The notes under the pieces are model-generated. The model ran no database searches and was not told where the DNA came from. It was given only the letters and a program-made list of their open reading frames with translations. A DNA stretch of 63,596 bases, the filler included, from Anaerolineae bacterium (GTDB lineage Bacteria > Chloroflexota > Anaerolineae > B4-G1 > DUEL01), in assembly GCA_041082215.1 (NCBI GenBank). It is 14 parts of 14 records of this genome, joined end to end, with 100 filler letters (N's around TTAATTAATTAA, not from the genome) between each part and the next. Parts side by side here need not be neighbours in the genome. Positions count along the whole stretch, not along the records: positions 37,747 to 39,794 come from JBDOIF010000136.1; 13 more parts are not named here. One strand, written 5' to 3'. This document shows, one piece after another, positions 1 through 63,596 of the stretch (the first letter of the stretch is position 1; every line of letters begins with the position of its first letter). Both the position numbers and the translations under genes were made by a program.

Positions 1-50
1 GCACGACTTTCGTCGTGCCCGTCTTCTCACTCGCAGGGGATAGTTTAAGT

Positions 51-320
51 TCAGCCGTCGCTTTCCTTCTTGGTGCTGCCTGCGGAGCTCTCTTCCCCCT
101 TGCCGGAATGGCTCTTCTTTCCGGGGGTCGCGGTGGAGGAGCCGGCCCGGTTATCGGTGACGTAGAACCCCGAGCCCTTGAAGATAATCCCTACCGGCTG
201 AATCAGCCGCTGGACCTCCCCCCCGCACTCCGGGCAGATCTGAAGTGGATCGTCGCTGAACCGCTGCATGCGCTCGAAACGGACACCACACGCCTTGCAC
301 TCATACTCATAGAGCGGCAT
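51..320 (-). CDS. FmdB-family zinc-ribbon protein
   Basis: MPLYEYECKACG...CPECGG...IIFKGSGFYVTD is typical of the family; GGGGAGGTGAGG RBS upstream of the ATG at 320. Confidence 0.85.
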   Translation of the reverse strand: MPLYEYECKACGVRFERMQRFSDDPLQICPECGGEVQRLIQPVGIIFKGSGFYVTDNRAGSSTATPGKKSHSGKGEESSAGSTKKESDG

Positions 321-357
321 AAGCCTCACCTCCCCTCACTACCGCTAAGTCTTTCAT

Positions 358-386
358 ATTATACTTCACTTCTCTCTACTTGACAA
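358..386 (-). promoter_or_regulatory. Sigma70-type promoter for the fmdB-like gene
   Basis: Minus strand TTGTCA (386-381), 17 nt, TATAAT (363-358). Confidence 0.55.
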
Positions 387-400
387 CCCCGAAAACCTCG

Positions 401-556
401 GAGGTGTATTTCAGTTTGGGGGCGAGATGTCCCTGGCCCGGGCCGGACCTGGGGAAACACGAATAGCGCGAATGGAAACGAATACCGCGAATGGAGCAGG
501 TATCCCTCCTGTTCGCTGTATTCGGGCCATTCGTGGGATTCGCGATCCACCGGCGA
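401..556 (+). repeat. Dispersed non-coding repeat, copy 1 (MITE-like, right terminal repeat missing)
   Basis: Near-identical to 9154-9306 over about 155 bp; internal CGAAT/ATTCG inverted periodic motifs. Confidence 0.8.
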
Positions 557-568
557 GCGGTCACCAAC

Positions 569-597
569 TTGACAAATCCGGTCTATTGTGATAATAT
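569..597 (+). promoter_or_regulatory. Sigma70-type promoter of the sugar operon
   Basis: TTGACA (569-574), 17 nt, TAATAT (592-597), about 40 nt before the regulator ATG. Confidence 0.55.
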
Positions 598-637
598 ATC
601 AATCAGATTCGAAACATCATTTGTCCGAAAAAGACCG

Positions 638-1411
638 ATGTCCGTTTCCCTGAAGGAAAGGCGCCTTCAACAGATACTTGAGGTCGCCCGAAGGGACGGC
701 CATGTGAGCGTCATGGAGCTCAGCCAGCGCTTCGGCGTCAGCGACGTCACGATCCGACGGGACCTGCGGGAGCTGGCTGCCCAGGGGTTGCTCCGCCGCG
801 CCCACGGAGGAGCCGTCCCCACAACCCCCGCCCCCCCCGAACCCCCTGTCATCCAGCGCATGTCGCATGAACTGGCCTGGAAAGAGGCTATCGGCCGGGC
901 CGCCGCCGCCCTGGTGTCCGATAACGAGTCGGTCTTTATCGGCTCTGGCTCCACCACCGCCCACGTCGCCCGGAACCTGCTTGACCGCAGGGGCCTCACC
1001 GTGGTCACCAACGCCCTCAATATCGCCACCGAACTGGCCGCCGCCGAGGGGATCACCGTCGTCGTCACCGGCGGGATGATGCGCGCCTCCGAGCTTTCCC
1101 TCGTAGGCCACATCGCCGAATCCTCCCTCCGCGAAGTGCGGGTGGATAAGGTCATCATCGGCATGCGCGCCATCAGCCTGGAGGCGGGGATGACCAACGA
1201 CTACCTCCCCGAAGTGATGACCGACCGCGCTATCATCGAGATGGCTCCCGAACTGATCCTGGTGGCCGACCACACCAAGTTCGGCAAGATCGCTTCCGCC
1301 TACGTCGCACCGCTGGAAAAGGTCACCACCCTGGTAACCGATCCACAAACCGACCCGCACGTCCTGGCCTCCCTCCGGGAAATGGGGATCCGCGTCATCA
1401 TCGCTCAGTAA
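638..1411 (+). CDS. DeoR/GlpR-family transcriptional regulator (AgaR-like)
   Basis: HTH VSDVTIRRDL..L, RAHGGA, GSGSTT, VVTNAL and ADHTKFG motifs. Confidence 0.92.
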   Translation: MSVSLKERRLQQILEVARRDGHVSVMELSQRFGVSDVTIRRDLRELAAQGLLRRAHGGAVPTTPAPPEPPVIQRMSHELAWKEAIGRAAAALVSDNESVFIGSGSTTAHVARNLLDRRGLTVVTNALNIATELAAAEGITVVVTGGMMRASELSLVGHIAESSLREVRVDKVIIGMRAISLEAGMTNDYLPEVMTDRAIIEMAPELILVADHTKFGKIASAYVAPLEKVTTLVTDPQTDPHVLASLREMGIRVIIAQ

Positions 1412-1429
1412 CAGGAGCAACAGGGTCCA

Positions 1430-2479
1430 ATGCCCATGGGCCTCTATACATGGCAGGAGATCATCAGCCAGCCGCAGGTCTGGCGGAGAACTTTGCAGCG
1501 CTTCGCCGATGACCGACCGAAACTGGAATCATTCCTGAAAGACCTGGCCCCCTCCTCTATCCTCGTCATCGGCTGCGGTTCCACCCACTACCTGGCCCAG
1601 AGCGCAGCGGCGCTCCTCAGCCACCACACGGGCATCCCGGCCTCCGCTTCTCCCTCTTCCGAAATCTGGCTCTTCGGCGACCCTCCCTCCACCGGTCAGA
1701 CGCTTCTCCTCGCCGTCTCCCGCTCCGGAGCAACGACGGAAACGGTCCGGGCTGCGGAGCGGTTTCGCGCGGCCAGGGGCGGGCCGGTCCTGACCGTCAC
1801 CTGTTACCCCCAAAGCCCCCTCGCCGACCAGGCCGACTTCACCCTGGTCGCCTCCGACGGGCAGGAGCAGAGTGTGGCCCAGACCCGCTCCTTCACCAGC
1901 ATGTTCCTCCTTATCCAGGCCCTCGCCGCCCTCTGGGCCAGCAACGAAGATGCACTGGAACGTCTCAACCGGCTCCCCGACCTCCTGGAAGCTCTGCTTG
2001 CCCGGCTGGGAGACCTGCCCCGCCGGTTGGGAGCCAGTCTGGACCTGGAGCGTTTCTTCTTCCTCGGCGGCGGCCCGCTTTACGGCCTGGCCAGCGAGGC
2101 CATGCTCAAGACCAAAGAGATATCCCTTTCCCACGCCGAAGCTTACCACCCCCTGGAGTTTCGCCACGGGCCGATGTCCATGGTGGACGGGCGGACGATG
2201 GTTGTGGGCCTCCTCTCGGACACCGGCCTCGCAGAGGAATGGCGGCTGCTGGAGGAGATGCGCGGGCTGGGAGCACAGACGCTGGCACTGGTGGAGGACG
2301 CTTCGGTCCTCCCTAACCGGTCGGCCGACTTCACCATCGAACTCCGCAGCGGCCTGGACGAGTGGGAACGGGGTCCCCTCTACCTGCCGGTCATCCAGCA
2401 ACTGGCTTACCACCGGGCGCTAGCAAAAGGGCTGGACCCGGACCGGCCCAATAACCTGCAGGCTGTGGTGAAGTTGTGA
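1430..2479 (+). CDS. Double SIS-domain amino-sugar-6-phosphate deaminase/isomerase (AgaS/GlmS-isomerase-like)
   Basis: EIISQP, GCGST, SRSGAT.ET, QTRSFTS, EAMLKTKE, EFRHGP and C-terminal PD.P.NL..VV; no glutaminase domain. Confidence 0.85.
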   Translation: MPMGLYTWQEIISQPQVWRRTLQRFADDRPKLESFLKDLAPSSILVIGCGSTHYLAQSAAALLSHHTGIPASASPSSEIWLFGDPPSTGQTLLLAVSRSGATTETVRAAERFRAARGGPVLTVTCYPQSPLADQADFTLVASDGQEQSVAQTRSFTSMFLLIQALAALWASNEDALERLNRLPDLLEALLARLGDLPRRLGASLDLERFFFLGGGPLYGLASEAMLKTKEISLSHAEAYHPLEFRHGPMSMVDGRTMVVGLLSDTGLAEEWRLLEEMRGLGAQTLALVEDASVLPNRSADFTIELRSGLDEWERGPLYLPVIQQLAYHRALAKGLDPDRPNNLQAVVKL

Positions 2480-3483
2480 TGAGCGCCAGCCACCGCCCTA
2501 CCATAGATATCCACGTGCACGTCCACCCGGGCCAGGCGGAGGCCCTGCTGGAGATTATGGATGCCAGCGGACTGAGCCATGTGGCCAATCTGGGCATCCT
2601 GGAGGTGCTGGGTATCCCCTTTGAGGAAGGGATGCAGACCTTCCGTCGGGTGCTGGGGGACCGCTTCGTCTATTTCACCACACCCGACTTCCGCGACACC
2701 GCCCCTGGCTTCGGTAAACGGATGGCGGAAGAGCTGGCACGTAAGGTGGATGCAGGGGCAGCAGGGCTCAAAATCTTTAAAGAACTGGGGTTGCGCCACC
2801 GCGATGTGGACGGTCACCTCATCCCTGTGGACGACCCCCGGCTCGATCCTCTCTGGGATATGGCAGGGGAGTTAGGGGTTCCTGTCCTCATTCACACCGC
2901 CGATCCGGTGGCCTTCTTCCAGCCACTGGACGAACAGAACGAGCGGTGGGAGGAGCTCCAGCGGCATCCCGAATGGCACTTCGGGAAGCCCGGCTTCCCC
3001 GACCACGACTCCCTCCTGGCCCAGCGCAATCGGGTCATCGAGCGCCATCCCCAAACGACCTTCATCGGCGCCCACCTGGGCAACTTTCCGGAAAACCTGG
3101 CCTATGTGGACCGTTGCCTGGAGCGCTATCCCAATTTCTACGTGGACACCGCGGCCCGCATCGGCGAGATTGGCCGCCACCCGGCCGGGGAGGTCCGGGA
3201 TTTCTTCTGCAAACACCAGGACCGGATCCTCTTCGGCTCCGACCTCACCCTGGGGTGGGACGCCTTCGAGGAGGAGGAATCGGAGCGGGAGGACCTGGAC
3301 GGCCAGGCCGGTTTTTACGATGCCCATTGGCGTTTCTTCGAGACGAACGAGCGGCAGGTCGAGTACCCCGGCTACCCCATTCAGGGGCGATGGAAAGTAG
3401 ATTGCATCGGCCTGCCGGAAGGGGTGCTGGAAAAGCTGTACGTTCGCAACGCGCAACGGCTGATCCCGGCTTTCCGGCGCTAA
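2479..3483 (+). CDS. Metal-dependent amidohydrolase (Amidohydro_2 family)
   Basis: IDIHVH, GLKIFK, PVLIHTADP, IGAH, RILFGSD; start overlaps the upstream stop. Confidence 0.8.
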   Translation: MSASHRPTIDIHVHVHPGQAEALLEIMDASGLSHVANLGILEVLGIPFEEGMQTFRRVLGDRFVYFTTPDFRDTAPGFGKRMAEELARKVDAGAAGLKIFKELGLRHRDVDGHLIPVDDPRLDPLWDMAGELGVPVLIHTADPVAFFQPLDEQNERWEELQRHPEWHFGKPGFPDHDSLLAQRNRVIERHPQTTFIGAHLGNFPENLAYVDRCLERYPNFYVDTAARIGEIGRHPAGEVRDFFCKHQDRILFGSDLTLGWDAFEEEESEREDLDGQAGFYDAHWRFFETNERQVEYPGYPIQGRWKVDCIGLPEGVLEKLYVRNAQRLIPAFRR

Positions 3484-3579
3484 AACGGCCTTCAGGAGAG
3501 GAGGTGTGCAGCAGGAAGAGGGGAAGAAGAAAGGAATTAGGGCGTTTGGAAACCAGGATCAATCCATAGGAGGGAGAAG

Positions 3580-4929
3580 ATGGACAGGAAGGTGCTCCTG
3601 ATCGGGTTCGTTCTGCTGCTGGTTGTGAGCCTGGTCGCCTGCGGCCCCTCCGCGACCGAAACACCTGCCACGGAGGAGGCCGGTGCGGCAGAGACAGCGC
3701 CGCCGGAAGGGGCCGGACCGGGAGGGATCAGCCTGCGGATGTGGGCGCACCAGAACCCCGCCTTTAACGCAGGGTACCAGGCGCTGATCGAGGCTTACCA
3801 GTCCGCACATCCCGATGTGACGATCGCGCTGGAGACCTTCGATTACGACACCTATATCCAGACCCTTCAAACGGCGATGCCAGCAGGCGAAGAGGCCGAC
3901 ATCATCCAGTTGTTCGGCACGTGGACCAGCGAGTACGCCGGCCGCCTGGCACCCGCGCCGGAGGATGTGATGACGGTGGAGGAGGCTCAGGACCTCTTCT
4001 ACGCCGCTCCTATCGGCGGCTTCATCGTGGATGGTGTGCTATATGGCCTGCCCCAGGAGTTCAATATGGAATACGGCGGCGTCCTGGTGAATAAGACGCT
4101 GTACGAGCAGGCTGGCCTCCCCTATCCGCCGCAGTGGGAAACGATGGAGGACGTCCTCAGGGATGCCCAGGCTCTGGTCCAGACCGACGAGACGGGCATG
4201 ATGACGGTGGCCGGTTTCCATTTCACTGCCTCTGACCCCGCCTCCTTCTCGTTCCTGGCTGGCATCCTCCAGCACGGCGGCGACTACTGGAACGCCGACC
4301 ACACCGGCTTCACCTTCAACACGCCGGAGGCCAGAGCAACGCTGGAATGGATGGTCTCCGCCGTGGAGGAGTGGGGCGTGGTGGACCCCGTGCTGTTCAA
4401 CGATGAGGAAAACTGGGTCGGCCAGGCCTTCTTTGAGAGCCGGGTGGCCATCGGCTACATCGGCGCCTGGGCCATCGCCGAGGGGCGGGCCAACTACCCG
4501 GACTTTCCGGACGAGTGGGACTACTTCTACCTGCCGCCTATGGTGGAGGGAAGCGACCCCCTCTTCGTCGCCGATTCGGGCTGGGGACTGGCCGTATCTC
4601 CCAACAGCCAGCACCAGGATGTGGCCTGGGACTTTGTGAAGTTTGTGGCAGCCAATGTGGACAATGCCCGTCAGTGGAACATCGCCAGCGGCACCATCCC
4701 GGCCATTCCTGAGGTCGCCGAATCCGACGAGATCGCCGCGGCCATGCCGTGGGTGCCGCGGGCGCTGGAGATCCTTCCCTACGGCCGTTACCTGGGCAGC
4801 ATGCCTGACCGCGACCTGGTGATCTACGAAATCGTCTACCCTCACATCCTCAACACACTCCAGGGGGTGGAGACGGTGGATGAGGCACTGGAAGCAATAG
4901 ACGCCGAGGCGAACGCCACCTTCGAGTAG
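3580..4929 (+). CDS. Carbohydrate ABC transporter solute-binding lipoprotein
   Basis: Lipobox LVAC, P/T/A linker, family-1 SBP features (G.LYGLP, AWDFVKF); GGAGG RBS. Confidence 0.88.
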   Translation: MDRKVLLIGFVLLLVVSLVACGPSATETPATEEAGAAETAPPEGAGPGGISLRMWAHQNPAFNAGYQALIEAYQSAHPDVTIALETFDYDTYIQTLQTAMPAGEEADIIQLFGTWTSEYAGRLAPAPEDVMTVEEAQDLFYAAPIGGFIVDGVLYGLPQEFNMEYGGVLVNKTLYEQAGLPYPPQWETMEDVLRDAQALVQTDETGMMTVAGFHFTASDPASFSFLAGILQHGGDYWNADHTGFTFNTPEARATLEWMVSAVEEWGVVDPVLFNDEENWVGQAFFESRVAIGYIGAWAIAEGRANYPDFPDEWDYFYLPPMVEGSDPLFVADSGWGLAVSPNSQHQDVAWDFVKFVAANVDNARQWNIASGTIPAIPEVAESDEIAAAMPWVPRALEILPYGRYLGSMPDRDLVIYEIVYPHILNTLQGVETVDEALEAIDAEANATFE

Positions 4930-5000
4930 CGACGCAACGGGCCGGCTGCAGGGACGCGGCGATGCCGCATCCCTCCATCACCCCGAACGGAGAGGAGGAT

Positions 5001-5978
5001 ATGCGCCATCCCACTCTTCGACCCGTAAGACGAAACAGCGGCCGGACGGCCAGCCAGCGCCGCTTCGTCCTGGGCGTCACATTTCCCACCATCCTCTACG
5101 CCGCCGCGTTCTCCCTGCTTCCCATCGTCTGGGCACTGGCGCTGATGTTCTTCGAGTACAGCCCGGGACGAGCGGGGGGGGCGATCCTGGGGCTGGGGGG
5201 GGATAACCCCTTCGTGGGCCTGGAACATTTCCGCAATATGGTGGTGGGGATGTCGCGGGAAGCCCGCCTCTTCCGCGTCAGCCTGCGAAATACCCTTGTC
5301 TTCGCCTTCGCCGTGCTTCCCCTCAACCTGGCGATCACCCTCCCGCTGGCCGCCCTCATCGAGTCGGTGCGGGGTCGGCTGAAGACCGCCTTCCGGGCCA
5401 TCTACTTCCTCCCCGCCGTCACCTCCTCGGTGGGCGTGGCTATGATGTGGGGGTTCATCTACGATCCCCAGAAAGGGCTGCTGAACGCCGTCATCCGCCT
5501 GATCGGCGGCACCCCCATCGCCTGGCTCTCCGACCCCAGAACCAAGTTCCTGGGCATCTCGGTAGCCTTATGGGCTGTGATCGCCGCCTATCTGTGGCAG
5601 GACTTCGGCTACAACCTGGTGATCTTCATCGCCGCCCTTCAGGGCATCCCCCACGAGTTCAAAGAGGCAGCAATGGTGGACGGGGCCAGCCCCCTTCAGG
5701 TCTTCCTGAAAATAACCGTGCCCCTGCTCCGCCCCACCCTCCTCTTCGTCTGCGTGATGACGATGCTCTCCTCCTTCCAGGTCTTCGACATTATCCAGGT
5801 GATGACCGACGGCGGGCCGAACTATCAGACCCACGTTCTGGTGCTCGACATTTATAACAATGCCTTCCGCTACCAGCGAATGGGCTGGGCGGCTGCCGGC
5901 TCCTTCGTGCTCACCGTCGTGGTGATGCTCATCACCATCTTCCAGATGCGGCTGCTGCGCACCGAATGGGAGTATTGA
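5001..5978 (+). CDS. Carbohydrate ABC transporter permease
   Basis: FVGLEHF, EAA loop (EAAMVDGA), multiple TM segments. Confidence 0.9.
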
Positions 5979-5979
5979 G

Positions 5980-6867
5980 ATGACAACCGCTGTCCGCTCA
6001 TTAAGGCTCGTCCTGGCCCGCCGTCGGTTACCACCGCCCACGCTTCGCTACAACCTGGGGCAGATTCTGGTCTACTTCCTGCTGATCCTGGGTCTCTCGG
6101 CCACACTGACGCCGTTTGCCTGGATGATCCTCACCTCTTTCAAGACAGCGACGGAGATCCTGCGCACACCCCCCACCTTCTGGCCGGAGAACCCCACGCT
6201 GGACAACTATCGGACCATCCTCCAGGACCCCCAGTTGCCGCTCCTGCGCTTCTACGGCAACAGCGCCTTCGTCGCCGTCAGCAACGTCATCACCACCCTC
6301 TTCACCAGCTCCCTCCTCGGCTACCTTTTCGCCAAGTACGAGTTCCGGGGCAAGCAGGCCCTCTTCGGCTTCTTCCTGCTCACCATGATGATCCCCTCCC
6401 AGATGACAATGATCCCTGGCTACCTGATCCTGGTCAAACTCCATCTGATCAACACTCTCTGGGGCCTCGTCCTGCCCAGTTTCCTGGACGCATTCGGCAT
6501 ATTTATGATGCGGCAGTTCATCGAGACTATCCCCAACGAACTGCTGGACGCCGCCCGGATTGACGGGGCGTCGGAGTGGCAGATCTTCCTCCGCATCGTG
6601 CTGCCTCAGTTGGGACCGGCGCTGGCCACGCTGGGCACCCTGAACTTTATGGGGAACTGGAACGCTTACCTGTGGCCTATGGTCGTCATCACCCGGCTGG
6701 AACGACGGACGCTGCCCATCATCCTCACCTGGTACTCGACGCAGCACACCACCCAGCCCCACATCACGATGGCTGCCTCTGTCCTGATGGTGATGCCCAT
6801 CCTGGCGGTCTACTTCTTCTTCCAGCGGTGGATCGTGCGGGGCATCACGTTGACGGGGTTCAAGTAG
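5980..6867 (+). CDS. Carbohydrate ABC transporter permease
   Basis: [12 protein letters not shown] loop, [17 protein letters not shown]. Confidence 0.9.
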
Positions 6868-6875
6868 GAGGATCC

Positions 6876-8183
6876 ATGCCCAAGATCGCTTTTATCGGTG
6901 CCGGAAGTGTGGTCTTCACCAAAGAGCTCCTCGGCGCGATCCTCTCCTTCCCGGAGCTCCACGGCGCTACCATCGCCCTGCACGACATCGCCCCGCGCCG
7001 GCTGGACGCGGCGGAGCGGATGGCCCACCGGATTTCCGACGAGCTGAAGGCCGGCGCCCTCATCCAGGCCTCCCTCGACCGCCGGGCCGCGCTGGAAGGA
7101 GCCGACTACGTCATCAACACCGTCGCCGTCGGCGGGATGGAGGCCACCCGGCTGGACCACGAGATCCCTGCCCGGTACGGCATCCGTCAGGTCATCGGCG
7201 ACACCCTCGGCATCGGCGGCATCTCCCGGGCCGTGCGCACCATCCCGGTCGTGCTGGAGATTGCCCGGGACATGGAATCCCTCTGCCCCAACGGGATCCT
7301 CCTTAACTATGCCAACCCGATGTCCATGGTCACCTGGGCCGTCTATCGCGCCACCTCCGTCCCGGTGGTGGGCCTCTGCCACAGCATCTACTGGACCTCG
7401 GTCCAGTTGGCCGGGTATATCGGCGCCCCCTTTGACGAGATCACCTTCGACGGAGCCGGAATCAACCACCAGGCCTGGATCCTCCGCTTCGAGCGGAACG
7501 GCTATGACGCCTACCCGGAACTGCGCCAGGCGATGAAGCGGCCCGAGGTCTGGCAGCAGGACCCGGTTCGCTTCGAGATGTTCCGTCGCCTGGGGTACTT
7601 TGTCACCGAGTCCTCCTTCCATAACGCCGAATACACCTCCTACTTCCTCAAGCGGCCAGACCTGATCGAGCGGTTCGGCATCCCCGTCGGCTTCTACTTG
7701 AAGGAGCTGGAGGAGCTGGCCCGGGAGTTCGAGGAGACCTACGAGGCGCTGCTCGCTGGCAGGCCCCTGCCCATCGAACCTACCCCCGAATACGCCCCTC
7801 AGATCATCCACGCGATGGAAACAGGCCAGGTCCGTAAGATCTACGGGAACGTGGCAAACACCGGACTGATCCCGAACCTGCCCTGGGGGTGCTGTGTCGA
7901 AGTGCCCTGCGTGGTTGACAGGACAGGGGTCCATCCCTGCTATGCAGGAGAACTTCCGCCCCCCCTGGCCGCCATCAACCGGGTCAGCGTCAACGTCCAG
8001 GAACTGACCGTTCGCGCGGTGCTGGAGGGCCGTCGGGAGTACCTCTACCATGCCGCCATGCTCGATCCCCTGGCCTCGGCGCTTCTGGACCTGGACCAGG
8101 TGTGGGCGCTGGTGGATGAGCTGCTGGAGGCCCACGGAAGATACGTCCCGGAGTCGCTGGGCGGCGGGTGGAGGGCTGGGTGA
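6876..8183 (+). CDS. Glycoside hydrolase family 4 (alpha-galactosidase/MelA-like)
   Basis: KIAFIGAGS, DTLGIGG, NYANP, GLCHS, GINH, TESS.H..EY; AGGAGG RBS before the ATG at 6876. Confidence 0.88.
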   Translation: MPKIAFIGAGSVVFTKELLGAILSFPELHGATIALHDIAPRRLDAAERMAHRISDELKAGALIQASLDRRAALEGADYVINTVAVGGMEATRLDHEIPARYGIRQVIGDTLGIGGISRAVRTIPVVLEIARDMESLCPNGILLNYANPMSMVTWAVYRATSVPVVGLCHSIYWTSVQLAGYIGAPFDEITFDGAGINHQAWILRFERNGYDAYPELRQAMKRPEVWQQDPVRFEMFRRLGYFVTESSFHNAEYTSYFLKRPDLIERFGIPVGFYLKELEELAREFEETYEALLAGRPLPIEPTPEYAPQIIHAMETGQVRKIYGNVANTGLIPNLPWGCCVEVPCVVDRTGVHPCYAGELPPPLAAINRVSVNVQELTVRAVLEGRREYLYHAAMLDPLASALLDLDQVWALVDELLEAHGRYVPESLGGGWRAG

Positions 8184-8186
8184 ATA

Positions 8187-8220
8187 GGTGATTGGGTGAT
8201 TGGGTAATTGGGGAACTGGG
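8187..8220. repeat. Short tandem octamer repeat (GGTGATTG-like)
   Basis: ggtgattg ggtgattg ggtaattg gggaactg; complementary family copy at about 54225-54260. Confidence 0.6.
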
Positions 8221-8221
8221 T

Positions 8222-9133
8222 ATGTTACAGAGAATGCTTCCCCTCTTTTTCGGTGTGGTTCTCCTGCTGGTAGCTGCCTGTGGTACTGGCTCTCCCCCTC
8301 CCACACCGGATTGGCTGGCTGTGAACGATTTCCTCTACCAGCTTCAGCGAGCCGACCCGGAGCGGATCGGAGAGACCGCCTACGACCTGGTGGTCATCCC
8401 TATCGGGGCAGCCGGCGGCAGCCGGGAAGTGATCGAGAAGCTCAAGCACAGCCCCGGCGGGGAGAAGATCGTCCTCTGCTATATGAGTATCGGGCAGGCA
8501 GAGGACTACCGCTTCTACTGGCAACCCGCCTGGAAAGAAAACCCACCCCCCTGGCTTGCCGAACCCGACCCCGATTGGTCCGGCGATTACTGGGTCCATT
8601 TCTGGGACCCCGAATGGCAGGCCATCATTTACGGCTCGCCGGAGAGCTACCTGGACCGTATCCTCGAGCTGGGGTTCGATGGAGTCTATCTGGACCGGGT
8701 GGACGCCTACGAGTACTGGCAGGAGCGGGGACGGGAGACCGCAGCGCGGGAGATGGCTGACTTCGTCATCTCACTCGCCGAATATGCCCGGGCGCGACAC
8801 CCCGGCTTCGGGGTCTTCCCCCAGAACGCCGAAGAGCTGGGGCTGCTGTTCCCGGATTATCTGGAGACAGTCACAGGCATCGGCGTGGAGGACCTCTATT
8901 ACGGCTATCCCCGCGACAACGCCCCTTCCCCACCGGGATGGACCGCACAGCGGGAAGCGGTCCTGGACCGGTGGGTGGCGGCGGGCAAACTGGTGTTGAC
9001 GATAGACTACACCCGCATCCCGGAGCAAATAGATGACGCCTACGCCCGCGCCCAGAAGCGAGGGTATATCCCCTTCGTGACGGTCCGTTCGCTGGGGTTG
9101 CTGATGATCAACGAGGGCCACGAGCCGGATTGA
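8222..9133 (+). CDS. GH114 / MJ1477-TM1410-family putative endo-alpha-1,4-galactosaminidase lipoprotein
   Basis: Lipobox VAAC; CYMSIGQAEDYRFYW, GFDGVYLDRVDAY, QNA and EDLYY motifs. Confidence 0.78.
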   Translation: MLQRMLPLFFGVVLLLVAACGTGSPPPTPDWLAVNDFLYQLQRADPERIGETAYDLVVIPIGAAGGSREVIEKLKHSPGGEKIVLCYMSIGQAEDYRFYWQPAWKENPPPWLAEPDPDWSGDYWVHFWDPEWQAIIYGSPESYLDRILELGFDGVYLDRVDAYEYWQERGRETAAREMADFVISLAEYARARHPGFGVFPQNAEELGLLFPDYLETVTGIGVEDLYYGYPRDNAPSPPGWTAQREAVLDRWVAAGKLVLTIDYTRIPEQIDDAYARAQKRGYIPFVTVRSLGLLMINEGHEPD

Positions 9134-9153
9134 GGTACGTGGCAATGGCTCGA

Positions 9154-9345
9154 GAGGTGTATTTCAGTCTGGGGGCGAGATTCCCTGGCCCGGGCTGGGC
9201 CTGCGGCAACACGAATGGCGCGAATGGAAACGAATACCGCGAATGGAGCAGGTATCCCTCCTGTTCGCTATATTCGGGCCATTCGTGGGATTCGCGATCC
9301 ATCGGCGGGCGAGAGGACCACTCGCCCCGAAGTTGAAATACGCCC
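9154..9345 (+). mobile_element. MITE-like element, copy 2 (complete, about 192 bp)
   Basis: Imperfect terminal inverted repeats GAGGTGTATTTCAGTCTGGGGGCGAG and CTCGCCCCGAAGTTGAAATACGCCC; body matches 401-556. Confidence 0.65.
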
Positions 9346-9358
9346 GGCTGGGGGCGAG

Positions 9359-10309
9359 ATGGCCGAGAAGCGCGTCCTCGTCGTTGGCGAGCTGAACGTA
9401 GACCTGATCGTGAGTGGCCTGGAGGCCTTCCCCGCCCTGGGGCGGGAGATCCTGGCCGGTGGGTTCCAGGTAGTGCTGGGCAGCTCCTCCGCCATCTGCG
9501 CGGCCGGCCTGGCCCGCCTGGGTGCCAGGGTGGATTTCCTCGGCAGGGTCGGCACCGACGACTACGGCGCTTTCATCGTCGGGGAGCTGGAGCGATTGGG
9601 CGTCGGCACGGCCCGGGTGATCCGCGACCCGGTGGCGCGCACCGGCGCCACCATCTCGCTGACCTATCCACAGGACCGCGCCCTGATCACCTATCTGGGA
9701 TGCATTCCTCACCTGACGGTGGACGATGTTGACCCCTCGATCCTTCGCCGCTACCACCATCTGCACGTCGGCTCCTATTTCCTCCAGGCGGGGTTGCAGC
9801 CCGGGTTGCCTGCGCTGTTCCGTCGGGCCCATCAGGCAGGGCTGACCGTTTCGCTGGACGTCGGGTGCGACCCTCAGGGGAAATGGGGCGGAGAGGAGTT
9901 GCTGGCCCTGCTGGGGGAGGTGGACATCTTCCTGCCGAACGAAGAGGAGGCCCGTTCCATCGCCGGGGTGGAGGAGACGGAGGCAGCCCTTCGCCAATTG
10001 TCGGAGCGGGCCCGGCTGGTGGTCGTCAAATGCGGCTCCTCCGGGGCGATCTCCCTTTACGAAGGCCGCGTCGTCCACAGCCCCGCCTTCCGGGTCAACG
10101 CCATAGACACCACCGGCGCGGGGGATTCCTTCAACGCTGGCTTCATCTACGCCTGCATGCTGCAGGAGATGCCGCTCCCGGAGGCGCTGCGCTTCGCCAA
10201 TGCCTGTGGGGCTCTCTCCACCACCGGCCTCGGCGGCACTGCCGCCCAGCCCACCCTCGAAGAGGTCACCCTCTTCCTGTCCCGCGCAGCGGAGGTTGGG
10301 GGCCATTGA
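9359..10309 (+). CDS. PfkB-family carbohydrate kinase
   Basis: VVGELNVD, GRVGTDDYG, PNEEEA and DTTGAGDSFNAG signature. Confidence 0.92.
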   Translation: MAEKRVLVVGELNVDLIVSGLEAFPALGREILAGGFQVVLGSSSAICAAGLARLGARVDFLGRVGTDDYGAFIVGELERLGVGTARVIRDPVARTGATISLTYPQDRALITYLGCIPHLTVDDVDPSILRRYHHLHVGSYFLQAGLQPGLPALFRRAHQAGLTVSLDVGCDPQGKWGGEELLALLGEVDIFLPNEEEARSIAGVEETEAALRQLSERARLVVVKCGSSGAISLYEGRVVHSPAFRVNAIDTTGAGDSFNAGFIYACMLQEMPLPEALRFANACGALSTTGLGGTAAQPTLEEVTLFLSRAAEVGGH

Positions 10310-11607
10310 TGAACTACCTGGACTTCGTGGTCGCCTCCCACCGGTTCGGCCGCCCTCTGGGCATCCCCTCGATCTGCTCGGCCCACCCCGCCGTCATCGA
10401 GGCCGCTTTGCGTTACAGACAGGCGTACCCCCGTCCCCTCCTCATCGAAGCCACCTCCAATCAGGTCAACCCGTTCGGCGGATACACCGGTATGACGCCG
10501 GCGGATTTCGCCCGCCTTGTCGGTGACATGGCCGACGCCGTGGGCTTTCCCCGCCGCAGCCTGATCCTGGGGGGCGACCACCTGGGTCCCCTGCCCTGGT
10601 CTGACGAACCGGCTGCCCGCGCGATGGAGAAAGCTAAGGAGATGGTGCGGGCCTGTGTGCAGGCCGGGTTCGTCAAGCTCCACCTCGACTGCTCTATGGC
10701 ATGTGCCGACGACAGCGATCTGCCGGTGGAGAGAGTCGCGGCCCGCACGGCAGAGCTGGCACAGACGGCAGAAGAGACAGCCGCTGAACGGAACGACAGC
10801 CTGCGTTACGTGATCGGTACGGAGGTCCCTCCGGCCGGAGGGGCGCGGTCGGGCGAACCCTCCCCTACCGTCACCGACCCGGCAGCGGTTGCCGAGACGA
10901 TCGAGCAGACCCGCCGCGCCTTCTCCGCCCTGGGGCTGGAAAGGGCCTGGGAAAGGGTCGTGGCTGTGGTCGTGCAGCCGGGCGTTGAGTTCGGCGACGA
11001 GGCCGTACATGAGTACGATCCGTCGAGGGCAACCGGCCTGGCGCGCTTCATTGAAAGCGTCCCTGGTATGGTTTATGAGGCCCATTCCACCGATTATCAG
11101 CCCCGTTCCGCCCTGCGCGCTCTGGTCGAGGACCACTTCGGCATACTCAAAGTGGGGCCGGCCCTGACCTTCGCCTATCGGGAGGCCGTCTTTGCCCTGG
11201 CGATGATGGAGGCGGAGCTTGTCCCTGCACAGGAGCGCTCCCACCTGATCGAAACCCTGGATACGGTGATGCGGGAAAAACCGGTCCACTGGCGCAGGTA
11301 CTACAGCGGGTCGGAGCGGGAGCAGGCGTTCAAGCGCCGGTACAGCCGAAGCGACCGCATCCGCTATTACTGGGCAGAGCCGCGCGTACAGGCTGCGGTA
11401 GGGCGACTGCTGGACAACATCGGCTCGCGTCCCCTGCCGTTCCCGCTGGTGAGCCAGTTTGCTCCCTACGCCTGTGACGAAATCCGACGCGGGTCCCTCC
11501 CTGCCAGCCCCTCCGCCGTGATCTACGCGCGCATCCGGGAAGTGCTCGAAGATTACGACGCGGCCTGTGACGGCGGACCCGGCTCCGCCATCGCTGCGTC
11601 ATTTTGA
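10309..11607 (+). CDS. gatZ: GatZ/KbaZ/AgaZ-family protein (likely tagatose-6-phosphate 4-epimerase)
   Basis: SICSAHP, EATSNQVN..GGYTGM, GGDHLGP, GTEVP, VVQPGVEF, EAHSTDYQ, LKVGPALT, SDRIRYYW. Confidence 0.88.
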   Translation: MNYLDFVVASHRFGRPLGIPSICSAHPAVIEAALRYRQAYPRPLLIEATSNQVNPFGGYTGMTPADFARLVGDMADAVGFPRRSLILGGDHLGPLPWSDEPAARAMEKAKEMVRACVQAGFVKLHLDCSMACADDSDLPVERVAARTAELAQTAEETAAERNDSLRYVIGTEVPPAGGARSGEPSPTVTDPAAVAETIEQTRRAFSALGLERAWERVVAVVVQPGVEFGDEAVHEYDPSRATGLARFIESVPGMVYEAHSTDYQPRSALRALVEDHFGILKVGPALTFAYREAVFALAMMEAELVPAQERSHLIETLDTVMREKPVHWRRYYSGSEREQAFKRRYSRSDRIRYYWAEPRVQAAVGRLLDNIGSRPLPFPLVSQFAPYACDEIRRGSLPASPSAVIYARIREVLEDYDAACDGGPGSAIAASF

Positions 11608-11656
11608 CCCGCCAAATGGCTACAGCTCCCTCCTCTGGGTGTCCAGATCGCCGGAT

Positions 11657-11685
11657 TTGACAATAATCTCTGTTCGATTTATAAT
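11657..11685 (+). promoter_or_regulatory. Perfect-consensus sigma70 promoter
   Basis: TTGACA (11657-11662), 17 nt, TATAAT (11680-11685). Confidence 0.75.
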
Positions 11686-11825
11686 GTTATTGAAAATCAA
11701 GAGGTGGGCCAAAAGCGTACAGCGGCTCGGTCTCCGGGATAAAGGAAACGCTCTCACAAGCAAGCCCCTCATTCCCTGCTTTCCTTAAGCCTTTGTCCTT
11801 TTCGCCCCCCAGAAAGGAGTTTCTA

Positions 11826-12239
11826 ATGGCTATGCAGATGATTCCCCCGGCAGAGGTGAACAACTCGAAGATCAAGCTCATCTTCGACGAGGCCTTCCTT
11901 GATAACGACATTACCGAGAGCGGCGAGGTCCGTGTCACCGAAGGAGGGATCAAAGTACTGGTCTCGGTTGATTCCGATCGCCAGCTCTTGAGATACCTCA
12001 TGCTCTTCGGATACCGGCCAGGGGCCAAGGTCCAGGACCAGTTGGAGCTGGTCAATGAGCTGAATAAGAACATCATCTTCATGCGGGCCTGGTCGTTTGG
12101 CAACGGCATCGCCTTTGACTATGCACTCCCCTACGACGGCGGGCTTCTGCCCAAGCAGGTGGTCAGCGCCTACCAGTGGCTGCGGAAGACTGCTCTGGGA
12201 GGCCTGCAGCAGTACGATCGAAAGAACATCGTCGCCTGA
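11826..12239 (+). CDS. YbjN-like domain protein
   Basis: 137 aa, LELVNELNK..IFMRA and YDGGL pattern; AAAGGAG RBS. Confidence 0.55.
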   Translation: MAMQMIPPAEVNNSKIKLIFDEAFLDNDITESGEVRVTEGGIKVLVSVDSDRQLLRYLMLFGYRPGAKVQDQLELVNELNKNIIFMRAWSFGNGIAFDYALPYDGGLLPKQVVSAYQWLRKTALGGLQQYDRKNIVA

Positions 12240-12308
12240 GGTAAAGCCCGCCCAACCTCCAGCAGAATACTTCTCGGATTTTCCATTGAGGGAAGCTCGC
12301 ACGAACGA

Positions 12309-13124
12309 ATGCCGGAGCTGCCGGAGGTTGAGACCATAGCAAGCGGCCTGCGGGAGATCGTGGGCCGACAGATCGTCGGGGTAGAGGTACGCTGGCCTCG
12401 CGCCGTCGTGCCCGGGTTGCCTCTTTTCGAAACTGGCCTCCTCGGACGCACGGTCCTGGGGGTGCAGCGACGCGGTAAATGGGTGGACCTCCCCCTGGAG
12501 GGGGAGGTCCATCTGTTGATCCATCTCCGTATGAGCGGCCGGCTGCTTTTGGAGTCGGCTGAGGCGGCGGAAGACCCCCATACGCGGGTGGTGGTGCGGC
12601 TGGACGATGGCCGCCAGCTCCGTTTTTCCGACCCCCGCAAGTTTGGCCGAATGGTGCTGACGGCAAACCCCGACCAGGTGCTGGGCGACCTGGGGCCGGA
12701 GCCTCTGGGGGAGGCTTTCACCGTCCGAAAGCTCCGGGAGATGCTGGCCCGGCGAAAGGCCCGGCTGAAGCCGCTACTCCTCGACCAGCGCTTCCTGGCC
12801 GGCCTGGGAAACATCTACGCCGATGAGGTCCTCTGGCGGGCCCGGCTTCATCCCCTGCGCCGCGCCGATACGCTCACCGAAGAGGAGACCGACCGGCTCT
12901 ACAGTGCCATCCGCAGTGTGCTGAAAGAGGCAATCGCCCGACGTGGAAGCACGCTGGACGACCGGAGGTACGTGGGAGCCGACGGCCAGCCGGGGAATTT
13001 CGCTCCCTCACTGGCCGTGTACAGGCGCGCCGGTCAGCCCTGCCCCCGCTGTGGGGAGACCGTCGAGCGCATCGTCGTCGGAGGCCGGGGGACCCACCTC
13101 TGCCCCCGATGCCAGCCGCTCTGA
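12309..13124 (+). CDS. mutM: Formamidopyrimidine-DNA glycosylase
   Basis: MPELPEVET, RRGK, HLRMSG, DPRKFG, GLGNIYADE and C-terminal zinc finger. Confidence 0.96.
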   Translation: MPELPEVETIASGLREIVGRQIVGVEVRWPRAVVPGLPLFETGLLGRTVLGVQRRGKWVDLPLEGEVHLLIHLRMSGRLLLESAEAAEDPHTRVVVRLDDGRQLRFSDPRKFGRMVLTANPDQVLGDLGPEPLGEAFTVRKLREMLARRKARLKPLLLDQRFLAGLGNIYADEVLWRARLHPLRRADTLTEEETDRLYSAIRSVLKEAIARRGSTLDDRRYVGADGQPGNFAPSLAVYRRAGQPCPRCGETVERIVVGGRGTHLCPRCQPL

Positions 13125-13157
13125 CCCCGGGGGCCCGAAAACCCCTCACCTGCCGGA

Positions 13158-14264
13158 TCACCGGACCACCCTGCGGTAGACCTCCAGGGTCTTCCGGGCG
13201 GTCTTCTCCCAGGTGAAACTGCCCGCGCGCAACAGCCCCGCCTCTCGCAGCCGGTCCCGCAGGCCCTCCTCCTTCAGCACCCTCATCATCCCCGCCGCGA
13301 TCGCCTCCGGCTCCTCCGGATTCACCCATATCCCCGCTTCCCCCACCACCTCAGGGAGCGATCCCCGATCCGAGATCACCACCGGCGTCCCACAGGCCAT
13401 TGCCTCCAGCGCCGGGAGACCGAATCCCTCGTAGAAGGAAGGGGTGGCAAGGAGAGCTGCCCCGTTGTAGAGGGCCGGGAGGTCGCCGTCGGGGACGTCG
13501 TGGAGGAAACGGACCCGGTACGTCAACGCCAGCTCCTCCAGACGGGCGAAAACTTCCCCGTACAGCCATCCCCGCCCACCGACCACCACCAGTGGGGCCT
13601 CCACATCCCCCCGGTCCAGCAGGATGCGGTAGGCCGTCAGCAGCCCTGGCAGGTTCTTGCGCGGCTCCAGCGTGCCGACGAAGAGGAGATACCCGCGCTT
13701 CAGCCCATAGCGGGCCAGTGTCGCTTCGACAAGGGGGAATGGCAGGGGGCGAAAGGCCGGATCGGCGGCCAGGTGAACAGCAGTAACCCTCTCCGGAGGG
13801 ACCCCCAGCAGCCGGATGAGATCGGCCCGGGTGGCCTCCGAGTCGGCCAGGATGTGGTCGGCCCGGTGAACGGCCCACGCGATCTGCCGGTTGTAGTAAC
13901 GGCGGCTCTCGTCGGTGAGGAACTGGGGGAAGTACAGGAAGTTCAGATCGTGCACGGTGATCACGAAGCGGCGAGCGCCGAAGGCCGGGGGGATAAAATC
14001 GGGGCTGTGAAGGAGGTCCAGCCCCAGCCGGGCAACCTCCACCCCCAGCGTCCACCGCTCCAGCCGGTGGTGGCAGGGGGTCCAGAGCGTAGCGCGGCGG
14101 AAATTCTCTCCCGCCTCCTTTCGCGTCGGATCCCGCCGGCTGCGCAGGACCCGGTAGTCGGTGGCGGGGTCAAGGGCGGCGAGGGCCGGCAGCAGATGGG
14201 AGACATAGCTGGCGATCCCGCCGCGCCGATAGGCGACCATCCGGGCATCTATGCCGACTCGCAC
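13158..14264 (-). CDS. Glycosyltransferase family 4 (GT-B)
   Basis: GTLEPRKN, EGFGLPALEAMACG. Confidence 0.92.
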   Translation of the reverse strand: MRVGIDARMVAYRRGGIASYVSHLLPALAALDPATDYRVLRSRRDPTRKEAGENFRRATLWTPCHHRLERWTLGVEVARLGLDLLHSPDFIPPAFGARRFVITVHDLNFLYFPQFLTDESRRYYNRQIAWAVHRADHILADSEATRADLIRLLGVPPERVTAVHLAADPAFRPLPFPLVEATLARYGLKRGYLLFVGTLEPRKNLPGLLTAYRILLDRGDVEAPLVVVGGRGWLYGEVFARLEELALTYRVRFLHDVPDGDLPALYNGAALLATPSFYEGFGLPALEAMACGTPVVISDRGSLPEVVGEAGIWVNPEEPEAIAAGMMRVLKEEGLRDRLREAGLLRAGSFTWEKTARKTLEVYRRVVR

Positions 14265-14270
14265 AGGGCC

Positions 14271-14298
14271 ATTATAGCCTGCGGGCCAGGTCTGTCAA
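14271..14298 (-). promoter_or_regulatory. Sigma70 promoter directly abutting the GT4 start codon
   Basis: Minus strand TTGACA (14298-14293), 16 nt, TATAAT (14276-14271), 6 nt before the GTG at 14264. Confidence 0.65.
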
Positions 14299-14366
14299 TT
14301 TATCGTCCACTTGACAAGCTCGCCCTCTTGTGGGAAACTGAAGAACCCCAGGCGGGAGGCGGAAGG

Positions 14367-15071
14367 ATGTTTCCTCTCAAAGACACGGTACGCGCGCGGG
14401 ATGTGCCCCTTGTGAACTGGCTCCTGATCGGCATCAACGTCTTTGCCTTCATCCTGGAGACCCGATTGGGGCCTCGGGAGCTTCAGCAGCTTGTCCAGGT
14501 TTTGGGAGTGGTGCCTGCCCGCTTTATGGGCCATCCCAGCCTGCGGGAGGTGCTCACCATCCCCACTTCTATGTTCCTCCACGGCGGCTGGTTCCACCTG
14601 ATCGGCAACATGTGGGCTCTTTACCTTTTTGGCGACAACGTCGAGGACCGGATGGGGCATGGGCGGTATCTGGTCTTCTACCTGCTCTCCGGCGCGGCGG
14701 CTGCGCTCACCCACATCCTGCTCAACCCCCTCTCCGGCCTCCCCACCGTCGGGGCCAGCGGGGCTATCTCCGGCGTCCTAGGGGCCTACCTGGTCCTCTT
14801 CCCCACAGCGCGGGTGGTGACGCTCATCCCCATGTTCTTCCTGCCCTGGTTTGTGGAAATCCCCGCCCTCATCTACCTGGGGTTGTGGTTCCTTTCCCAG
14901 TTCTTCAACGGCCTCTTCACCCTTGCAGCGGCGGAAGCGATCGGCATGTACGGAGGCGTGGCCTGGTGGGCCCACGTGGGTGGCTTCATAGCGGGCGTGC
15001 TGCTGGTGAAGTTCTTCGAGCGAAGGCGAAGCTACCGTGCATGGTACGCCGATGAGTACTGGCCATGGTAG
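14367..15071 (+). CDS. Rhomboid-family intramembrane serine protease
   Basis: SMFLHGG.FHLIGNM, GASGAI, AHVGG. Confidence 0.92.
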   Translation: MFPLKDTVRARDVPLVNWLLIGINVFAFILETRLGPRELQQLVQVLGVVPARFMGHPSLREVLTIPTSMFLHGGWFHLIGNMWALYLFGDNVEDRMGHGRYLVFYLLSGAAAALTHILLNPLSGLPTVGASGAISGVLGAYLVLFPTARVVTLIPMFFLPWFVEIPALIYLGLWFLSQFFNGLFTLAAAEAIGMYGGVAWWAHVGGFIAGVLLVKFFERRRSYRAWYADEYWPW

Positions 15072-15101
15072 AGGCAGGTGACAGGGAGGAGTGAAGGGAA
15101 G

Positions 15102-15947
15102 ATGTCTTTTCTCGATCTGTTCTGGATTTTCTTTATGATTGCTTCGCTGCAGCCGGTGGTCCGGCAGAAGATGCTGGAAGCGGCCCGTGTGCGTACGCTC
15201 CGTCGCCTGGAGCAGAAGCGAGGGAGTCGGGCGATCGCCCTCATCCACCGCCAGGAGACGCTCCGGCTCCTGGGCTTCCCCCTCGCCCGCTACATTGACA
15301 TTGACGATTCAGAGGAGGTGCTGCGGGCGATCAAGCTGACAGACCCTGAGGTGCCGATAGACCTGATCCTCCACACTCCTGGGGGGCTTGTGCTGGCAGC
15401 AGAACAGATCGCCTACGCCCTCTGCCGCCACAAAGCGCCGGTCACGATCTTCGTGCCCCATTATGCTATGTCCGGCGGCACCCTCATCGCGCTGGCAGCC
15501 GACCAGATCGTGATGGACGAAAACGCGGTGCTGGGGCCGGTGGACCCCCAACTGGGCCAGTATCCGGCAGCTTCCATCCTCAAGGCCGTAGCACAGAAGG
15601 ACGCGAACGAGGTGGACGACCAGACGCTGATCCTGGCCGACGTGGCCGAGAAGGCGATCCGTCAGGTCAAGCAGACCATCGTCCGGATCGTGCGGGAGCG
15701 GATGGAGCAGGAGCAGGCAGAGGAGCTGGCCGATAAGCTGGCCTCCGGCATCTGGACCCACGACTATCCAATCACGGTGCGGGAAGCCCAGGAGTTGGGG
15801 CTGCCGGTGAGTACGGAGATGCCCAAAGAGGTCTACGACCTTATGAACCTCTACCCTCAGACCGCTCAGCGGCGCCCGTCGGTGGAGTACATCCCCATCC
15901 CCTACCGCTCCCGGGAGGAGGAACGGCGCACATCTGGTCGGGGGTAG
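15102..15947 (+). CDS. ClpP-class serine protease (SDH_sah/DUF114 family)
   Basis: LHTPGG, AMSGGTLIAL, LGPVDPQ, WTHDYPI. Confidence 0.85.
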   Translation: MSFLDLFWIFFMIASLQPVVRQKMLEAARVRTLRRLEQKRGSRAIALIHRQETLRLLGFPLARYIDIDDSEEVLRAIKLTDPEVPIDLILHTPGGLVLAAEQIAYALCRHKAPVTIFVPHYAMSGGTLIALAADQIVMDENAVLGPVDPQLGQYPAASILKAVAQKDANEVDDQTLILADVAEKAIRQVKQTIVRIVRERMEQEQAEELADKLASGIWTHDYPITVREAQELGLPVSTEMPKEVYDLMNLYPQTAQRRPSVEYIPIPYRSREEERRTSGRG

Positions 15948-15950
15948 TCA

Positions 15951-16370
15951 GTGGGAGCCCGGCGGACTGGCTGCGAGGTCCTCCTGATCGCCGCGCAGTG
16001 GCACACGAGGGCGCTTCTCCTGGCGGAGCTGCGGGAGGCCGGGTATGAGGTCGTGGCCCTGCCCGGGCTGCGGCTGGCCCTCCCGGCCCTGGCCGCCGGC
16101 CGGGTACGGCCTGTGCTGGTGGTGCTGGATACGGCCGACGACCCGGAGGCCCACCCCCAGCGGGTACAGCAACTGCTGCGGCTCCTGGAAGACGTGCCAG
16201 TGGTTCTGCTGGTAGGGGCTTATGGGGCATCGGCCTTTGCGCCGTTGCAGGGCCGGGTAGCTGCCTGGCTGACCCGCCCACTGCGGGTAGCCAGCGTTGT
16301 GGCGGCGGTGCAACGGCTCTGCCCGCTCGACGCCCCAGACCGCCGACAACCCAACTCGGAGGTTCGATGA
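15951..16370 (+). CDS. Degenerate response-regulator receiver-like protein
   Basis: beta/alpha pattern with GYEV, P.LVVLD, PVVLL and LTRP in place of KP. Confidence 0.45.
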   Translation: MGARRTGCEVLLIAAQWHTRALLLAELREAGYEVVALPGLRLALPALAAGRVRPVLVVLDTADDPEAHPQRVQQLLRLLEDVPVVLLVGAYGASAFAPLQGRVAAWLTRPLRVASVVAAVQRLCPLDAPDRRQPNSEVR

Positions 16371-16936
16371 AGGACATCACTCGCAGGAAACCTTTGTTGC
16401 AGGAGACGTATGAGGCGCCGCAAGAGTGGCAGGAGGCAGTGCTGGAACGCCTCCGGAGAGGCGGACCCGTATGCCAGCACGCAGCCGCATATATCGCCCG
16501 CCACGGCGTCCGCCTCCGGTTTCGGAAACAGAGCACGGGGGCGAGATGGACGGCGGGCGGGGATATCGAACTGAACCCCCTGTGTTACCCCCCTCAGAGC
16601 GACCCGACCGATCCCGGGCTGCTGGGCGCAATCGTCCACGAGGCAACCCATCTGGAGCAGGGGCCTGCAATGGCGCTCTCCGTGGAGGGCGAGGTCGGTG
16701 GATGGCGGGCGGAGTTTCTGGCACGGGCAGAGCTGAACGCCCCGATCGAAGACGAATGCTGGCGGGCTGTCGCTTCCACCCCTACCTCTCCGACCAAACA
16801 GGACCTGCTCAGGGCGCGGTCGAAGATGATCGAAATGGCGGGGCGTCGTTACCTGGTCTGGCTCCTGCCCCTCAGGGCGAACCGGCTCACCGCCCTGGCA
16901 GCGTGGATAGCAGGCAGGGTACGACGCAGGGGCTGA
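16367..16936 (+). CDS. Hypothetical protein with HExxH zinc-metallopeptidase motif
   Basis: IVHEATH followed by S..GE..; ATGA overlap with the upstream gene and GGAGG RBS. Confidence 0.55.
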   Translation: MKDITRRKPLLQETYEAPQEWQEAVLERLRRGGPVCQHAAAYIARHGVRLRFRKQSTGARWTAGGDIELNPLCYPPQSDPTDPGLLGAIVHEATHLEQGPAMALSVEGEVGGWRAEFLARAELNAPIEDECWRAVASTPTSPTKQDLLRARSKMIEMAGRRYLVWLLPLRANRLTALAAWIAGRVRRRG

Positions 16937-16963
16937 AAGCATCCCTGTCGCAGCACCGACCTT

Positions 16964-17758
16964 TCAAGAGAGAACCCGTTGCCCGGCCCGATCCAGGGCC
17001 TTCCGCACCCTCCGCGCCAGCACGCCCAGCTCTGGCGATTCCAGCATCTCCGCCGTCCGCGGCCGGGGAAGGTCCACCCTCACCTCCGCCACAATGGAAG
17101 CCGGCCTCGGTCCCAGCACCAGGACCCGGTCTGCCAGGAGGATGGCCTCCGACACCGAGTGGGTGACCATCACCACCGTCTTGTGCCATGCCTGCCAGAT
17201 ACGCAGGAGTTCCTGCGCCATCCGCTCCCGCGTCAGGGCATCCAGCGCGCCGAAAGGCTCATCCAGCAGGAGAAGGCGAGGGCTATGCGCCAGCGCCCGC
17301 ACCAGGGCCACCCGTTGTGCCATCCCGCCGGAAAGTTGCGCTGGATATACCCGCTCGAACCCCGCCAGCCCCACCAGGTCCAGTAGCTCACGGGCCTTCT
17401 TTCGGGCCTCCTCTCCGGGCATTCCGGCCACCTCCAGCGGCAGAGCTGCGTTTTCCTCCACGGTCCGCCAGGCCATAAGCGTCGGCTGCTGGAAGACGAT
17501 GCCTACAGTACGGCGGGGCCGATCCACCTCCATCCCCGCCAGATAAACCTGTCCTCCCGTCGGTCGCTCCAATCCAGCCACCAGCCTGAGCAGAGTGGTC
17601 TTGCCACAGCCGGAGGGGCCCACCAGGCAGAGGAATTCCCCTTCCGCCGCCTCGAAAGAGACCCCGGCCAGGACCGGAAGCCATCCGTCGGTCCGACGGT
17701 AGGCCATCCGCAGCCCCTTCACCCTCAGAAAAGGCCCATCCTGGCCGGCCACTTCCAT
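16964..17758 (-). CDS. ABC transporter ATP-binding protein (NitT/TauT family), riboflavin transporter component
   Basis: [27 protein letters not shown]; alternative start at 17782. Confidence 0.9.
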
Positions 17759-17765
17759 CCCGTTC

Positions 17766-18737
17766 CTACGGGAGGAACTCATTGGTGAAAGCCTCCTCCA
17801 CTTCCACTGGAGTGGAAAGCAACCCCGCCTCCCGCATCACCTCCTCCGTCGTCTGCCAGGCAGCGAGGTCGGCCCACCCCAGGGGTTCCCCGTACCAGTA
17901 GGGGAGCGTGGCCTCCAGCACCGCCTGTTGCGTCGCCTCGTTCTCGTCCAGGCCCTCCACATACTTGCGGGAGATATCGAAGGCGGCATCGGGATCGTCC
18001 AGCGTGTCGGCCAGGCCCCGCAGAAAGGCGCGGACGAAACGGCGGACCAGCTCCGGCTGCTCCCGTATGGTCTCCTCATTGGTGATCAGCCCGTTGGAAA
18101 TCAGGGGGGCATAGTCGGCCACCGGCATCACCACCACATCGTAACCTGCCTGTTCAAGCTGGACCGGCTCATTGTTGGCGTAGACCACAGCCGCGTCCAC
18201 CCGGCCCTCGGTGAGGTTGGCCAGTTGGGTGTAGCCGATCACCTCCAGTCGGACCTCTCCCTCTGGCAGCCCAACCGCCGAGGTCAGCGCCCGCCAGCCG
18301 ATGTAGCTGGCCCCAAAGGTCTCCGGGATGCCGACCCGTCGCCCTTTCAGGTCGGCGGGCTTTTCGATGCCGCTCTCCTTCAGGGCCACGACTGCCACCG
18401 GAAAGCGGCGCCACCAGTTGACGACGGTGACGACGGGCAGCCCCTGGGAGCGGGCCAGCAGCACCTGATCGCCGCTGGCAACGGCGAAGGGGAGTTCCCC
18501 TGCCCCGACCAGCCGGACCCCGTCCGTTTCCCATCCGTAGTCGAACACAAGCTCGATCCCCTCGTCGGCGAAGTACCCTCGCTCCACCGCGACGTACCAG
18601 GGGGCAAACTGGACGTTGGCGACGTATCCCATAGGCAGGCGGATAGACGTCAACTCTGGAGTGGATGCACCGGACCTGCCGCATGCTGCCAGGATGGAGA
18701 GCAGAAGCAGGGAAAACAGGATATAGCGTTTGTACAT
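17766..18737 (-). CDS. ribY: NMT1/THI5-like substrate-binding lipoprotein, probable riboflavin-binding RibY
   Basis: Lipobox LAAC, MGYVANVQFAP, GYFADEGI; lies downstream of an FMN riboswitch. Confidence 0.78.
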   Translation of the reverse strand: MYKRYILFSLLLLSILAACGRSGASTPELTSIRLPMGYVANVQFAPWYVAVERGYFADEGIELVFDYGWETDGVRLVGAGELPFAVASGDQVLLARSQGLPVVTVVNWWRRFPVAVVALKESGIEKPADLKGRRVGIPETFGASYIGWRALTSAVGLPEGEVRLEVIGYTQLANLTEGRVDAAVVYANNEPVQLEQAGYDVVVMPVADYAPLISNGLITNEETIREQPELVRRFVRAFLRGLADTLDDPDAAFDISRKYVEGLDENEATQQAVLEATLPYWYGEPLGWADLAAWQTTEEVMREAGLLSTPVEVEEAFTNEFLP

Positions 18738-18760
18738 TGTTTGTACCTCCTATATGAAGT

Positions 18761-18830
18761 GTCAGGCGTCAAGCGTCAGGCGTCAAACGTCAGGCTTGAC
18801 GTTTGACGCTTGACGTTTGACGTTTGACAT
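18761..18830. repeat. Inverted block of heptamer tandem repeats (CGTCARR)n/(TTGACG.)n
   Basis: About five copies in each orientation, forming a long hairpin between ribX and ribY. Confidence 0.75.
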
Positions 18831-18831
18831 C

Positions 18832-19593
18832 TCACACACCACGCCTCCCCACCACCACCCGTTCCACCACCGCCACCGCCCCGTAGAGCGCCTGCGCCAT
18901 CGCCACCAGCGCGCCGATGCCGACGAAGACCAGAGGGGTATCGTAGAGCTGCTGGCCCTGCTTGAGCAGGTAGCCCAGGCCCCGGTCGGAGGCGACGAAC
19001 TCCCCCACCACCGCGCCGATGACGGCCAGCGTGGCCCCCACCTTGAGCCCTCCCAATAGCACCGGCAGCGCTGCCGGCACCTCCAGCATCCAGACGGTCT
19101 GCCAGCGGCTGGCCTCCAGCGCCCGCATCAGGTCCCGCAGCTCCCGCCCCACTGACCGCACACCGACGATGGTGTTGACCAGGATGGGGAAGAAGACGAT
19201 GAGGGCACAGGTCAGGACCTTGGGGAGAAGGCCGGTGCCGAACCAGATGACGAGCAGAGGAGCGATGGCCACGACGGGGACCGACTGGGAGGCGACGATG
19301 TAGGGGGCCAGGAGCCGTTCTGCCAGGGGAGAGTGGGCCAGCCCGTAGCCCAGCAACGTCGCGACCAGCACCCCAAGCCCCAACCCTGCCAGCACCTCTT
19401 GCAACGTCACTCCGGCATGGAAGAGGAGGGAGCCGCTGACAAGCAGCTCCGCCAGCCGGTGCGCCACCGCTTCAGGTGGGGGGAGGATAAAGGGAGGGTA
19501 CTTTCCCAACCAGATCACGCCCTTCCACACCGTCAGGAAGGCGAGCACTCCCAGCCCGGCCTGGGTGATCCGTGGAGTGAACCGTCCTGTCAT
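18832..19593 (-). CDS. ribX: ABC transporter permease, probable riboflavin transporter RibX
   Basis: ILPPP, QSVPVVAIAPLL..WFG, GAVVGEF...GLG; first gene after the FMN riboswitch. Confidence 0.8.
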   Translation of the reverse strand: MTGRFTPRITQAGLGVLAFLTVWKGVIWLGKYPPFILPPPEAVAHRLAELLVSGSLLFHAGVTLQEVLAGLGLGVLVATLLGYGLAHSPLAERLLAPYIVASQSVPVVAIAPLLVIWFGTGLLPKVLTCALIVFFPILVNTIVGVRSVGRELRDLMRALEASRWQTVWMLEVPAALPVLLGGLKVGATLAVIGAVVGEFVASDRGLGYLLKQGQQLYDTPLVFVGIGALVAMAQALYGAVAVVERVVVGRRGV

Positions 19594-19638
19594 TGGGCAA
19601 AACACTCCTTCGGTCGCGCAAATTCTGTTCGTTATGTG

Positions 19639-19672
19639 AAAAAAAGCCCCGCGGGCAGGCCACCCACGGGGC
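19639..19672 (-). terminator. Intrinsic terminator of the riboswitch expression platform
   Basis: Minus strand GCCCCGTGGG-tggcctg-CCCGCGGGGC followed by T7. Confidence 0.8.
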
Positions 19673-19762
19673 AAGGCAGTCTGTGGCGCATAAAGAACCC
19701 CGAAGACCAGACGGCCTTCGGGGCATACTTTACGCACGCCGCAGAACACGGCTTAACCGCTC

Positions 19763-19909
19763 ACCTTCTCCCATCCGGACTCTCACCGTCGGCTCCGGAC
19801 TGGACGGCGATGCCGTCTTCACCGGATCTGCCGCCTGAGCGGCTCGCGGGCTTGGCAGGCCCTGGGCCTGCCCTACCGCCGGTCGGGGATTTCACCCTGC
19901 CCCGAAGGT
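19763..19909 (-). ncRNA. FMN riboswitch (RFN element)
   Basis: Minus strand CTTCGGGGCAGGGTGAAATCCCCGACCGGCGGT...AGCCCGCGAGC...GCAGATCCGGTG...CCGGAGCCGACGGTGAGAGTCCGGATGGGAGAAG. Confidence 0.96.
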
Positions 19910-19935
19910 GATCGAGTTTGACAGTTGTGGTGTTG

Positions 19936-19963
19936 ATTATACCTCCCCTGACGAAACTGTCAA
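19936..19963 (-). promoter_or_regulatory. Sigma70 promoter for the FMN riboswitch operon
   Basis: Minus strand TTGACA (19963-19958), 16 nt, TATAAT (19941-19936). Confidence 0.75.
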
Positions 19964-20106
19964 GTTTGATGAACCGGGCTTCGGGCAAAAGTTCGGACAG
20001 GGCCGGAGAGCGACCCTCACCCCACCCGGAAGGGGGCCAGGGGGTGGGGTGAGGGCAATAGGGTGAGGTCAGAAGCGGCCAATGAGCGCCTGTGCCCAAA
20101 CTGACG

Positions 20107-20170
20107 TCCGAACGGCTGGCCGCTCAGCCGCGCCGCCGAAGGCGGCGTCGGCTGCAGCGGCGGGTTAGCC
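20107..20170 (-). mobile_element. Integron attC recombination site (64 bp)
   Basis: Minus strand GGCTAAC (R'')...GCTGCAGCCG-ACGCCGCC-TTC-GGCGGCG-CGGCTGAGC...GTTCGGA (R'); imperfect palindrome with unpaired bases, overlapping the TAA of the upstream gene. Confidence 0.78.
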
Positions 20171-20553
20171 CGCACCCCCGTCTTCCAGAGGATATACCAC
20201 CAGGGGCTTCGCTTTTCCTTTGACGCTGATCTCTCGCCTAACGCCAACGCGAACCGCTCGCCCTATCTTGTTGTAGACATTCTCAGATATTAGCACTTCG
20301 CCTGATTGCGCCGCGCTTTCGATGCGTTTGCATGTATTCACAGTATCGCCAATCACGTCGTAGAATTTTACCCCTGCGCTTCCTAACAACCCTTCCACGA
20401 GCAGTCCGCTCTCCAGCCCAATGCCTACTCCAAGATGTGCGCTCGATAGCAACTGCTTGATTTGACTGCGAAGTTCGAGGGCTGCCCGAACGGCTGAATC
20501 TGCCGTTGAGAAAACCGCCATCACTTCATCGGCGGACAATTTGAATTTGATGG
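20165..20553 (-). CDS. Class III adenylate/guanylate cyclase domain protein (5'-truncated), probable gene cassette
   Basis: ADEVMAVF, GIGL.SG, YDVIGDTVN..KRIES, VKGK; visibly more AT-rich than its neighbours. Confidence 0.85.
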
Positions 20554-20653
20554 NNNNNNNNNNNNNNNNNNNNNNNNNNNNNNNNNNNNNNNNNNNNTTA
20601 ATTAATTAANNNNNNNNNNNNNNNNNNNNNNNNNNNNNNNNNNNNNNNNNNNN
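20554..20653. other. Artificial contig linker (first of 13)
   Basis: N44-TTAATTAATTAA-N44; others start at 22804, 32319, 37647, 39795, 41168, 45443, 47392, 48836, 57209, 58611, 59769 and 62127. Confidence 0.97.
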
Positions 20654-20949
20654 GGGGCTACCTCCCGCAGGGGCGTCTTGTAGGGCAAATGGGGGTAGAG
20701 GTTCCAGGGGGAGTAAGGGTTACCGTCTATCTTGGCGGCCACCCCGTCCAGCAGCCGGACCTTGATGCCGCACTGGGTGTTGCACTGCTGGCAGACGGTA
20801 TAGACGACGTTGCCGGGTTCGGCCAGCGGGTAGTAGTTCCCCCCGCCGTCCGGGTCTATCTTTGCCAGCACGTTCACCGCCTGATGGAACAACGCCGTTC
20901 CTCCCACAAAAGCCGAAAGGGTCAGAAATTCCCGTCGGGTCAGTCTCAT
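20654..20949 (-). CDS. Tat-exported molybdopterin oxidoreductase catalytic subunit, N-terminal fragment (TtrA/SrdA-like)
   Basis: LTRREFL Tat motif, CQQCNTQC Fe-S motif, KIDGNPYSP. Confidence 0.8.
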
Positions 20950-21003
20950 CGTTCCCTCCTTGTCAGGTCGCATGTCGCAGGACGCATGTCGCAGGACGCA
21001 GGG

Positions 21004-22236
21004 TTATGCCCGTGCCTCCTCGGCCCGCAGGGGCAGGAGCCAGAAGCCCAGGGCCAGGATGAGCGCGCCCGCGCCGATGCAGAAGAGGGTCACGCCCCAC
21101 TCCGTCCAGGTGGGAGAGTAGAAGCGGTAGACCCAGTGGGGCTCCATAAAGGAGCGGCCGATGCCTGGCAGTTCCTCCACGGCGAAACCCGGCAGGACGA
21201 TGTTCCAGCGGATGCCGATGAAGCCGATGGTGGCGCTCAGCGCCGCGATGCCGGTCCAGAGGGCACTCTTCCGGCCCAGGAAGGTCAGGATGAGCATCGG
21301 GCCCACCAGCGCCATGCCCATGCCCAGGACCCAGAAAATCCACCAGTTGGGGCCGAAGAGTTGCTCCTGGATGGGGATGAAGTGGGCCGGGACGGTGCCG
21401 TAGAGGCTGACCAGAATCTCGGCAATCTCCATGAGAAAGTCCACAAAGAGCAAAAGGACCAGAAGTCGGCCCAGGCCGATGACTTCCTCCCGGTGCTCCC
21501 CCAGGCCGTTGGGGACGAGAAAGGCGACGATAGCCGTGAGGAGCGCGCCGCCGGAGGCCAGCGCGGAGACCAGGAACATGATGGGGAAGAGGCCACTGTA
21601 CCAGTAGGCACGGGCAGTGGTGACTGCGAAGACGGTCCCCGTCCCGCCGTGAAAGGCGATGGCCAGCGGGATACCGATGGTCGCCAGAACCCGCACCACC
21701 TTCCGGTCCCGCTCCAGGGCCTTCGGGCTCAGGTCCCGCACCCCCAGGGTCAGAATCCGGTAGAGGCGGGCTTTCCCGCCCTTTCCTTCCGAGCCGCGCA
21801 CAAAACTGGGGCGCATAACGAACCAGATTTCGGCCGTCAACAGAATCAGGTAGAGAGTGTAGAGCCAGACGATCCAGGCCAGGGGCGAGGTGATGCCGGG
21901 GTGGAGGAAGACGAAGAAGAACCGTTCCATATGCCCCAGGTCCAGCCAGACGAAGAGGAGCGCGGTCAGAAGGGAGACCAGCGCGACGAAGAGGGCCAGC
22001 CGTCCAATGCGCTCAAACTGCCTCGTCCCGAAGACGTAGACCAGGGATGAGAGGAGGAACGCACCAGCGGAAAGGCCGATGAAATAGATGTAGAACGCCA
22101 GCCACATGGCCCAGGGGACGGGAGTGCTCCAGCCCACGTTCAGCATCCCATGGGTCAGCCGGTCTATCAGCCCCGATAGGCCGACGGCCAGAAGAATGAG
22201 GCCGACGATGCCGATGAAGAGCGCGCGCTTGCCCAT
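21004..22236 (-). CDS. NrfD/PsrC-family membrane anchor subunit
   Basis: PW...AFYIYFIGLSAG, DLGH.ERF, SPL, FLVSALASG. Confidence 0.88.
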   Translation of the reverse strand: MGKRALFIGIVGLILLAVGLSGLIDRLTHGMLNVGWSTPVPWAMWLAFYIYFIGLSAGAFLLSSLVYVFGTRQFERIGRLALFVALVSLLTALLFVWLDLGHMERFFFVFLHPGITSPLAWIVWLYTLYLILLTAEIWFVMRPSFVRGSEGKGGKARLYRILTLGVRDLSPKALERDRKVVRVLATIGIPLAIAFHGGTGTVFAVTTARAYWYSGLFPIMFLVSALASGGALLTAIVAFLVPNGLGEHREEVIGLGRLLVLLLFVDFLMEIAEILVSLYGTVPAHFIPIQEQLFGPNWWIFWVLGMGMALVGPMLILTFLGRKSALWTGIAALSATIGFIGIRWNIVLPGFAVEELPGIGRSFMEPHWVYRFYSPTWTEWGVTLFCIGAGALILALGFWLLPLRAEEARA

Positions 22237-22245
22237 AGTCTCCTC

Positions 22246-22803
22246 CTATAACAGATAGTAGACGCTGGGTTCGGTGCCCAGTTCTTCTTTGAGGCGGATG
22301 GCCCGGGGGGAGGCGGCCATTTGGGCCACCAGGCTCTCCGGGTCGTTCAGGTCGCCGAAGATGCGCGCCTGCCCGATGCAGGTGGTCACACAGGCCGGCA
22401 GCATCCCCTTCTCCAGCCGGTGGAGGCAGAAGTGGCACTTGCGGGCATTGCCGATGGGGGAGCGCCAGGGGTTGCCTGGCTCCCGCTGGACCTCTTCCCC
22501 GTACTCAAAGGCGGGCATCACGTCCCACGGGGCCACCTCTGGTGTCTGTCCGGCGGTGTAGAAATTGCCGAAGTCAAAGGCGCGGGCCCCGTAGGGGCAG
22601 GCGGAGATGCAGTACCGGCAGCCGATACAGTCGTCGTAGTCCACGACGACGATGCCGTCGGCCCGCTTGTAGGTGGCCCGCACCGGGCAGACCCGGACGC
22701 AGGGGGGATTCTGGCAGTGGAGGCACGGGCGGGAGATAAAGCGCCGGGCCACGTTCGGATAGGTGCCGAACTCCTCGTCTATCACCACGTTGTAGACGAC
22801 ACC
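22246..22803 (-). CDS. 4Fe-4S electron-transfer subunit (TtrB/NrfC-like), 5'-truncated
   Basis: [38 protein letters not shown]. Confidence 0.9.
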
Positions 22804-22903
22804 NNNNNNNNNNNNNNNNNNNNNNNNNNNNNNNNNNNNNNNNNNNNTTAATTAATTAANNNNNNNNNNNNNNNNNNNNNNNNNNNNNNNNNNNNNNNNN
22901 NNN

Positions 22904-23619
22904 GCAGCGACAACGAGAAGCCAGAGCAGCCCATCGCGCAGCAGGAGCAGAGACGCGGAGAGGCGGAGACGCGGGGAGAGGAAGAGGCGAGAGAGCAAGC
23001 AGAGGGCAGTGAACGGCAGGAGAAAGAGGGCAGAGACCTTGGTGAGGATCGCCAGCCCGCCCAGAAGAGCCGAGATGATCAGGGAGCGCAGGCGGCACTC
23101 GCGGATGTAGAGAAAGAGCCACAGGGCAGAAAGGAGCATCAGGGTGGAAAGGAGCGCATCCAGGTGGAGAGTCTGGGAATTAGCCAGATAAAAGGGGTCG
23201 AGCGCCCACAGCAGAGCCGCGACCCAGGCCACCCGCCGATCGAAGAGACGACACAGGAGATACCAGCCCCAGAGGATGCCCAGGGAGACCAGCAGTGCCA
23301 GCGGCACCACCCCTACCGCCACCCGGTCGGCGAAGGCGTACCCCTCGGTCTGGAGCGGCGTGGGCGGGTTGAGGCCGAGCAGGGATTGGAGGCCGTACCA
23401 ACCCCACAGCGCCGCGCCGGAAAGCCACATCACCGTCACGCCAGGGTGTTCGGAGAAAAGCGTGCCGGCCCAGTCCCCCTCCATCACCGCCTGAAAGAAC
23501 TCCGCAGAGCGGAAGTACCACTGGAGCGGTCGGGAGATGGGATGAAGGACGCGGGGAAGGAAGGCCAGAAGGAAGAGGGCCAGCAAGGCCCATCGCTCAA
23601 CCCGATGCGGCCCTTTCAT
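22904..23619 (-). CDS. ArnT/PMT-like (GT-C) glycosyltransferase, 3'-truncated
   Basis: Multi-TM protein with EHPG, ALDPF, LHLD and GLAILTK. Confidence 0.7.
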
Positions 23620-24760
23620 ATATCCTTTCCAGGAACAGCACAGTCTTCCGACCGATCCGCTCCCAGGCGAACTCCGCTGCCAGCACCGCTGCCCCCTCCC
23701 CCAGCCGCGCCCGAAGGGCCGGGTCGGCGGCCAGCCGCATCACCGCCTCCGCCAGCCCATCGGGATCGCGCGGCCCGACCAGCAGCATGTTCTCCCCGTC
23801 CCGCACCTCCGGCAACTCCACCGCCGGCCGGGTGGTAACCACCGGTCGGCCGTGAGCCAGGCAGGCGTGCAGCGTCCCCCGCCGGAAGGAGACCCCATCC
23901 CGATACGGCAGCACACACACATCCGTCGCCAGAAGCCCCGCCGACACCGCCTCGGGGTGAGTGTAGCCGGTCCAGTGGACCCGCCCATCCAGCCCTAACT
24001 CGCCGATCAGCCGCTCCACCCGTTCCGCGTAGGCCCGGTTGGTGGGGTCGGAGCTGCCCACCCGTCCGCCGATCATCAGGAGGTGGGCCGACATCCCCCG
24101 CTCCACCAGCCGGGCCAGCGCCTGCACCAGTTCCTCCCCTCCCTTGCTCTCGTTGAGGAAGCCAAAGTAGCCCAGGAGGAGGTCGTCTGGCCCCACCTCC
24201 CAGCGAGCCCGCTCGGCGGAGCGATCGTACGTCGGTGGGGGGGCTGGCGGGATGTTGCTCCCGATGGGGATAAGGGCCAGCCGGTCAAGAGGGACCTCCT
24301 CCTCCAGCCGCAGGAAGTCCTCCTGGTTGGTGACGATCACCCCATCGGCCCGGCGGGCCAGCATCCGCACCACCTGCCACCGGAGCGGCCCGGCTTTGGG
24401 GAAGAGGTAGGGCACCTTCAGGTCGTGAAAAGTCACCACCACCGGCCGCTCCCGGCGACGGGGGAGGAAATTGATCGCCGGATGCATCCCGTAGGCCGCC
24501 GCCTGGTACTGGACGTCCAGCAGGTCCAGCGAGAGCTCCCGCGCCAGCCCCAGCACCCGTCGCCAGCAGCCCCAGCCCCAATCCAGGATGACGCGGTGAA
24601 CAATGAGAGAGAAAGCTACAGCGTATTGCGCGTTGCGTGTGTCGGTGAGGACGTGGACCTCGTGGCCGAGGGTGGTCAACGCCTCCCCCAGCCGGAGGGT
24701 GAAATCCCCCACCCCGCCCTGATCGGGGGGAAACTCGCCGGTCACCAATCCGATGCGCAT
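23597..24760 (-). CDS. Glycosyltransferase family 4
   Basis: GEFPP..GGVGD, TFHD, FGFL..SKG, LPY.DG.S.RRG. Confidence 0.85.
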   Translation of the reverse strand: MRIGLVTGEFPPDQGGVGDFTLRLGEALTTLGHEVHVLTDTRNAQYAVAFSLIVHRVILDWGWGCWRRVLGLARELSLDLLDVQYQAAAYGMHPAINFLPRRRERPVVVTFHDLKVPYLFPKAGPLRWQVVRMLARRADGVIVTNQEDFLRLEEEVPLDRLALIPIGSNIPPAPPPTYDRSAERARWEVGPDDLLLGYFGFLNESKGGEELVQALARLVERGMSAHLLMIGGRVGSSDPTNRAYAERVERLIGELGLDGRVHWTGYTHPEAVSAGLLATDVCVLPYRDGVSFRRGTLHACLAHGRPVVTTRPAVELPEVRDGENMLLVGPRDPDGLAEAVMRLAADPALRARLGEGAAVLAAEFAWERIGRKTVLFLERIYERAASG

Positions 24761-24796
24761 ATTCCTTGCTTGGCAGGACAACTCATACGAGTTGTC

Positions 24797-25591
24797 CTAC
24801 ACATACAGGTCCCTCCGGGTGTACGTTACATACGCACCCACTGTGCTGAGCAGAATAATCCCCAGCGACAACAATACAAAAGCCCCATCAACCCTCGATT
24901 CGCGCAGCAGCACCCCTGCATCGAAGTATTTGAAGGGAGAGAAGTACCTGACAAACTTCAGGTCCGGATCCAGGCTGGGGACAATCGAGAGGAAATAGGT
25001 TCCCAACAGCAGGGATATGGCCACCGAGCCAGCCCGTCTGTACTGCCGCATGGCGCAGCCCAGAAAGAGGCCCAGGGCCAGGAACACCAACTGGACGATG
25101 AAGATCGTCAGCATACAGAGGGCCAGGAACCGATAAAACTCGCTGTCCGGCTCGTATTGTGCCGCAGTGACAAGGGAGATGCCCCATGTGATGAGCAACA
25201 GCCCCACACAATTGACCAGCGCCGCCAGGGCCTTGGCCGTCACCAGGCGGCTGCGGGTCACCGGCAGGGTCAACGAAAACTCGACGGTCTTGTCACGCTC
25301 CTCCTTGGAGATGATATCGCTGCCCCACATCGCCGCCGCGATGCCCAGGATGAGGGCAAAATAGGTATGCATCACGCCGAAAAATCCGGAAAGGGTGGTC
25401 AGATTGAATGCCTGCAAACTGAACGCAGCCATCACCGCTGGAGGTATGCTCTCCAGCATCGCCAGCATCTCCGGATTGCCCTCGTAGGCGGCGAACTTGG
25501 CTATCGCCACCACCACAAACAGGACCACGATCACCCCCCAGATGAAGAGCGACCTCAGATTCGCTTTCAGTTCGCGGATAAAGATATTCAT
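24797..25591 (-). CDS. ABC-2 type transporter permease
   Basis: ISKEE.DKT.EF.LT.PV.R, SPFKYF, YTRRDL. Confidence 0.85.
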   Translation of the reverse strand: MNIFIRELKANLRSLFIWGVIVVLFVVVAIAKFAAYEGNPEMLAMLESIPPAVMAAFSLQAFNLTTLSGFFGVMHTYFALILGIAAAMWGSDIISKEERDKTVEFSLTLPVTRSRLVTAKALAALVNCVGLLLITWGISLVTAAQYEPDSEFYRFLALCMLTIFIVQLVFLALGLFLGCAMRQYRRAGSVAISLLLGTYFLSIVPSLDPDLKFVRYFSPFKYFDAGVLLRESRVDGAFVLLSLGIILLSTVGAYVTYTRRDLYV

Positions 25592-25601
25592 CCCAGCCTC
25601 C

Positions 25602-26411
25602 TCACACCACAGCGGGGATGTCCCTCCTGGTGTAGAGCACGTAACTGGCCACCAGAGAAACCACAATGACGGAGATGTCGAACAGCACCAGCGGCACATC
25701 ATAGGCCCCCTGCTGGACGATGTACCGTGGCTCGAAATGCTTGAAGGGAGTGAGTTTTTCCAGGACACTTTCACCGAGCATGTCGCCGAAAACGCCCAGC
25801 ACGTACATCCCAAACCCCAGCCCCATCGCGTAGGGGGTCACGCTCCGTATCCGCCTGACCAAGAGTGACACCACCAGGCCAACACCCAGAAAGAACAACT
25901 GGAACACCACGATGCTCAGCAGCAACAGGAGCAGGGTCCGGGTCTCGTACGTCTTCTCCCCCTTGAACAGGTGGATAAAGCCGAAGCTGCTGATCCAGAC
26001 GACCGCATTGGTGATGGTCAGGGCGGTAAAGGCGGCAAGCAACTTGCTGTTCAGAATCTGGGTGCGCTTCACCGGCTTGGTCAGCAGAAAATCCGCCGTC
26101 CACTCCCTTTCCTCAGTGGAGACGAGGGAGAACCCGTAGTTCGCCGCCTGGATCGCCAGGCAGATCTGGACAAAGAGAAAGACGAGGCTGTAATAGCCAA
26201 GAACAGTTGAGAGGTCCACGCCGGTCATGCCAAAGGCGGTGAGAAACTCCTTGGGGAACCGGGCCATCGCTTCGTTGAGGAGCGCGGCGCTCTCGGCAAA
26301 AGAGGGGTAGAGTGAGAAATAGAGCAGGATCAGGGCTACGATCGCCACCGACCAGGTGACCACAGACCGCAGGTGCATTTTGAACTCGTGCAGGAAGATA
26401 TTTGCCCGCAT
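25602..26411 (-). CDS. ABC-2 type transporter permease (paralog)
   Basis: S.EERE.TADFLLTKPVKR, TPFKHF, YTRRDI. Confidence 0.85.
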   Translation of the reverse strand: MRANIFLHEFKMHLRSVVTWSVAIVALILLYFSLYPSFAESAALLNEAMARFPKEFLTAFGMTGVDLSTVLGYYSLVFLFVQICLAIQAANYGFSLVSTEEREWTADFLLTKPVKRTQILNSKLLAAFTALTITNAVVWISSFGFIHLFKGEKTYETRTLLLLLLSIVVFQLFFLGVGLVVSLLVRRIRSVTPYAMGLGFGMYVLGVFGDMLGESVLEKLTPFKHFEPRYIVQQGAYDVPLVLFDISVIVVSLVASYVLYTRRDIPAVV

Positions 26412-26420
26412 CGTCACCCT

Positions 26421-27293
26421 CTATTCGTAATAATGCATGAAGATCTCTTCCAGGGTCGGTTCCTCGATCATCACATCCGAGACCGGGCTTTCTCCGATCC
26501 GGCGCAATAGCGCGTTGACATCGCCTTTGTAGAAGAAATGGACCTCGCCGTTGGCGCACTCCAGATTGGTCACACCAGGGAGGTCGAAACGGGCCGCGCT
26601 GAGGCCGTCGCCGACAACCCGGACCTTCTTATAGTTGTCCCGTTGTAGCGTCCGAATGTCCGCGATCTCGATAAGCCGGCCCTCCTTGATGATACCGACG
26701 CGGTTACACAGGCGCTGCACTTCGCTCAGGATGTGGGAGGAGAAGAAGACCGTCACCCCACGGCTGTTCTCCTCCCGGACAAGCTGGAAGAACTTGCGCT
26801 GCATCAGCGGGTCGAGGCCGGCAGTGGGTTCATCCAGGAAAAGCAGTTTGGGCTGATGCAACAGCCCCTGCACGATCCCCACCTTCTTCTTGTTGCCGTA
26901 GGAAAGGTCCTCGATGCGGCGGTGCAGCTCCAGTTCCATCAGTTCGGCCAGCTCGTACATCCGTCGCGTGCAGTCCCGGTTGTAGAAACTGGCCGAATAC
27001 TTGAGCAGATCAATGACCCGCATCCGCTCGTAGTAGAAGACCTCTGACGGCAGGTAGCCGATATCCTGCCGGAGTTCCGGCCCATACCGGATACAGTCCT
27101 TGCCAAAAATCGTGGCGCTGCCGCTGGTGGGGTAGATCAGGGAGAGGAACAATCGGATCGTCGTGGACTTGCCTGCCCCGTTCGGCCCGATGAAGCCGAA
27201 GATCTCCCCCTCCTCCACCTGAAACGAGACGTCAATGATTCCCCGCGCTTTGCCGTAGTACTTGGTCAGATGGTTGGCTTCAATGACGATCAT
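26421..27293 (-). CDS. ABC transporter ATP-binding protein
   Basis: GPNGAGKST, LSYGNKKK, LDEPTAGLD, SSH; AAAGGAG RBS. Confidence 0.92.
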   Translation of the reverse strand: MIVIEANHLTKYYGKARGIIDVSFQVEEGEIFGFIGPNGAGKSTTIRLFLSLIYPTSGSATIFGKDCIRYGPELRQDIGYLPSEVFYYERMRVIDLLKYSASFYNRDCTRRMYELAELMELELHRRIEDLSYGNKKKVGIVQGLLHQPKLLFLDEPTAGLDPLMQRKFFQLVREENSRGVTVFFSSHILSEVQRLCNRVGIIKEGRLIEIADIRTLQRDNYKKVRVVGDGLSAARFDLPGVTNLECANGEVHFFYKGDVNALLRRIGESPVSDVMIEEPTLEEIFMHYYE

Positions 27294-27309
27294 AATGATA
27301 CTCCTTTCT

Positions 27310-29805
27310 TTACTCCCGTATCTCAATCCTCGCCAGCGGCAGCCGGTCATCCGGCATGCGCACACCGTTCCGGTAGGCCGGCAGCCTGACCAGGCTTTCC
27401 GGGTCGTACAGCCCCACCTCGACGGAGTACAACCCCGGCTCCAGGTCCTCCGGCAGGACCAGCGCCCGCTCGTCCGCCACCACCTCGCCGGGTGACCAGG
27501 TGTAGGGAGGGCGGGTGTCGTGGTAAGCCCACCCGTCAGACTGCGGGCCAAGGTTGCCATCGGCATCGTACAGGTGAAGAAAGACCTTGGCGTCGCTGCC
27601 GGTCGCTGTCACTATCTGCCAGTATAACACCAACGGCACCGTTTCACCAGCCCGCCAGACCTGCTCCTCCAGGTCGAAACCAAGCAGGCGGATCCCCCCC
27701 TCGAAGACGGCCTCCACCTGTCGCCCAATCTCGACAGGTCGGACCTCCGGCTCCCCCTGCAAGAACCAGAAGTAGTAGGGGGCATAGTGGCGGAAATCCG
27801 GATCCTCCGCATCCACCCGCAACACCAGGCGCGTCCGGGCAGAGGTGATGGACCCGCCAGGCACCCGGAAGACCGTCTCCAGCCACTGCCCGGGCACAGC
27901 AGGGTAGGCCCAGTGGCCCACGTCCTGCCCATCCACCTCCACCCGCACTGCCCCAGCCTCCTGCGCATGCAGCCGGGCCACGATCCAGAGGGGCTGGCCC
28001 GGACGGGTCTGCACATCGAAGCCGATCCCCCCTGTCAGCAGCCGCCCACCATCCAGCACCTCCCGGTCGGGGAGGACGCGATAGGCCATCTGCCAGACCT
28101 CGGTGGGGAAGCCCGACCGATGGGCTTCGTGCCACCACACCACATTGTGGGCTGCCTCGTCGGCCAGATCGGCCACATCCAGCGTGTCCACCAGCCGCAG
28201 GCCGGACGTGCGCTGGATGACGTCGGGCTGGTAGAACCGCTCGCCGCTGCCGGCCAGGCTCCAGTCGGCCCGCCACACCCCCTGGACCGGGCCGGCGCTG
28301 GCGACGGCATAATCCGGCACCTCGACCCGGAGCAATTCCTCAGCAAAGAGGTCGGTGGCCGCAAGATAGGGGATCGAGAATACGTCCGGATAGATGGCGA
28401 AGTAGTCGGGGCGCATCGGCGAGTGTTCCATCAGCTCGAAAACGCTCCCCGCCCCGTGCCGCCAGGCGATGGCGGCACCCGGCGTGGTCAGCCCGATCAG
28501 GTCACAGGTCGGATGGTCTCCCAGATAACGGAGGCTGCCGGCGTCGTGGACCCCCACCCGGGCCCCGGCGGGGAGGTTCTGGCGCAGCCACTCGGCCACG
28601 ACCCGCTGCTGAGCCGCCACCGTCTCCACCGCCTGCCAGTAGACCTCCCGGCCCATAACGCCGGTATACGCCGAGGCGACGATCAACACAAGCCCGATCC
28701 CCACCGCAGGATACCGCCACCTTCCTCCTCTCCCGTGCAGGGCTGCCAGCCCGCCGAACGCCAGGGCGGAAAGGAGAGGGGCGAGAGGGACCTGATAGCG
28801 GCCGTAATGCCAGAGGGCGGTAATCAGAGTAGCGATGGAGAGTGTCCCCAGAAAAAACCACGAAGCTGTCAGGATCAGCGACTCCCACCGTCGCCGCATC
28901 GCCAGCGCACCCCACCCTGCGAAGGAAAAGACCAGCAATCCGGGCGGGAAAAACCATTGCGCCGGGCTTCCCCATCCCAGGAAGCGCTCTAAGATTTGGC
29001 CATAGAAGAGCAGGACGGAACGGGCGATCTCCGCCGGGTAGAAGGGGACATTATACAGCCACGACTTGGCCTGTACGCCTGAAGCCACCGCCGTGCCCGT
29101 CAGGAGCCAGTTGACCCCAAGCGGCGCCAGCCCCACCGCCACCGCTGCGGAAAGGGGGCCTACCTGCCGCCAGCGGATCGCGCGACGCCGGACCAGGTCG
29201 CCAGCAAGCGCCACCGTCCAGGCCAGCCCCGCCAGAATCAGCCCCTCCGGCCGGGCCAGCCCCGCCAGCCCCAGCCAGAGCGCACTCCAACCAGGCCGTC
29301 TGGCCAGGAAAGCGTCCAGGCCTGCCAGGGTGAGCACCGTGAACAGCCCGGTCTCCATCCCGTTGAAGCAGCCCCATTGCACCGGGCCGCTGAGGAGGAC
29401 GAGCGCCGCGGCCCCCGTTGCCCAGCTCCTGGCGTCCTGCCCCTCGCCGGTCAGCCGGAGCGTCAGGCGGCAGGTCAGCCAGCCGATCAATCCCAGCCAC
29501 AGAACCCCCATTCCCAGAGCAAGCGCCACCTGCCGCTCACCGGTAAACCCGATGAGGTAGAAGCCCGCCAGCAGGAACCCATATAGCGGGCTGGTCATCC
29601 CTGTCGTTGGCGGATCCCCATCGTTGTACTGGTAGGGATAGCCGCGCGCGATCTGGCGGGCGTACTGGAAGGTGATGTAAGCGTCATCCAGAGGGGCAAC
29701 GGCAGGCCCGTCGGCAACGGTGGACGCCGTGGCCAGATAGGCCGCACTGACCACTGCCATAAGCATAAGGACCGAGAAAAGAGCCCACCGATCCGGGATC
29801 CTCAT
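27310..29805 (-). CDS. Large polytopic membrane protein, putative GT-C glycosyltransferase
   Basis: LDDAYITFQYA, TG.TSPL, GMET, RPEG, DLIGL; C-terminal LLGFD...LYWQ...VFLHL domain. Confidence 0.7.
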   Translation of the reverse strand: MRIPDRWALFSVLMLMAVVSAAYLATASTVADGPAVAPLDDAYITFQYARQIARGYPYQYNDGDPPTTGMTSPLYGFLLAGFYLIGFTGERQVALALGMGVLWLGLIGWLTCRLTLRLTGEGQDARSWATGAAALVLLSGPVQWGCFNGMETGLFTVLTLAGLDAFLARRPGWSALWLGLAGLARPEGLILAGLAWTVALAGDLVRRRAIRWRQVGPLSAAVAVGLAPLGVNWLLTGTAVASGVQAKSWLYNVPFYPAEIARSVLLFYGQILERFLGWGSPAQWFFPPGLLVFSFAGWGALAMRRRWESLILTASWFFLGTLSIATLITALWHYGRYQVPLAPLLSALAFGGLAALHGRGGRWRYPAVGIGLVLIVASAYTGVMGREVYWQAVETVAAQQRVVAEWLRQNLPAGARVGVHDAGSLRYLGDHPTCDLIGLTTPGAAIAWRHGAGSVFELMEHSPMRPDYFAIYPDVFSIPYLAATDLFAEELLRVEVPDYAVASAGPVQGVWRADWSLAGSGERFYQPDVIQRTSGLRLVDTLDVADLADEAAHNVVWWHEAHRSGFPTEVWQMAYRVLPDREVLDGGRLLTGGIGFDVQTRPGQPLWIVARLHAQEAGAVRVEVDGQDVGHWAYPAVPGQWLETVFRVPGGSITSARTRLVLRVDAEDPDFRHYAPYYFWFLQGEPEVRPVEIGRQVEAVFEGGIRLLGFDLEEQVWRAGETVPLVLYWQIVTATGSDAKVFLHLYDADGNLGPQSDGWAYHDTRPPYTWSPGEVVADERALVLPEDLEPGLYSVEVGLYDPESLVRLPAYRNGVRMPDDRLPLARIEIRE

Positions 29806-29844
29806 TCCAGCCCTCCAGCGGCCAGGCTGATCCCCATCGTGTAC

Positions 29845-32085
29845 CTACCTCTCCAACCGGACCAGCGGGATCGCATCGTCTGGAAGCCGCTGCCCCTCTG
29901 CATCATATACGGGCAACCGGAGCAATGTAGACAGGTCGTACAGCCCCGTTTGAACCTGCAGGCTACCGCCCTCCACTCCAAGACGGACGATGTGCTGGTC
30001 TAATACAACCTGGCCTGGCAACCACCAGGAGGTGGGATACTCGCCGCCCAACGGCGGTCCGTCAGCCTGCCCCACCAACTGCCCCTCCCCATCCAGCAGG
30101 TGGATGAAGACAGTATAATCGGCCTCGGGGGTCTCATCCGCTTGCCAATAGAGCATCAACTCCAGGGCTTCCTCTCCTCCTTCCCGACGCTGCTCAATAT
30201 CGTAACCCAGCAGCCGAATTGCCGGCCCGAGCTGGTAGTTGACCGGGTGACTGGGCGGGGGCACCGACCCTGAATCCACCACCCGCCACGGCCCGAGAGC
30301 GACGGCATCCCCGCTGCTATCCATCCGGGCCACCCGCCTATCCGCCTCATCAACCAGCCCCACCCGGATCCAGTACAGCCTCGGCGCAGGGGTCCATTCA
30401 GGAAGGATCAGCCGGTGTTCCTGCCGGACCAGGTCGCCAGCCCGCCACAGGTCGCTTGGATACAGGCTCCCCCCCAGCCAGCCCCCCACCTCGGCGACCT
30501 TCCGGGTGGGATCCAGCGATCCCACCTGCACCCAGACCCGATACCGTTGGTCTGGCGTTGCCCAGGCACGCCAGTACAGGACCAGGCGTACTTCTGCACC
30601 TGGGGCCAGGTCTCCAGTGGGAGCATCATAGCCCACAAGCTGGAGGCCTCCATCAAAAATGGCTTCTACCTGTCGGGCTGTCTTCGGCATTCCCGTCCGA
30701 ACCCGTGGCGATGCGAAGGCGGGCCAAAGATACCGCCAGGGCACCAACACATCGAAAAGAACAAGGAGACCTCCCAACGCCACCAGCCCCCAGCGGCCCC
30801 ACCTCCACCGGGTCCATTGGGAAAGTCCCCAGGCACCCAGCACAGCAGCGGCAGCAATGGTGGCGAAGAGAAGCCGGCCGTAGGGAGCGCCGGTCATCAA
30901 AGCCCAGGGCACCAGGGAAACAGCGTTAAGGATGAAAGCGATTCCCAGGAAGATCACCCCTCGTCGAGCCGACACGGGTAGAGAACGAAATGGGCCGCTG
31001 GGGCGACCAGCGGTGACGACACCCAGCACCGCCAGCAACGACACCGAGCAGAAGACCCCATATACCCACGGCTCGACCTGGATCAAAGCCCACCCAAAGG
31101 CAGCCCAATAGGAGCGAGCCACCTTTGAAAACTCTTGAAGGCCAAAATGGGTCAGGGGGACCTGGTGGGCAAAGTGGGGCATCAGACCGAGAGGGTCACC
31201 GTACAGAAGGCTGTTACGTGCGTACCACCAGCCGCCCACCGCTAGCGCCGCTGCCAGGAAGATCGCCCCGTCGGCGACTGCCCTGTACCACGCCTGACGA
31301 GGCTGCCAGACCACGGCGAGAACACCCAGAGGCAAAAGTAGCAACGCACTCTGCTTGGTAAGCAGTCCCAGCCCAGCCAGACTGCCCAGCCCAGCCCAGC
31401 CGATCCAACTGCTACCCTCCCGTATGAAACGGATCGCCTTTAAAAGAAAAAAACCACAAAACACATTGAGCAAGTTGTCGTTTGTCACCCCAGCCGAGAT
31501 GGCGACAAACTGGGGGTTGAGGGCGACGAGGGCTGCGGCCAGCATCGCTACCAGCGGCTGCTCCGGCCACAACGTGCGAGCGATGAGATAGGCACAGAGG
31601 ATCGTCACGCCCCCCAGCCCCAGCGAGAACAGGCGCAGTACATAGGTTGCCCGGACCGTGCTACTCTGAACGAAGCTCTCCTCCGCCCGATGGGCGTAGA
31701 CATTTTTGTTCCACGGGTTACTATCGGCCTGAGGTGCCCATCCCACCTCCCAGCCGGGGTTGGGCACCAACAAATAGGGGAGATCGTCCATATCCTCCCA
31801 GAACACCAGCAATCCGGCCAAGGTATGGTAAAGAGGAGGCGTGTAGTAGAGCGGGGGGTCGTGGTAGGCTAGATACCAGGCCACATCGGCACCAGTGCTG
31901 CGCCAGTGAGAAGGAACCACCCGGGGAGGGAGGCGCCTGTGCCGGGCAATGTAGCGTACAACAGCAAGATGGGCTGATTCGTCGGGCGACTCGAAACAAG
32001 GGGTCACTAACCCATACGTCACCCCCAGCCCCACAAATAGAGCCAGCAGCAGAAGCAGAAACCAACACGCCCGCTTCCAGTCCAT
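29845..32085 (-). CDS. GT-C/DUF2142-like membrane glycosyltransferase with two C-terminal extracellular domains
   Basis: ESPDE.AH, PPLYH, VTND, LLTK; two L.GYD...LYW repeats; start uncertain (32085 or 32094). Confidence 0.7.
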   Translation of the reverse strand: MDWKRACWFLLLLLALFVGLGVTYGLVTPCFESPDESAHLAVVRYIARHRRLPPRVVPSHWRSTGADVAWYLAYHDPPLYYTPPLYHTLAGLLVFWEDMDDLPYLLVPNPGWEVGWAPQADSNPWNKNVYAHRAEESFVQSSTVRATYVLRLFSLGLGGVTILCAYLIARTLWPEQPLVAMLAAALVALNPQFVAISAGVTNDNLLNVFCGFFLLKAIRFIREGSSWIGWAGLGSLAGLGLLTKQSALLLLPLGVLAVVWQPRQAWYRAVADGAIFLAAALAVGGWWYARNSLLYGDPLGLMPHFAHQVPLTHFGLQEFSKVARSYWAAFGWALIQVEPWVYGVFCSVSLLAVLGVVTAGRPSGPFRSLPVSARRGVIFLGIAFILNAVSLVPWALMTGAPYGRLLFATIAAAAVLGAWGLSQWTRWRWGRWGLVALGGLLVLFDVLVPWRYLWPAFASPRVRTGMPKTARQVEAIFDGGLQLVGYDAPTGDLAPGAEVRLVLYWRAWATPDQRYRVWVQVGSLDPTRKVAEVGGWLGGSLYPSDLWRAGDLVRQEHRLILPEWTPAPRLYWIRVGLVDEADRRVARMDSSGDAVALGPWRVVDSGSVPPPSHPVNYQLGPAIRLLGYDIEQRREGGEEALELMLYWQADETPEADYTVFIHLLDGEGQLVGQADGPPLGGEYPTSWWLPGQVVLDQHIVRLGVEGGSLQVQTGLYDLSTLLRLPVYDAEGQRLPDDAIPLVRLER

Positions 32086-32110
32086 CCCCGGCACCCCATA
32101 ACCGGCTCAA

Positions 32111-32318
32111 TCACCTCACCTTGCTCGCTGCCCGTAATCCACTTCGCAGCACCTGCCAGTACGCCCTGATGCGCCCCGCTCGCAGGGGCCGCTTATGGCC
32201 CACCGCCCACTTCGCCGCCTCCAGCCCCAACTGCCAGGCGTAGTTCCCCAGCAGGAAGAGACGCAGCATCTCGGCGGCAAACGGGCCGTGGTACTTGCGG
32301 AAGTAGCGCACCTTGCTG
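32111..32318 (-). CDS. Glycosyltransferase family 2, C-terminal fragment
   Basis: SKVRYFRKYHG, typical of GT2 C-termini; truncated by the contig end. Confidence 0.55.
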
Positions 32319-32418
32319 NNNNNNNNNNNNNNNNNNNNNNNNNNNNNNNNNNNNNNNNNNNNTTAATTAATTAANNNNNNNNNNNNNNNNNNNNNNNNNN
32401 NNNNNNNNNNNNNNNNNN

Positions 32419-33665
32419 GCCTCCTCAGGCGGCACCAGCTCTGTCCCCAGCGCCCAGTTTCCGGTCATAAAAAGCCCCGTCCCCAGGCCGATCAGCACGC
32501 CCGCCCCGTAGAGAACGGCCATTTTCGGCACCCAGATGGCTCCCAGGGCAACAACACCGCCGACGGCAGCCAGCAGCCCGCTGAAGGCAACCACCCGCCG
32601 TTTCCCCAGGCGGTCGGAAATCCAGCCCCCGGCAAGGGCAGAGACCAGGATGAGCAGCCCGATGACCGTCATCAGATTACCGTTCAGGGCAGCGGCCTCT
32701 TCAGCGGTGATCCCGAAGGCGTACATCAGGAAGAAGGGCAGGAAGCCCTGGAAGGACGTGGCAGCGGCCAGGAAGAGGAGCCGGTTGACCACCCACCATG
32801 TAAACGAAGCGTGACGACGGGCGTCCTGTCCCAGGGTCGCATAGGCCCCCGACCAGACGCCTACCACCACCGCCACAGCCATCGCCACCACCCCGCCAAT
32901 CCCGACAGCCACTGACCGGACGGCCTCCCGGCCAGCCAGCGGCCAGGCCACCAATCCGGCCAGCCCGCCAACAACGCCACCCCCCAGCAGACCGGCGGCC
33001 CCGCCCAGGGCAATACCAGCCAGCATCCCCAGCACACGCAGCATCGGGCCTTTGAAGGAAGCGGCAGGCTTTTCCCGGAGCGGCTTCTCCCGGACCAGCA
33101 CCATGGTCAACAGCATGGTCGCCAGCAGCGCCGCGCCGGTGGCGAAGACCGCCCACCCCAGTTGCCCCCTGCCGACCAACTGGGCGATGGTGAAGCCGAC
33201 CAGGATGATCGGGATAAGTTCAAAGACCGCTTTGACGGCGGACGACCGCCCCCGTTGCCCCTCCGGCACCAGGTCCGGGATCAGCCCCTGCAGCGGGCCG
33301 TGGGAGACGTTGGCCGAAAACTGGATGAGCAGGGTGGCGACCAGCAGCATCCAGAAGTTCCCCGAAAGGGCGATCGCGGCCAGGAAGAGCAGGTCGAACA
33401 GCGTGCCGACGAAGATAAAGGGCCGCCGCCGCCCGAAGCGGGAAGTGGAACGGTCGCTCAGGAGGCCAGCGGCCGGCTGCACCAGCATAGCGATGACCAG
33501 CCCGGCCGTGCTGATGAAGCCCAGGGCGGTGTTCCGCGTCGCCTCCGGGACAAAGAGCGCTACCAGGTAGGGCGTGAAGACGGAGCCAACGGCGGTGTTG
33601 CGGATGTTCAGACCCAGCCAGAACAGGTTGATACCAATGTGGTCGTACCAGCGCATGGGTTTCAT
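32419..33665 (-). CDS. MFS transporter, 3'-truncated
   Basis: QP.AG.LSDR..SRFGRRRPF, G.ISDRLGKR. Confidence 0.85.
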
Positions 33666-33762
33666 AGCCCCTCCATAAAGAAGACTCACTATAAAGGCAA
33701 TGCGAGAATGCAAGATCGCAAATCGGTGGGTCGGATTCCGCCCCTCGGTGTGGTGCAGGCTG

Positions 33763-34797
33763 TCAGCCTGTATCTACAGGCCTGGCGGCCTGCGCTACAA
33801 CCGCCTCCACCTCAGCCACCGAAACCTGGTTGACGTCGCCCCAGACCGAGTGCTTCAAACAGGATGCAGCGACGGCGAAGTCCAGCGCCCGCTGGCGGTC
33901 CTCCCCGAACGTCCGCAGGCCGTAGATGAGGCCGGCAGTGAACGCATCCCCGGCCCCCATCCGGTCCACAATCGGGAGAATCTCGTAGAGGGGAGCGGTA
34001 TAGAAACCGTCCGGCTCCCAGAGCGTTGCCGTCCAGGTGTGGTGACGGGCGGAGCGGACGCCGCGCCGGGTGAGGGCAATAAGCCGCAGGGACGGGAAGC
34101 GACGGGCCAGCTCCTCGCTCACCGCCTGGCTTCCCCCCGCCCCCTCCCCGGCGTCCAGCCCGAAGACGGCGGCCAGGCTCCCCGGATTGCCAATGAGGAC
34201 GTCGCAGAGGGAGACCAGTTCGGTCATCACCTCTTCGGGAGAGCGCCCCCAGTCCCACAGCCGCCCCCGGTAGTTCAGGTCGCAGGAGACAGTCAGCCCC
34301 GCCGCCCGCGCCGCCCGGACCGCCTCCCGGCAAACGTCGGCGGCGGAGGGGGAGACCGCCGGAGAGATGCCGCTCCAGTGAAACCAGACGGCATCGGCGA
34401 AAACCTCCGGCCAGGGGATCCTGCCTGGCTCCAGCATGGCGAAGGCGGAGCCGGCCCGGTCGTAGAGGACGGTGTCGGGCCGGTGGGCGGCGCCCCGCTC
34501 ATAGAAGTAGAGCCCCAGACGCGGGCCGCCCCAGACTACGTGCTCCAGGCCGACACCGAACTGGCGCAAGGAGCAGGCACAGGCCCGGCCCAGTTCGTTC
34601 TCGGGGAGCGCGGTGACATGCTCCACCGGCACCCCCCACCCGGCCAGCGCCACAGCCACATTGGCCTCGCTGCCGCCGAAGGTGACCTCCAGCACGCGAG
34701 CCTGGACCAGACGCAGCCGATCCGGCGGTGAGAGCCGCATCATCACCTCGCCGAAGGTCACCACCCTGCCGGTGCCCGGTCGGTCAACCTGTCTCAT
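33763..34797 (-). CDS. kdgK: 2-dehydro-3-deoxygluconokinase-like PfkB sugar kinase
   Basis: FGEVMMRL, GGSEANVA, V.YDRAGSAF, DLNYR..LW, DRMGAGDAF. Confidence 0.8.
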   Translation of the reverse strand: MRQVDRPGTGRVVTFGEVMMRLSPPDRLRLVQARVLEVTFGGSEANVAVALAGWGVPVEHVTALPENELGRACACSLRQFGVGLEHVVWGGPRLGLYFYERGAAHRPDTVLYDRAGSAFAMLEPGRIPWPEVFADAVWFHWSGISPAVSPSAADVCREAVRAARAAGLTVSCDLNYRGRLWDWGRSPEEVMTELVSLCDVLIGNPGSLAAVFGLDAGEGAGGSQAVSEELARRFPSLRLIALTRRGVRSARHHTWTATLWEPDGFYTAPLYEILPIVDRMGAGDAFTAGLIYGLRTFGEDRQRALDFAVAASCLKHSVWGDVNQVSVAEVEAVVAQAARPVDTG

Positions 34798-35539
34798 CGC
34801 CCGTCCACCCAAGCTCGCGTGAAATCTGCCGGGCCGTCTCCCTGACCAGAGGGATCAGTTCCCGGATACGCTCGTGGGTCAGATAGAGGACCGCACTGGA
34901 GACGCTGACGGCCGCCACTCCCCGCCCGGCCCCATCCCGCACCGGCGCGGCGACGCAGCGGATCCCCGGCTCATTCTCCTCCAGGTCCAGCGCATACCCC
35001 TGCCGCGCGACCCGCTCGATCTCCTCCAGAAACCGGTCCGCTTCGGCGATCGTGCGCTCCGTCCGCCGAAGGCCCGGGACGAAGGCCCTCAGCCATTCTT
35101 CCCGCGGCAACGTGGAGACCAGCGCCTTGCCCAGAGCGGTGGACTGGGCCGGGACCCGCGCGCCGATGTATGAAGCCATCTGCAGTTCCCGCTTCCCCGG
35201 CACCTTGTCAATGTAGACGACCTCAGCTCCGTCCAGGACACCCAGGTGGACGGTCTCGCGGGTGGCCTCGGATAGTCCCTCCAGGTAGGGACGGGCCAGC
35301 GAGGGCAGGTGCAGCCCGGCGTAGGCGCGAAAGCCCAGTTCGATCAGTTTGGGCCCCAGGCGGTATCCCTCGCGGGGTGAATGGTGCAGATAGCCCGCGC
35401 GGGCCAGTGTGGCCAGCAGCCGGTGGGCCGTGCTGCGGCTGAGGCCGACACGGGCGCTCAGCCCCTCCAGGTCGTGGACCCCCTCCGCCACGGCCTCCAG
35501 AAGCGCCAGCGCGCGCAGGACAGTCTGGGCAGTCTCCAT
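34784..35539 (-). CDS. IclR-family transcriptional regulator
   Basis: RSTAHRLL, Y.LG, ETVHLG, STALGKA, EENEPGIRCVAAP. Confidence 0.92.
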   Translation of the reverse strand: METAQTVLRALALLEAVAEGVHDLEGLSARVGLSRSTAHRLLATLARAGYLHHSPREGYRLGPKLIELGFRAYAGLHLPSLARPYLEGLSEATRETVHLGVLDGAEVVYIDKVPGKRELQMASYIGARVPAQSTALGKALVSTLPREEWLRAFVPGLRRTERTIAEADRFLEEIERVARQGYALDLEENEPGIRCVAAPVRDGAGRGVAAVSVSSAVLYLTHERIRELIPLVRETARQISRELGWTGDETG

Positions 35540-35548
35540 CTCCCGTTC

Positions 35549-35603
35549 GACGTTTGACGTTTGACGTTTGACGTTTGACGTATTACGTATTGCGTATTCC
35601 GTA
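35549..35603. repeat. Heptamer tandem repeats (GACGTTT)n then (CGTATT.)n
   Basis: Directly visible; same unit as 18761-18830. Confidence 0.7.
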
Positions 35604-36548
35604 GTCGGCCCGGTACGTATCCAGCACAGCCTCCACGTTCCCCCAGCGGGGTTCCCAGCCCAGCACCCGGCGGGCTTTGGAGATGTCAAAAACATAGTCG
35701 GCAACAGCGATGGCGACGTGCTCTGGCTCCAGCGGCGCTTTGCCGAACGGACGCAGGAGCGCGATCGCCAGCCGGGCCAGCCAGACCGGGATGGCCTGGA
35801 TTTGAGACGACGAGCCGACACGGGCGATGACCGTCTCCACCATATCGCGGATGGGCGGCACGTCGGCGCTGCCGATGTGGAAAACCTCCCCGGCGGCGGC
35901 AGGGTGGTCGGCGGCCAGCAGGCAGGCCGAGACGACGTCCTCCGCGTGGATGAACTGAAAGCGGTTGCGGCCGTCGCCCAGGAGCGTCACCGGCTTCCCG
36001 TCCCGGATGGCGGCCATAAGGCCCACCAGGAACGGCTCCTCCAGCCCCGGCCCCACGATAGTCGGCGGCCGCAGAATGACCACCTCCAGCCCCTGGGCCG
36101 TCGCCTCCCGGCAGAGGGCCTCGGCAGCGATCTTGTTGTGGCCGTATTCTCCCAGCGGAGCCAGCGGCCCGTCCTCCGGGCAGGGCACGACCTTCGGCAC
36201 GCCGAAGACCTCCACGCTGGAGAGGAAGACGACCCGGCGGACACCAGTGGCGCGGGCAGCCTCCAGCACGTTCTTCGTCCCGCCCACGTTGACGGCCCGC
36301 ATGGTGTCCGGGTCGGCGCGGCGCTGCGGGATGAGCGCGGCCAGGTGGTGGATGATCTCCACCCCCTCGCAGGCCCGCCGCACCGCATCGGCGTCCCGGA
36401 TGTCCGCGAGCACCCATTCCACATCCGGCTCTGCGTCGTCCGGACGGTGCAGGTCCAGCGCGCGCACGCCAACACCCCGCGCCCGCAGACCGCGCACCAG
36501 ATACCGGCCCAGAAAACCCGCGGCTCCGGTCACCAGATGGAAGGCCAT
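35583..36548 (-). CDS. NAD-dependent epimerase/dehydratase (extended SDR)
   Basis: TGAAGFLG, HLAA, YGHNK catalytic motif. Confidence 0.88.
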   Translation of the reverse strand: MAFHLVTGAAGFLGRYLVRGLRARGVGVRALDLHRPDDAEPDVEWVLADIRDADAVRRACEGVEIIHHLAALIPQRRADPDTMRAVNVGGTKNVLEAARATGVRRVVFLSSVEVFGVPKVVPCPEDGPLAPLGEYGHNKIAAEALCREATAQGLEVVILRPPTIVGPGLEEPFLVGLMAAIRDGKPVTLLGDGRNRFQFIHAEDVVSACLLAADHPAAAGEVFHIGSADVPPIRDMVETVIARVGSSSQIQAIPVWLARLAIALLRPFGKAPLEPEHVAIAVADYVFDISKARRVLGWEPRWGNVEAVLDTYRADYGIRNT

Positions 36549-36589
36549 TTCACCCACCTCCGATGTACAGATGAGAGAGTATCCGCCGA

Positions 36590-37646
36590 TCACCCCGCTG
36601 AGGCAAACTTGACCCCGCTGGCTAACGCAATCACCAGCAGGATGATGAAGAAGATGAAAAATGCCGCGCACGCATACGTCATAACAAGGGTGAAGCGGGC
36701 AGGACGAAACTCGGCTGGCAGGTACTTACGGCAAATATGGATAGCCATCACTGCGATGATGGGGATGAGCATCGTATCCACCGCAGCCGTAACCTGCAGC
36801 ATAAAGACCGGCGCGCGGATGATGAAGGCCAGGAGAGCCGAAGTAAGTATGTAAACGCCCAGGAAGATGTTGTACCATTTTTTCGGCACTTCCTTCCTGC
36901 CCTGGTAAAAGCCAACGGCGCTGGCGGCGACACGGCAGATGCCGTCTATGTTGGCCAGCAGCGTGCTGAAGAGCGTGCCCAGCACTCCCAGCAGAAAAAT
37001 CATCTCTCCAGCTCTGCCCCAATGCCGCCCGGCGATCTGTGAGAGCACGATGCCCAGCGCGTCACCCTCCGGCACGGTGCCCAGCGGCCTGAGTATGACA
37101 GCCCCGGCGATGAGGAAACCGGTGGTAAGGATAGCTGTAATCACCGTGCTGATCATCAGGTCCATGCGGTTGATCTGAATCCAATCCTTGATGCGTGGCA
37201 CATCAGCGGCAGCGGGTTCTCCCTTTTTGCCTGCCATACCACGGTTGCTGGCCTGCGCCCACATAGAGAACCACACCGTACCCACCGCACCGGCGCCCGT
37301 CCAGCCCAGCAGGGGGATGAGTTCGGGCGGCGAGCCTGCGGGTACTCTGGGCACTAACCCGCTCAGTATGTCGCCAGCCGGCGGCAGCGTCCGCGCGATG
37401 GCGTAAAAGACGAAGAAGACCATAACGGCCACCAGCGCGCGTGAAATCTGGGTCAGCGCGCCGTAACTTCCCCAGAAGAGGATGATGCCGACAATCACAA
37501 GGGCCAGCAGCGACCAGATGGCGAACGGCAGGAGGGGAACGAGCGCGTACAGCGCCGCCCCCACTGCCAGCGCGCAGCCGGCCATCCCGGCAATGCTGAA
37601 GATAAACAACACCCACAAAAGCCAGAGTATCCAGCCACGCGGCAGG
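36590..37646 (-). CDS. NRAMP-like membrane transporter, 5'-truncated
   Basis: About 10 TM segments, GLVP, LGWTGAG, LFSTLLA..DG..R. Confidence 0.6.
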
Positions 37647-37916
37647 NNNNNNNNNNNNNNNNNNNNNNNNNNNNNNNNNNNNNNNNNNNNTTAATTAATT
37701 AANNNNNNNNNNNNNNNNNNNNNNNNNNNNNNNNNNNNNNNNNNNNGCGGCTGCGGACAAGCTTTGTCAAGTCCTCTGGGGTGGCAATTCCGGGCCCCAG
37801 GCAGGGGGCAATGACAGGTGCACCTGAATATGAATAGAACACCTGTTCCAAAACCATCATTCGCTTGTGAAAGACCTTTTCCGCTTCCCGCTCGCTAAAA
37901 ATTAACAAGCATATAT

Positions 37917-39131
37917 TCAGCGATTGCGATGCTGCCTGACCTGGCTGAGATGATAAGCCTCGTCATAGGGCTGACGATGCTGCCACAGATGCCAGATAAT
38001 CGCCAGCCAGCGGTTGGCCAGACAACGGTAGGCCTGGTTCTTAGACATCCCCCGCTCCAGGGCCTCGGAGAGGTAGGAGGCAGCCCACGCCGAGTGAGCG
38101 ACCGACTCCATTGCGAACTGCTGGGCAGTGTTACGGTAATCGTGATTGCAGGCCTTGCGGAAGCGGACGTGACGGCTTTTCCCGCTCTGCTCGGTGACGG
38201 GGCAGGTGCCGGCGAGAGCCTGGATGGCCGCTGGGGAGGGGAAACGGTCGCGGTGATCGCCGAACATCACCAGCAGTTTAGGTTCGAGGAGCGCTCCGGC
38301 GCCTGGGAGGGAGGCGAAGATAGGGGCGTCGGGGTGCTGAACGAAGAGGGAACGCACCTCTCCGAGTGTCTGCGCCTTGTGCTCCAGCAAATCGAGGAGG
38401 AGCTGGGCCAGGAAAGTAGCCTCATCCTGGTAGGCCAGGAGGACGGCCTGGGCCGGTTCGAGTGGTGGAGCGGCGAGGCGGGCGTAGAGGTCTGGGAGGC
38501 GGCGGGTAGCGGGGTAGTGATGCTTTTTGCAGAAGGAGACGAACTCGGGGAAGGGGAGCTTATGGGCCTGGTGTGGGGAGGGGTAGGCGATGATGAAATG
38601 TAGGGCGATGGGTGTCTGGAGGTCGGAGAAGAGCGTGCAGGCCTGGGGGTAGTAGCGCTGGAGGACGGCATAGAGGCGATTGGCATAGCGGGTGATGGAC
38701 TGGGAGAGGGAGTCAATGAGGCTGAGTTTAGCCCGCATCTGGATGACGAGAGGGCCGTCGGGCTTCCAGGGGGTGAGGCGGTGGCGGTCGGTGCGCAGGA
38801 GGTCGGCGAGGAGGAAGGCGGATCGGTCGTCGGTGACGGCCCCGCTGGAGGTGAGGCGGCCACGGGCAGCGTGGACAACGGAGGGTGGCACGAAGTAGAC
38901 CTGGTACTGGTGTGCCCAGAGGAAGTCAACGAGGAGATTGTGGATGGTTTCGATGGCTACCAGGCATTGGTTTGGGGGGAGGTTGAAGGGGGCGAGCTGT
39001 TTTTCAAAGGTGGCCAGGCCGGCTGGGGAGTGGGGGAAGCGGAAGCGCAGAAGTGAGGCCCCTCTTTCGTTAAGGACACGCACATCGTGATGGTTCTGAC
39101 TCCAATCAATTCCTATGAGCAGTTCTTCCAT
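37917..39131 (-). CDS. IS110-family recombinase/transposase
   Basis: IGIDW, VAIE, TDDRSA (RuvC-like DEDD domain); SLPGAG, AG.CPVTEQSGK, A.RCLANR. Confidence 0.93.
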   Translation of the reverse strand: MEELLIGIDWSQNHHDVRVLNERGASLLRFRFPHSPAGLATFEKQLAPFNLPPNQCLVAIETIHNLLVDFLWAHQYQVYFVPPSVVHAARGRLTSSGAVTDDRSAFLLADLLRTDRHRLTPWKPDGPLVIQMRAKLSLIDSLSQSITRYANRLYAVLQRYYPQACTLFSDLQTPIALHFIIAYPSPHQAHKLPFPEFVSFCKKHHYPATRRLPDLYARLAAPPLEPAQAVLLAYQDEATFLAQLLLDLLEHKAQTLGEVRSLFVQHPDAPIFASLPGAGALLEPKLLVMFGDHRDRFPSPAAIQALAGTCPVTEQSGKSRHVRFRKACNHDYRNTAQQFAMESVAHSAWAASYLSEALERGMSKNQAYRCLANRWLAIIWHLWQHRQPYDEAYHLSQVRQHRNR

Positions 39132-39139
39132 GGCAACCT

Positions 39140-39371
39140 CCAGAAAGGGATGCTCTCACAGGCAGGACGCGGGTTACCGATAGCCTATCAGGGTGCTCGA
39201 GGCACGGCAAGCTTTCGTCGGTGCTCCCGGTCGCGCCTGGGGGACGGTCCGCAGCAGGCGCTCGAGGCGCAGGCTGAGCGAGGTCCTCTGATCCAGGCGT
39301 TTGCCTGTGAGGCTGAACGGGAAACGGAAAGGTCTTCTGGTATATTGTATCACCTCAGCATATAGTGTCTA
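39140..39371 (-). ncRNA. Putative bridge RNA of the IS110 element
   Basis: 10-bp closing stem (39155-39164 with 39302-39311) enclosing two hairpins, each a 4-bp stem, 12x12-nt internal loop, 4-bp stem and CUCGA loop; loop sequences match target and donor junctions; transcript ends are estimated. Confidence 0.78.
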
Positions 39372-39390
39372 CTGCGTATTATAACTGATA

Positions 39391-39413
39391 GGCTGAAACG
39401 CAGGCCGTTAGCC
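39391..39413 (+). mobile_element. 3' arm of an attC site interrupted by IS110
   Basis: Reconstituted GCGGCTGA-aacgcaggcc-GTTAGCC has the same spacing as GCGGCTGA-gcggccagcc-GTTCGGA in the attC at 20107-20170. Confidence 0.6.
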
Positions 39414-39419
39414 GCCTGC

Positions 39420-39462
39420 AAATAAAAGCCGTTCAGGTGAGCCGCCTGACGGTTTTTATTTT
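39420..39462. terminator. Bidirectional terminator-like hairpin
   Basis: AAATAAAAGCCGTTCAGG-tgagccg-CCTGACGGTTTTTATTTT. Confidence 0.55.
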
Positions 39463-39954
39463 ATCACGAAAAGAAATAGAATAGACAAGTAAGCGGCGGC
39501 TTGTGCCGCCGTGAGCGGGCAAGGATAACGGGGGGGCGGCGGCAGACCTGCCCGCCCGCACCCGACCACCGCGGCGGGCAGGTTGTCAAGCCGCCGGGCG
39601 GCTTGACAATCCGCTCGCCCCCCCGCACCCCCCAGCCTTCCAGCCAGCGCGGTTTTCCGCCGCAGTGTAGCGGCGGGCAAGGCTCACCCCCCCGCCGCCC
39701 CCCGCCCCCGCACCCCCACCCCCAGGCATCCCCCCCCGCATATGTACCCATCTATGAGCGGGGGCGGGGGTTGCTCTTGGGGGGGTTCGCCCTGNNNNNN
39801 NNNNNNNNNNNNNNNNNNNNNNNNNNNNNNNNNNNNNNTTAATTAATTAANNNNNNNNNNNNNNNNNNNNNNNNNNNNNNNNNNNNNNNNNNNNAGCGCG
39901 CGGCGGCGGTTCTTTATAAGATATATCTTGCTTCTTACATCAACCGTCGCGGCA

Positions 39955-39982
39955 ATTATAGCCGCCCGCCCCGCCCTGTCAA
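39955..39982 (-). promoter_or_regulatory. Consensus sigma70 promoter pointing to the contig end
   Basis: Minus strand TTGACA (39982-39977), 16 nt, TATAAT (39960-39955). Confidence 0.6.
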
Positions 39983-40347
39983 GTACCTTGTTCCGGGGGC
40001 TTGCGCAGCGGATCGGGGGAGCGGACCGCAAGGTATTGGGCGGATCAGCGGTTGGGCCACAGGATCCTGTGGTCTGGGGGGCTGCAGTCGCCGGGTCGTG
40101 GGGTTGGGACCGGTTTTTCGGGTCTTTGCGGGGGCCGGAGGAGCCGAATCTGCGCAGCGGGTGGCGGAAGGATGCGCAGCGGGTGGGCGTGGGGAGCCGA
40201 AGGCAGGGGGCTGCAGGCGCGGAGGGAGCGGGATGGGCTCGTCCGTGACGCGGGAGCCGTCCCCTTGGGGGTGCTGGGCGCAAACGTCACCTGTCCCCCA
40301 GCCATCGGCTTCAGCCAGGAGTTGGGGCTCCGTCGAGCGGGCACTGT

Positions 40348-41167
40348 TCAGTTGCTGGCCAGGTCGCTAGCCTCCCTCACCAATCGGCCCAGGGTGCGCA
40401 GATTGAGAAGGAAATCCGCCAGCCGGATATCCTTGCGAGCGCGCTCCAGGCCGAAGGAGCGCATCCTTTTCAGCCCCAAGCCTTGGATCAGGCCGTTGCG
40501 ACTCTCTGAGAGATTGCGCCGTCCATATCTGGCCTTCCAGGCCTCACTGCCGTAGGGGATCTCCCGAGCAAGGCGCACCGAGCCGTTGGGGAAGGCCAGC
40601 CCCACATTGCGCACCTGGCCCAGGGGATGGGAGGGGTCCAGGTAGGGGCAGCCGGATGGCGGCGACACTGGCTCCCCCTCTCGGCGAGGACGGCGCCGAC
40701 ACGTCTGGTTGCACACCCACTTGGTCCGACGACGCTGGCGATCGTAGCCGTTTGGGTGCATCACGTAGCCATGGGCGCAGAGGGGATATCCTCGGCCCTC
40801 GTAGCCTCGCCGCAGGCACACTTCGAAGTCACCATCACCCTTGTCGGCACGGATATCCACCATCCTTAGTGCCCCCAGCGCCCAGATTGCCTTCAAGCAC
40901 TCCTCGAATCCCACTCCCGAGTCGTCCAGCCACTCCCCGATCTTGAGCCATGGGAGGTGGAGTTGGAGCCAGGCCAGCCCCTTCAGGAAGAGGGTGCGCT
41001 CATCGCTGGTGGCCGGGTACAGGTCGCTTGCCACCGTCCAGGCAACGAACCAACGGTCGTCCAGGACCCGGTTGGCCACACCGCGGTAGCCGAAGACGTT
41101 TCTGCCGCTGCCCTTCTTCTCCCCGTCGCCGCTCTCCCGGGGATCGTCAGGCCCGACGGCTTTGCTG
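40348..41167 (-). CDS. DDE transposase, C-terminal part (family uncertain, IS4/IS5/IS1182-like)
   Basis: Frame open to the contig end; VFGYR, WLDDSG and Y.RR..SE..NG motif. Confidence 0.6.
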
Positions 41168-41267
41168 NNNNNNNNNNNNNNNNNNNNNNNNNNNNNNNNN
41201 NNNNNNNNNNNTTAATTAATTAANNNNNNNNNNNNNNNNNNNNNNNNNNNNNNNNNNNNNNNNNNNN

Positions 41268-42540
41268 GCGGCTGACCGCCACGATGACCGAGGTGGGGGC
41301 AGGGAAACTGGGCCTGCGGGGGCAACTGGTCTCCACAGATGAGGTGGGCCGATTGACCATAGCCTTCAACCAGATGGTGAGCCAGCTGGAAATGCTCCAC
41401 GCTGGCCTGGAGGAACAGGTGGCCCAGCGGACCGCCGATCTGGTTTACCGTACCCGGCAACTGGAGGCCGCCGCCTATGTGGCCCGTCGGGCGGCGGAGA
41501 TCCGCGACGTGGACACCCTTCTGAACGAAACCGTCCGCCTGATCTCCGACCGCTTCGGTTTCTATCACGCCGGCATCTTCCTGCTGGATGAGGCAGGGGA
41601 GTACGCCGTCCTGAGGGCCGCCTCCTCGAAAGGGGGGCAGCGCATGCTGGCCCGGGGCCACCGGCTGGCCGTGGGGAAGGTGGGCATCGTCGGCACTGTG
41701 GCCGGGACAGGATTGCCCCGCATCGCCCTGGACGTGGGGGAGGACGCGGTCTTCTTCGACAACCCCGACCTGCCGTTGACCCGGTCGGAGTTGGCGTTGC
41801 CGTTGAAGGTGGGTGAAAGGGTCGTCGGTGTGCTGGATGTGCAGTCGGAGGAGTCGGCCGCCTTTACCGAGAGGGATGTAGCGGTGCTGCAGACGATGGC
41901 CGACCAGATCGCCCTGGCCATCGAGAACGCCCGCCTGCTGGGCCAGATGCAACGGGCGGTGCAGGAGCTGGAGCGGCTCTATGGAGAGTATACCCAGGAG
42001 GTATGGCGCTCTCCGGCCCGGCAGGCTGGTGGGTTGCTGGGCCTCCGTTACCGTTATCCGCTGGTTGAACCGTTGCAGGATGTGCCAGAAGAGGCCCGCC
42101 GGGTCCTCTCGGAGGGCCGCTCGGCGGTCTACCCCATCCGCGAGGAGGGGGACGGTCGGGTTAGCGGCGCCCTGCTGGCCGTACCGGTCAGGCTGCGCGG
42201 CCAGACGATCGGCGCGCTGAACATCCGCTTCGCCGTCGGGGAGCCGCCGCCGGAGGCCGTGCGGCTGGTGGAAGAGGTCGCCGACCGGCTGGCCCTGGCC
42301 CTGGAGAATGCCCGCCTGCTACAGGAATCCCGACAGCGGGCGGTCTGGGAGCAGACCCTGGCCCGGATCACCGACCGCATCCGCGCCGAGGCGGAGATCG
42401 AAAGCATCCTCGAACGGGCCCTGGAGGAGCTGGGGTATACCCTGGGCGCCGAGCGGGCCTATGTCCAACTGACCGGCCTGGCCGCTCCGCCGGCGACCCC
42501 GGTCAGAGGAGGCGACGGCGGGCAGGAGGTACTGCGATGA
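41268..42540 (+). CDS. HAMP-GAF-GAF signalling protein, 5'-truncated
   Basis: DEVG.L..AFNQM HAMP; FGFYHAGIFLLD...RSELALPL...LDVQS...ADQIALAIENARL. Confidence 0.85.
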
Positions 42541-44282
42541 AAAGACCGGTCCTGCTGATTTCGGAAAAAGAAGAACCTCCGGTTGTGGAGGTGGAAGAGG
42601 AAAGGGAGCCGGAAAGCGAGGCCATCCGTCGCCCCCTTGCCCGGCTGAGCGATTGGCAGGAGCGCATCATCCGGGGCCTGCTCCTGGCCGTCTCCGTCTT
42701 CGGCCTGGTGGTCCTGATCGCCGAATGGCCTCTGGTGGCCGCCCAGGGACGCCCCGACATTCTGGCCGTGATCGTCACCATCTACGTGGTCGTCCTTGCC
42801 CTTACCTTCGGCCCCGCCATATCGTACCATGTCCGTGCCATCTCCTTTGTCGTGCTGTTCTACCTGGCGGGTCTTTTGGACCTGACGCAGTCGGGTCTGA
42901 GCGGGGATGGGCGTGTCTTCCTGCTGGCCTTCCCGCTGCTGACGCTGATCCTGATGGGGGGGCGGGCCGGGATCGGCGCTCTCGTCCTCAGCCTGCTCAC
43001 CGTCGCCGGCATCGGCTGGATGATGGTCAACGGCCTCATCGTGCCGGCCTTCGAGCCCCGCTCCAACGAGGGCCTTCCCTGGGTCACCGGCTTCTTTGTC
43101 TACCTGCTGCTGGCTATAGCGGTGCTGGCCCCCTCCCGTTATGTGATCGAGAACCTGACCCGGAGCCTGGGACGCGCGCTGGAGGACGCCCACCGCCGCT
43201 GGCAGGAGGTGCGTCAGCTCAGCCTGGGCCTGGAACAGCAGGTGGAGGAACGGACCGCTGCCCTGAGCCGCCGGACGAGTCTGCAGGAGGCTGCGGCTCA
43301 GGTGGCACGCAGGGCCGCAGCGGTCCGGGATGTGAACCGGCTGCCGGAGGAGATAGCCCGGTTGATCTCCGAGCATTTCGGCCTCTACCATACCGGCGTC
43401 TTCCTCCTGGACTCTGCCGGGGAATGGGCGGTCCTGAAGGCTGCCTCCTCTGAAGAAGGCCTGCAGTTGTTGCAACGCGGCTATCGCCTCCCGGTGGGGG
43501 GAGAGGGTCTGGTGAGCGCCGCAGCGGCGACGCGAAAGGCTCAGATTGGCGGGGGAGAGGTAGCCCCGTCCTTCCCCCGCACCCGTTCGGAGATGGCCCT
43601 GCCTATGGAGGTCTATGGGCGGATCATCGGCGTGCTCGACCTCCATTCTGAGGAAGGAGGGGCCTTTGTTGAGGAGGATGTCGCCGTTCTGCAGGTGATG
43701 GCCGATCAGTTGGCGCTGACCCTTGAGAACGCCCGTCTGCTGGCAGAGGCTCAGGGGGCGCTGGAGCGCCTCAGCCGGTATCGGGTGGAGGAGACGCTCG
43801 CTGCCTGGCGAAAGGCCCTCCTCCGCCGCGGGATCCAGCTTTCTTATATGTATGACCAGACAAGCGTCCGCCCCCTCCCTCCCGACTCGGTCCCGTTGCC
43901 GGGCAACGAAGTGCCTCGGGAAATGGCCGTTCACTCTCTGCCGGATGGCCGTTCCCTGCTCACGGTGCCCATCCGGGTTTATGATCAGACCATCGGTTTC
44001 CTTTCCTTCGAAGCGCAGAGGGCCTGGGACAGGGCTGAGATCGCGCTGGCAGAGGCGGCGGCCCGTCAGTTAGGACTGGCGCTGGAGAACGCCCGGCTGC
44101 TGGAGGAAACGCGCCTGCGGGCGGAGCGGGAGCGGCTCATCGCCGGCATCACTGCCCGGGTCCGCGCCTCCGCCGACGTGGAGGCCATCCTGCGGACCGC
44201 TGTGCGGGAGATCGGAGCGGCCCTGGGCACCGATCGGACGTTCGTGCAGTTGAGCGGGGGTGTGGGTGGAAAGGATCAGTAG
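42537..44282 (+). CDS. Membrane-anchored GAF-domain protein
   Basis: About six TM segments followed by two GAF domains paralogous to its neighbours. Confidence 0.85.
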   Translation: MKRPVLLISEKEEPPVVEVEEEREPESEAIRRPLARLSDWQERIIRGLLLAVSVFGLVVLIAEWPLVAAQGRPDILAVIVTIYVVVLALTFGPAISYHVRAISFVVLFYLAGLLDLTQSGLSGDGRVFLLAFPLLTLILMGGRAGIGALVLSLLTVAGIGWMMVNGLIVPAFEPRSNEGLPWVTGFFVYLLLAIAVLAPSRYVIENLTRSLGRALEDAHRRWQEVRQLSLGLEQQVEERTAALSRRTSLQEAAAQVARRAAAVRDVNRLPEEIARLISEHFGLYHTGVFLLDSAGEWAVLKAASSEEGLQLLQRGYRLPVGGEGLVSAAAATRKAQIGGGEVAPSFPRTRSEMALPMEVYGRIIGVLDLHSEEGGAFVEEDVAVLQVMADQLALTLENARLLAEAQGALERLSRYRVEETLAAWRKALLRRGIQLSYMYDQTSVRPLPPDSVPLPGNEVPREMAVHSLPDGRSLLTVPIRVYDQTIGFLSFEAQRAWDRAEIALAEAAARQLGLALENARLLEETRLRAERERLIAGITARVRASADVEAILRTAVREIGAALGTDRTFVQLSGGVGGKDQ

Positions 44283-44321
44283 TTCGCCTGCGGACTCGCC
44301 GTGGGGTTGAGGAGAGAGGCG

Positions 44322-45442
44322 ATGCAAGAGCAACCTGTGCATTTGAGAAGGATGAGATGGGATATTGGCCGTAAGCTGGCGTTTGCCTCTTTGCTGATGT
44401 TCCTGCTTGCCCTTATCGTCGGAGGCTTTGGCCTCTGGCAGGTTCTGCTCCTGGGGCGTGTGGCAGAAGAGACAGCCCGGGTGGAGCAGCAAAGGGCAGC
44501 CTCGCTGGAGCTGCTGGCCAGTGGCCGCCGGCTCATCGCCGCACTGGACAAGATGTTGGCTTTCAGAGACGTCTCCCTGGCCAGCACAGAGATCCCGGTG
44601 GCGATGGGTTCGATGAAATACTACATCGGCTCTCTTGAAAGCGCTGGCCTGGGGGAGGAGCAGGGAGATTTGGTAAGAGGGCTGCGGACAGCTTACAACA
44701 ACCTGCTACGGGGGGTCAGCGATGTGGATAAGTTTGCCCGGCAGGGCCGCTGGACCGACGCCTCTGCGGTGATGGGGCAGAGGGTGCGGCCGGCATACAG
44801 CGAACTGGCCCTCTATATCCGGCGGCAGGCGCTCTACTCTCTGGAGACGGCGGCGGCAGCGCGGGCGCAAACCCAGATGGTGTCTCAGCGGGCAATTGTG
44901 ATCGCGGTGGTCCTCCTGGCGGGGGGTATGGCGATCGCTCTGGGCTGGCGGCAGGTTGTGTTCCAGCAGATCGTCCATTCCATTGGCCAGCTACGCCAGG
45001 GGGTGGCCCGTATCGCCAGCGGCGATCTGACCTACAGGCTGTATATCCGGACGGGGGATGAGATCGAGGAGCTGGGAAGCGAGTTCAACAAAATGGCGGC
45101 CGAGCTGAAGGGGATGGTGGATACCCTGGAGGAACGCGTGGCCGAGCGGACACGGGCGCTGGAGCGGCGTGCCCTTCAGTTGGCGGCGTCGGCAGAGGTG
45201 GCGCGGGAGGCGGCGGCAATCCGGGATGTGGGGAAACTGCTGGACCGGGTGGTCCGGCTGATTTCGGAGCAGTTTGGGTTCTACCATGCAGGTGTGTTTC
45301 TGCTGGATGAGGGGAAAGAGTACGCGGTGCTGCGGGCGGCGTCGTCGGAGGGTGGTCAGCGGATGCTGGCGCGTGGGCACCGGCTGAAGGTTGGGGAGGT
45401 AGGGATTGTGGGATGGGTGGCGGGGACGGGACGGCCGCGGGT
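44322..45442 (+). CDS. TM-sensor-HAMP-GAF protein, 3'-truncated
   Basis: Two TM segments flanking a helical sensor; DEIEELG.EFNKM HAMP; GAF nearly identical to that of 41268-42540. Confidence 0.85.
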
Positions 45443-45542
45443 NNNNNNNNNNNNNNNNNNNNNNNNNNNNNNNNNNNNNNNNNNNNTTAATTAATTAANN
45501 NNNNNNNNNNNNNNNNNNNNNNNNNNNNNNNNNNNNNNNNNN

Positions 45543-46451
45543 GTGGGCCTGCAGATAGGCCAGGTACTCACCAACTGGCGTGTCTATCGGATAGGTCTGC
45601 GGTTCCCCACGGAATGCCCAGACCGTGTATTCCGTCGCTCCGCTCATCCGGTCCTGATAGACGACGACGCGCTCAAAGGCGTCGGGGGGCGCGGCCAGGA
45701 GGTCGGCGACGATTTGCTCTGGAACGTGGCCCTCCAGGATGATGCGGTCACCGACGAAGACGGTCAGGTGGGATTGGAAGTCAGGTGGCACGCCGAGTTC
45801 ATCGCTGCGCGCCAGGAGTTCCGTCCGGTTGGCCGGGTCGTTGAGGTAGTCCTTGTAAGCCGGTTCCGGAAGGCCAGCCCGGCGCAGGAGCGGGACCACT
45901 CTCTCCTGGACATACTCCAGGCAGTCCGCGCAGGCCCGGTTGTAGTAGACGACGACCGATCCCGCTGATGAGCCAGGAGACGGGTCGGACGGCGATGACG
46001 GTGCCGAAGCCTCCCTGTCGGGAGCCACGACGGTCACGCGCAGGGTGATCGCCACTTCTGGCCTTTCGGGGTCGCTGGAACGGATGTAGACCTGACGGAG
46101 GAAGGTGCCCGTCTCCCCGCCGTGAGTCCTGGGGTCAAAGGTCATGGTCAGGCGGGTGCTTCCACCGGGCGGAAGGCGACGGCTATCCACCCCGGCGGTG
46201 GTACAGCCGCAGGAAGTGCTGACACCGACGATGTCCAGCAGTCCCTTACCGACGTTGCGGATTTCAAAGGTCCGGGAGACCGGCGCTGTGTTTGGGATGG
46301 TGCCCAGGTCGGCCTCAGTCGTGCCCAGTTCTATCCGCCCTGGGGCACTGCCAACCGTGCATCCGGCAAGCAAGAGAAGAAGAAACAGTGTACCAGCAAA
46401 CCACAAAACAGGAACGCGGTTACGAATTGGTAGTTGCCCGGCCTTCATCAT
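45543..46451 (-). CDS. DUF1573-domain lipoprotein with a thioredoxin-like CxxC domain, 3'-truncated
   Basis: Lipobox LAGC, N.G...L.I..V.TSCGCT, CADC, LEGHVP. Confidence 0.65.
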
Positions 46452-46460
46452 CACCCCCGG

Positions 46461-47282
46461 TCAGGCAGAATGGGCTGCGACGGGCCTGATACCCGGCCGG
46501 AGGCTGATCCACCCCACAACGACCAGGTACAACCCGTAGGCCAGAACTTCCAGAAGGGAGGGGTTGCCATTGTAGCCAAACAGGGCCTTCAGGAATTCGC
46601 CCGGCAGGCTGTTCTCGTCCAGGACCGGATTGAGGTCCCACACAGGTTGAACCAGGACGGGGAGCAGGGCGGCCTCCTGGAATTCGTGGACGCTGCGGGC
46701 GACCAGCCCGGCCGCGAAGAGGAGTAGAAGGATGCCGGTGATGCGGAAGAAGGCCCGGATGTTGAGCCGCCTGCCCGCCGCAAAGATACCCCACCCCAGG
46801 CCGATGGCAATGTCCAGCCCCAGGATGCCGCCGATGAGGGTCTGGACAGGGGGGGTGGTAAACAGCGCGGCGTTCAGAAAGAGGGCCGTCTCTATCCCCT
46901 CCCGGACGACTGCCACGAAGGTCAGGCCAAAGAGGCCCCAGGCGCTCCCCCGGGCCGCCGTCCGGCGGACGTCCCGTTCCAGAGAAGCCTGGATTTCCCG
47001 CCCCCGGCGCCCCATCCAGAGAATCATCCAGGTCAGCACTGAGGCCGCCACCAGCATGGTCGCGCCCTCAAAGATTTCCTCGCTGCGGCCCTCCAGCGCG
47101 ACGCCCAGACCCCGGAGGGCCAGCCCGCCAGCCAGGCTGAGGGCGACGGCCGCCACCACACCGGCCCAGGCCGGACGAATCAGGTCCTGCCGTTGCAGGC
47201 GGTAAAGAACGCCCAGCACAATGCCGACGATCAGAGCGGCCTCCAGCCCTTCCCTCAGCGTGATGAGCAAAGACGGAAGCAT
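46461..47282 (-). CDS. FTR1-family high-affinity iron permease
   Basis: Two RExxE motifs (REGLE, REGIE), HEFQE, LFGY. Confidence 0.9.
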   Translation of the reverse strand: MLPSLLITLREGLEAALIVGIVLGVLYRLQRQDLIRPAWAGVVAAVALSLAGGLALRGLGVALEGRSEEIFEGATMLVAASVLTWMILWMGRRGREIQASLERDVRRTAARGSAWGLFGLTFVAVVREGIETALFLNAALFTTPPVQTLIGGILGLDIAIGLGWGIFAAGRRLNIRAFFRITGILLLLFAAGLVARSVHEFQEAALLPVLVQPVWDLNPVLDENSLPGEFLKALFGYNGNPSLLEVLAYGLYLVVVGWISLRPGIRPVAAHSA

Positions 47283-47491
47283 TTCTCCTCCCTGCTGTGA
47301 GTATAAACCTGCAGGCGCGGGCGAATCGCCCGATGCGTCAATCTTCATGAGAATACACCAACGGGAGAGCCCCAGGTAGCGCCGTTTACCCNNNNNNNNN
47401 NNNNNNNNNNNNNNNNNNNNNNNNNNNNNNNNNNNTTAATTAATTAANNNNNNNNNNNNNNNNNNNNNNNNNNNNNNNNNNNNNNNNNNNN

Positions 47492-47990
47492 GGTCTTCCA
47501 GGATTTCAACGTCTTCCCCCATAAGACAGCGCTGGAGAACATCATTGAGGCACCGGTGATCGTCAAGGGGGTGCCGAAGGAGCAGGCGGTAGAGAAGGCC
47601 CGGGAACTGCTGCGCAAAGTGGGGCTGCTGGATAAGCAGGATGTCCACCCCATCCGCCTCTCCGGAGGGCAGAAGCAGCGCATCGCTATCGCCCGCGCCC
47701 TGGCGATGGAGCCGAAGGTCATGCTCTTTGACGAGCCGACTTCGGCGCTGGATCCTGAACTCATCGGCGAAGTGCTGGCGGTGATGAAGGACCTGGCCCG
47801 GGAAGGGACGACGATGATTATCGTCACTCACGAGATGGGCTTTGCCCACGAGGTCGCCGACCGGGTCATCTATATGGAAGGGGGTGTGCTGGTAGAGGAA
47901 GGCCCACCGGACCAGATTTTCACCTGCCCCAAAGACCCCCGGACCTGCCAGTTTCTGGCCCGGATTATTGAGAGTGGGCGTCTGGTGTAG
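47492..47990 (+). CDS. Polar amino-acid ABC transporter ATPase (GlnQ-like), 5'-truncated
   Basis: [46 protein letters not shown]. Confidence 0.92.
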
Positions 47991-48041
47991 GGGCAACCCT
48001 TGCGGTTGCCCTGTTGGGGCAGGGGCAAGCTCTGTCCTTAC
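47987..48041. repeat. GTAG-type REP-like palindromic doublet
   Basis: GTAGGGGCAACC-cttgc-GGTTGCCC...GGGGCAGGGGCAAGCTCTGTCCTTAC. Confidence 0.55.
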
Positions 48042-48050
48042 CGATCTGCG

Positions 48051-48835
48051 ATGAATCCACATACCCGAAAACTGCTCCGGCTCTCTGCTCACCCTGGCTC
48101 CCCGCCCATGTGGTTTCTCCCCCTCTGGGCGACAGTCTGCGGCGCGGTGGCTGCAGCGGCCGAACCGCCCACTATGATGGGCATCGCGCGGTTGATCCTG
48201 GCGCTGTTCCTGGTGGAATTGGGTTGGGGGGAACTGTGGCTGGCGCTGACAGCGACCGACTGGGCCACCCCGTTGGGCCGCTGGCAGCGGTGGAAGTACG
48301 AGTTTTCCCGCTCCTCCGCCAGTGACGCCGTTACCGAGGGAAACAAACCCGCCCTTCCCTATGCCCGCCCCAATTCCCCGGCGGACCGGCTGGCTCGCTG
48401 GCTATCTCAACTGACTTCCTGGGGGCGGATGGTTTTCCTTCCCCTGGCCGGTCCGGCTCTGGGAAGCGCCCTGGTGGGCCTCCTGCTCTCCCTGGCCCTC
48501 TCTGCCGTTCTGGGCCGCGATTTTCTCCTGCTTACGCTGGGCATCCTGGCCTCTGCTCAACTGGTGGCCGTCGCCTCGGGAGGACGCGGGGAGGCTGGCC
48601 CGGGCGCGGGGCTGGCCTTCCGGGTAGGGCTGGGCTGGCTGGCCGGCCACCTGACCTTTGTTCCACTTTCTCTTCCCTCGGCGGTCCTGGCAGGGGTGCT
48701 CTCCCTGGCCGCCTCTGGCGCGGAGGATTCTTCGCGCAAGATAAATCTTGCGCTGCCGCCACGTCGGGCCCTCTGGGTGGGTGGCTCTCTGGGCGCGATG
48801 CTCCTGCTGGTGGTGCTCCACCGCCCGCTGGTCGT
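48051..48835 (+). CDS. Hypothetical membrane protein, 3'-truncated
   Basis: Long hydrophobic ORF with no motif recognised. Confidence 0.55.
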
Positions 48836-48935
48836 NNNNNNNNNNNNNNNNNNNNNNNNNNNNNNNNNNNNNNNNNNNNTTAATTAATTAANNNNNNNNN
48901 NNNNNNNNNNNNNNNNNNNNNNNNNNNNNNNNNNN

Positions 48936-49917
48936 GCCGACGCCGGGGCCTCACCAGCTCCGCCTTGCGGTCGAGGTAAAGGATTGGGACGCGTCCGTCG
49001 GCGTTGATGTCGTCAACGAATTTGCTCTGGTCATCAGACTTCTCCGGGATGAGAGGCTGATTGACGAAGGGGTCATCGTCTCGGCAAAGGGCTTCAGCAG
49101 GCCGGCCCGGGATGCGGCCCGGACCCACGGCATCTGTCTGCTGGAACTTGCCGATCTGGAGCGGGGACAACCCGTACCCCTTCCCCCACAGCCACCAGCC
49201 CTGATTCCCGTAGAGGAGCCTGAGACCCTCCTCATCCCCCCCGGCCCCTTCTGGATGGGCAGCGCCGAGGGCGACCCCCTGGCCGGCCCCAACGAAGTGC
49301 CCCGCCATCGGCTGGAGCTCCCGGCTTACCGGATCGGCCGGTATCCGGTGACCAACCTCCAGTACGCCTGCTTCATCCGGCAGACAGGATACCGGCCGCC
49401 GGAGCACTGGAAAAATGGGGAGTTCCCTCAGGGCCTGGAAGACCACCCCGTGGTGCAGGTGAGCTACGAGGACGCCCTGGCCTACTGCGTGTGGCTCAGC
49501 ACGGTCACCGGCAAGCACTACCGGCTGCCCACCGAGGCGGAGTGGGAGAAAGCGGCGCGGGGCGGCCTGCCCGAGACGCGGCGGTATCCCTGGGGCGATG
49601 AGTGGGAGCCGGATCGCTGCAACACAAAGGAACTGGGGAAGGGCAGGACGACCCCCGTGACCGAATTTGAGGCGGTCAACCGCAGCCCCTTCGGGGCCGT
49701 GGATATGGCCGGGAACGTGTGGGAGTGGACGGGGAGCTGGTACGAGCCGTATCCCGGCTCTTCCCACGAAAGCCTGCACTATGGCCAGACCCACCGCGTT
49801 GTGCGGGGCGGATCGTGGAAAAACGACTGCCAAGCAGCGCGGGTCTCCTGCCGGGGGCGGTATCCGCCCACGGTTCGACGGCCCTATCTGGGCTTTCGGG
49901 TGGTACAGGAGGGATAG
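48936..49917 (+). CDS. Mrr-like restriction endonuclease domain fused to an FGE-sulfatase (CLec-fold) domain, 5'-truncated
   Basis: Frame open from the contig start: LAVEVKDW...VGVDVVNEF...GVIVSAKGFSRPARDAA, Pro linker, then PGPFWMGS, HPVV.VS, RLPTEAEWEKAARG, DMAGNVWEW, RGGSW, GFR. Confidence 0.8.
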
Positions 49918-49919
49918 CG

Positions 49920-52900
49920 ATGGCAAGAAAGCAACAGAAACCCCAGCCCTCTGAGATCGAAAACCCCGCGCCCTCGATGCCTGAGAAGCCCGAGCACAAC
50001 TATCGTTTTAAGGAGGGAGAGCCGATCGCCAATCGCTACGAGGTCATCGAGCCGCTGGGACACGGGGGCTTTGCCGAGGTCTACCACTGCCGGGACCTCG
50101 TGTTGGGCCGCGAAGTCGCCGTGAAGGTGCTCACAGGGGCAGAGAAGGGGTTCGGCATCGAAGAAGCGCGGAAGGCCGCCAAACTCGAACACTCCTATAT
50201 TGTGCAGGTCTACGATCTTTCCCGACTGGAAGATGGAACTCCCCTCATCATCTTCCGCTACGTGGCGGGTCGGACGCTGGAGGACCATCTGGACCAGGCC
50301 CAGTACCGGCGTCTCCCCCTGAACGACGATACCCTCCGCATCATCCGCCAGGTCGCCGAGGCGCTGGACTACGCCCACGGCCAGGGCGTCATTCACCAGG
50401 ACGTCAAGCCCAGCAACATTATCCTGGACCCCCAGGGGAACGCCCGGTTGACCGACTTCGGGCTGGCAGCGGTGAAGGGGCTTTCCGAGGGTGAGTCTGT
50501 GCTTTCCAGGCAGCTAACCACCGGTCTGGGCGGGACCATCCCCTATATGGCTCCAGAGCGGCTTCGGGAAGGGAAGGGAGGAGATGAGCTGAGCGATCTC
50601 TACTCCCTTGGCGTCGTCGCCTATGAGATGCTGACCGGCCAGCTCCCCTACCGGGGACAGGGGACCGGCCTGGTGTACCAGATCGCCAGCCCCGCCACCG
50701 AACCGATCTCCCCCAAACTGGCCAACCCGGAGATCCCCGAAGGGGTCGAGCGGGTCTTGCTCCGGGCGCTGAGCAAGGAGCCTGAAAAGCGGTACTTCAC
50801 CTGCACGGACTTCGCCACGGAGCTGGAGCAATCTGCCCGGGAGTACGTGGATGCAAGCTCCCTGTATGAGAAAGCCAAAGCACGCCTGGAGGCCAGAAAG
50901 TGGCGGGAGGCGCTGCGCGCCTTTGAGGAGCTGAACGAACGGGCCCCCGGATTCAGAGATACCCCCCACCTCCTGGAACAGGCCCTCCATCAGGTCCGGT
51001 TGCTGGAACTGTACGAGAAGGCCCAGGCGTCGGTGAGGCGAGGGCGTTACCAGGAGGCGCTGGATACACTGAACATCCTCACCGAGCTGGAGCCTGGCTA
51101 CGACGTGGCGGAGCTGCAACGGCAGGCCCGGGAGGGGCTGGCACGGGAGGAGCGGCGGACGCTCGATCAGATGTATCAGCAGGCCCTCCAGCAGTACCGG
51201 GAAGGAAAGTACAGGGAATGCCTGGACACCCTGGCCGTGATCCGGCAGCGAGACCCGAGCTACCCGGACCCCGATGGGATCGAGAGGCCTGCCCGCGAAG
51301 AAGTGGAGAAAGAGCAACGGCTGCGGGAACTTTACACCCGGGGTGTGGAGCAGATGCGCCTGGAGCAGTGGACAGAGGCCATCGTCACCCTTGAGAAGCT
51401 CCGGCAGGAGGCGCCCCGTTATGAGGATGTGGAGGCCCGGCTGGAGACGGCGCGCCACATGGCCCGGCTTTCCGGTTTTCTGAAAGAGGCCAGAGAGCTG
51501 CTAGAGAAAGAGCAGTTCACACTAGCGATGAACAGGCTCGATGAACTCCAGCGGCTCAGTCCGGAATATAAGAAAGACGAAGTGGCCCTGCTGCGGGAGG
51601 AGGTTCCCAGCCGCCTGTACAAGCGGGCGGAGGACTCCCTCCGGGATGGTCAGTTTGAAAGATGCCTGGCATGGCTTGCCGACCTCCACAAAATCCGGTC
51701 CGATTACCCGGGCCTTCGGGAATTGCAGGCCAGAGCACAGGAGGGGATCCGCAGGCGAGACCTGAAAAAGAAGCTGGACGTGTTGTACGGCCGCGCCCTT
51801 GAGCACCTGGAGCGGCGGGATTACGAGACGGCACTGGAGCTCTGGCAGCAGCTCCAGAAGGAGCGGGGCGATCTGGAATACCCGGATGCCCAGAGCGTGG
51901 GGCGCCGCGCCCGCGATGGACTGTGCAGCCAGCTCTACACCCAGGCCCTGGGCGCGTTGACGCAGAAAGACCCCCGGCAGGCACTGAAGCTCTGGCGGCA
52001 GATCGGTGAGTTAGACTCCACCTACCCGGATTCCCAGAACGTCGAGAAGCGGGCGCGGGAAATGCTTGCCAGAGAGGAGAGACGGCGCCAGCTCCTGCGG
52101 AGGCTGGCCATCGCGGGGGGAGCCATCCTCCTGATCGGGTTGATCGTCCTGGGAGGGTTCCTGATTTTCAGAAGCTGCTCCCCACCGCCGGCCCCCCATC
52201 CCTCTCCCACCTTCACTCCCACTACCGGGGCGGCCCACCCCGCCATATCCCCGACGTCCTCCGCCACCCCTTCACCCACCCCATCGCCCGCCCGCTCCCC
52301 TTCGCCCTCCCCCACGTCAACGAACACCCCTACCCTCACTCCCACTCCTTCCCCAACCCCAACCGAAGCGCTCGTGGCGACGGCGATCCAGGGGGCCAGC
52401 ATCTTCGCCGCGCCGGACGCCACTTCCCGGGAGCTGGGCACGGTCCCCACGGGCAAAGCGGTGACGATCCTGGGCCGCTCCGCCTATGGCCGCTGGCTCT
52501 ACATCCGGAACGATCAGGGGGTGGAGGGCTATGTCTACGAGCCCCGCTTCGCGTGGACGGGTGAGTACGAATCGTTACCTATCGTCACTTCGACTGTATC
52601 CCCCTCGATCCCACGACCACCCTCCTCCGCTCCCTGCCAGCCTTCCGCCAGCCCACCCTATCCCATTCTGGAGATGGACGTTTGGGACCTGCCGGGGACG
52701 GAACGGTGCGAGGGCGGCGTCTGGTACAAGCGGGTCTACCTCGCCGGGCGGGGTGGGGATGGCTGCTACACCTACTACTGGGAAGGGACGAAGCTTGCCG
52801 GCCCCATCGCCGGCAGCGTCACCTTCGAGGTCCACAGCGCGGGCGGAGCGGTGATCGGCAAGGCGCGGGTGGAATCGGGAGACGGGCAGTCTGTGGAGCG

Positions 52901-52937
52901 GAATTTCTACATCTCAGGGGTGAATTGCTCTGAATAA
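49920..52937 (+). CDS. Ser/Thr protein kinase with TPR-like repeats, TM helix, Pro/Thr linker and SH3-like domain
   Basis: LGHGGFAEVY, VAVK, HQDVKPSN, DFG, YMAPE; repeated helical units; TM LAIAGGAILLIGLIVLGGFLIF. Confidence 0.9.
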   Translation: MARKQQKPQPSEIENPAPSMPEKPEHNYRFKEGEPIANRYEVIEPLGHGGFAEVYHCRDLVLGREVAVKVLTGAEKGFGIEEARKAAKLEHSYIVQVYDLSRLEDGTPLIIFRYVAGRTLEDHLDQAQYRRLPLNDDTLRIIRQVAEALDYAHGQGVIHQDVKPSNIILDPQGNARLTDFGLAAVKGLSEGESVLSRQLTTGLGGTIPYMAPERLREGKGGDELSDLYSLGVVAYEMLTGQLPYRGQGTGLVYQIASPATEPISPKLANPEIPEGVERVLLRALSKEPEKRYFTCTDFATELEQSAREYVDASSLYEKAKARLEARKWREALRAFEELNERAPGFRDTPHLLEQALHQVRLLELYEKAQASVRRGRYQEALDTLNILTELEPGYDVAELQRQAREGLAREERRTLDQMYQQALQQYREGKYRECLDTLAVIRQRDPSYPDPDGIERPAREEVEKEQRLRELYTRGVEQMRLEQWTEAIVTLEKLRQEAPRYEDVEARLETARHMARLSGFLKEARELLEKEQFTLAMNRLDELQRLSPEYKKDEVALLREEVPSRLYKRAEDSLRDGQFERCLAWLADLHKIRSDYPGLRELQARAQEGIRRRDLKKKLDVLYGRALEHLERRDYETALELWQQLQKERGDLEYPDAQSVGRRARDGLCSQLYTQALGALTQKDPRQALKLWRQIGELDSTYPDSQNVEKRAREMLAREERRRQLLRRLAIAGGAILLIGLIVLGGFLIFRSCSPPPAPHPSPTFTPTTGAAHPAISPTSSATPSPTPSPARSPSPSPTSTNTPTLTPTPSPTPTEALVATAIQGASIFAAPDATSRELGTVPTGKAVTILGRSAYGRWLYIRNDQGVEGYVYEPRFAWTGEYESLPIVTSTVSPSIPRPPSSAPCQPSASPPYPILEMDVWDLPGTERCEGGVWYKRVYLAGRGGDGCYTYYWEGTKLAGPIAGSVTFEVHSAGGAVIGKARVESGDGQSVERNFYISGVNCSE

Positions 52938-52939
52938 GC

Positions 52940-53019
52940 GACACGGGGACACGGAGACGCGGGGACGCAGAGAAGGTGAGGAAAACGCTACCTCTCCGCG
53001 TCCTTGCGTCACCGTGTCT
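52940..53019. repeat. Inverted octamer repeat block (GACRCGGR)n between convergent genes
   Basis: gacacggg gacacgga gacgcggg gacgcaga...tctccgcgtc cttgcgtc accgtgtc; related copy at 54191-54222. Confidence 0.65.
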
Positions 53020-54172
53020 CTACATCACCCTCCCGCCGCGTCCTCTTCCAGCAGAACCCCGGCTCCCGCCACGCCCGCAGACACCAGCACCGCACCGGGT
53101 GGGAGGGGTCGAAGACCGGCCAGAACTTCTCCGGCAGGTCGTGCCAGTCCCCCTCCTCCAACTGTGGCTTCTCCGCATACGTATCCACAAAGAGCAACCG
53201 TGCGCCGGGGTGCCGCTCGGCGTAGTCCAGCAATGCCGCCATCGCCTTGCCGGTGTAGGTCGTCTCCAGAGGCAGCCCCTCCGTCCGCATCACCCGCTCC
53301 ACCGCCCGCACCCCCTTCTCCGTGGGATGGGCGTAGGCAGGCCCCATATACCCGTCCAGTAGCTCCACCTCCTCCGGTCGGACCCGCACTGGTGGGACGG
53401 AGGGGTCGCGTTTCCGAAGATACCGGGCCGCCTTGTTCACCATCCGGGCGATCTTGGGTCGGTTGGCCACGTCCTCCTCGATGATCCGCACCCCCACAAC
53501 CCGGCTCCTCAGCCCGGCCAGCCGTGCCCCCAGGAGCAGCCCGGCGAAGGTGCCGCAGGAACCGACGGCTACGAAGACCGCCTCCGGCTCCGGCTCCCCC
53601 ATCTCCGCAAGCTGCTCCCTGATCTCGAAGGCGGCGTTGACGTACCCCAGCACCCCCAGCGTCCCCGGCGCGCCCGGATAGATGAAGTAGGGGAGCCTGC
53701 GGGTGCGGACCAGCCAGCGGAGGTACTGCCAGAGGAAAGAGACCACCAGCCCGACGTAATCGCCGCAGAAATGGGGTTCGATCCCCAGCGGGGGTGTGGC
53801 GCGGAGGTTGTGGTAAACCTCATCAACGATGGGCTGGCAGTAGTAGGAGCAGACGGCCTGGAGGCCAAACTGGCGGGCCACGACCCCCATGGCCAGGGTG
53901 TGATGGGAACCCAATCCCCCGCCGGTGAGGACCGCTCGCGCCCCTTTCCGCAACACGTCGCCGAAGACGAATTCGAACTTGCGGACCTTGTTGCCGCCGT
54001 AGATGGGGTGGGTCAGCCCGTCTCGCTTCACCCATATCTCCGCCCCCACCTCCGCCGAGAGGCGCTCCATCCGCTCCAGCGGCGTGGGCAGCTCGGCCAG
54101 CGGCACGAACGGGACCCGGCCCCGCAGCGCGGGAAAGACATCGAAGAGCGGGCGAATGGCTGTCTCAGACAT
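53009..54172 (-). CDS. PLP-dependent D-cysteine desulfhydrase/ACC-deaminase family enzyme
   Basis: PTPL, VKRD, GGNKVRK, GSCGT.AG, LE.TYTGKA. Confidence 0.85.
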   Translation of the reverse strand: MSETAIRPLFDVFPALRGRVPFVPLAELPTPLERMERLSAEVGAEIWVKRDGLTHPIYGGNKVRKFEFVFGDVLRKGARAVLTGGGLGSHHTLAMGVVARQFGLQAVCSYYCQPIVDEVYHNLRATPPLGIEPHFCGDYVGLVVSFLWQYLRWLVRTRRLPYFIYPGAPGTLGVLGYVNAAFEIREQLAEMGEPEPEAVFVAVGSCGTFAGLLLGARLAGLRSRVVGVRIIEEDVANRPKIARMVNKAARYLRKRDPSVPPVRVRPEEVELLDGYMGPAYAHPTEKGVRAVERVMRTEGLPLETTYTGKAMAALLDYAERHPGARLLFVDTYAEKPQLEEGDWHDLPEKFWPVFDPSHPVRCWCLRAWREPGFCWKRTRREGDVETR

Positions 54173-54230
54173 TGACCCCTCCTGTATGATGACTCAGAGA
54201 CACGCAGACGCGGTGACGCAGAGAACCCAA

Positions 54231-56237
54231 TCACCCAGCCCCCCAATCACCCAGTCCCCCCTCACAATACACATCCCACGGCCACCCAGAAGTAAGATAG
54301 CCCGGCTGGTTGCGACCCCAGGTGATGCCGCCGGTGCAGAAGAAGGAGATATTGACCCGACCGGTGAGCAGGGGAACAACGGTGGAGTTGCGGCAGATGG
54401 ACATATCGGCCAGGGTGCGGGAGATAAGGGCGTCGAAGCTGGCGGTGACCAGGCCGCTGCGGAAGAGCCGCCGGGTGAGGAGCTGCCAGGGCCGCAACCG
54501 GGCCAGCGGGGCCAGCAGCCGGTTGACCCCCTCGATCAGCCGGGGGGAACGGACCCGCCGTTCGTCGAGCAGCGCCGGCAACGCTGAACGGTCCAGCCGC
54601 CCGCCGTGGCCCTCCCATACCCGATCCCGCCCTGCCCTCTCCACCATCTCCAGCAGCACCTCCGGCGAAGCCCGCACGATCACCACCTCTGGCTCGCCCG
54701 GGAAGTCCTCCAGCGGCGCTACCAGCAGGCCGGCGGTAGGATAGCCCAGCCGGGGGGACAGCCCTTCCTCAAAATGGCCCTCCGGCCCCTTCAGTCCCAG
54801 CACCACCGGCGACCAGCGGCAGACCTGGATCGAGCCGGGCAGCACGCGCAGCGTCTCTCCCTCCCCCGCCCGCCGCACCGCGTCGCAGTAGGAGACCCCC
54901 TCATAGACGGGCACTCCGTCCCTCTCCCACCCCTTCCCCAACCGCCGCACACCCACAGGGGAAGGGAGGCGCAGGGACGCGGAAATGCGGAGACCCCTGC
55001 CACCCTCTTTCCCAGTCACCTGGCCGCCCAGTCCCCCAGTTACCCAGAGCCGCTCCCGACTCACCAGCCGTGGGAACTGGCGACGGAGTGCGCCCATCAG
55101 AAACTGCCAGGCCAGCCTCCCCTGCCGGCGACGGGGGGACTCCCCGATGGCCCACTGGACCAGCTCCAGCAGGTGGACCACCGGCCGGCGGTTGGGGTCC
55201 GCGAAGCGGGCCACCGACATCATCTCCAGGCAGCCGACGCAGTAGACGCAGGTCGCGTCGGCCCGCACACGCCGGTGGTCGCGGGAGGTGGCGCGGGCGG
55301 AGAGGAGCAGCTCAAAAGGATTGTAGGCGGAGGAGTGGGAGAACCCCCCGCCGATGCCACAACAGAGCTGCGTCTCCCGACAATGGGGGGCCTCCCGCAC
55401 CTCCACTCCGATCGCTGCCAGCACCCGTCGGGGCAGGTCGGCGAAGTCCGGCGCTACGGTGCGGGCGTGGCAGGAATCCTGCACCGTCACCGTCCACCCC
55501 AGCGGGCAGACCTCCCCCAGCTCCCCCCGCTCCAGCCGCTCCAGCACCACCTCCAGATATGGGATAAACTGGATGCCGGAGAAGTCAGCGCCGAACTGGG
55601 GGAGCACGTTGCGGAACATGTTCAGCCCGGCGGTACAGAGCAGATAGACCCGCTCAGCCTGCAGGCGGTGCAGCCAGGCGGTGAGCTGTGCGGCCACCTC
55701 CTCCACCGCTTCGTACAGCCCCATCCGGAAGAGCATCTCCCCGCAGCAGTGGTCCAGCCCGCCGCGGACCTCTGTTCCCTCAAAGAGGCGGGAGAAGGTG
55801 AGATAAGGGGCGGTGATCAGATTGCAGCCGGGGTAAAGGAAAACCCGGGCCGGCTCCTCCCGCTCCCAGCGGGCCACCGCTTCCCGCTCGTCGGGCGGCA
55901 TGTGGTCCAGGATGTCAGTGCGGAAGTTGGGGCGGGCGTGGGGGAGAAAGTGGACAGCGCGGGCCGGCAGCCCCTCCCTCAGGTACGCCTCATGCCACCG
56001 GTCCAGGATCAGGTTGGCCGGACGGCAGTCCTCAGGGCAGAACTGGTTGCAGGCCAGGCAGGAGGTACAGGCCCGGAGGACGGGAGAGTTCTCCCCTTCG
56101 ATCAGCCGCTCCATCTCCCGCCTGGCCTGGTCCAGCGGCAGGCGCATTACCGGGCAGCGGTGGAAGCACTCGCCGCAGCGGGTGCACCTCCCGTCGTCGA
56201 AAGGGAGACGTTTGTAGGGACGATATACGCTCTCCAT
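54231..56237 (-). CDS. 4Fe-4S/CCG-domain oxidoreductase (GlpC/HdrD-like) continuing into a DUF169-like domain
   Basis: CTRCGEC..CP, CTSCLAC..CP, two CCG motifs; C-terminal SPVGV...SYC.AV..A...C......LG. Confidence 0.7.
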   Translation of the reverse strand: MESVYRPYKRLPFDDGRCTRCGECFHRCPVMRLPLDQARREMERLIEGENSPVLRACTSCLACNQFCPEDCRPANLILDRWHEAYLREGLPARAVHFLPHARPNFRTDILDHMPPDEREAVARWEREEPARVFLYPGCNLITAPYLTFSRLFEGTEVRGGLDHCCGEMLFRMGLYEAVEEVAAQLTAWLHRLQAERVYLLCTAGLNMFRNVLPQFGADFSGIQFIPYLEVVLERLERGELGEVCPLGWTVTVQDSCHARTVAPDFADLPRRVLAAIGVEVREAPHCRETQLCCGIGGGFSHSSAYNPFELLLSARATSRDHRRVRADATCVYCVGCLEMMSVARFADPNRRPVVHLLELVQWAIGESPRRRQGRLAWQFLMGALRRQFPRLVSRERLWVTGGLGGQVTGKEGGRGLRISASLRLPSPVGVRRLGKGWERDGVPVYEGVSYCDAVRRAGEGETLRVLPGSIQVCRWSPVVLGLKGPEGHFEEGLSPRLGYPTAGLLVAPLEDFPGEPEVVIVRASPEVLLEMVERAGRDRVWEGHGGRLDRSALPALLDERRVRSPRLIEGVNRLLAPLARLRPWQLLTRRLFRSGLVTASFDALISRTLADMSICRNSTVVPLLTGRVNISFFCTGGITWGRNQPGYLTSGWPWDVYCEGGLGDWGAG

Positions 56238-56278
56238 CAAGCCTTCTCACCCTCTACGGCAACCTGCAACTGGCAAAT

Positions 56279-57064
56279 TCAACCCGCAATCATCCTCACC
56301 GCTCTCTCCGGGCAGGCCACCACGCACCGACCGCATCCAAAGCACGGGCCCACCATCCGCACCCTGCCTTCCACCACCGCCCGGGCGCCGAAAGGGCAGG
56401 CGGCCACACAGGCGCCGTGGCCCGTACACCGGCTCAGGTCGGTTTGGGAGACATAGGCGCCTCGCAGCAGGGGATACACCCGCTGCCCCAGCTCCCGGTT
56501 GAGGATATAGGGGACACAGCCGCAGGCACAGCAGTTGCAGATGACGTACTCGTTCTCCTGGTTGACCGGACAATGGATGAAGACCATCTGCCACATCCCC
56601 AACCGGTGACATTCGGTCACGATCCGCCTGGCCTCTTCTTTGTCAATGAGGCGGTATTCGTAGGGGAAGGCACGGGTCCAGGCCTCCACCCCTGTTCGGA
56701 TGACGATGTCTGTCTCCAGCGGATGGCCGCAGCCGGCGTGGGCGGTGCGGCAGCGGCAGGGGCCAACTCCGATGGGTCCCTCCAGCCCATCTATCAGCGC
56801 CAGCACCTGGGGGTAGGGGACGGGGCGGGCGGTATCCCCCGCGTAGCCGAAGGGGGCCGCCACCCCCCAGCCCAGCACGGCCCGCACCAGTCGGCTCCGC
56901 CCCCACTGCCGATACCGGCCCCGCAGAAGGTCGTAACTCCACCTCAGAAGCGGCAGCTCCAGATACCGGGCGAAGAGGTACAGGCCCCAGCGACGGAATC
57001 GGCTCTGCTCGTCGGTAAGGAGATGAAAACGGGACATAACGGCGACCGGGGGCCATTGTATCAC
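56279..57064 (-). CDS. 4Fe-4S ferredoxin-domain protein
   Basis: CRCR, ICNCC.C.C, CTGHGACVAACPFGA, CFGCGRCV.ACP. Confidence 0.8.
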   Translation of the reverse strand: MIQWPPVAVMSRFHLLTDEQSRFRRWGLYLFARYLELPLLRWSYDLLRGRYRQWGRSRLVRAVLGWGVAAPFGYAGDTARPVPYPQVLALIDGLEGPIGVGPCRCRTAHAGCGHPLETDIVIRTGVEAWTRAFPYEYRLIDKEEARRIVTECHRLGMWQMVFIHCPVNQENEYVICNCCACGCVPYILNRELGQRVYPLLRGAYVSQTDLSRCTGHGACVAACPFGARAVVEGRVRMVGPCFGCGRCVVACPERAVRMIAG

Positions 57065-57083
57065 CGGTCCGCCGATCCCGCCA

Positions 57084-57208
57084 GTAGGTGCGACCTGCCG
57101 GTCGCTGGGGGGGGCGACCTGCTGGCCGCCGGGGGGGCGACCTGCCGGCCGCCGGGGGGGGGCGACCTGCCGGCCGCTGGGGGAGGTGCGACCTGCCGGT
57201 CGCCGGGG
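57084..57208. repeat. Tandem array of five REP-like palindromes (GCGACCTGCCGGTCGC variants)
   Basis: Units of about 24-26 bp separated by G-runs; the first is preceded by GTAG; runs into the contig end. Confidence 0.65.
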
Positions 57209-57423
57209 NNNNNNNNNNNNNNNNNNNNNNNNNNNNNNNNNNNNNNNNNNNNTTAATTAATTAANNNNNNNNNNNNNNNNNNNNNNNNNNNNNNNNNNNN
57301 NNNNNNNNCGGGCACAAGGCCAAAGTTGAGGGGAGGGGGTAGCGGCGAAGCCGCTGGGGGAGGGGTGAGGAAATATCACAAACGCCCATGTCCGAACTCA
57401 CGTCCGAACTTCAGTAACACGAT

Positions 57424-57451
57424 TTGACAATTACCGGAAAAGGGCTATCAT
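57424..57451 (+). promoter_or_regulatory. Sigma70-type promoter
   Basis: TTGACA, 16 nt, TATCAT upstream of the CoA ligase gene. Confidence 0.55.
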
Positions 57452-57540
57452 AAAAATATCCCCCCTGCCGCGCAACCGGTCTCTCCCCCTGACCGGTGGA
57501 ATTACAGGTTCTGTCCCGTCAGCCAGAAAGGAGGTCTATC

Positions 57541-58610
57541 ATGCCCGCGTATAACTTCCAACTGCTGCTGAAACACATCCTCAACTACGGCGTCGCCTGG
57601 GCCCCCGATCAGGAAATCGTCTACCGCGACCTGGTCCGCTACTCCTACACGACCATGTACGGACGGGTGCTCAAACTGGCCGGCGCCCTCCAGGCCCTGG
57701 GCGTCAAGCCCGGCACCCGGGTGGGCGTCATTGAGTGGGATAGCCACCGCTACCTGGAAATGTACTTCGCCATCCCCGGCATCGGCGCTGTCCTCCACAC
57801 CATCAACCCCCGCCTGGCCCCTGAGGACATCGCCTACACCATGGCCCACGCTGAGGACGAGGTCCTCATCTTCCACGAGGACTTCTACCCCCTGGTGGAG
57901 CGTCTCCGCCCCCGCATCCCCTCCATCCGCAAGACCATTCTGCTCACCGACCGGAAGGAGAAACCGGACATCAAGGTGGACGCGGAGTACGAGGAGTTGC
58001 TCTCGGCGGCCATCCCGCTGGATGAACTGCCCGACATGGACGAGAACACGCTGGCGACGATGGCCTACACCACCGGCACGACCGGCTTGCCGAAGGGCGT
58101 CTACTTCACTCAGCGACAACTGGTCCTGCATACCTTCGCCGTCGGCCTGGCGGTGGCGGCCTTCGGCAACTTCGGCGGCGTGAGCAAGAACGACGTCTAC
58201 ATGCCCCTCACGCCGATGTTCCACGTCCATGCCTGGGGCATCCCCTACATGTCCACCCTCTTCGGCGTCAAGCAGGTCTACCCGGGCCGGTACGAGCCGG
58301 AGATGCTGATGCGGCTCCTGCTCACCGAGAAGGTCACCTTCAGCCACTGCGTCCCCACCATCCTCCAGATGATTGTCACCTCTCCGGCGGTGCGCGGGCT
58401 GGACCTGAGCAACTGGAAGGTGGTCATCGGCGGGGCGCGGCTGCCGAAGGGCCTGGCGCTGGAGGCAACCAAACTGGGCATCAAGGTCTACGCCGGGTAC
58501 GGCCTCTCCGAGACCTGCCCCGTCCTCACCCTGGCCCACCTGAAGCCGCCCATGCAGGCCTGGAGCCCGGAGCAGCAACTGGACCGGCAGATTATGACCG
58601 GCTTCGTCGC
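57541..58610 (+). CDS. Fatty-acid--CoA ligase (AMP-binding), 3'-truncated
   Basis: YTTGTTGLPKGV, PMFHVHAWG.PY, GYGLSET.P; AAAGGAGG RBS. Confidence 0.9.
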
Positions 58611-58710
58611 NNNNNNNNNNNNNNNNNNNNNNNNNNNNNNNNNNNNNNNNNNNNTTAATTAATTAANNNNNNNNNNNNNNNNNNNNNNNNNNNNNNNNNN
58701 NNNNNNNNNN

Positions 58711-59503
58711 CCGCTTCCTGGCCTATCTGTTCCTCAAACTGAGTGCCTGGCAGCAGGTTCAACCCACCCGCGACCCCCTGGGTGCTACCAGTATGGCCTT
58801 GCTGACCGAGTTTACGGCGGATGACCTGGCCCAGATGTCGCTGACGGCCCTGGCCGATCTGATTGCCCGCCGGGGGCGCCACGCCTTTGACGACCCCGAA
58901 GCCATCGCCCGCCGGGTCCAGGAGGCCCTCCGCCGCTCCTATCCGGTGGCGCTGGAACTGGATGAGGCGGTGACCTTCAGCCTGGCGGCGATGCGAGACC
59001 ATATCCAGTTTCTGGAGCGGTTGCTCCAGCGGCTGGACCGGGAGATTGCCCGCCAGATAGCGGATGTGCCCAATCCCCTCCAGACCGTCTCCGGGCTGGG
59101 GCCGGTGATCAGCGCCGGGATTCTGGCCGAAATCGGCGACATTGGGCGTTTTCCAGATCACCCGCAGTTGGCAGCCTATGCGGGTCTGGTCTGGACGCGC
59201 TCTCAGTCAGGCACTTTTGAGGCGGAAGATACCCGCCTGGTATCGGGCGGCAATCCCTATCTGCGTTACTATTTCACCCAGGGGGCGAACTGTTTGCGCC
59301 AGCACAACCCGGAGTATCGGGCCTACTACTGGCGCAAGTACCGGGAGACCCCTCGGCACAAGCACAAGCGGGCCCTCGTTTTGACCGGACGGAAACTGGT
59401 ACGCCTGGTGCACACCCTGCTGGCGAAGAACATTTCGTACGCCATGCCCCAGGCCGTTCTTTCGGTGGAGGAGGTGGAGGTCTTTTCTCCGGTGTTGGCC
59501 TGA
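58711..59503 (+). CDS. IS110-family transposase, C-terminal part
   Basis: GLGPV.SAGILAEIGD..RF, LAAYAGL...SQSG, GN.YLRYY, RKLVRL. Confidence 0.9.
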
Positions 59504-59926
59504 GGGCCAGGCAGCGCCGGGCTTCAGCGGATGCTCCATATCACCTCGCCGAAATGGTTTTCGGCGAGGGAGGGGGAATTATTGTCCCGATTCAGCGCCA
59601 GTTGGCCCAAAGGTACGCTGACAGCCTCTTACCCCCTCTTGACTTTTCACCGCAATCTCTCCGGACCGCTGGTCGGCATAAACCTGGGCGCATTGAATCA
59701 CCAAGAGAAGCACAGGGATACTCACTGCTGTGAAGAGCAATTTGCGCCTGTTCGCCTCCTGAGCAGATNNNNNNNNNNNNNNNNNNNNNNNNNNNNNNNN
59801 NNNNNNNNNNNNTTAATTAATTAANNNNNNNNNNNNNNNNNNNNNNNNNNNNNNNNNNNNNNNNNNNNCCGAATTTGTGCCATTTCATCGGCCGTCAACG
59901 CCCGGCCAAAATGATTTTCTAAAAAT

Positions 59927-61425
59927 CTCTACTTTCCGCTAACTTGCCACGCCGCAGGGATTGAGGTATCCTCCTGACAAAGGCAGAACAAGAAAATCAG
60001 GAGGAAGGAATGGCCGCTGCTGTAGAACAAACCCTGCGTCTTTTGGAACAAATGGTTCAGGGCCTGCCGATTGGTACCAACCAGGCCCTGCTGTATCTGC
60101 TTTGGGCTCTCCTGTGCGGCGCTTTCCTGTATAGCCGGGGCGCCATCTTTCCCGCCCTCCAGAGCTTGGGCCTGACGGCGGCTCAAGTCCGCCGTTGTGG
60201 TCAGGCGCTCCGGAAGGGAGCGTGGGCAGTCGGCGATCTTCTTTCCCCCTTCCGGGCTTACGTCCTGGCCCAGGGCCGATGGCAAGCGCAACGGTACGAG
60301 GGCTTCCGGCCTCTGGCCGGGGACACGACGGCCTTCTGGCGTCCCCGTCTGAAGGGATGGGTCGGGAAGTTCTTCCACTCCCTGGCCGGGAAAGCCCTGA
60401 AAGGGATCGGCTTTGGTCTCCTGGTAGAGGTAGGAAATGTCGGAGGGCGGCGGATTCCCCTCCTGCGTCGTATCCTGCGGGCGGAAGAGGGGGATAACCA
60501 GGAGTTCCTGACCCGGCGGCTCTTGCGCGCCGCAGCCGCCGATCTGAAACCGGACGAGGTCCTGGTCTACGATGCGGGCGTCTCGGTCGCCGAGGTGCAG
60601 AAGGCCGGCGTCGCCCGATATGTCTTGCGAGTCCGGGAGAACTGTACCGCACGGCGGAACGAACTCCCCCAGCGCAAGCAACAGGGACATCCACCGGAGT
60701 ACGGCCCGTTGGTCCGTCCCCTGCCGCGCCGCTACCGGGGACGTACCATCCCGGCCACCCCTCCTGATGAAGAGCAAGAGTTCCATTACCAGGGGCGGGT
60801 CATCCAGGCGCAGGGATGGCACGACCTAGTACGGAGCGATCAGAAGGTCTCGGCCCAGAACGAGACTTTCAGCATCTGGGTCTTTCGAGACCCGCGCTAC
60901 CGGACGCCGCTGGTGCTGCTCACCAACCTCCTGGTGAGCGCCGAGACGGTTTTCCGCCTCTACCTGGACCGGTGGCCGGTGGAGCAGATTCCCCAGGTCG
61001 CCAAACCGCTCCTGGGGTTAGAGCGGCAATGGGTGTTTGCGCAGGAAAGCACCCGGCGCTTGCCGGAATTGGCACTGTTGGCCGCCAATGTGTTGCTCTA
61101 CCAGGCAGCGGTGTTACCGCCAGTGCCCACCGGCTTCTGGGATTGGCAGCCCCGACAAAGCCCAGGACGGCTGCGGCGGGTGCTGGAGCAGGCGGGATTT
61201 CCCAAAGATTACCCGTTGAACGGGCGAATTCGGGAAAAACGGTCGGTGACGGCCCATCTGCCGAAGGGAGTGGAGGCACATCGCCGCCACAAAGCCATTC
61301 CCAGGACCATCCCGGCTGCCTCATAGGCAGGAAAAGCCCACAATTTTGTGAAAGAGCAGGAAACCGGAGAACCCTCCGGCTAGTTCCCTTTTGCATCCAT
61401 CAACCAGGGTTAGCGGAAAGTAAAG
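59927..61425 (+). mobile_element. Complete IS4-superfamily insertion sequence with 17-bp terminal inverted repeats
   Basis: CTCTACTTTCCGCTAAC (59927-59943) and GTTAGCGGAAAGTAAAG (61409-61425), 16/17 match; no target duplication seen. Confidence 0.8.
60010..61326 (+). CDS. DDE transposase (IS4/IS701-like)
   Basis: GDTT, YDAG and YLDRWPVEQIPQVAK, the Y-2-R-3-E-6-K motif. Confidence 0.82.
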   Translation: MAAAVEQTLRLLEQMVQGLPIGTNQALLYLLWALLCGAFLYSRGAIFPALQSLGLTAAQVRRCGQALRKGAWAVGDLLSPFRAYVLAQGRWQAQRYEGFRPLAGDTTAFWRPRLKGWVGKFFHSLAGKALKGIGFGLLVEVGNVGGRRIPLLRRILRAEEGDNQEFLTRRLLRAAAADLKPDEVLVYDAGVSVAEVQKAGVARYVLRVRENCTARRNELPQRKQQGHPPEYGPLVRPLPRRYRGRTIPATPPDEEQEFHYQGRVIQAQGWHDLVRSDQKVSAQNETFSIWVFRDPRYRTPLVLLTNLLVSAETVFRLYLDRWPVEQIPQVAKPLLGLERQWVFAQESTRRLPELALLAANVLLYQAAVLPPVPTGFWDWQPRQSPGRLRRVLEQAGFPKDYPLNGRIREKRSVTAHLPKGVEAHRRHKAIPRTIPAAS

Positions 61426-61549
61426 TTGTATTGAAGTAGGGGGATAAGCCTATTTTCCGCACCTTGAAAACCGAATGGAGCGCGCAACTTGCAGGATCGC
61501 GATTTCTGTAGCAAGATAGGGAGCAACATCATCCCAAGGAGGCCTCCCG

Positions 61550-62126
61550 ATGCAGTTCAAAGCGCGATTCCGCCAGATTTCCATCCCGGCCTGGTTGCTG
61601 TGGGCCATCGTCTGTTGTGTCGTTCTGTTCGCCACGCCGGCGCAAGCGGCAGGTGATGATGGTGTAACGCCCCATCTGCCTGCGCTGACGGGCGTGGTCA
61701 TCCACGACCCACACAACGGCTGGCTCGTCCCCTGGCGGCCTCTTCACCGCCCCCGCCGCTGGTGGCGTAACGAGGCGCTCCGGCGCGTGCGTCGCGCCAT
61801 CCAACGGGCTCAGCGCCGCGCCCGGTGGTTCGCCTTCTGGACCGGTCTGGCCCTGAAGGGCGCACTGACGATGGCCGCCGTCGTTGACCTGCTCACCCGT
61901 GCCCAACTACGACGGCACGTAGGCACCCTGCCCGTACTCTACGCGCTCCTGGAGAGTCTCCGGGTGCGCCAGATCATCAACCGCCACTGTCCGACGGCGG
62001 CCGAGGTAGACCACGGCACGGTGGCCCTGGTCCTGATCCTCGACCGGCTGGCGGCCCCACGCCCCCTCTACCGCGTCGCCGACCGGCTTGCCCGCACCGT
62101 GTTGGTGCACACCCTGGGCGTGCCGG
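61550..62126 (+). CDS. IS1634-like transposase N-terminus (DUF4277-like), 3'-truncated
   Basis: HVG.LP.....L..L.....I...CP....VDHG.V...LIL.RL..P.PLYRV.. Confidence 0.6.
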
Positions 62127-62226
62127 NNNNNNNNNNNNNNNNNNNNNNNNNNNNNNNNNNNNNNNNNNNNTTAATTAATTAANNNNNNNNNNNNNNNNNN
62201 NNNNNNNNNNNNNNNNNNNNNNNNNN

Positions 62227-62459
62227 CGGCACAGGCGCAGGTAGAAGCGCAGTTTGGTCAGGTCGGTATCGGCCTGGTGGAGGAACGGCACAGGGTTATC
62301 GGCGCGGGCGGCTTCAATCAGCCGCTCCTGGAAGCGAAGCGCGGTGCGCTGCACCGCCTCCGCCAGCACGAACCGCTGGCTGCGCGGAAATTTGACCGTC
62401 ATCGGGATCAGCCAGCGGATCAGGTCATACGTGCGGGTGAAAATGGGCGATTCTCTCAC
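62227..62459 (-). CDS. avd: DGR accessory variability determinant Avd (four-helix bundle), 3'-truncated
   Basis: ESPIFTRTYDLIRWLIP...KFPRSQRFVL...L.QAD..L.KLRFYLRL; GTG start overlaps the RT stop (GTGA). Confidence 0.85.
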
Positions 62460-63526
62460 GGTCCCCTCCCTGGGACAGGTCTGGAAAGGATAGACCGGCG
62501 GAGCCGGTAGGTATTGCCGTGGGCAGCGTGGGCCACCCAGCCCTGGATGCGCCGTCTTAGGTCCTCGTAGGTCATCTCTCCCCGGGCCAGCGCTGCGTGC
62601 ATGCGGCGCAGCCGGCGCGCGAAGGCTACACCGTTGGCCCGCTTCAGCCGGCGGTGGGTGGGATAGACCCGGAAACCCAGGAACGGGATGCCGGTTGTCA
62701 CCGGATAGACGGTGCTCTCCCGCTCGTGCAGGGTGAGGCGCAGACTGCTCAGGAATTCCACGATCTCCCGCTTCCACACCCAGAGTTGCCGTTTGTTATC
62801 GGCAAAGAGCAGAAAGTCGTCCACGTACCGGACGTATCCCCTGCAGCGGAGTTCTCGCTGGACGAAGTGGTCCAGTGGATTGAGGTAACAGTTGGCCCAG
62901 AACTGGCTGGTCAGGTTGCCGATAGGCAATCCACGCGGGCGGAGCGGGGCGAAGAGGTCATCGCCGGGAAAGTAGACCATCTCGTACTCCTCGCTGAGCA
63001 CCCCGATGCCGCTCTCCAGGATGCGGTCAGCCAGCCACATCACGTCCGGGTCGGCAATTTTGCGGCCCAGGATGTCCCTGAGGACAGCGTGGTCAATGGA
63101 CGGGAAGAACTGGCGGATGTCGCACTGGAGGACGTAGGGGAAGCGGCGGGCGAACTCCTGGCAGCGGTCCAGCGCCCGGTGGGTGCCTTTGCCAACCCGG
63201 TTGGCATAGGAATCGGCGATGAAGGAGCACTCAAAGATCGGCTCAACGACCCGCACCAGGGCGTGGTGGACCACCCGGTCCCGGAAGGGGGCAGCGGAGA
63301 TAAGGCGGCGCTTGGGGTCGTGGATATAGAAGGAGCGGTAAGGGCCGGGCCGGTAGGTCTGGAGCGTGAGTTCCTTCTGCAGTTCCAGCAGATTGGCCTC
63401 CAGGTCAAACTCAAAGGCGGCGACGTTGGGCTGGCCTCGCTTCCCCCGCGCCGCCGCCCGGTAGGCCAGATAGAGGTTCTCGAAAGTGCAGATCTGTGGA
63501 TAGAGATGCTTGTATGTCTTCGCCAT
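62456..63526 (-). CDS. DGR-type reverse transcriptase
   Basis: 356 aa; PK.R.I.A..FRDRVVHHA, DI..FF.SIDH, GLPIGNLTSQ (DGR-type SQ), YVRYVDD, FLG; adjacent to avd. Confidence 0.9.
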   Translation of the reverse strand: MAKTYKHLYPQICTFENLYLAYRAAARGKRGQPNVAAFEFDLEANLLELQKELTLQTYRPGPYRSFYIHDPKRRLISAAPFRDRVVHHALVRVVEPIFECSFIADSYANRVGKGTHRALDRCQEFARRFPYVLQCDIRQFFPSIDHAVLRDILGRKIADPDVMWLADRILESGIGVLSEEYEMVYFPGDDLFAPLRPRGLPIGNLTSQFWANCYLNPLDHFVQRELRCRGYVRYVDDFLLFADNKRQLWVWKREIVEFLSSLRLTLHERESTVYPVTTGIPFLGFRVYPTHRRLKRANGVAFARRLRRMHAALARGEMTYEDLRRRIQGWVAHAAHGNTYRLRRSILSRPVPGRGP

Positions 63527-63596
63527 ATTCTCCCTTATCCGTAAATCCTGCCCATCCGCGTCCCCTGCGCGCTGCGCGCAAGGGGGGGGGGGGGGG

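Follow-up and report, generated by a model that had tools for sequence, protein, structure and literature searches.

An IS110-type insertion sequence in an integron attC site with bridge-RNA target guides apparently programmed for the attC L′ box

The window analysed here is a 63,596-nt stretch of DNA made of 14 contigs of one binned genome, joined by N/TTAATTAATTAA spacers. At positions 37757 to 39392, on the minus strand, lies a 1636-bp insertion sequence of IS110 type carrying a recombinase gene and, upstream of it, a structured RNA. Its ends are kept in relatives, the left end beginning CCTATCAGTTATA and the right end closing with TTGACAAAGCTTGTCC. Since GG (CC on the strand of the element) is present on the plus strand at both 37755-37756 and 39391-39392, each boundary is ambiguous by this 2-nt core. 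Between the terminal 60 nt of the element no inverted repeats of 5 nt or more were found, terminal or subterminal. A duplicated 2-nt CC core at both junctions, no subterminal inverted repeats of the 7-17 bp class, and the longer non-coding region with a bridge RNA upstream of the recombinase gene (261 nt at the left end, compared with 160 nt at the right end, 37757 to 37916) are the marks of the IS110 group. The initial annotation had proposed such a layout, with the guide RNA upstream of the gene, and the left end is indeed occupied by a bridge RNA that has one loop for the target and one for the donor. The genome assembly holds one copy of the element, on a 2048-nt contig of which position 37747 is the first base; thus only 10 nt of one flank are available in the assembly, and the linkage of the element to the genome and its integrase rests on binning. 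Scanning this contig against Rfam gave nothing above the gathering score and three weak chance matches only.

The recombinase gene (37917 to 39131, minus strand) is an intact open reading frame of 404 aa. Its product matches PF01548 (99.9 bits, E = 1.5e-28) and PF02371 (50.8 bits, E = 2.3e-13), has the N-terminal DEDD/RuvC-like and C-terminal Transposase_20 domains of the IS110 family, and scores 149.4 bits with NF033542 against a cut-off of 140. The translation also contains the motif G308-x2-P-x4-S316-G317, with the proline at position 311. D9, E61 and D101 are invariant in all 14 aligned rows of the recombinase and its relatives, and position 104 is Asp in 9 of the 14 rows, Ala in L008 and Ser in this copy, L018, L006 and L007. 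We take these four positions to be the catalytic DEDD residues by assignment from work on IS621. A sequence search of PDB with the recombinase returned 0 matches at E <= 0.001, while tblastn against plasmids returned only matches of at most 35 % identity, all named IS110 family or ISEsa2 and none usable as an IS1111 reference.

Promoter-like elements can be read at both ends of the element: TTGACA at 37765-37770 in the right end and, in the left end (39344 to 39383, minus strand), TATAAT at 39378-39383 and TGATACAAT at 39344-39352. On a circular junction TTGACA and the left-end TATAAT are spaced by 17 nt, and the latter would be the -10 of a predicted circle-junction promoter; TGATACAAT may serve the bridge RNA as an extended -10. 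A GGTAnACT block of the left end is conserved in relatives.

The bridge RNA core spans 39155 to 39311 on the minus strand and consists of an outer stem around two stem-loops, one target-binding (39234-39299) and one donor-binding (39176-39222). Its consensus fold, obtained with RNAalifold from 11 elements, has 34 pairs, of which 18 show compensatory changes. In the alignment 95.2 % of the cells are paired compared with 83.6 % in shuffles (0 of 500 as high), and the proportion falls to 30-45 % when the partners are slid. The two internal loops have 5′ and 3′ sides that match the target and donor halves including the core, which is the defining arrangement of a bridge RNA. On the donor side, the left guide AAAGCUUG (39208-39215, minus strand) matches the right-end terminus and covaries with it in L007 (GCGTG), in L008 and L009 (GCATG) and in L030 (GCAAG); the right guide CUGAUAGG (39184-39191, minus strand) is the complement of the left-end terminus CCTATCAG, with which it covaries in L021, L022, L008, L007 and L030.

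On the target side, the left guide CGCUCAGCC lies at 39272-39280 (minus strand, core CC included), and the right guide GCUGCGG (39249-39255, minus strand) is the complement of CCGCAGC, the core and right flank. The right guide of this copy matches its right flank at 7/7; the right guides of relatives give 5-8 matches. Between the left guide and the left flank of this copy the match is 6/9, as the contiguous TCAGCC, the three mismatched positions being those at the far end of the guide. Taken alone in relatives, it has 7-10 contiguous matches to its own flank (wobble allowed) in 8 of the 10 scored; the exceptions are L007, which scores 2, and L008, whose score of 1 by script rises to 9-10 by eye once the register is shifted by 1 nt. 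Guide-target pairing therefore fails in one of the 11 elements (L007). Summed over both guides, contiguous matches average 13.7 at the own site and 6.75 for 110 cross pairings. In this set of elements the guides thus covary both with the flanks and with the element ends.

The site into which the element has inserted is very probably an integron attC. Sites of this kind have the consensus RYYYAAC (R″) ... GTTRRRY (R′) flanking an imperfect hairpin of about 57-141 nt. On the plus strand, the end of the upstream attC part, on the L′ box side, is left as 10 nt at 37747-37756, with the core GG at 37755-37756 and the CCGCAGC matched by the right guide; the stretch 39393-39413 carries what remains of the 3′ arm, CTGAAACGCAGGCC, followed at 39407-39413 by GTTAGCC, the R′ core site. 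Excising 37757-39392 joins GCGGCTGCGG to CTGAAACGCAGGCCGTTAGCC, and the insertion point lies in the 3′ arm of the hairpin, 14 nt from GTTAGCC. The initial annotation had claimed that removal restores an attC-like 3′ arm, spaced by the same 10 nt as a site at 20107-20170, and that this arm is the target; all of its sequence statements hold, as does the identification of the target.

The 5′ arm that is missing from the assembly was recovered from public metagenome contigs, which gave one contig per run and showed 30 letters of every loose end. In run X1 the 30 nt that precede 37750 pair by hand with 37750-37756 and 39393-39413 in helices of 8, 6 and 6 bp, leaving a single bulged C and a single bulged A, both on the 5′ arm. 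A complementary attC 5′ arm to the left of 37747 had been named beforehand as a check, and it is present on this contig, left of 37750, with its two bulged bases. On the bottom strand the bulges are a G and a T flanking CGGCTG. The R′ site GTTAGCC is one position off GTTRRRY, and R″ is seen as its final AAC only, because no more than 30 letters are visible per loose end. In the metagenome contigs, one constant downstream sequence is preceded by three different upstream sequences, which meet it at 39406-39407, at G|TT within GTTAGCC; integron cassette exchange would give this pattern.

Relatives of 46-78 % identity provide an independent view of target choice. A RYYYAAC box with at most one mismatch lies 11-14 nt from the core in 7 of 13 independent left flanks, against a chance rate of 0.026 per site (binomial tail 1.3e-8). 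The remaining six sites are non-attC, several of them being other palindromes by eye (L023, L009, L030). The seven attC-like sites agree with the initial reading. Two rebuilt empty sites fold as hairpins, flanked by GGCTAAC/GTTGGGC in L018 and by GCCCAAC/GTTGGGC in L008, and in both a bulged T precedes CGGCTT or CGGCTG. In L045 an open reading frame starts 38 nt after R′; a combined R-box and hairpin-energy scan of L045, which is too permissive in GC-rich DNA, found no clear second attC near the site of L008. On the recombinase tree attC targeting is not clustered (4 changes, 327 of 500 shuffles as low). The tree itself is poorly resolved, with 3 of 10 inner branches starred, so that the order of gains and losses of attC targeting is not recoverable from it. 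On a search of genomes across the phylum, the set of relatives grew by one of 49 % identity and by six of 35-38 %.

A second attC-like site, intact and on a different contig (C99), lies in the window at 20107-20170 on the minus strand. Its R″ is GGCTAAC, its R′ is GTTCGGA, and one arm is longer than the other by two bases. Read on the minus strand, 20108-20132 gives GCGGCTGA-GCGGCCAGCC-GTTCGGA with a spacer of 10 nt, and a 124-aa open reading frame (20165-20539, minus strand) ends inside R″. This site matches the 14-nt target encoded by the guides at 12/14. As had been pointed out, the left guide matches it at 9/9, CGCTCAGCC (minus strand of 39272-39280) being identical to 20121-20129, but the site is on another contig and the match has no significance by itself: counted over both strands, the 3.53-Mb genome contains the 9-mer 78 times, which puts a 9/9 match at chance level. 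What exceeds chance is the register of the 9-mer inside an attC-like hairpin, taken with the comparative and metagenome evidence. Elsewhere than in attC, two loci (C80, C101) match the guides perfectly over 14 nt and are unoccupied in the assembly, and blastn-short and nhmmer searches of the genome with the C99 attC retrieved only the site itself. The abundance of the 9-mer would also fit an element that landed in an attC by chance or travelled as cassette cargo, with no guide-directed preference for attC. This we find barely credible, given that both guides flank the exact junction and that independent copies and relatives recur at the same attC position.

Another reading is that the element targets palindromes of a generic REP-like or terminator-like sort, that the likeness to attC is superficial and that the clade simply homes to hairpins. 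The palindromes seen by eye in L023, L009 and L030 are in line with this, as are simple motif scans: hand-made attC motifs show no excess in the assembly (15 against 18-32 in shuffles, and 157 against 161-178). Several features nevertheless set these sites apart. Inverse R″/R′ core sites surround an imperfect hairpin in L008 and L018, and in part at the interrupted site, with RYYYAAC/GTTRRRY boxes at fixed spacing in the 7 of 13 sites described above. Two single-base bulges are confined to one arm at the interrupted site, L018, L008 and the C99 site, and at the first three of these the arrangement is G/T-CGGCT(G/T); we take the bulges to be the canonical extrahelical G/T positions of the attC bottom strand. 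Alternative upstream sequences meet at the G|TT of R′, as between exchangeable cassettes, open reading frames end in R″ and start after R′, and the genome contains an integron integrase, on another contig of the bin. A generic palindrome is therefore highly improbable as the target.

The integrase, on contig C31, scores 405.7 bits with TIGR02249 against a cut-off of 265, and an IntI above this cut-off is found in 84 of 301 genomes of the class. The element comes from a hot-spring bacterium. The records of two relatives and the binning of the 2-kb contig suggest a Chloroflexota host. As an observation in its own right, the metagenome contigs offer a rare direct view of cassette exchange at the G|TT junction in a hot-spring community.

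Near-identical copies of the element occupy at least three different sites in related metagenomes. Two further left-end junctions lie in other, similar sites, with the left guide matching at 9/9 and 8/9; other copies are thus found where the initial annotation predicted and not at unrelated sites. An unoccupied attC variant in the metagenomes matches both guides perfectly (left 9/9, right 7/7). The proposal that the guide is set to the attC consensus is right in that it is aimed at attC, but the perfect match is to one natural empty variant and not simply to a consensus. These copies also bear on whether the one in the window is a dead or non-autonomous relic that no longer moves itself. Its Ser104 in place of the prevalent Asp, the 6/9 match of its left guide and an internal-deletion form found in run X6, where 37828 is joined to 39281, would all fit a relic. 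The open reading frame is intact over its 404 aa, however; the same Ser is found in a relative of 78 % identity, Ser or Ala recurs in two other lineages with intact reading frames, and near-identical copies are spread over the several occupied sites. On balance we consider a relic unlikely.

Taken together, the evidence argues that this is an IS110-type bridge-RNA insertion sequence with target guides set to recognise the integron attC L′ box, a reading to which we give a probability of about 85 %. On the top strand of attC, this box would be the part of the 3′ arm stem that adjoins the R′ core. The element would excise as a circle, and the junction may form a TTGACA-17 nt-TATAAT promoter. The leader RNA is predicted to fold into two internal loops, of which the donor loop would pair with the joined ends AAAGCTTGT-CC-TATCAG and the target loop with CGCTCAG-CC-GCAGC, and the DEDD/Ser recombinase would presumably exchange strands at the CC core. 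The inserted element would then run antisense to the transcribed cassettes, and its insertion point would precede G|TTAGCC by 14 nt. Insertion splits the attC hairpin, and the recombination site of that cassette is therefore probably disabled. In this copy, mismatches at the three far-end positions of the left guide were presumably tolerated; the low mismatch tolerance of IS621, as given in PMC11208160, counts against its 6/9 left match.

Extending this to the whole clade, we lean towards a scenario in which attC parasitism arose twice among RNA-guided DEDD recombinases. An IS110-type clade of thermophilic, Chloroflexota-like hosts would carry guides for the L′ box, adjoining the extrahelical bases, and would tolerate mismatches at the far end of the left guide. 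Related elements would switch their aim between attC and other palindromes through nothing but changes in their guides. Because the L′ box is conserved, one guide pair could in this scenario hit a family of attC sites. Layout and insertion position are what make the origin of attC targeting here appear independent.

If correct, the element is a natural integron-homing bridge recombinase, and the attC arm on which it acts is opposite to the one used by IS1111-attC elements and group IIC-attC introns. Its guides are directly legible, which makes the targeting logic explicit and testable, as 14 nt centred on the L′ box. With IntI so common in the class, such elements could shape cassette mobility beyond clinical integrons. 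A natural attC-aimed bridge RNA could also, as a prospect and not a result, seed tools for DNA delivery into integrons.

RNA-guided insertion into attC has precedent in the IS1111-attC elements (ISPa21, ISKpn4, ISPst6, ISPa25), which PMC11187229 and PMC3001079 describe as site- and orientation-specific in attC, antisense to cassettes and directed by an element-encoded RNA guide. They too are DEDD-recombinase elements of the wider IS110 family that occupy attC in antisense orientation. One could regard the present element as a phylogenetic member of that group with a relocated RNA and an inherited attC targeting, and PMC11187229 does report a few exceptions to the rule on the position of the non-coding region. 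That group is characterized there by a downstream guide RNA, subterminal inverted repeats and a recombinase of 330-350 aa, whereas here the long non-coding region and RNA are upstream, subterminal repeats are absent and the protein has 404 aa. According to the discussion of Leon et al. (PMC3001079), a second-hand account, IS1111-attC elements insert near the attC 5′ end, whereas this element is in the L′ box of the 3′ arm. Membership of the IS1111-attC group is thus very unlikely, and the element appears to be a separate lineage from the insertion sequences already known to target attC, set apart by layout and insertion position.

Group IIC-attC introns, too, form a lineage of mobile elements with a homing preference for attC in antisense orientation (PMC3001079). 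They differ in being retroelements: they recognise the hairpin of the bottom strand, enter attC at its other end and work by an unrelated mechanism. The attC site is recognised by its folded shape, and group IIC introns, IS1111-attC elements and this IS110-type clade all appear to home there; that three unrelated or distantly related kinds of element do so would mark attC as a recurrent safe haven.

IS621 and the IS110 group offer a mechanistic parallel. As set out in PMC11208160, its members share with the present element a long left end, target and donor loops, left guides that pair with the bottom strand, right guides that pair with the top strand, a core dinucleotide in all four pairings and a junction promoter (a predicted one here). 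The present element differs from IS621 in having a CC core instead of CT, a target of about 14 nt (7+2+5) in attC rather than REP, and Ser as the fourth DEDD residue in this copy, and from IS110-group recombinases in a protein too distant for a PDB sequence match. In the literature searched we found no report of an IS110-type (non-IS1111) element that targets attC. Overall, the evidence largely supports the initial interpretation.

The insertion sequence at 37757-39392 (minus strand, 1636 bp) is a genuine IS110-type bridge-RNA element with clear boundaries, and its target is very probably the integron attC site. The element is carried by contig C106 (2048 nt, window 37747-39794) of a binned genome of 3.53 Mb, 174 contigs and 96 % completeness, and position 37747 is the end of that contig. 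The window joins 14 contigs of this genome with spacers N/TTAATTAATTAA/N and is not a single DNA stretch; the attC used for comparison, at 20107-20170, lies on a separate contig, C99. A blastn search of C106 against the genome returned only its self-match, with no second copy.

The recombinase is the 404-aa product of an ORF at 37917-39131 on the minus strand; it matches PF01548 and PF02371 and scores above the threshold of NF033542, the model named 'IS110 family RNA-guided transposase'. In the class sample of 301 genomes, matches at E <=1e-30 occur in 10, and in the phylum sample of 401, matches at E <=1e-60 occur in 7; this genome is included in both counts. Two further relative loci were found among genome contigs, in records titled as Chloroflexota and Anaerolineae MAGs, and 12 among metagenomes; the relatives used share 46-78 % protein identity with this recombinase. 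Its fourth DEDD residue is Ser (TDDRSA, codons 101-104, window 38820-38831, minus strand), so that catalysis by this recombinase stays putative. The closest relative shares this Ser, and two other lineages have either Ser or Ala at the position: loci L018, L006 and L007 carry Ser and L008 carries Ala. In the alignment of 14 rows, 9 have Asp.

End alignments of the relatives reveal sharp boundaries: every left end reads CC-TAT(C/T)AG... and the right ends of all elements read ...TTGACAAAGC(T/A/G)TGT-CC. Since all elements start and finish with CC, the core dinucleotide is CC. No inverted repeat of at least 5 nt was found between the termini. A circular form would put the right-end TTGACA 17 nt from the left-end TATAAT, creating a predicted consensus junction promoter. 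Altered copies were also seen. A contig of hot-spring metagenome run X6 joins 37828 to 39281 with GT between, skipping 1452 nt; this internal-deletion derivative retains the two ends, but it has lost the recombinase gene together with the bridge RNA's 3′ portion. Three records (L025, L017 and L024) hold the same element in the same site, with the recombinase split over two reading frames by a frameshift. The L024 element is longer (1808 vs 1642 nt); its right flank equals the attC-type right flank of locus L021 over 13 nt, but at the usual distance in its left flank there is no R box.

Alignment of 11 non-redundant left ends (A1) yielded an RNA consensus fold of two stem-loops inside an outer stem, each with a large internal loop. 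Compensatory changes affect 18 of 34 pairs, and paired cells reach 95.2 % vs 83.6 % in shuffles, the observed value being reached by 0 of 500; displacing the partners by 1-3 columns lowers pairing to 30-45 %. Under the guide definition for the IS621 bridge RNA (PMC11208160), the internal loops behave as bridge-RNA guides. The 5′ side of loop 1 equals the left flank plus CC in sequence and the 3′ side complements CC plus the right flank, with summed contiguous guide-flank matches averaging 13.7 at an element's own site vs 6.75 over 110 cross pairings. Unlike the other 10 elements, L007 (G112:C112) has target guides that fit neither of its flanks (2 contiguous matches at each), and the match of L008 needs a 1-nt register shift (script score 1, 9-10 by eye). 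The element ends are matched by loop 2, which covaries with right ends (AAAGCTTG, AAAGCGTG, AAAGCATG, AAAGCAAG) as well as left ends (CTGATAGG, TAACAGG, TAAAAGG). The guides of this element, all on the minus strand, are the left target guide CGCUCAGCC (39272-39280), the right target guide GCUGCGG (39249-39255), the left donor guide AAAGCUUG (39208-39215) and the right donor guide CUGAUAGG (39184-39191).

The initial annotation had argued for attC targeting from the insertion site and a guide match, and both observations were reproduced. Excision of 37757-39392 leaves GCGGCTGCGG|CTGAAACGCAGGCCGTTAGCC, and the 10-nt spacing from GGCTGA to GTT recurs in the C99 attC (20108-20132, minus strand). 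The left guide as DNA, CGCTCAGCC (39272-39280, minus strand), is identical to 20121-20129, its agreement with the element's own flank being limited to TCAGCC; this 9-mer occurs 78 times in the genome, so the significance of the match depends on context. Four lines of evidence, namely metagenome contigs, relatives, gene arrangement and integron machinery, indicate that the target is an integron attC site.

Logan contigs from four hot-spring metagenome runs of two studies were compared with C106. A contig of run X1 spans 37750-37891 and runs on leftwards beyond the C106 end, supplying the complementary attC 5′ arm that the initial annotation had anticipated past 37747. In a manual fold, the last 30 letters of this extension pair with 37750-37756 and 39393-39413 combined; three helices (8, 6 and 6 bp) close on a 3-nt loop, and single bulges, C and A, occur in the 5′ arm only. 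AAC, at the start of the pairing, faces the GTT of GTTAGCC (R′, 39407-39413). On the complementary strand, bulged G and T flank CGGCTG, as is standard for the extrahelical bases in the bottom strand of an attC.

Three different upstream sequences share one downstream DNA: the first, in X1, ends before 39406, the second, common to X4 and X6, before 39407, and the third, a variant in X1, diverges further left, before 39400. Two of the three join at the G of GTTAGCC (39406-39407), which is the exchange point of integron cassettes. These alternative upstream arms at 39400-39413 provide direct population-level evidence of cassette exchange in hot-spring metagenomes. The X1 variant is an uninterrupted site whose complementary strand, CGCTCAG-CC-GCAGC, matches both guides perfectly. 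X4 and X6 contigs cross the left end and diverge at 39396-39397 into other flanks, where the left guide matches at 9/9 and 8/9 and the R-box-like heptamers GCCCAAT and TGCTAAG lie 14 nt away, consistent with attC-related sites for other copies as well.

The guide-encoded target CGCTCAG-CC-GCAGC differs from the occupied site GTTTCAG-CC-GCAGC, the left guide mismatching the three bases most distant from the core. The mismatch tolerance of IS621 is low, according to PMC11208160. The flank variant GTTTCAG was seen in another attC of the community, among the metagenome contigs, and we read this copy as having probably inserted into an attC-family site that is not its cognate target. In the genome, two perfect 14-nt target matches (contigs C80 and C101, neither in the window) lie outside attC-like context and are unoccupied in the assembly. 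Downstream of R′, ORF-poor GC-rich DNA contains a near-perfect inverted repeat TTGTCAAGCCGCC / GGCGGCTTGACAA (39568-39618), whose sole Rfam match is a chance-level miRNA; past it, at 39679-39747, contig breaks are numerous and one bin reaches very high depth.

Among the relatives, RYYYAAC (<=1 mismatch) ends 11-14 nt before the core in 7 of 13 independent left flanks (this element, L018, L019, L021, L022, L008 and L010), against a chance rate of 0.026 per site (binomial tail 1.3e-8). Flanks were long enough on both sides to rebuild the empty site of L018 and L008, as the initial annotation had proposed; both fold as hairpins, with GGCTAAC...GTTGGGC and GCCCAAC...GTTGGGC, respectively, as their boundaries, and in them a bulged T precedes CGGCTT or CGGCTG. 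The R box is absent from 6 of the 13 sites, several of which look by eye like other palindromes. Members targeting attC are scattered across the recombinase tree, itself poorly resolved, and the clade re-aims readily between targets.

Gene arrangement agrees with cassette structure: on C99 the R″ box of the attC contains the end of a 124-aa ORF that shares its strand, and at locus L045 a 318-aa ORF begins 38 nt past R′. A consensus-like TTGACA-17 nt-TATAAT promoter (19935-19965, minus strand) follows the C99 attC by about 150 nt and precedes an ABC-transporter operon on the same strand. Recognisable attC sites in the assembly are few, which poor assembly of arrays would explain; further candidate 3′ arms occur at the start of contig C118 and at ~39.4 kb of C18, the C118 arm GGCTTA-N-GTTCGGACGTGAGTTGGGAC resembling the post-R′ sequence on C99. 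The genome encodes an integron integrase (405.7 bits vs a cut-off of 265; 0 of 14 control genomes pass). Across the class, 84 of 301 genomes exceed the TIGR02249 cut-off, several with in-frame stops; an integrase is present in 6 of 10 genomes with a relative recombinase vs 78 of 291 others, a weak enrichment among non-independent genomes.

Judged from the rule for bulged bases, from the cassette junction and from how the ORFs are arranged, the attC top strand at this site corresponds to the window plus strand. The element sits in the 3′ arm, at the L′ box, upstream of R′ by 14 nt, and its gene runs antisense to the cassettes. Leon et al. (PMC3001079), by contrast, place the insertions of IS1111-attC elements close to the 5′ end of attC. 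PMC11187229 describes IS1111-family elements as carrying subterminal repeats, a non-coding region on the downstream side and a transposase of 330-350 aa; in the IS110 family the non-coding region lies upstream, and the subgroup containing IS110 itself has 395-455 aa. Against this description the upstream non-coding region, and with it the IS110-group layout first proposed, is confirmed, and by non-coding region, repeats and length alike the sequence assigns the element, by description, to the IS110 family. The literature searched ascribes attC targeting to the IS1111 group alone and does not report it for an IS110-type element. Compared with the IS1111-attC group, this element differs in both layout and insertion point.

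What the first reader, a model, noticed from the sequence alone, without database searches (positions are those of the whole stretch)
39140..39371. Bridge RNA readable by eye: twin 12x12 loops match all four junction half-sites, with handshake-like bases
Seen on the minus strand: hairpin 1 is GGAC-ctcgctcagcct-GCGC-ctcga-GCGC-ctgctgcggacc-GTCC and hairpin 2 is CCGA-cgaaagcttgcc-GTGC-ctcga-GCAC-cctgataggcta-TCGG. Loop 1 carries TCAGCC (left target) and the complement of GTCCGCAGC (37758-37750, 9 nt). Loop 2 carries AAAGCTTG (right-end donor, 37765-37758) and the complement of AGCCTATCAG (39394-39385, 10 nt). In both right-hand guides the match runs 2 nt past the CC core into the partner DNA, as expected for handshake pairing. 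The core is CC, unlike the CT of IS621. The left donor guide is out of register with the core by one base. Function is inferred from the IS621 model.
Basis: partly seen in the sequence, partly recalled or inferred. Interest (0 to 1): 0.8.

Follow-up and report, generated by a model that had tools for sequence, protein, structure and literature searches.

The report
Bridge RNA of an IS110 element

Summary
Both 45-nt hairpins lie on the minus strand at 39286-39242 and 39221-39177, upstream of a 404-aa IS110-type recombinase gene (PF01548 and PF02371).

The RNA fold is conserved with compensatory changes in 39 homologous elements (21 of 35 pairs, 0 of 500 shuffles). Loop 1 varies with each element's own flanks, at 38 left and 38 right unique junctions (0 of 10,000 permutations each). 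Loop 2 follows the conserved element ends.

The informative positions are 7 nt, a CC core and 5 nt, which is the 14-nt layout of IS621. The base next to the core in the right donor guide covaries with the target, as a handshake base should (30 of 44). Hot-spring metagenome contigs hold an empty site that matches the guides at 14 of 14 positions, and also other insertion flanks.

- The window is a chain of contigs, and the right junction lies about 10 nt from a contig end.
- This copy's left target matches at only 4 of 7 positions.
- The left donor guide's final CC is not conserved (8 of 44).

Verdict: a new member of a known kind, with a CC core, an extra closing helix and no 5' stem-loop in this copy. 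Expression and activity are inferred.

The parts
39393..39399 (-). Left target half (LT, 7 nt, GTTTCAG) in the flank. 4 of 7 positions equal the left target guide.
   Evidence: The homology breakpoint against relatives lies at the CC that follows.
39391..39392 (-). Core dinucleotide CC at the left junction.
   Evidence: The core-pairing GG is present in RTG and RDG of 44 of 44 unique RNAs.
37757..39390 (-). The insertion sequence proper: 1,634 bp. The left non-coding end is 259 nt and the right non-coding end is 160 nt. No terminal inverted repeats were seen.
   Evidence: Similarity to relatives starts at 39390 and ends at 37757.
39378..39383 (-). TATAAT. It becomes the -10 box of a junction promoter once the element is a circle.
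   Evidence: Read. Together with TTGACA at 37770-37765 the spacer would be 8 + 2 + 7 = 17 nt. The junction promoter is described for IS110 elements (PMC11208160).
39344..39371 (-). Resident promoter-like site TAGACA-16 nt-TACAAT, with TG before the -10 box.
   Evidence: 10 of 12 matches. 4 sites were found in the contig against 0.4 expected. The hexamers are conserved in the alignment.
39303..39311 (-). 5' strand of a long-range closing helix (CTCACAGGC).
   Evidence: In the 6-pair part, 5 of 6 pairs show changes on both sides, and 90% of cells are paired in 39 sequences.
39242..39286 (-). Hairpin 1, the target-binding loop. Left target guide 39282-39271, capped stem 39270-39258, right target guide 39257-39246. 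A basal stem lies at 39298-39293 and 39240-39235.
39177..39221 (-). Hairpin 2, the donor-binding loop. Left donor guide 39217-39206, capped stem 39205-39193, right donor guide 39192-39181.
39155..39163 (-). 3' strand of the closing helix (GCCTGTGAG).
37917..39131 (-). Recombinase gene, 404 aa, with GGAGG at 39141-39137. It has a DEDD-type RuvC-like domain and a Tnp domain. The serine of the SG motif is S316. The fourth DEDD position is S104.
37765..37770 (-). TTGACA in the right end. It is the -35 box of the junction promoter.
   Evidence: The same letters are in the relative.
37757..37765 (-). Left donor half (LD, AAAGCTTGT). Its first 8 nt equal the left donor guide. Its last two (GT) are complementary to the handshake letters of the right target guide.
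37755..37756 (-). Core dinucleotide CC at the right junction.
37750..37754 (-). Right target half (RT, GCAGC). 5 of 5 positions are complementary to the right target guide. Three more bases follow, and the contig ends at 37747.

Best explanation
Window 39390-37757 (minus strand) is a 1.63-kb insertion sequence of the IS110 group, flanked by a CC core on each side. Its left end encodes a bridge RNA.

Sequence of events, by analogy with IS621 (inferred):
1. The element leaves as a circle.
2. Circle formation joins TTGACA of the right end to TATAAT of the left end at 17-nt spacing. This gives a consensus promoter.
3. That promoter, or the weaker resident promoter at 39371-39344, transcribes the left end.
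4. The RNA folds into two hairpins held together by a closing helix.
5. The internal loop of hairpin 1 reads a 14-nt target. Its 5' side has the sense of LT plus core (preferred CGCTCAG-CC). Its 3' side is complementary to core plus RT (GCAGC).
6. The loop of hairpin 2 reads the circle junction in the same way (AAAGCTTG.. and CC-TATCAG).
7. The DEDD/serine recombinase exchanges strands at the CC core.
8. The two letters 3' of each GG (AC in loop 1, CU in loop 2) can pair with the partner DNA only after the first strand exchange. These are the handshake letters.

Shown here:
- The anatomy.
- Conservation of the fold.
- Guide-to-flank and guide-to-end covariation.
- An empty site that fits the guides.

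Inferred:
- Transcription.
- RNA-protein binding.
- Catalysis.
- Whether this particular copy is still active.
For: Protein:
- PF01548 at 1.5e-28 and PF02371 at 2.3e-13.
- A profile of 10 relatives hits the IS621 transposase (8wt6, 7.7e-17) and the ISCro4 transposase (9t56, 2.1e-17) over both domains.

RNA conservation:
- 78 of 109 loci held match the 160-nt RNA region by blastn. Four of these are second views of a place already counted.
- A strict rule (all 8 stem pairs, 12 + 12 loop) found at least one hairpin in 68 of 74 loci. Both were assigned in 52 of 74.

Fold:
- A2: 13 of 26 pairs changed on both sides, 92% of cells paired, 0 of 500 shuffles.
- A3: 21 of 35 pairs, 90% paired against 22-51% when slid, 0 of 500 shuffles.

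Guides against flanks. Junctions were located only through the donor loop, so the test is independent of the target loop.
- Left: 38 unique pairs, mean 5.37 of 9 against 2.46 for mismatched pairs.
- Right: 38 unique pairs, mean 4.92 of 7 against 2.19.
- 0 of 10,000 permutations reached the observed value for either side.
- Signal sits at LTG letters 3-9 (58-76% identity against 23-32%) and at the 5 nt after the core (76-95% against 24-52%). That gives 7 + 2 + 5.

Handshake letters:
- The RDG letter next to GG is complementary to LT-1 in 30 of 44 unique RNAs (0 of 10,000 permutations).
- RTG letters against the last two of LD: GT/GT in 35 and CT/CT in 1 of 36.

Close relative: its loop 1 differs from the window's at the positions where the flanks differ.

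Metagenome contigs (table 7; 4 runs from 2 studies):
- One contig carries the window's left flank down to 39400 and runs on into a sequence equal to the guide-predicted 14-mer at 14 of 14 positions. It then continues with the window's remaining right-flank letters, so it is an empty site. I derived that 14-mer from the loops earlier.
- Two contigs join the element's left end to another flank whose LT is 7 of 7.
- One contig gives another right flank with RT 5 of 5.
Against: - No RNA data were obtained. The one run labelled metatranscriptomic is marked 'probably DNA' and covers only part of the gene.
- Rfam 15 has no match at E <= 1.
- The single protein finds nothing in the PDB. Only the profile does.
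- This copy's left target fits only 4 of 7 positions.
- Its 5' stem-loop region does not fold (0.0 kcal/mol), whereas most of the other 38 relatives in that alignment fold a hairpin there.
- The fourth DEDD position is Ser.
- Only one copy is in the assembly.
- The permutation tests ignore relatedness between elements.
- Nine of 38 left junctions scored 0-3 of 9, through register shifts or off-target sites.
- The empty-site and alternative-flank readings rest on single contigs (two for one of them) from metagenomes that may include the window's own source.
Confidence: 0.9

Rival explanations
1. It is the same kind of element, but this copy is a decaying relic. The RNA and the ends still look right, yet the copy can no longer move on its own.
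For: - S104 stands at the fourth DEDD position.
- No 5' stem-loop.
- The left target fits only 4 of 7 positions.
- Single copy in the assembly.
Against: - The 404-aa frame is open, with RBS and promoter boxes intact.
- S or A at that position occurs in 16 of 94 relatives, in several subgroups. These include elements with intact frames and matching guides.
- Metagenome contigs at 90-100% likeness (the read-laying threshold) show the element's ends next to other flanks that fit the guides.
Confidence: 0.2
2. The twin hairpins are only a structured leader that controls translation or stability of the recombinase mRNA. The matches to the junctions are chance.
For: - The RNA lies directly upstream of the RBS.
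- Single matches are not rare when searched over the whole contig.
- The relatives' consensus shows a CCTCC stretch before the GGAGG.
Against: - Loop letters covary with each element's own flanks and ends.
- The junctions rank first, or tied first, of about 2,030 positions in a fixed register.
- An empty site fits 14 of 14.
Confidence: 0.03
3. It is an IS1111-type element that uses a seekRNA encoded in the right end. The left-end hairpins are not the guide.
For: It belongs to the same protein superfamily.
Against: - The guide-bearing RNA lies in the left end.
- The left end (259 nt) is longer than the right end (160 nt). This is the IS110-group pattern described in PMC11208160.
- No long subterminal inverted repeats were seen.
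Confidence: 0.02

Closest known systems
IS621 of Escherichia coli and its bridge RNA (Durrant et al. 2024, PMC11208160; Hiraizumi et al. 2024, PMC11208158)
   Same: - DEDD RuvC-like domain plus Tnp domain with a serine.
- RNA encoded in the long left end.
- Two internal loops, the first variable (target) and the second conserved (donor).
- The 5' sides have the sense of the left halves, and the 3' sides are complementary to the right halves.
- 14-nt sites laid out as 7 + 2 + 5.
- Handshake letters next to the core-pairing letters.
- A promoter rebuilt across the circle junction.
- A core dinucleotide on both sides and no long inverted repeats.
   Different: - The core is CC. IS621 has CT, and its second T is called almost invariant.
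- The proteins are distant. The single sequence finds nothing in the PDB, and the protein is 404 aa against a 328-residue chain.
- A covarying helix closes the two hairpins. I do not recall such a helix in IS621; that rests on recall and was not tested.
- The left donor guide pairs with 8 nt that stop one base before the core. In IS621 each guide includes the core.
- This copy has no 5' stem-loop.
- The fourth DEDD residue is Ser.
ISCro4 / IS622 bridge recombinase (Perry et al. preprint, 10.1101/2025.05.14.653916)
   Same: Same two-loop RNA logic and 14-nt recognition with handshake guides (passages). It is the best PDB profile hit (9t56, 2.1e-17).
   Different: It has a CT core and comes from an enterobacterial host. 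It is a close relative of IS621 and not of this clade.
IS1111-group elements with a seekRNA or bridge RNA in the right end
   Same: Same recombinase family and the same RNA-guided choice of target.
   Different: There the RNA lies downstream of the gene, and the ends carry 7-17-bp subterminal inverted repeats. Here the RNA lies upstream, and no such repeats were seen.

Membership tests
IS110 family, IS110 group (bridge-RNA elements) | Recombinase with a DEDD RuvC-like domain (PF01548) and a Tnp domain (PF02371). | tested here: met
   99.9 bits (cut-off 29) and 50.8 bits (cut-off 21.3); profile hits to the IS621 and ISCro4 transposases.
IS110 family, IS110 group (bridge-RNA elements) | Catalytic D, E, D, D and the Tnp serine (IS621 D11, E60, D102, D105, S241). 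| tested here: inconclusive
   D9, E61, D101 and S316 are invariant in 10 relatives. The position aligned to IS621 D105 is S104 here. It is S or A in 16 of 94 relatives and D in 78.
IS110 family, IS110 group (bridge-RNA elements) | Structured RNA in the left end with two stem-loops that carry internal loops. | tested here: met
IS110 family, IS110 group (bridge-RNA elements) | The first loop covaries with the target flanks, and the second loop with the element's ends, on the expected strands. | tested here: met
   For the window's own element the scores are 17 of 17 (right) and 16 of 19 (left).
IS110 family, IS110 group (bridge-RNA elements) | The same core dinucleotide at both junctions, no long terminal inverted repeats, and a left end longer than the right end. 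| tested here: met
   CC at 39392-39391 and at 37756-37755. Left end 259 nt against right end 160 nt.
IS110 family, IS110 group (bridge-RNA elements) | A promoter rebuilt across the right-end to left-end junction of the circle. | tested here: met
   By sequence only: TTGACA at 37770-37765 and TATAAT at 39383-39378, 17 nt apart once joined. No circle was observed.
IS110 family, IS110 group (bridge-RNA elements) | The RNA is expressed, binds the recombinase and directs recombination. | not testable with these tools
   Only contigs were available. No raw RNA reads were available.
IS621-like subgroup | CT core with a near-invariant T at the second position. | tested here: not met
   The core is CC at both junctions. 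The core-pairing letters are GG in 44 of 44 RTG and RDG loops of the clade.
Any Rfam RNA family | A match to a curated covariance model. | tested here: not met
   nothing over the hairpins at E <= 1.

The most novel reading that the evidence does not exclude
This clade, found in hot-spring and sediment metagenomes and in Chloroflexota MAGs, may be a structurally distinct subclass of bridge systems. Its features are:
- A strict CC core, so the protein would read the second core base differently from IS621.
- Two exactly symmetric 12 x 12 loops tied together by a covarying closing helix.
- A left donor guide that leaves the core unpaired.
- An optional 5' stem-loop.
- A fourth 'DEDD' position that tolerates Ser or Ala.

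If the systems are active at high temperature, they would widen the set of usable cores and give a heat-stable bridge recombinase.
Probability: 0.25. Interest if true: 0.55.

Novelty: new member of a known kind. Interest (0 to 1): 0.4.

Why it matters
It is a clean natural example of RNA-guided recombination outside the enterobacterial models. The guides, the ends, the core, the handshake letters and even an empty target site can all be read from sequence.

For specialists, the points of interest are the CC core, the closing helix, the left donor guide that stops short of the core, and the Ser or Ala at the fourth catalytic position. Each bears on which features of IS621 are general. The hot-spring source suggests a heat-tolerant enzyme.

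The finding does not open a new mechanism. Durrant et al. predicted bridge RNAs in 85.7% of the 274 IS110 recombinases catalogued by ISfinder, and in thousands of orthologues.

Tried and rejected
- **Rfam scan of the contig.** It gave only three sub-threshold chance matches in the flank.
- **Single-protein search of the PDB.** Nothing was found. This was replaced by the profile search.
- **Other copies in the own genome.** None were found, apart from a 47-nt inverted self-match in the flank.
- **Genome-contig scan with the single protein.** Only 2 loci were returned.
- **Longest-match shuffles of single loop sides over the whole contig.** Not significant one by one, and the script crashed before the fourth side. 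This was replaced by the fixed-register scan.
- **The guide-predicted 14-mer in the own genome.** There were 2 exact and 6 one-mismatch sites, in unrelated contexts. At up to 2 mismatches there were 159 matches, against 90 for the backwards control. So the target is not a repeat family, and none of these sites is occupied in the assembly.
- **Search for an empty homologous locus with the 404-nt left flank in 26 genomes of the family.** Only a short repeat (query 55-112) matched.
- **Read laying.**
  - All runs were contigs, so there is no information on RNA ends, strand or level.
  - The run labelled metatranscriptomic is marked probably DNA.
  - No right-end to left-end joint was listed, which shows nothing either way.
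  - The one joint listed (37779 to 38003, with 207 letters between) comes from a less similar relative.
- **Pairing of the upstream CGATGGGG-like segment with the 5' strand of the closing helix.** I considered this as an alternative 5' stem. I rejected it because sequences with a changed helix strand (L090, L066, L042) keep the pairing with the 3' strand and not with the upstream segment. That segment fits the -10 region of the resident promoter instead.

Full report
**1. What the window is**

The 63.6-kb window is not one stretch of genome. One search finds 13 linkers of the form N44-TTAATTAATTAA-N44, so it is a chain of contigs.

The finding lies on a contig of its own, 37747-39794. This is G000:C106, 2,048 bp. 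Everything said about 'flanks' is limited by that:
- 404 nt exist on the left (minus-strand sense).
- Only 8 nt exist on the right.

**2. The observation**

- Hairpin 1 is 39286-39242: GGAC, 12 nt, GCGC, CTCGA, GCGC, 12 nt, GTCC.
- Hairpin 2 is 39221-39177: CCGA, 12 nt, GTGC, CTCGA, GCAC, 12 nt, TCGG.

The four matches are at the quoted coordinates.

Downstream lies a 404-aa frame (39131-37917) with GGAGG at 39141-39137. It scores for both IS110 domains: PF01548 at 1.5e-28 and PF02371 at 2.3e-13.

**3. Where the element ends**

Relatives fix the ends without reference to the loops.
- In a genome of the same order, similarity to the window begins at CC-TATCAG on the left.
- It stops at ..AAAGCTTGT-CC on the right.
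- After those points the flanks differ.

The element is therefore 39390-37757 (1,634 bp), with CC on both sides. The left end is 259 nt and the right end is 160 nt.

**4. Chance, within the window alone**

Single matches are not impressive when searched over the whole contig. Shuffled loop sides reach the observed length in:
- 572 of 2,000 trials for LTG.
- 70 of 2,000 for RTG.
- 187 of 2,000 for LDG.

The script failed before RDG. The longest LTG match is an 8-mer in the ORF.

With the register fixed and slid over about 2,030 positions:
- The right junction scores 17 of 17, and the next best is 12.
- The left junction scores 16 of 19. It ties with an internal look-alike at 39312 (see section 10).

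**5. Homologues**

- A protein alignment of 10 relatives (A1) brought 80 loci from metagenome contigs.
- 78 of the 109 loci then held match the 160-nt RNA region. Four are second views of the same place.
- My sorting rule assigned both hairpins in 52 of 74. The 22 others include three that had two hairpins but were mis-sorted, and six with none.

**6. The fold**

- On 31 sequences (A2), 13 of 26 pairs change on both sides and 92% of cells pair. 0 of 500 shuffles reach this, and slid partners pair at 22-49%.
- On 39 sequences from the element's first base to the start codon (A3), 21 of 35 pairs change on both sides and 90% of cells pair. Again 0 of 500 shuffles reach this.
It is 39311-39303 with 39163-39155. 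In its 6-pair part, 5 of 6 pairs show changes on both sides.
- The small basal stem that I drew under hairpin 2 is poorly supported (49% paired), partly through misalignment.

**7. Guides against DNA**

I placed each left junction with the right donor guide only, using core plus 6 nt. I accepted a hit with at least 7 of 8 matches, 80-115 nt upstream, and unique. I placed each right junction with the left donor guide only, using 8 of 8 matches followed by N and CC. The target loop was therefore not used to find the flanks it is tested against.

After removing identical guide-flank pairs, 38 left and 38 right junctions remained out of 52 loci.

| Side | Own flank (mean) | Other elements' flanks (mean) | Permutations reaching observed |
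|---|---|---|---|
| Left (9 nt) | 5.37 | 2.46 | 0 of 10,000 |
| Right (7 nt) | 4.92 | 2.19 | 0 of 10,000 |

By position, letters 3-9 of the left target guide carry the signal (58-76% identity against 23-32%). Letters 1-2 carry none. The five letters after the core carry it on the right (76-95% against 24-52%), and the next two do not.

That gives 7 + 2 + 5 = 14. This is the layout given for IS621, with the core at positions 8-9 of 14 (PMC11208158, passages; preprint 10.1101/2025.05.14.653916, passages).

Nine of 38 left junctions scored 0-3. At least one group (L039-L041) shows a register shift and a right flank that fits poorly, so not every copy sits in a perfect site. Relatedness among elements is not corrected for.

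**8. Handshake letters and core (44 unique RNAs)**

- The letter 3' of GG in the right donor guide is complementary to the last base of the left target in 30 of 44 (0 of 10,000 permutations).
- The next letter agrees in only 14 of 44.
- The two letters 3' of GG in the right target guide are complementary to the last two bases of the left donor in 36 of 36 junctions. The pairs are GT in 35 and CT in 1, where both sides changed together.

In the window both pairs fit (AG and GT). As the IS621 rule requires, each mismatches its own DNA before exchange.

The stronger signal at the position next to the core is what Hiraizumi et al. report across orthologues.

The core-pairing GG is invariant (44 of 44 in both 3' sides). 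The left target guide has CC in 34 of 44.

**9. The left donor guide**

Only AAAGCNTG is conserved, and it equals the right end. The last two letters of that loop side vary (TT 12, CT 10, TC 9, CC 8, AC 2, CA 2, TG 1), while the DNA is always ..TGT-CC.

However, the apparent CC-to-core pairing is not conserved. In this clade that guide seems to stop one base before the core. For IS621, every guide is said to include the core (PMC11208160).

**10. Promoters and other anatomy**

- TTGACA (37770-37765) and TATAAT (39383-39378) would be 17 nt apart once the ends are joined through one CC. Such a rebuilt promoter is described for IS110 elements.
- A resident site, TAGACA-16-TACAAT with TG, lies at 39371-39344. 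It is conserved in the alignment.
- Between it and the closing helix, most of the other 38 relatives in the alignment fold a hairpin. The window's own sequence folds nothing (0.0 kcal/mol).
- At 39319-39303 the left end holds a look-alike of the left junction. It matches 8 of 9 to the left target guide register and 8 of 10 to the right donor guide register. Close relatives lack it. I have no explanation for it.

**11. The protein**

- D9, E61, D101 and S316 are invariant in A1.
- The position aligned with IS621 D105 is S104.
- Across 94 loci, after dropping five duplicates, it is D in 78 and S or A in 16.
- The S/A cases fall in several subgroups whose elements have open frames and fitting guides.

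**12. Evidence from sequencing runs**

Sixteen runs hold parts of the contig. Fifteen are labelled hot-springs metagenome and one, with a 0.05 share, sediment metagenome. They come from six studies. The best holders may include the source of the window.

On four runs from two studies, all kept as contigs (table 7):
- One contig follows the left flank down to 39400 and then runs on. Read on the minus strand, it runs into the very 14-mer that the guides predict (14 of 14). I derived that 14-mer from the loops earlier. It is followed by the window's three remaining right-flank letters. This is an unoccupied site.
- Two other contigs leave the same flank at 39406 and 39407, into variants that fit less well. 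One has LT 4 of 7 with RT 5 of 5. The other has the window's own LT with RT 4 of 5.
- Two contigs (agreement 0.72) join the element's left end at 39396 to a different flank with LT 7 of 7.
- One contig gives a different right flank after RT 5 of 5.

These are single contigs, but together they show the element next to more than one flank, each fitting loop 1.

**13. What it is**

It is an IS110-group insertion sequence with a bridge RNA. It works like IS621, and I file it in the family.

It is not IS621-like in its core (CC, tested). It also differs in the closing helix, the left donor guide, the missing 5' stem-loop and the fourth catalytic position.

I did not open the supplementary catalogues of Durrant et al., so I cannot say whether this clade is already listed there. 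The papers I used were seen as passages only. The other titles were seen only as a search listing with the start of the abstract.

**14. Verdict**

It is a new member of a known kind. Interest is moderate.

Noticed in passing
whole window; linkers at 20554-20653, 22804-22903, 32319-32418, 37647-37746, 39795-39894 and eight more: The window is a chain of contigs joined by N44-TTAATTAATTAA-N44 linkers (13 linkers). Neighbourhood across a linker is not real. First-stage readings that span one should be treated with care.
   Followed up: yes
window 39319-39303 (minus strand): An internal look-alike of the left junction lies just before the closing helix. It ties with the true junction in the fixed-register scan (16 of 19). 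Close relatives lack it. It may be chance or a pseudo-site, and it remains unexplained.
   Followed up: partly
window 38822-38820 (codon of S104 of the recombinase); relatives L019-L022, L030, L033, L035-L037, L042, L044, L071, L072, L091, L104, L109: The fourth residue of the DEDD motif (IS621 D105 by the alignment) is Ser or Ala in 16 of 94 relatives. The window's protein is one of them. These relatives have open frames and fitting guides.
   Followed up: partly
window 39345-39312 (minus strand): The segment where most relatives fold a hairpin of about 28 nt (the 5' stem-loop) does not fold at all in the window's copy.
   Followed up: partly
window about 39683-39740: A short repeat lies in the left flank. 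It matches many places in related genomes, often at contig ends. It has very high contig depth in one run (120-150). A near-perfect hairpin lies at about 39568-39618, and a 47-nt inverted self-match was also seen. This may be another small repeat element, and it may explain why the contig breaks here.
   Followed up: no
alignment A3, last 50 columns (relatives); window 39155-39132: In the relatives' consensus, a GGCCTCC stretch right after the closing helix could pair with the AAGGAGGTCC ribosome-binding region. That would hide the RBS in the folded RNA. In the window this is weak.
   Followed up: no
loci L039, L040, L041: Copies of one related element sit in two slightly different left sites. 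Their right flank fits the right target guide poorly. That guide is instead complementary to the reverse complement of the element's own left end. This may be an off-target or self-directed case.
   Followed up: no
locus L010 (G052:C163), from about 270 nt into the element: The closest genomic relative's copy loses similarity about 270 nt into the element, early in the recombinase gene. It runs on into unrelated sequence. This looks like a truncated or interrupted copy.
   Followed up: no
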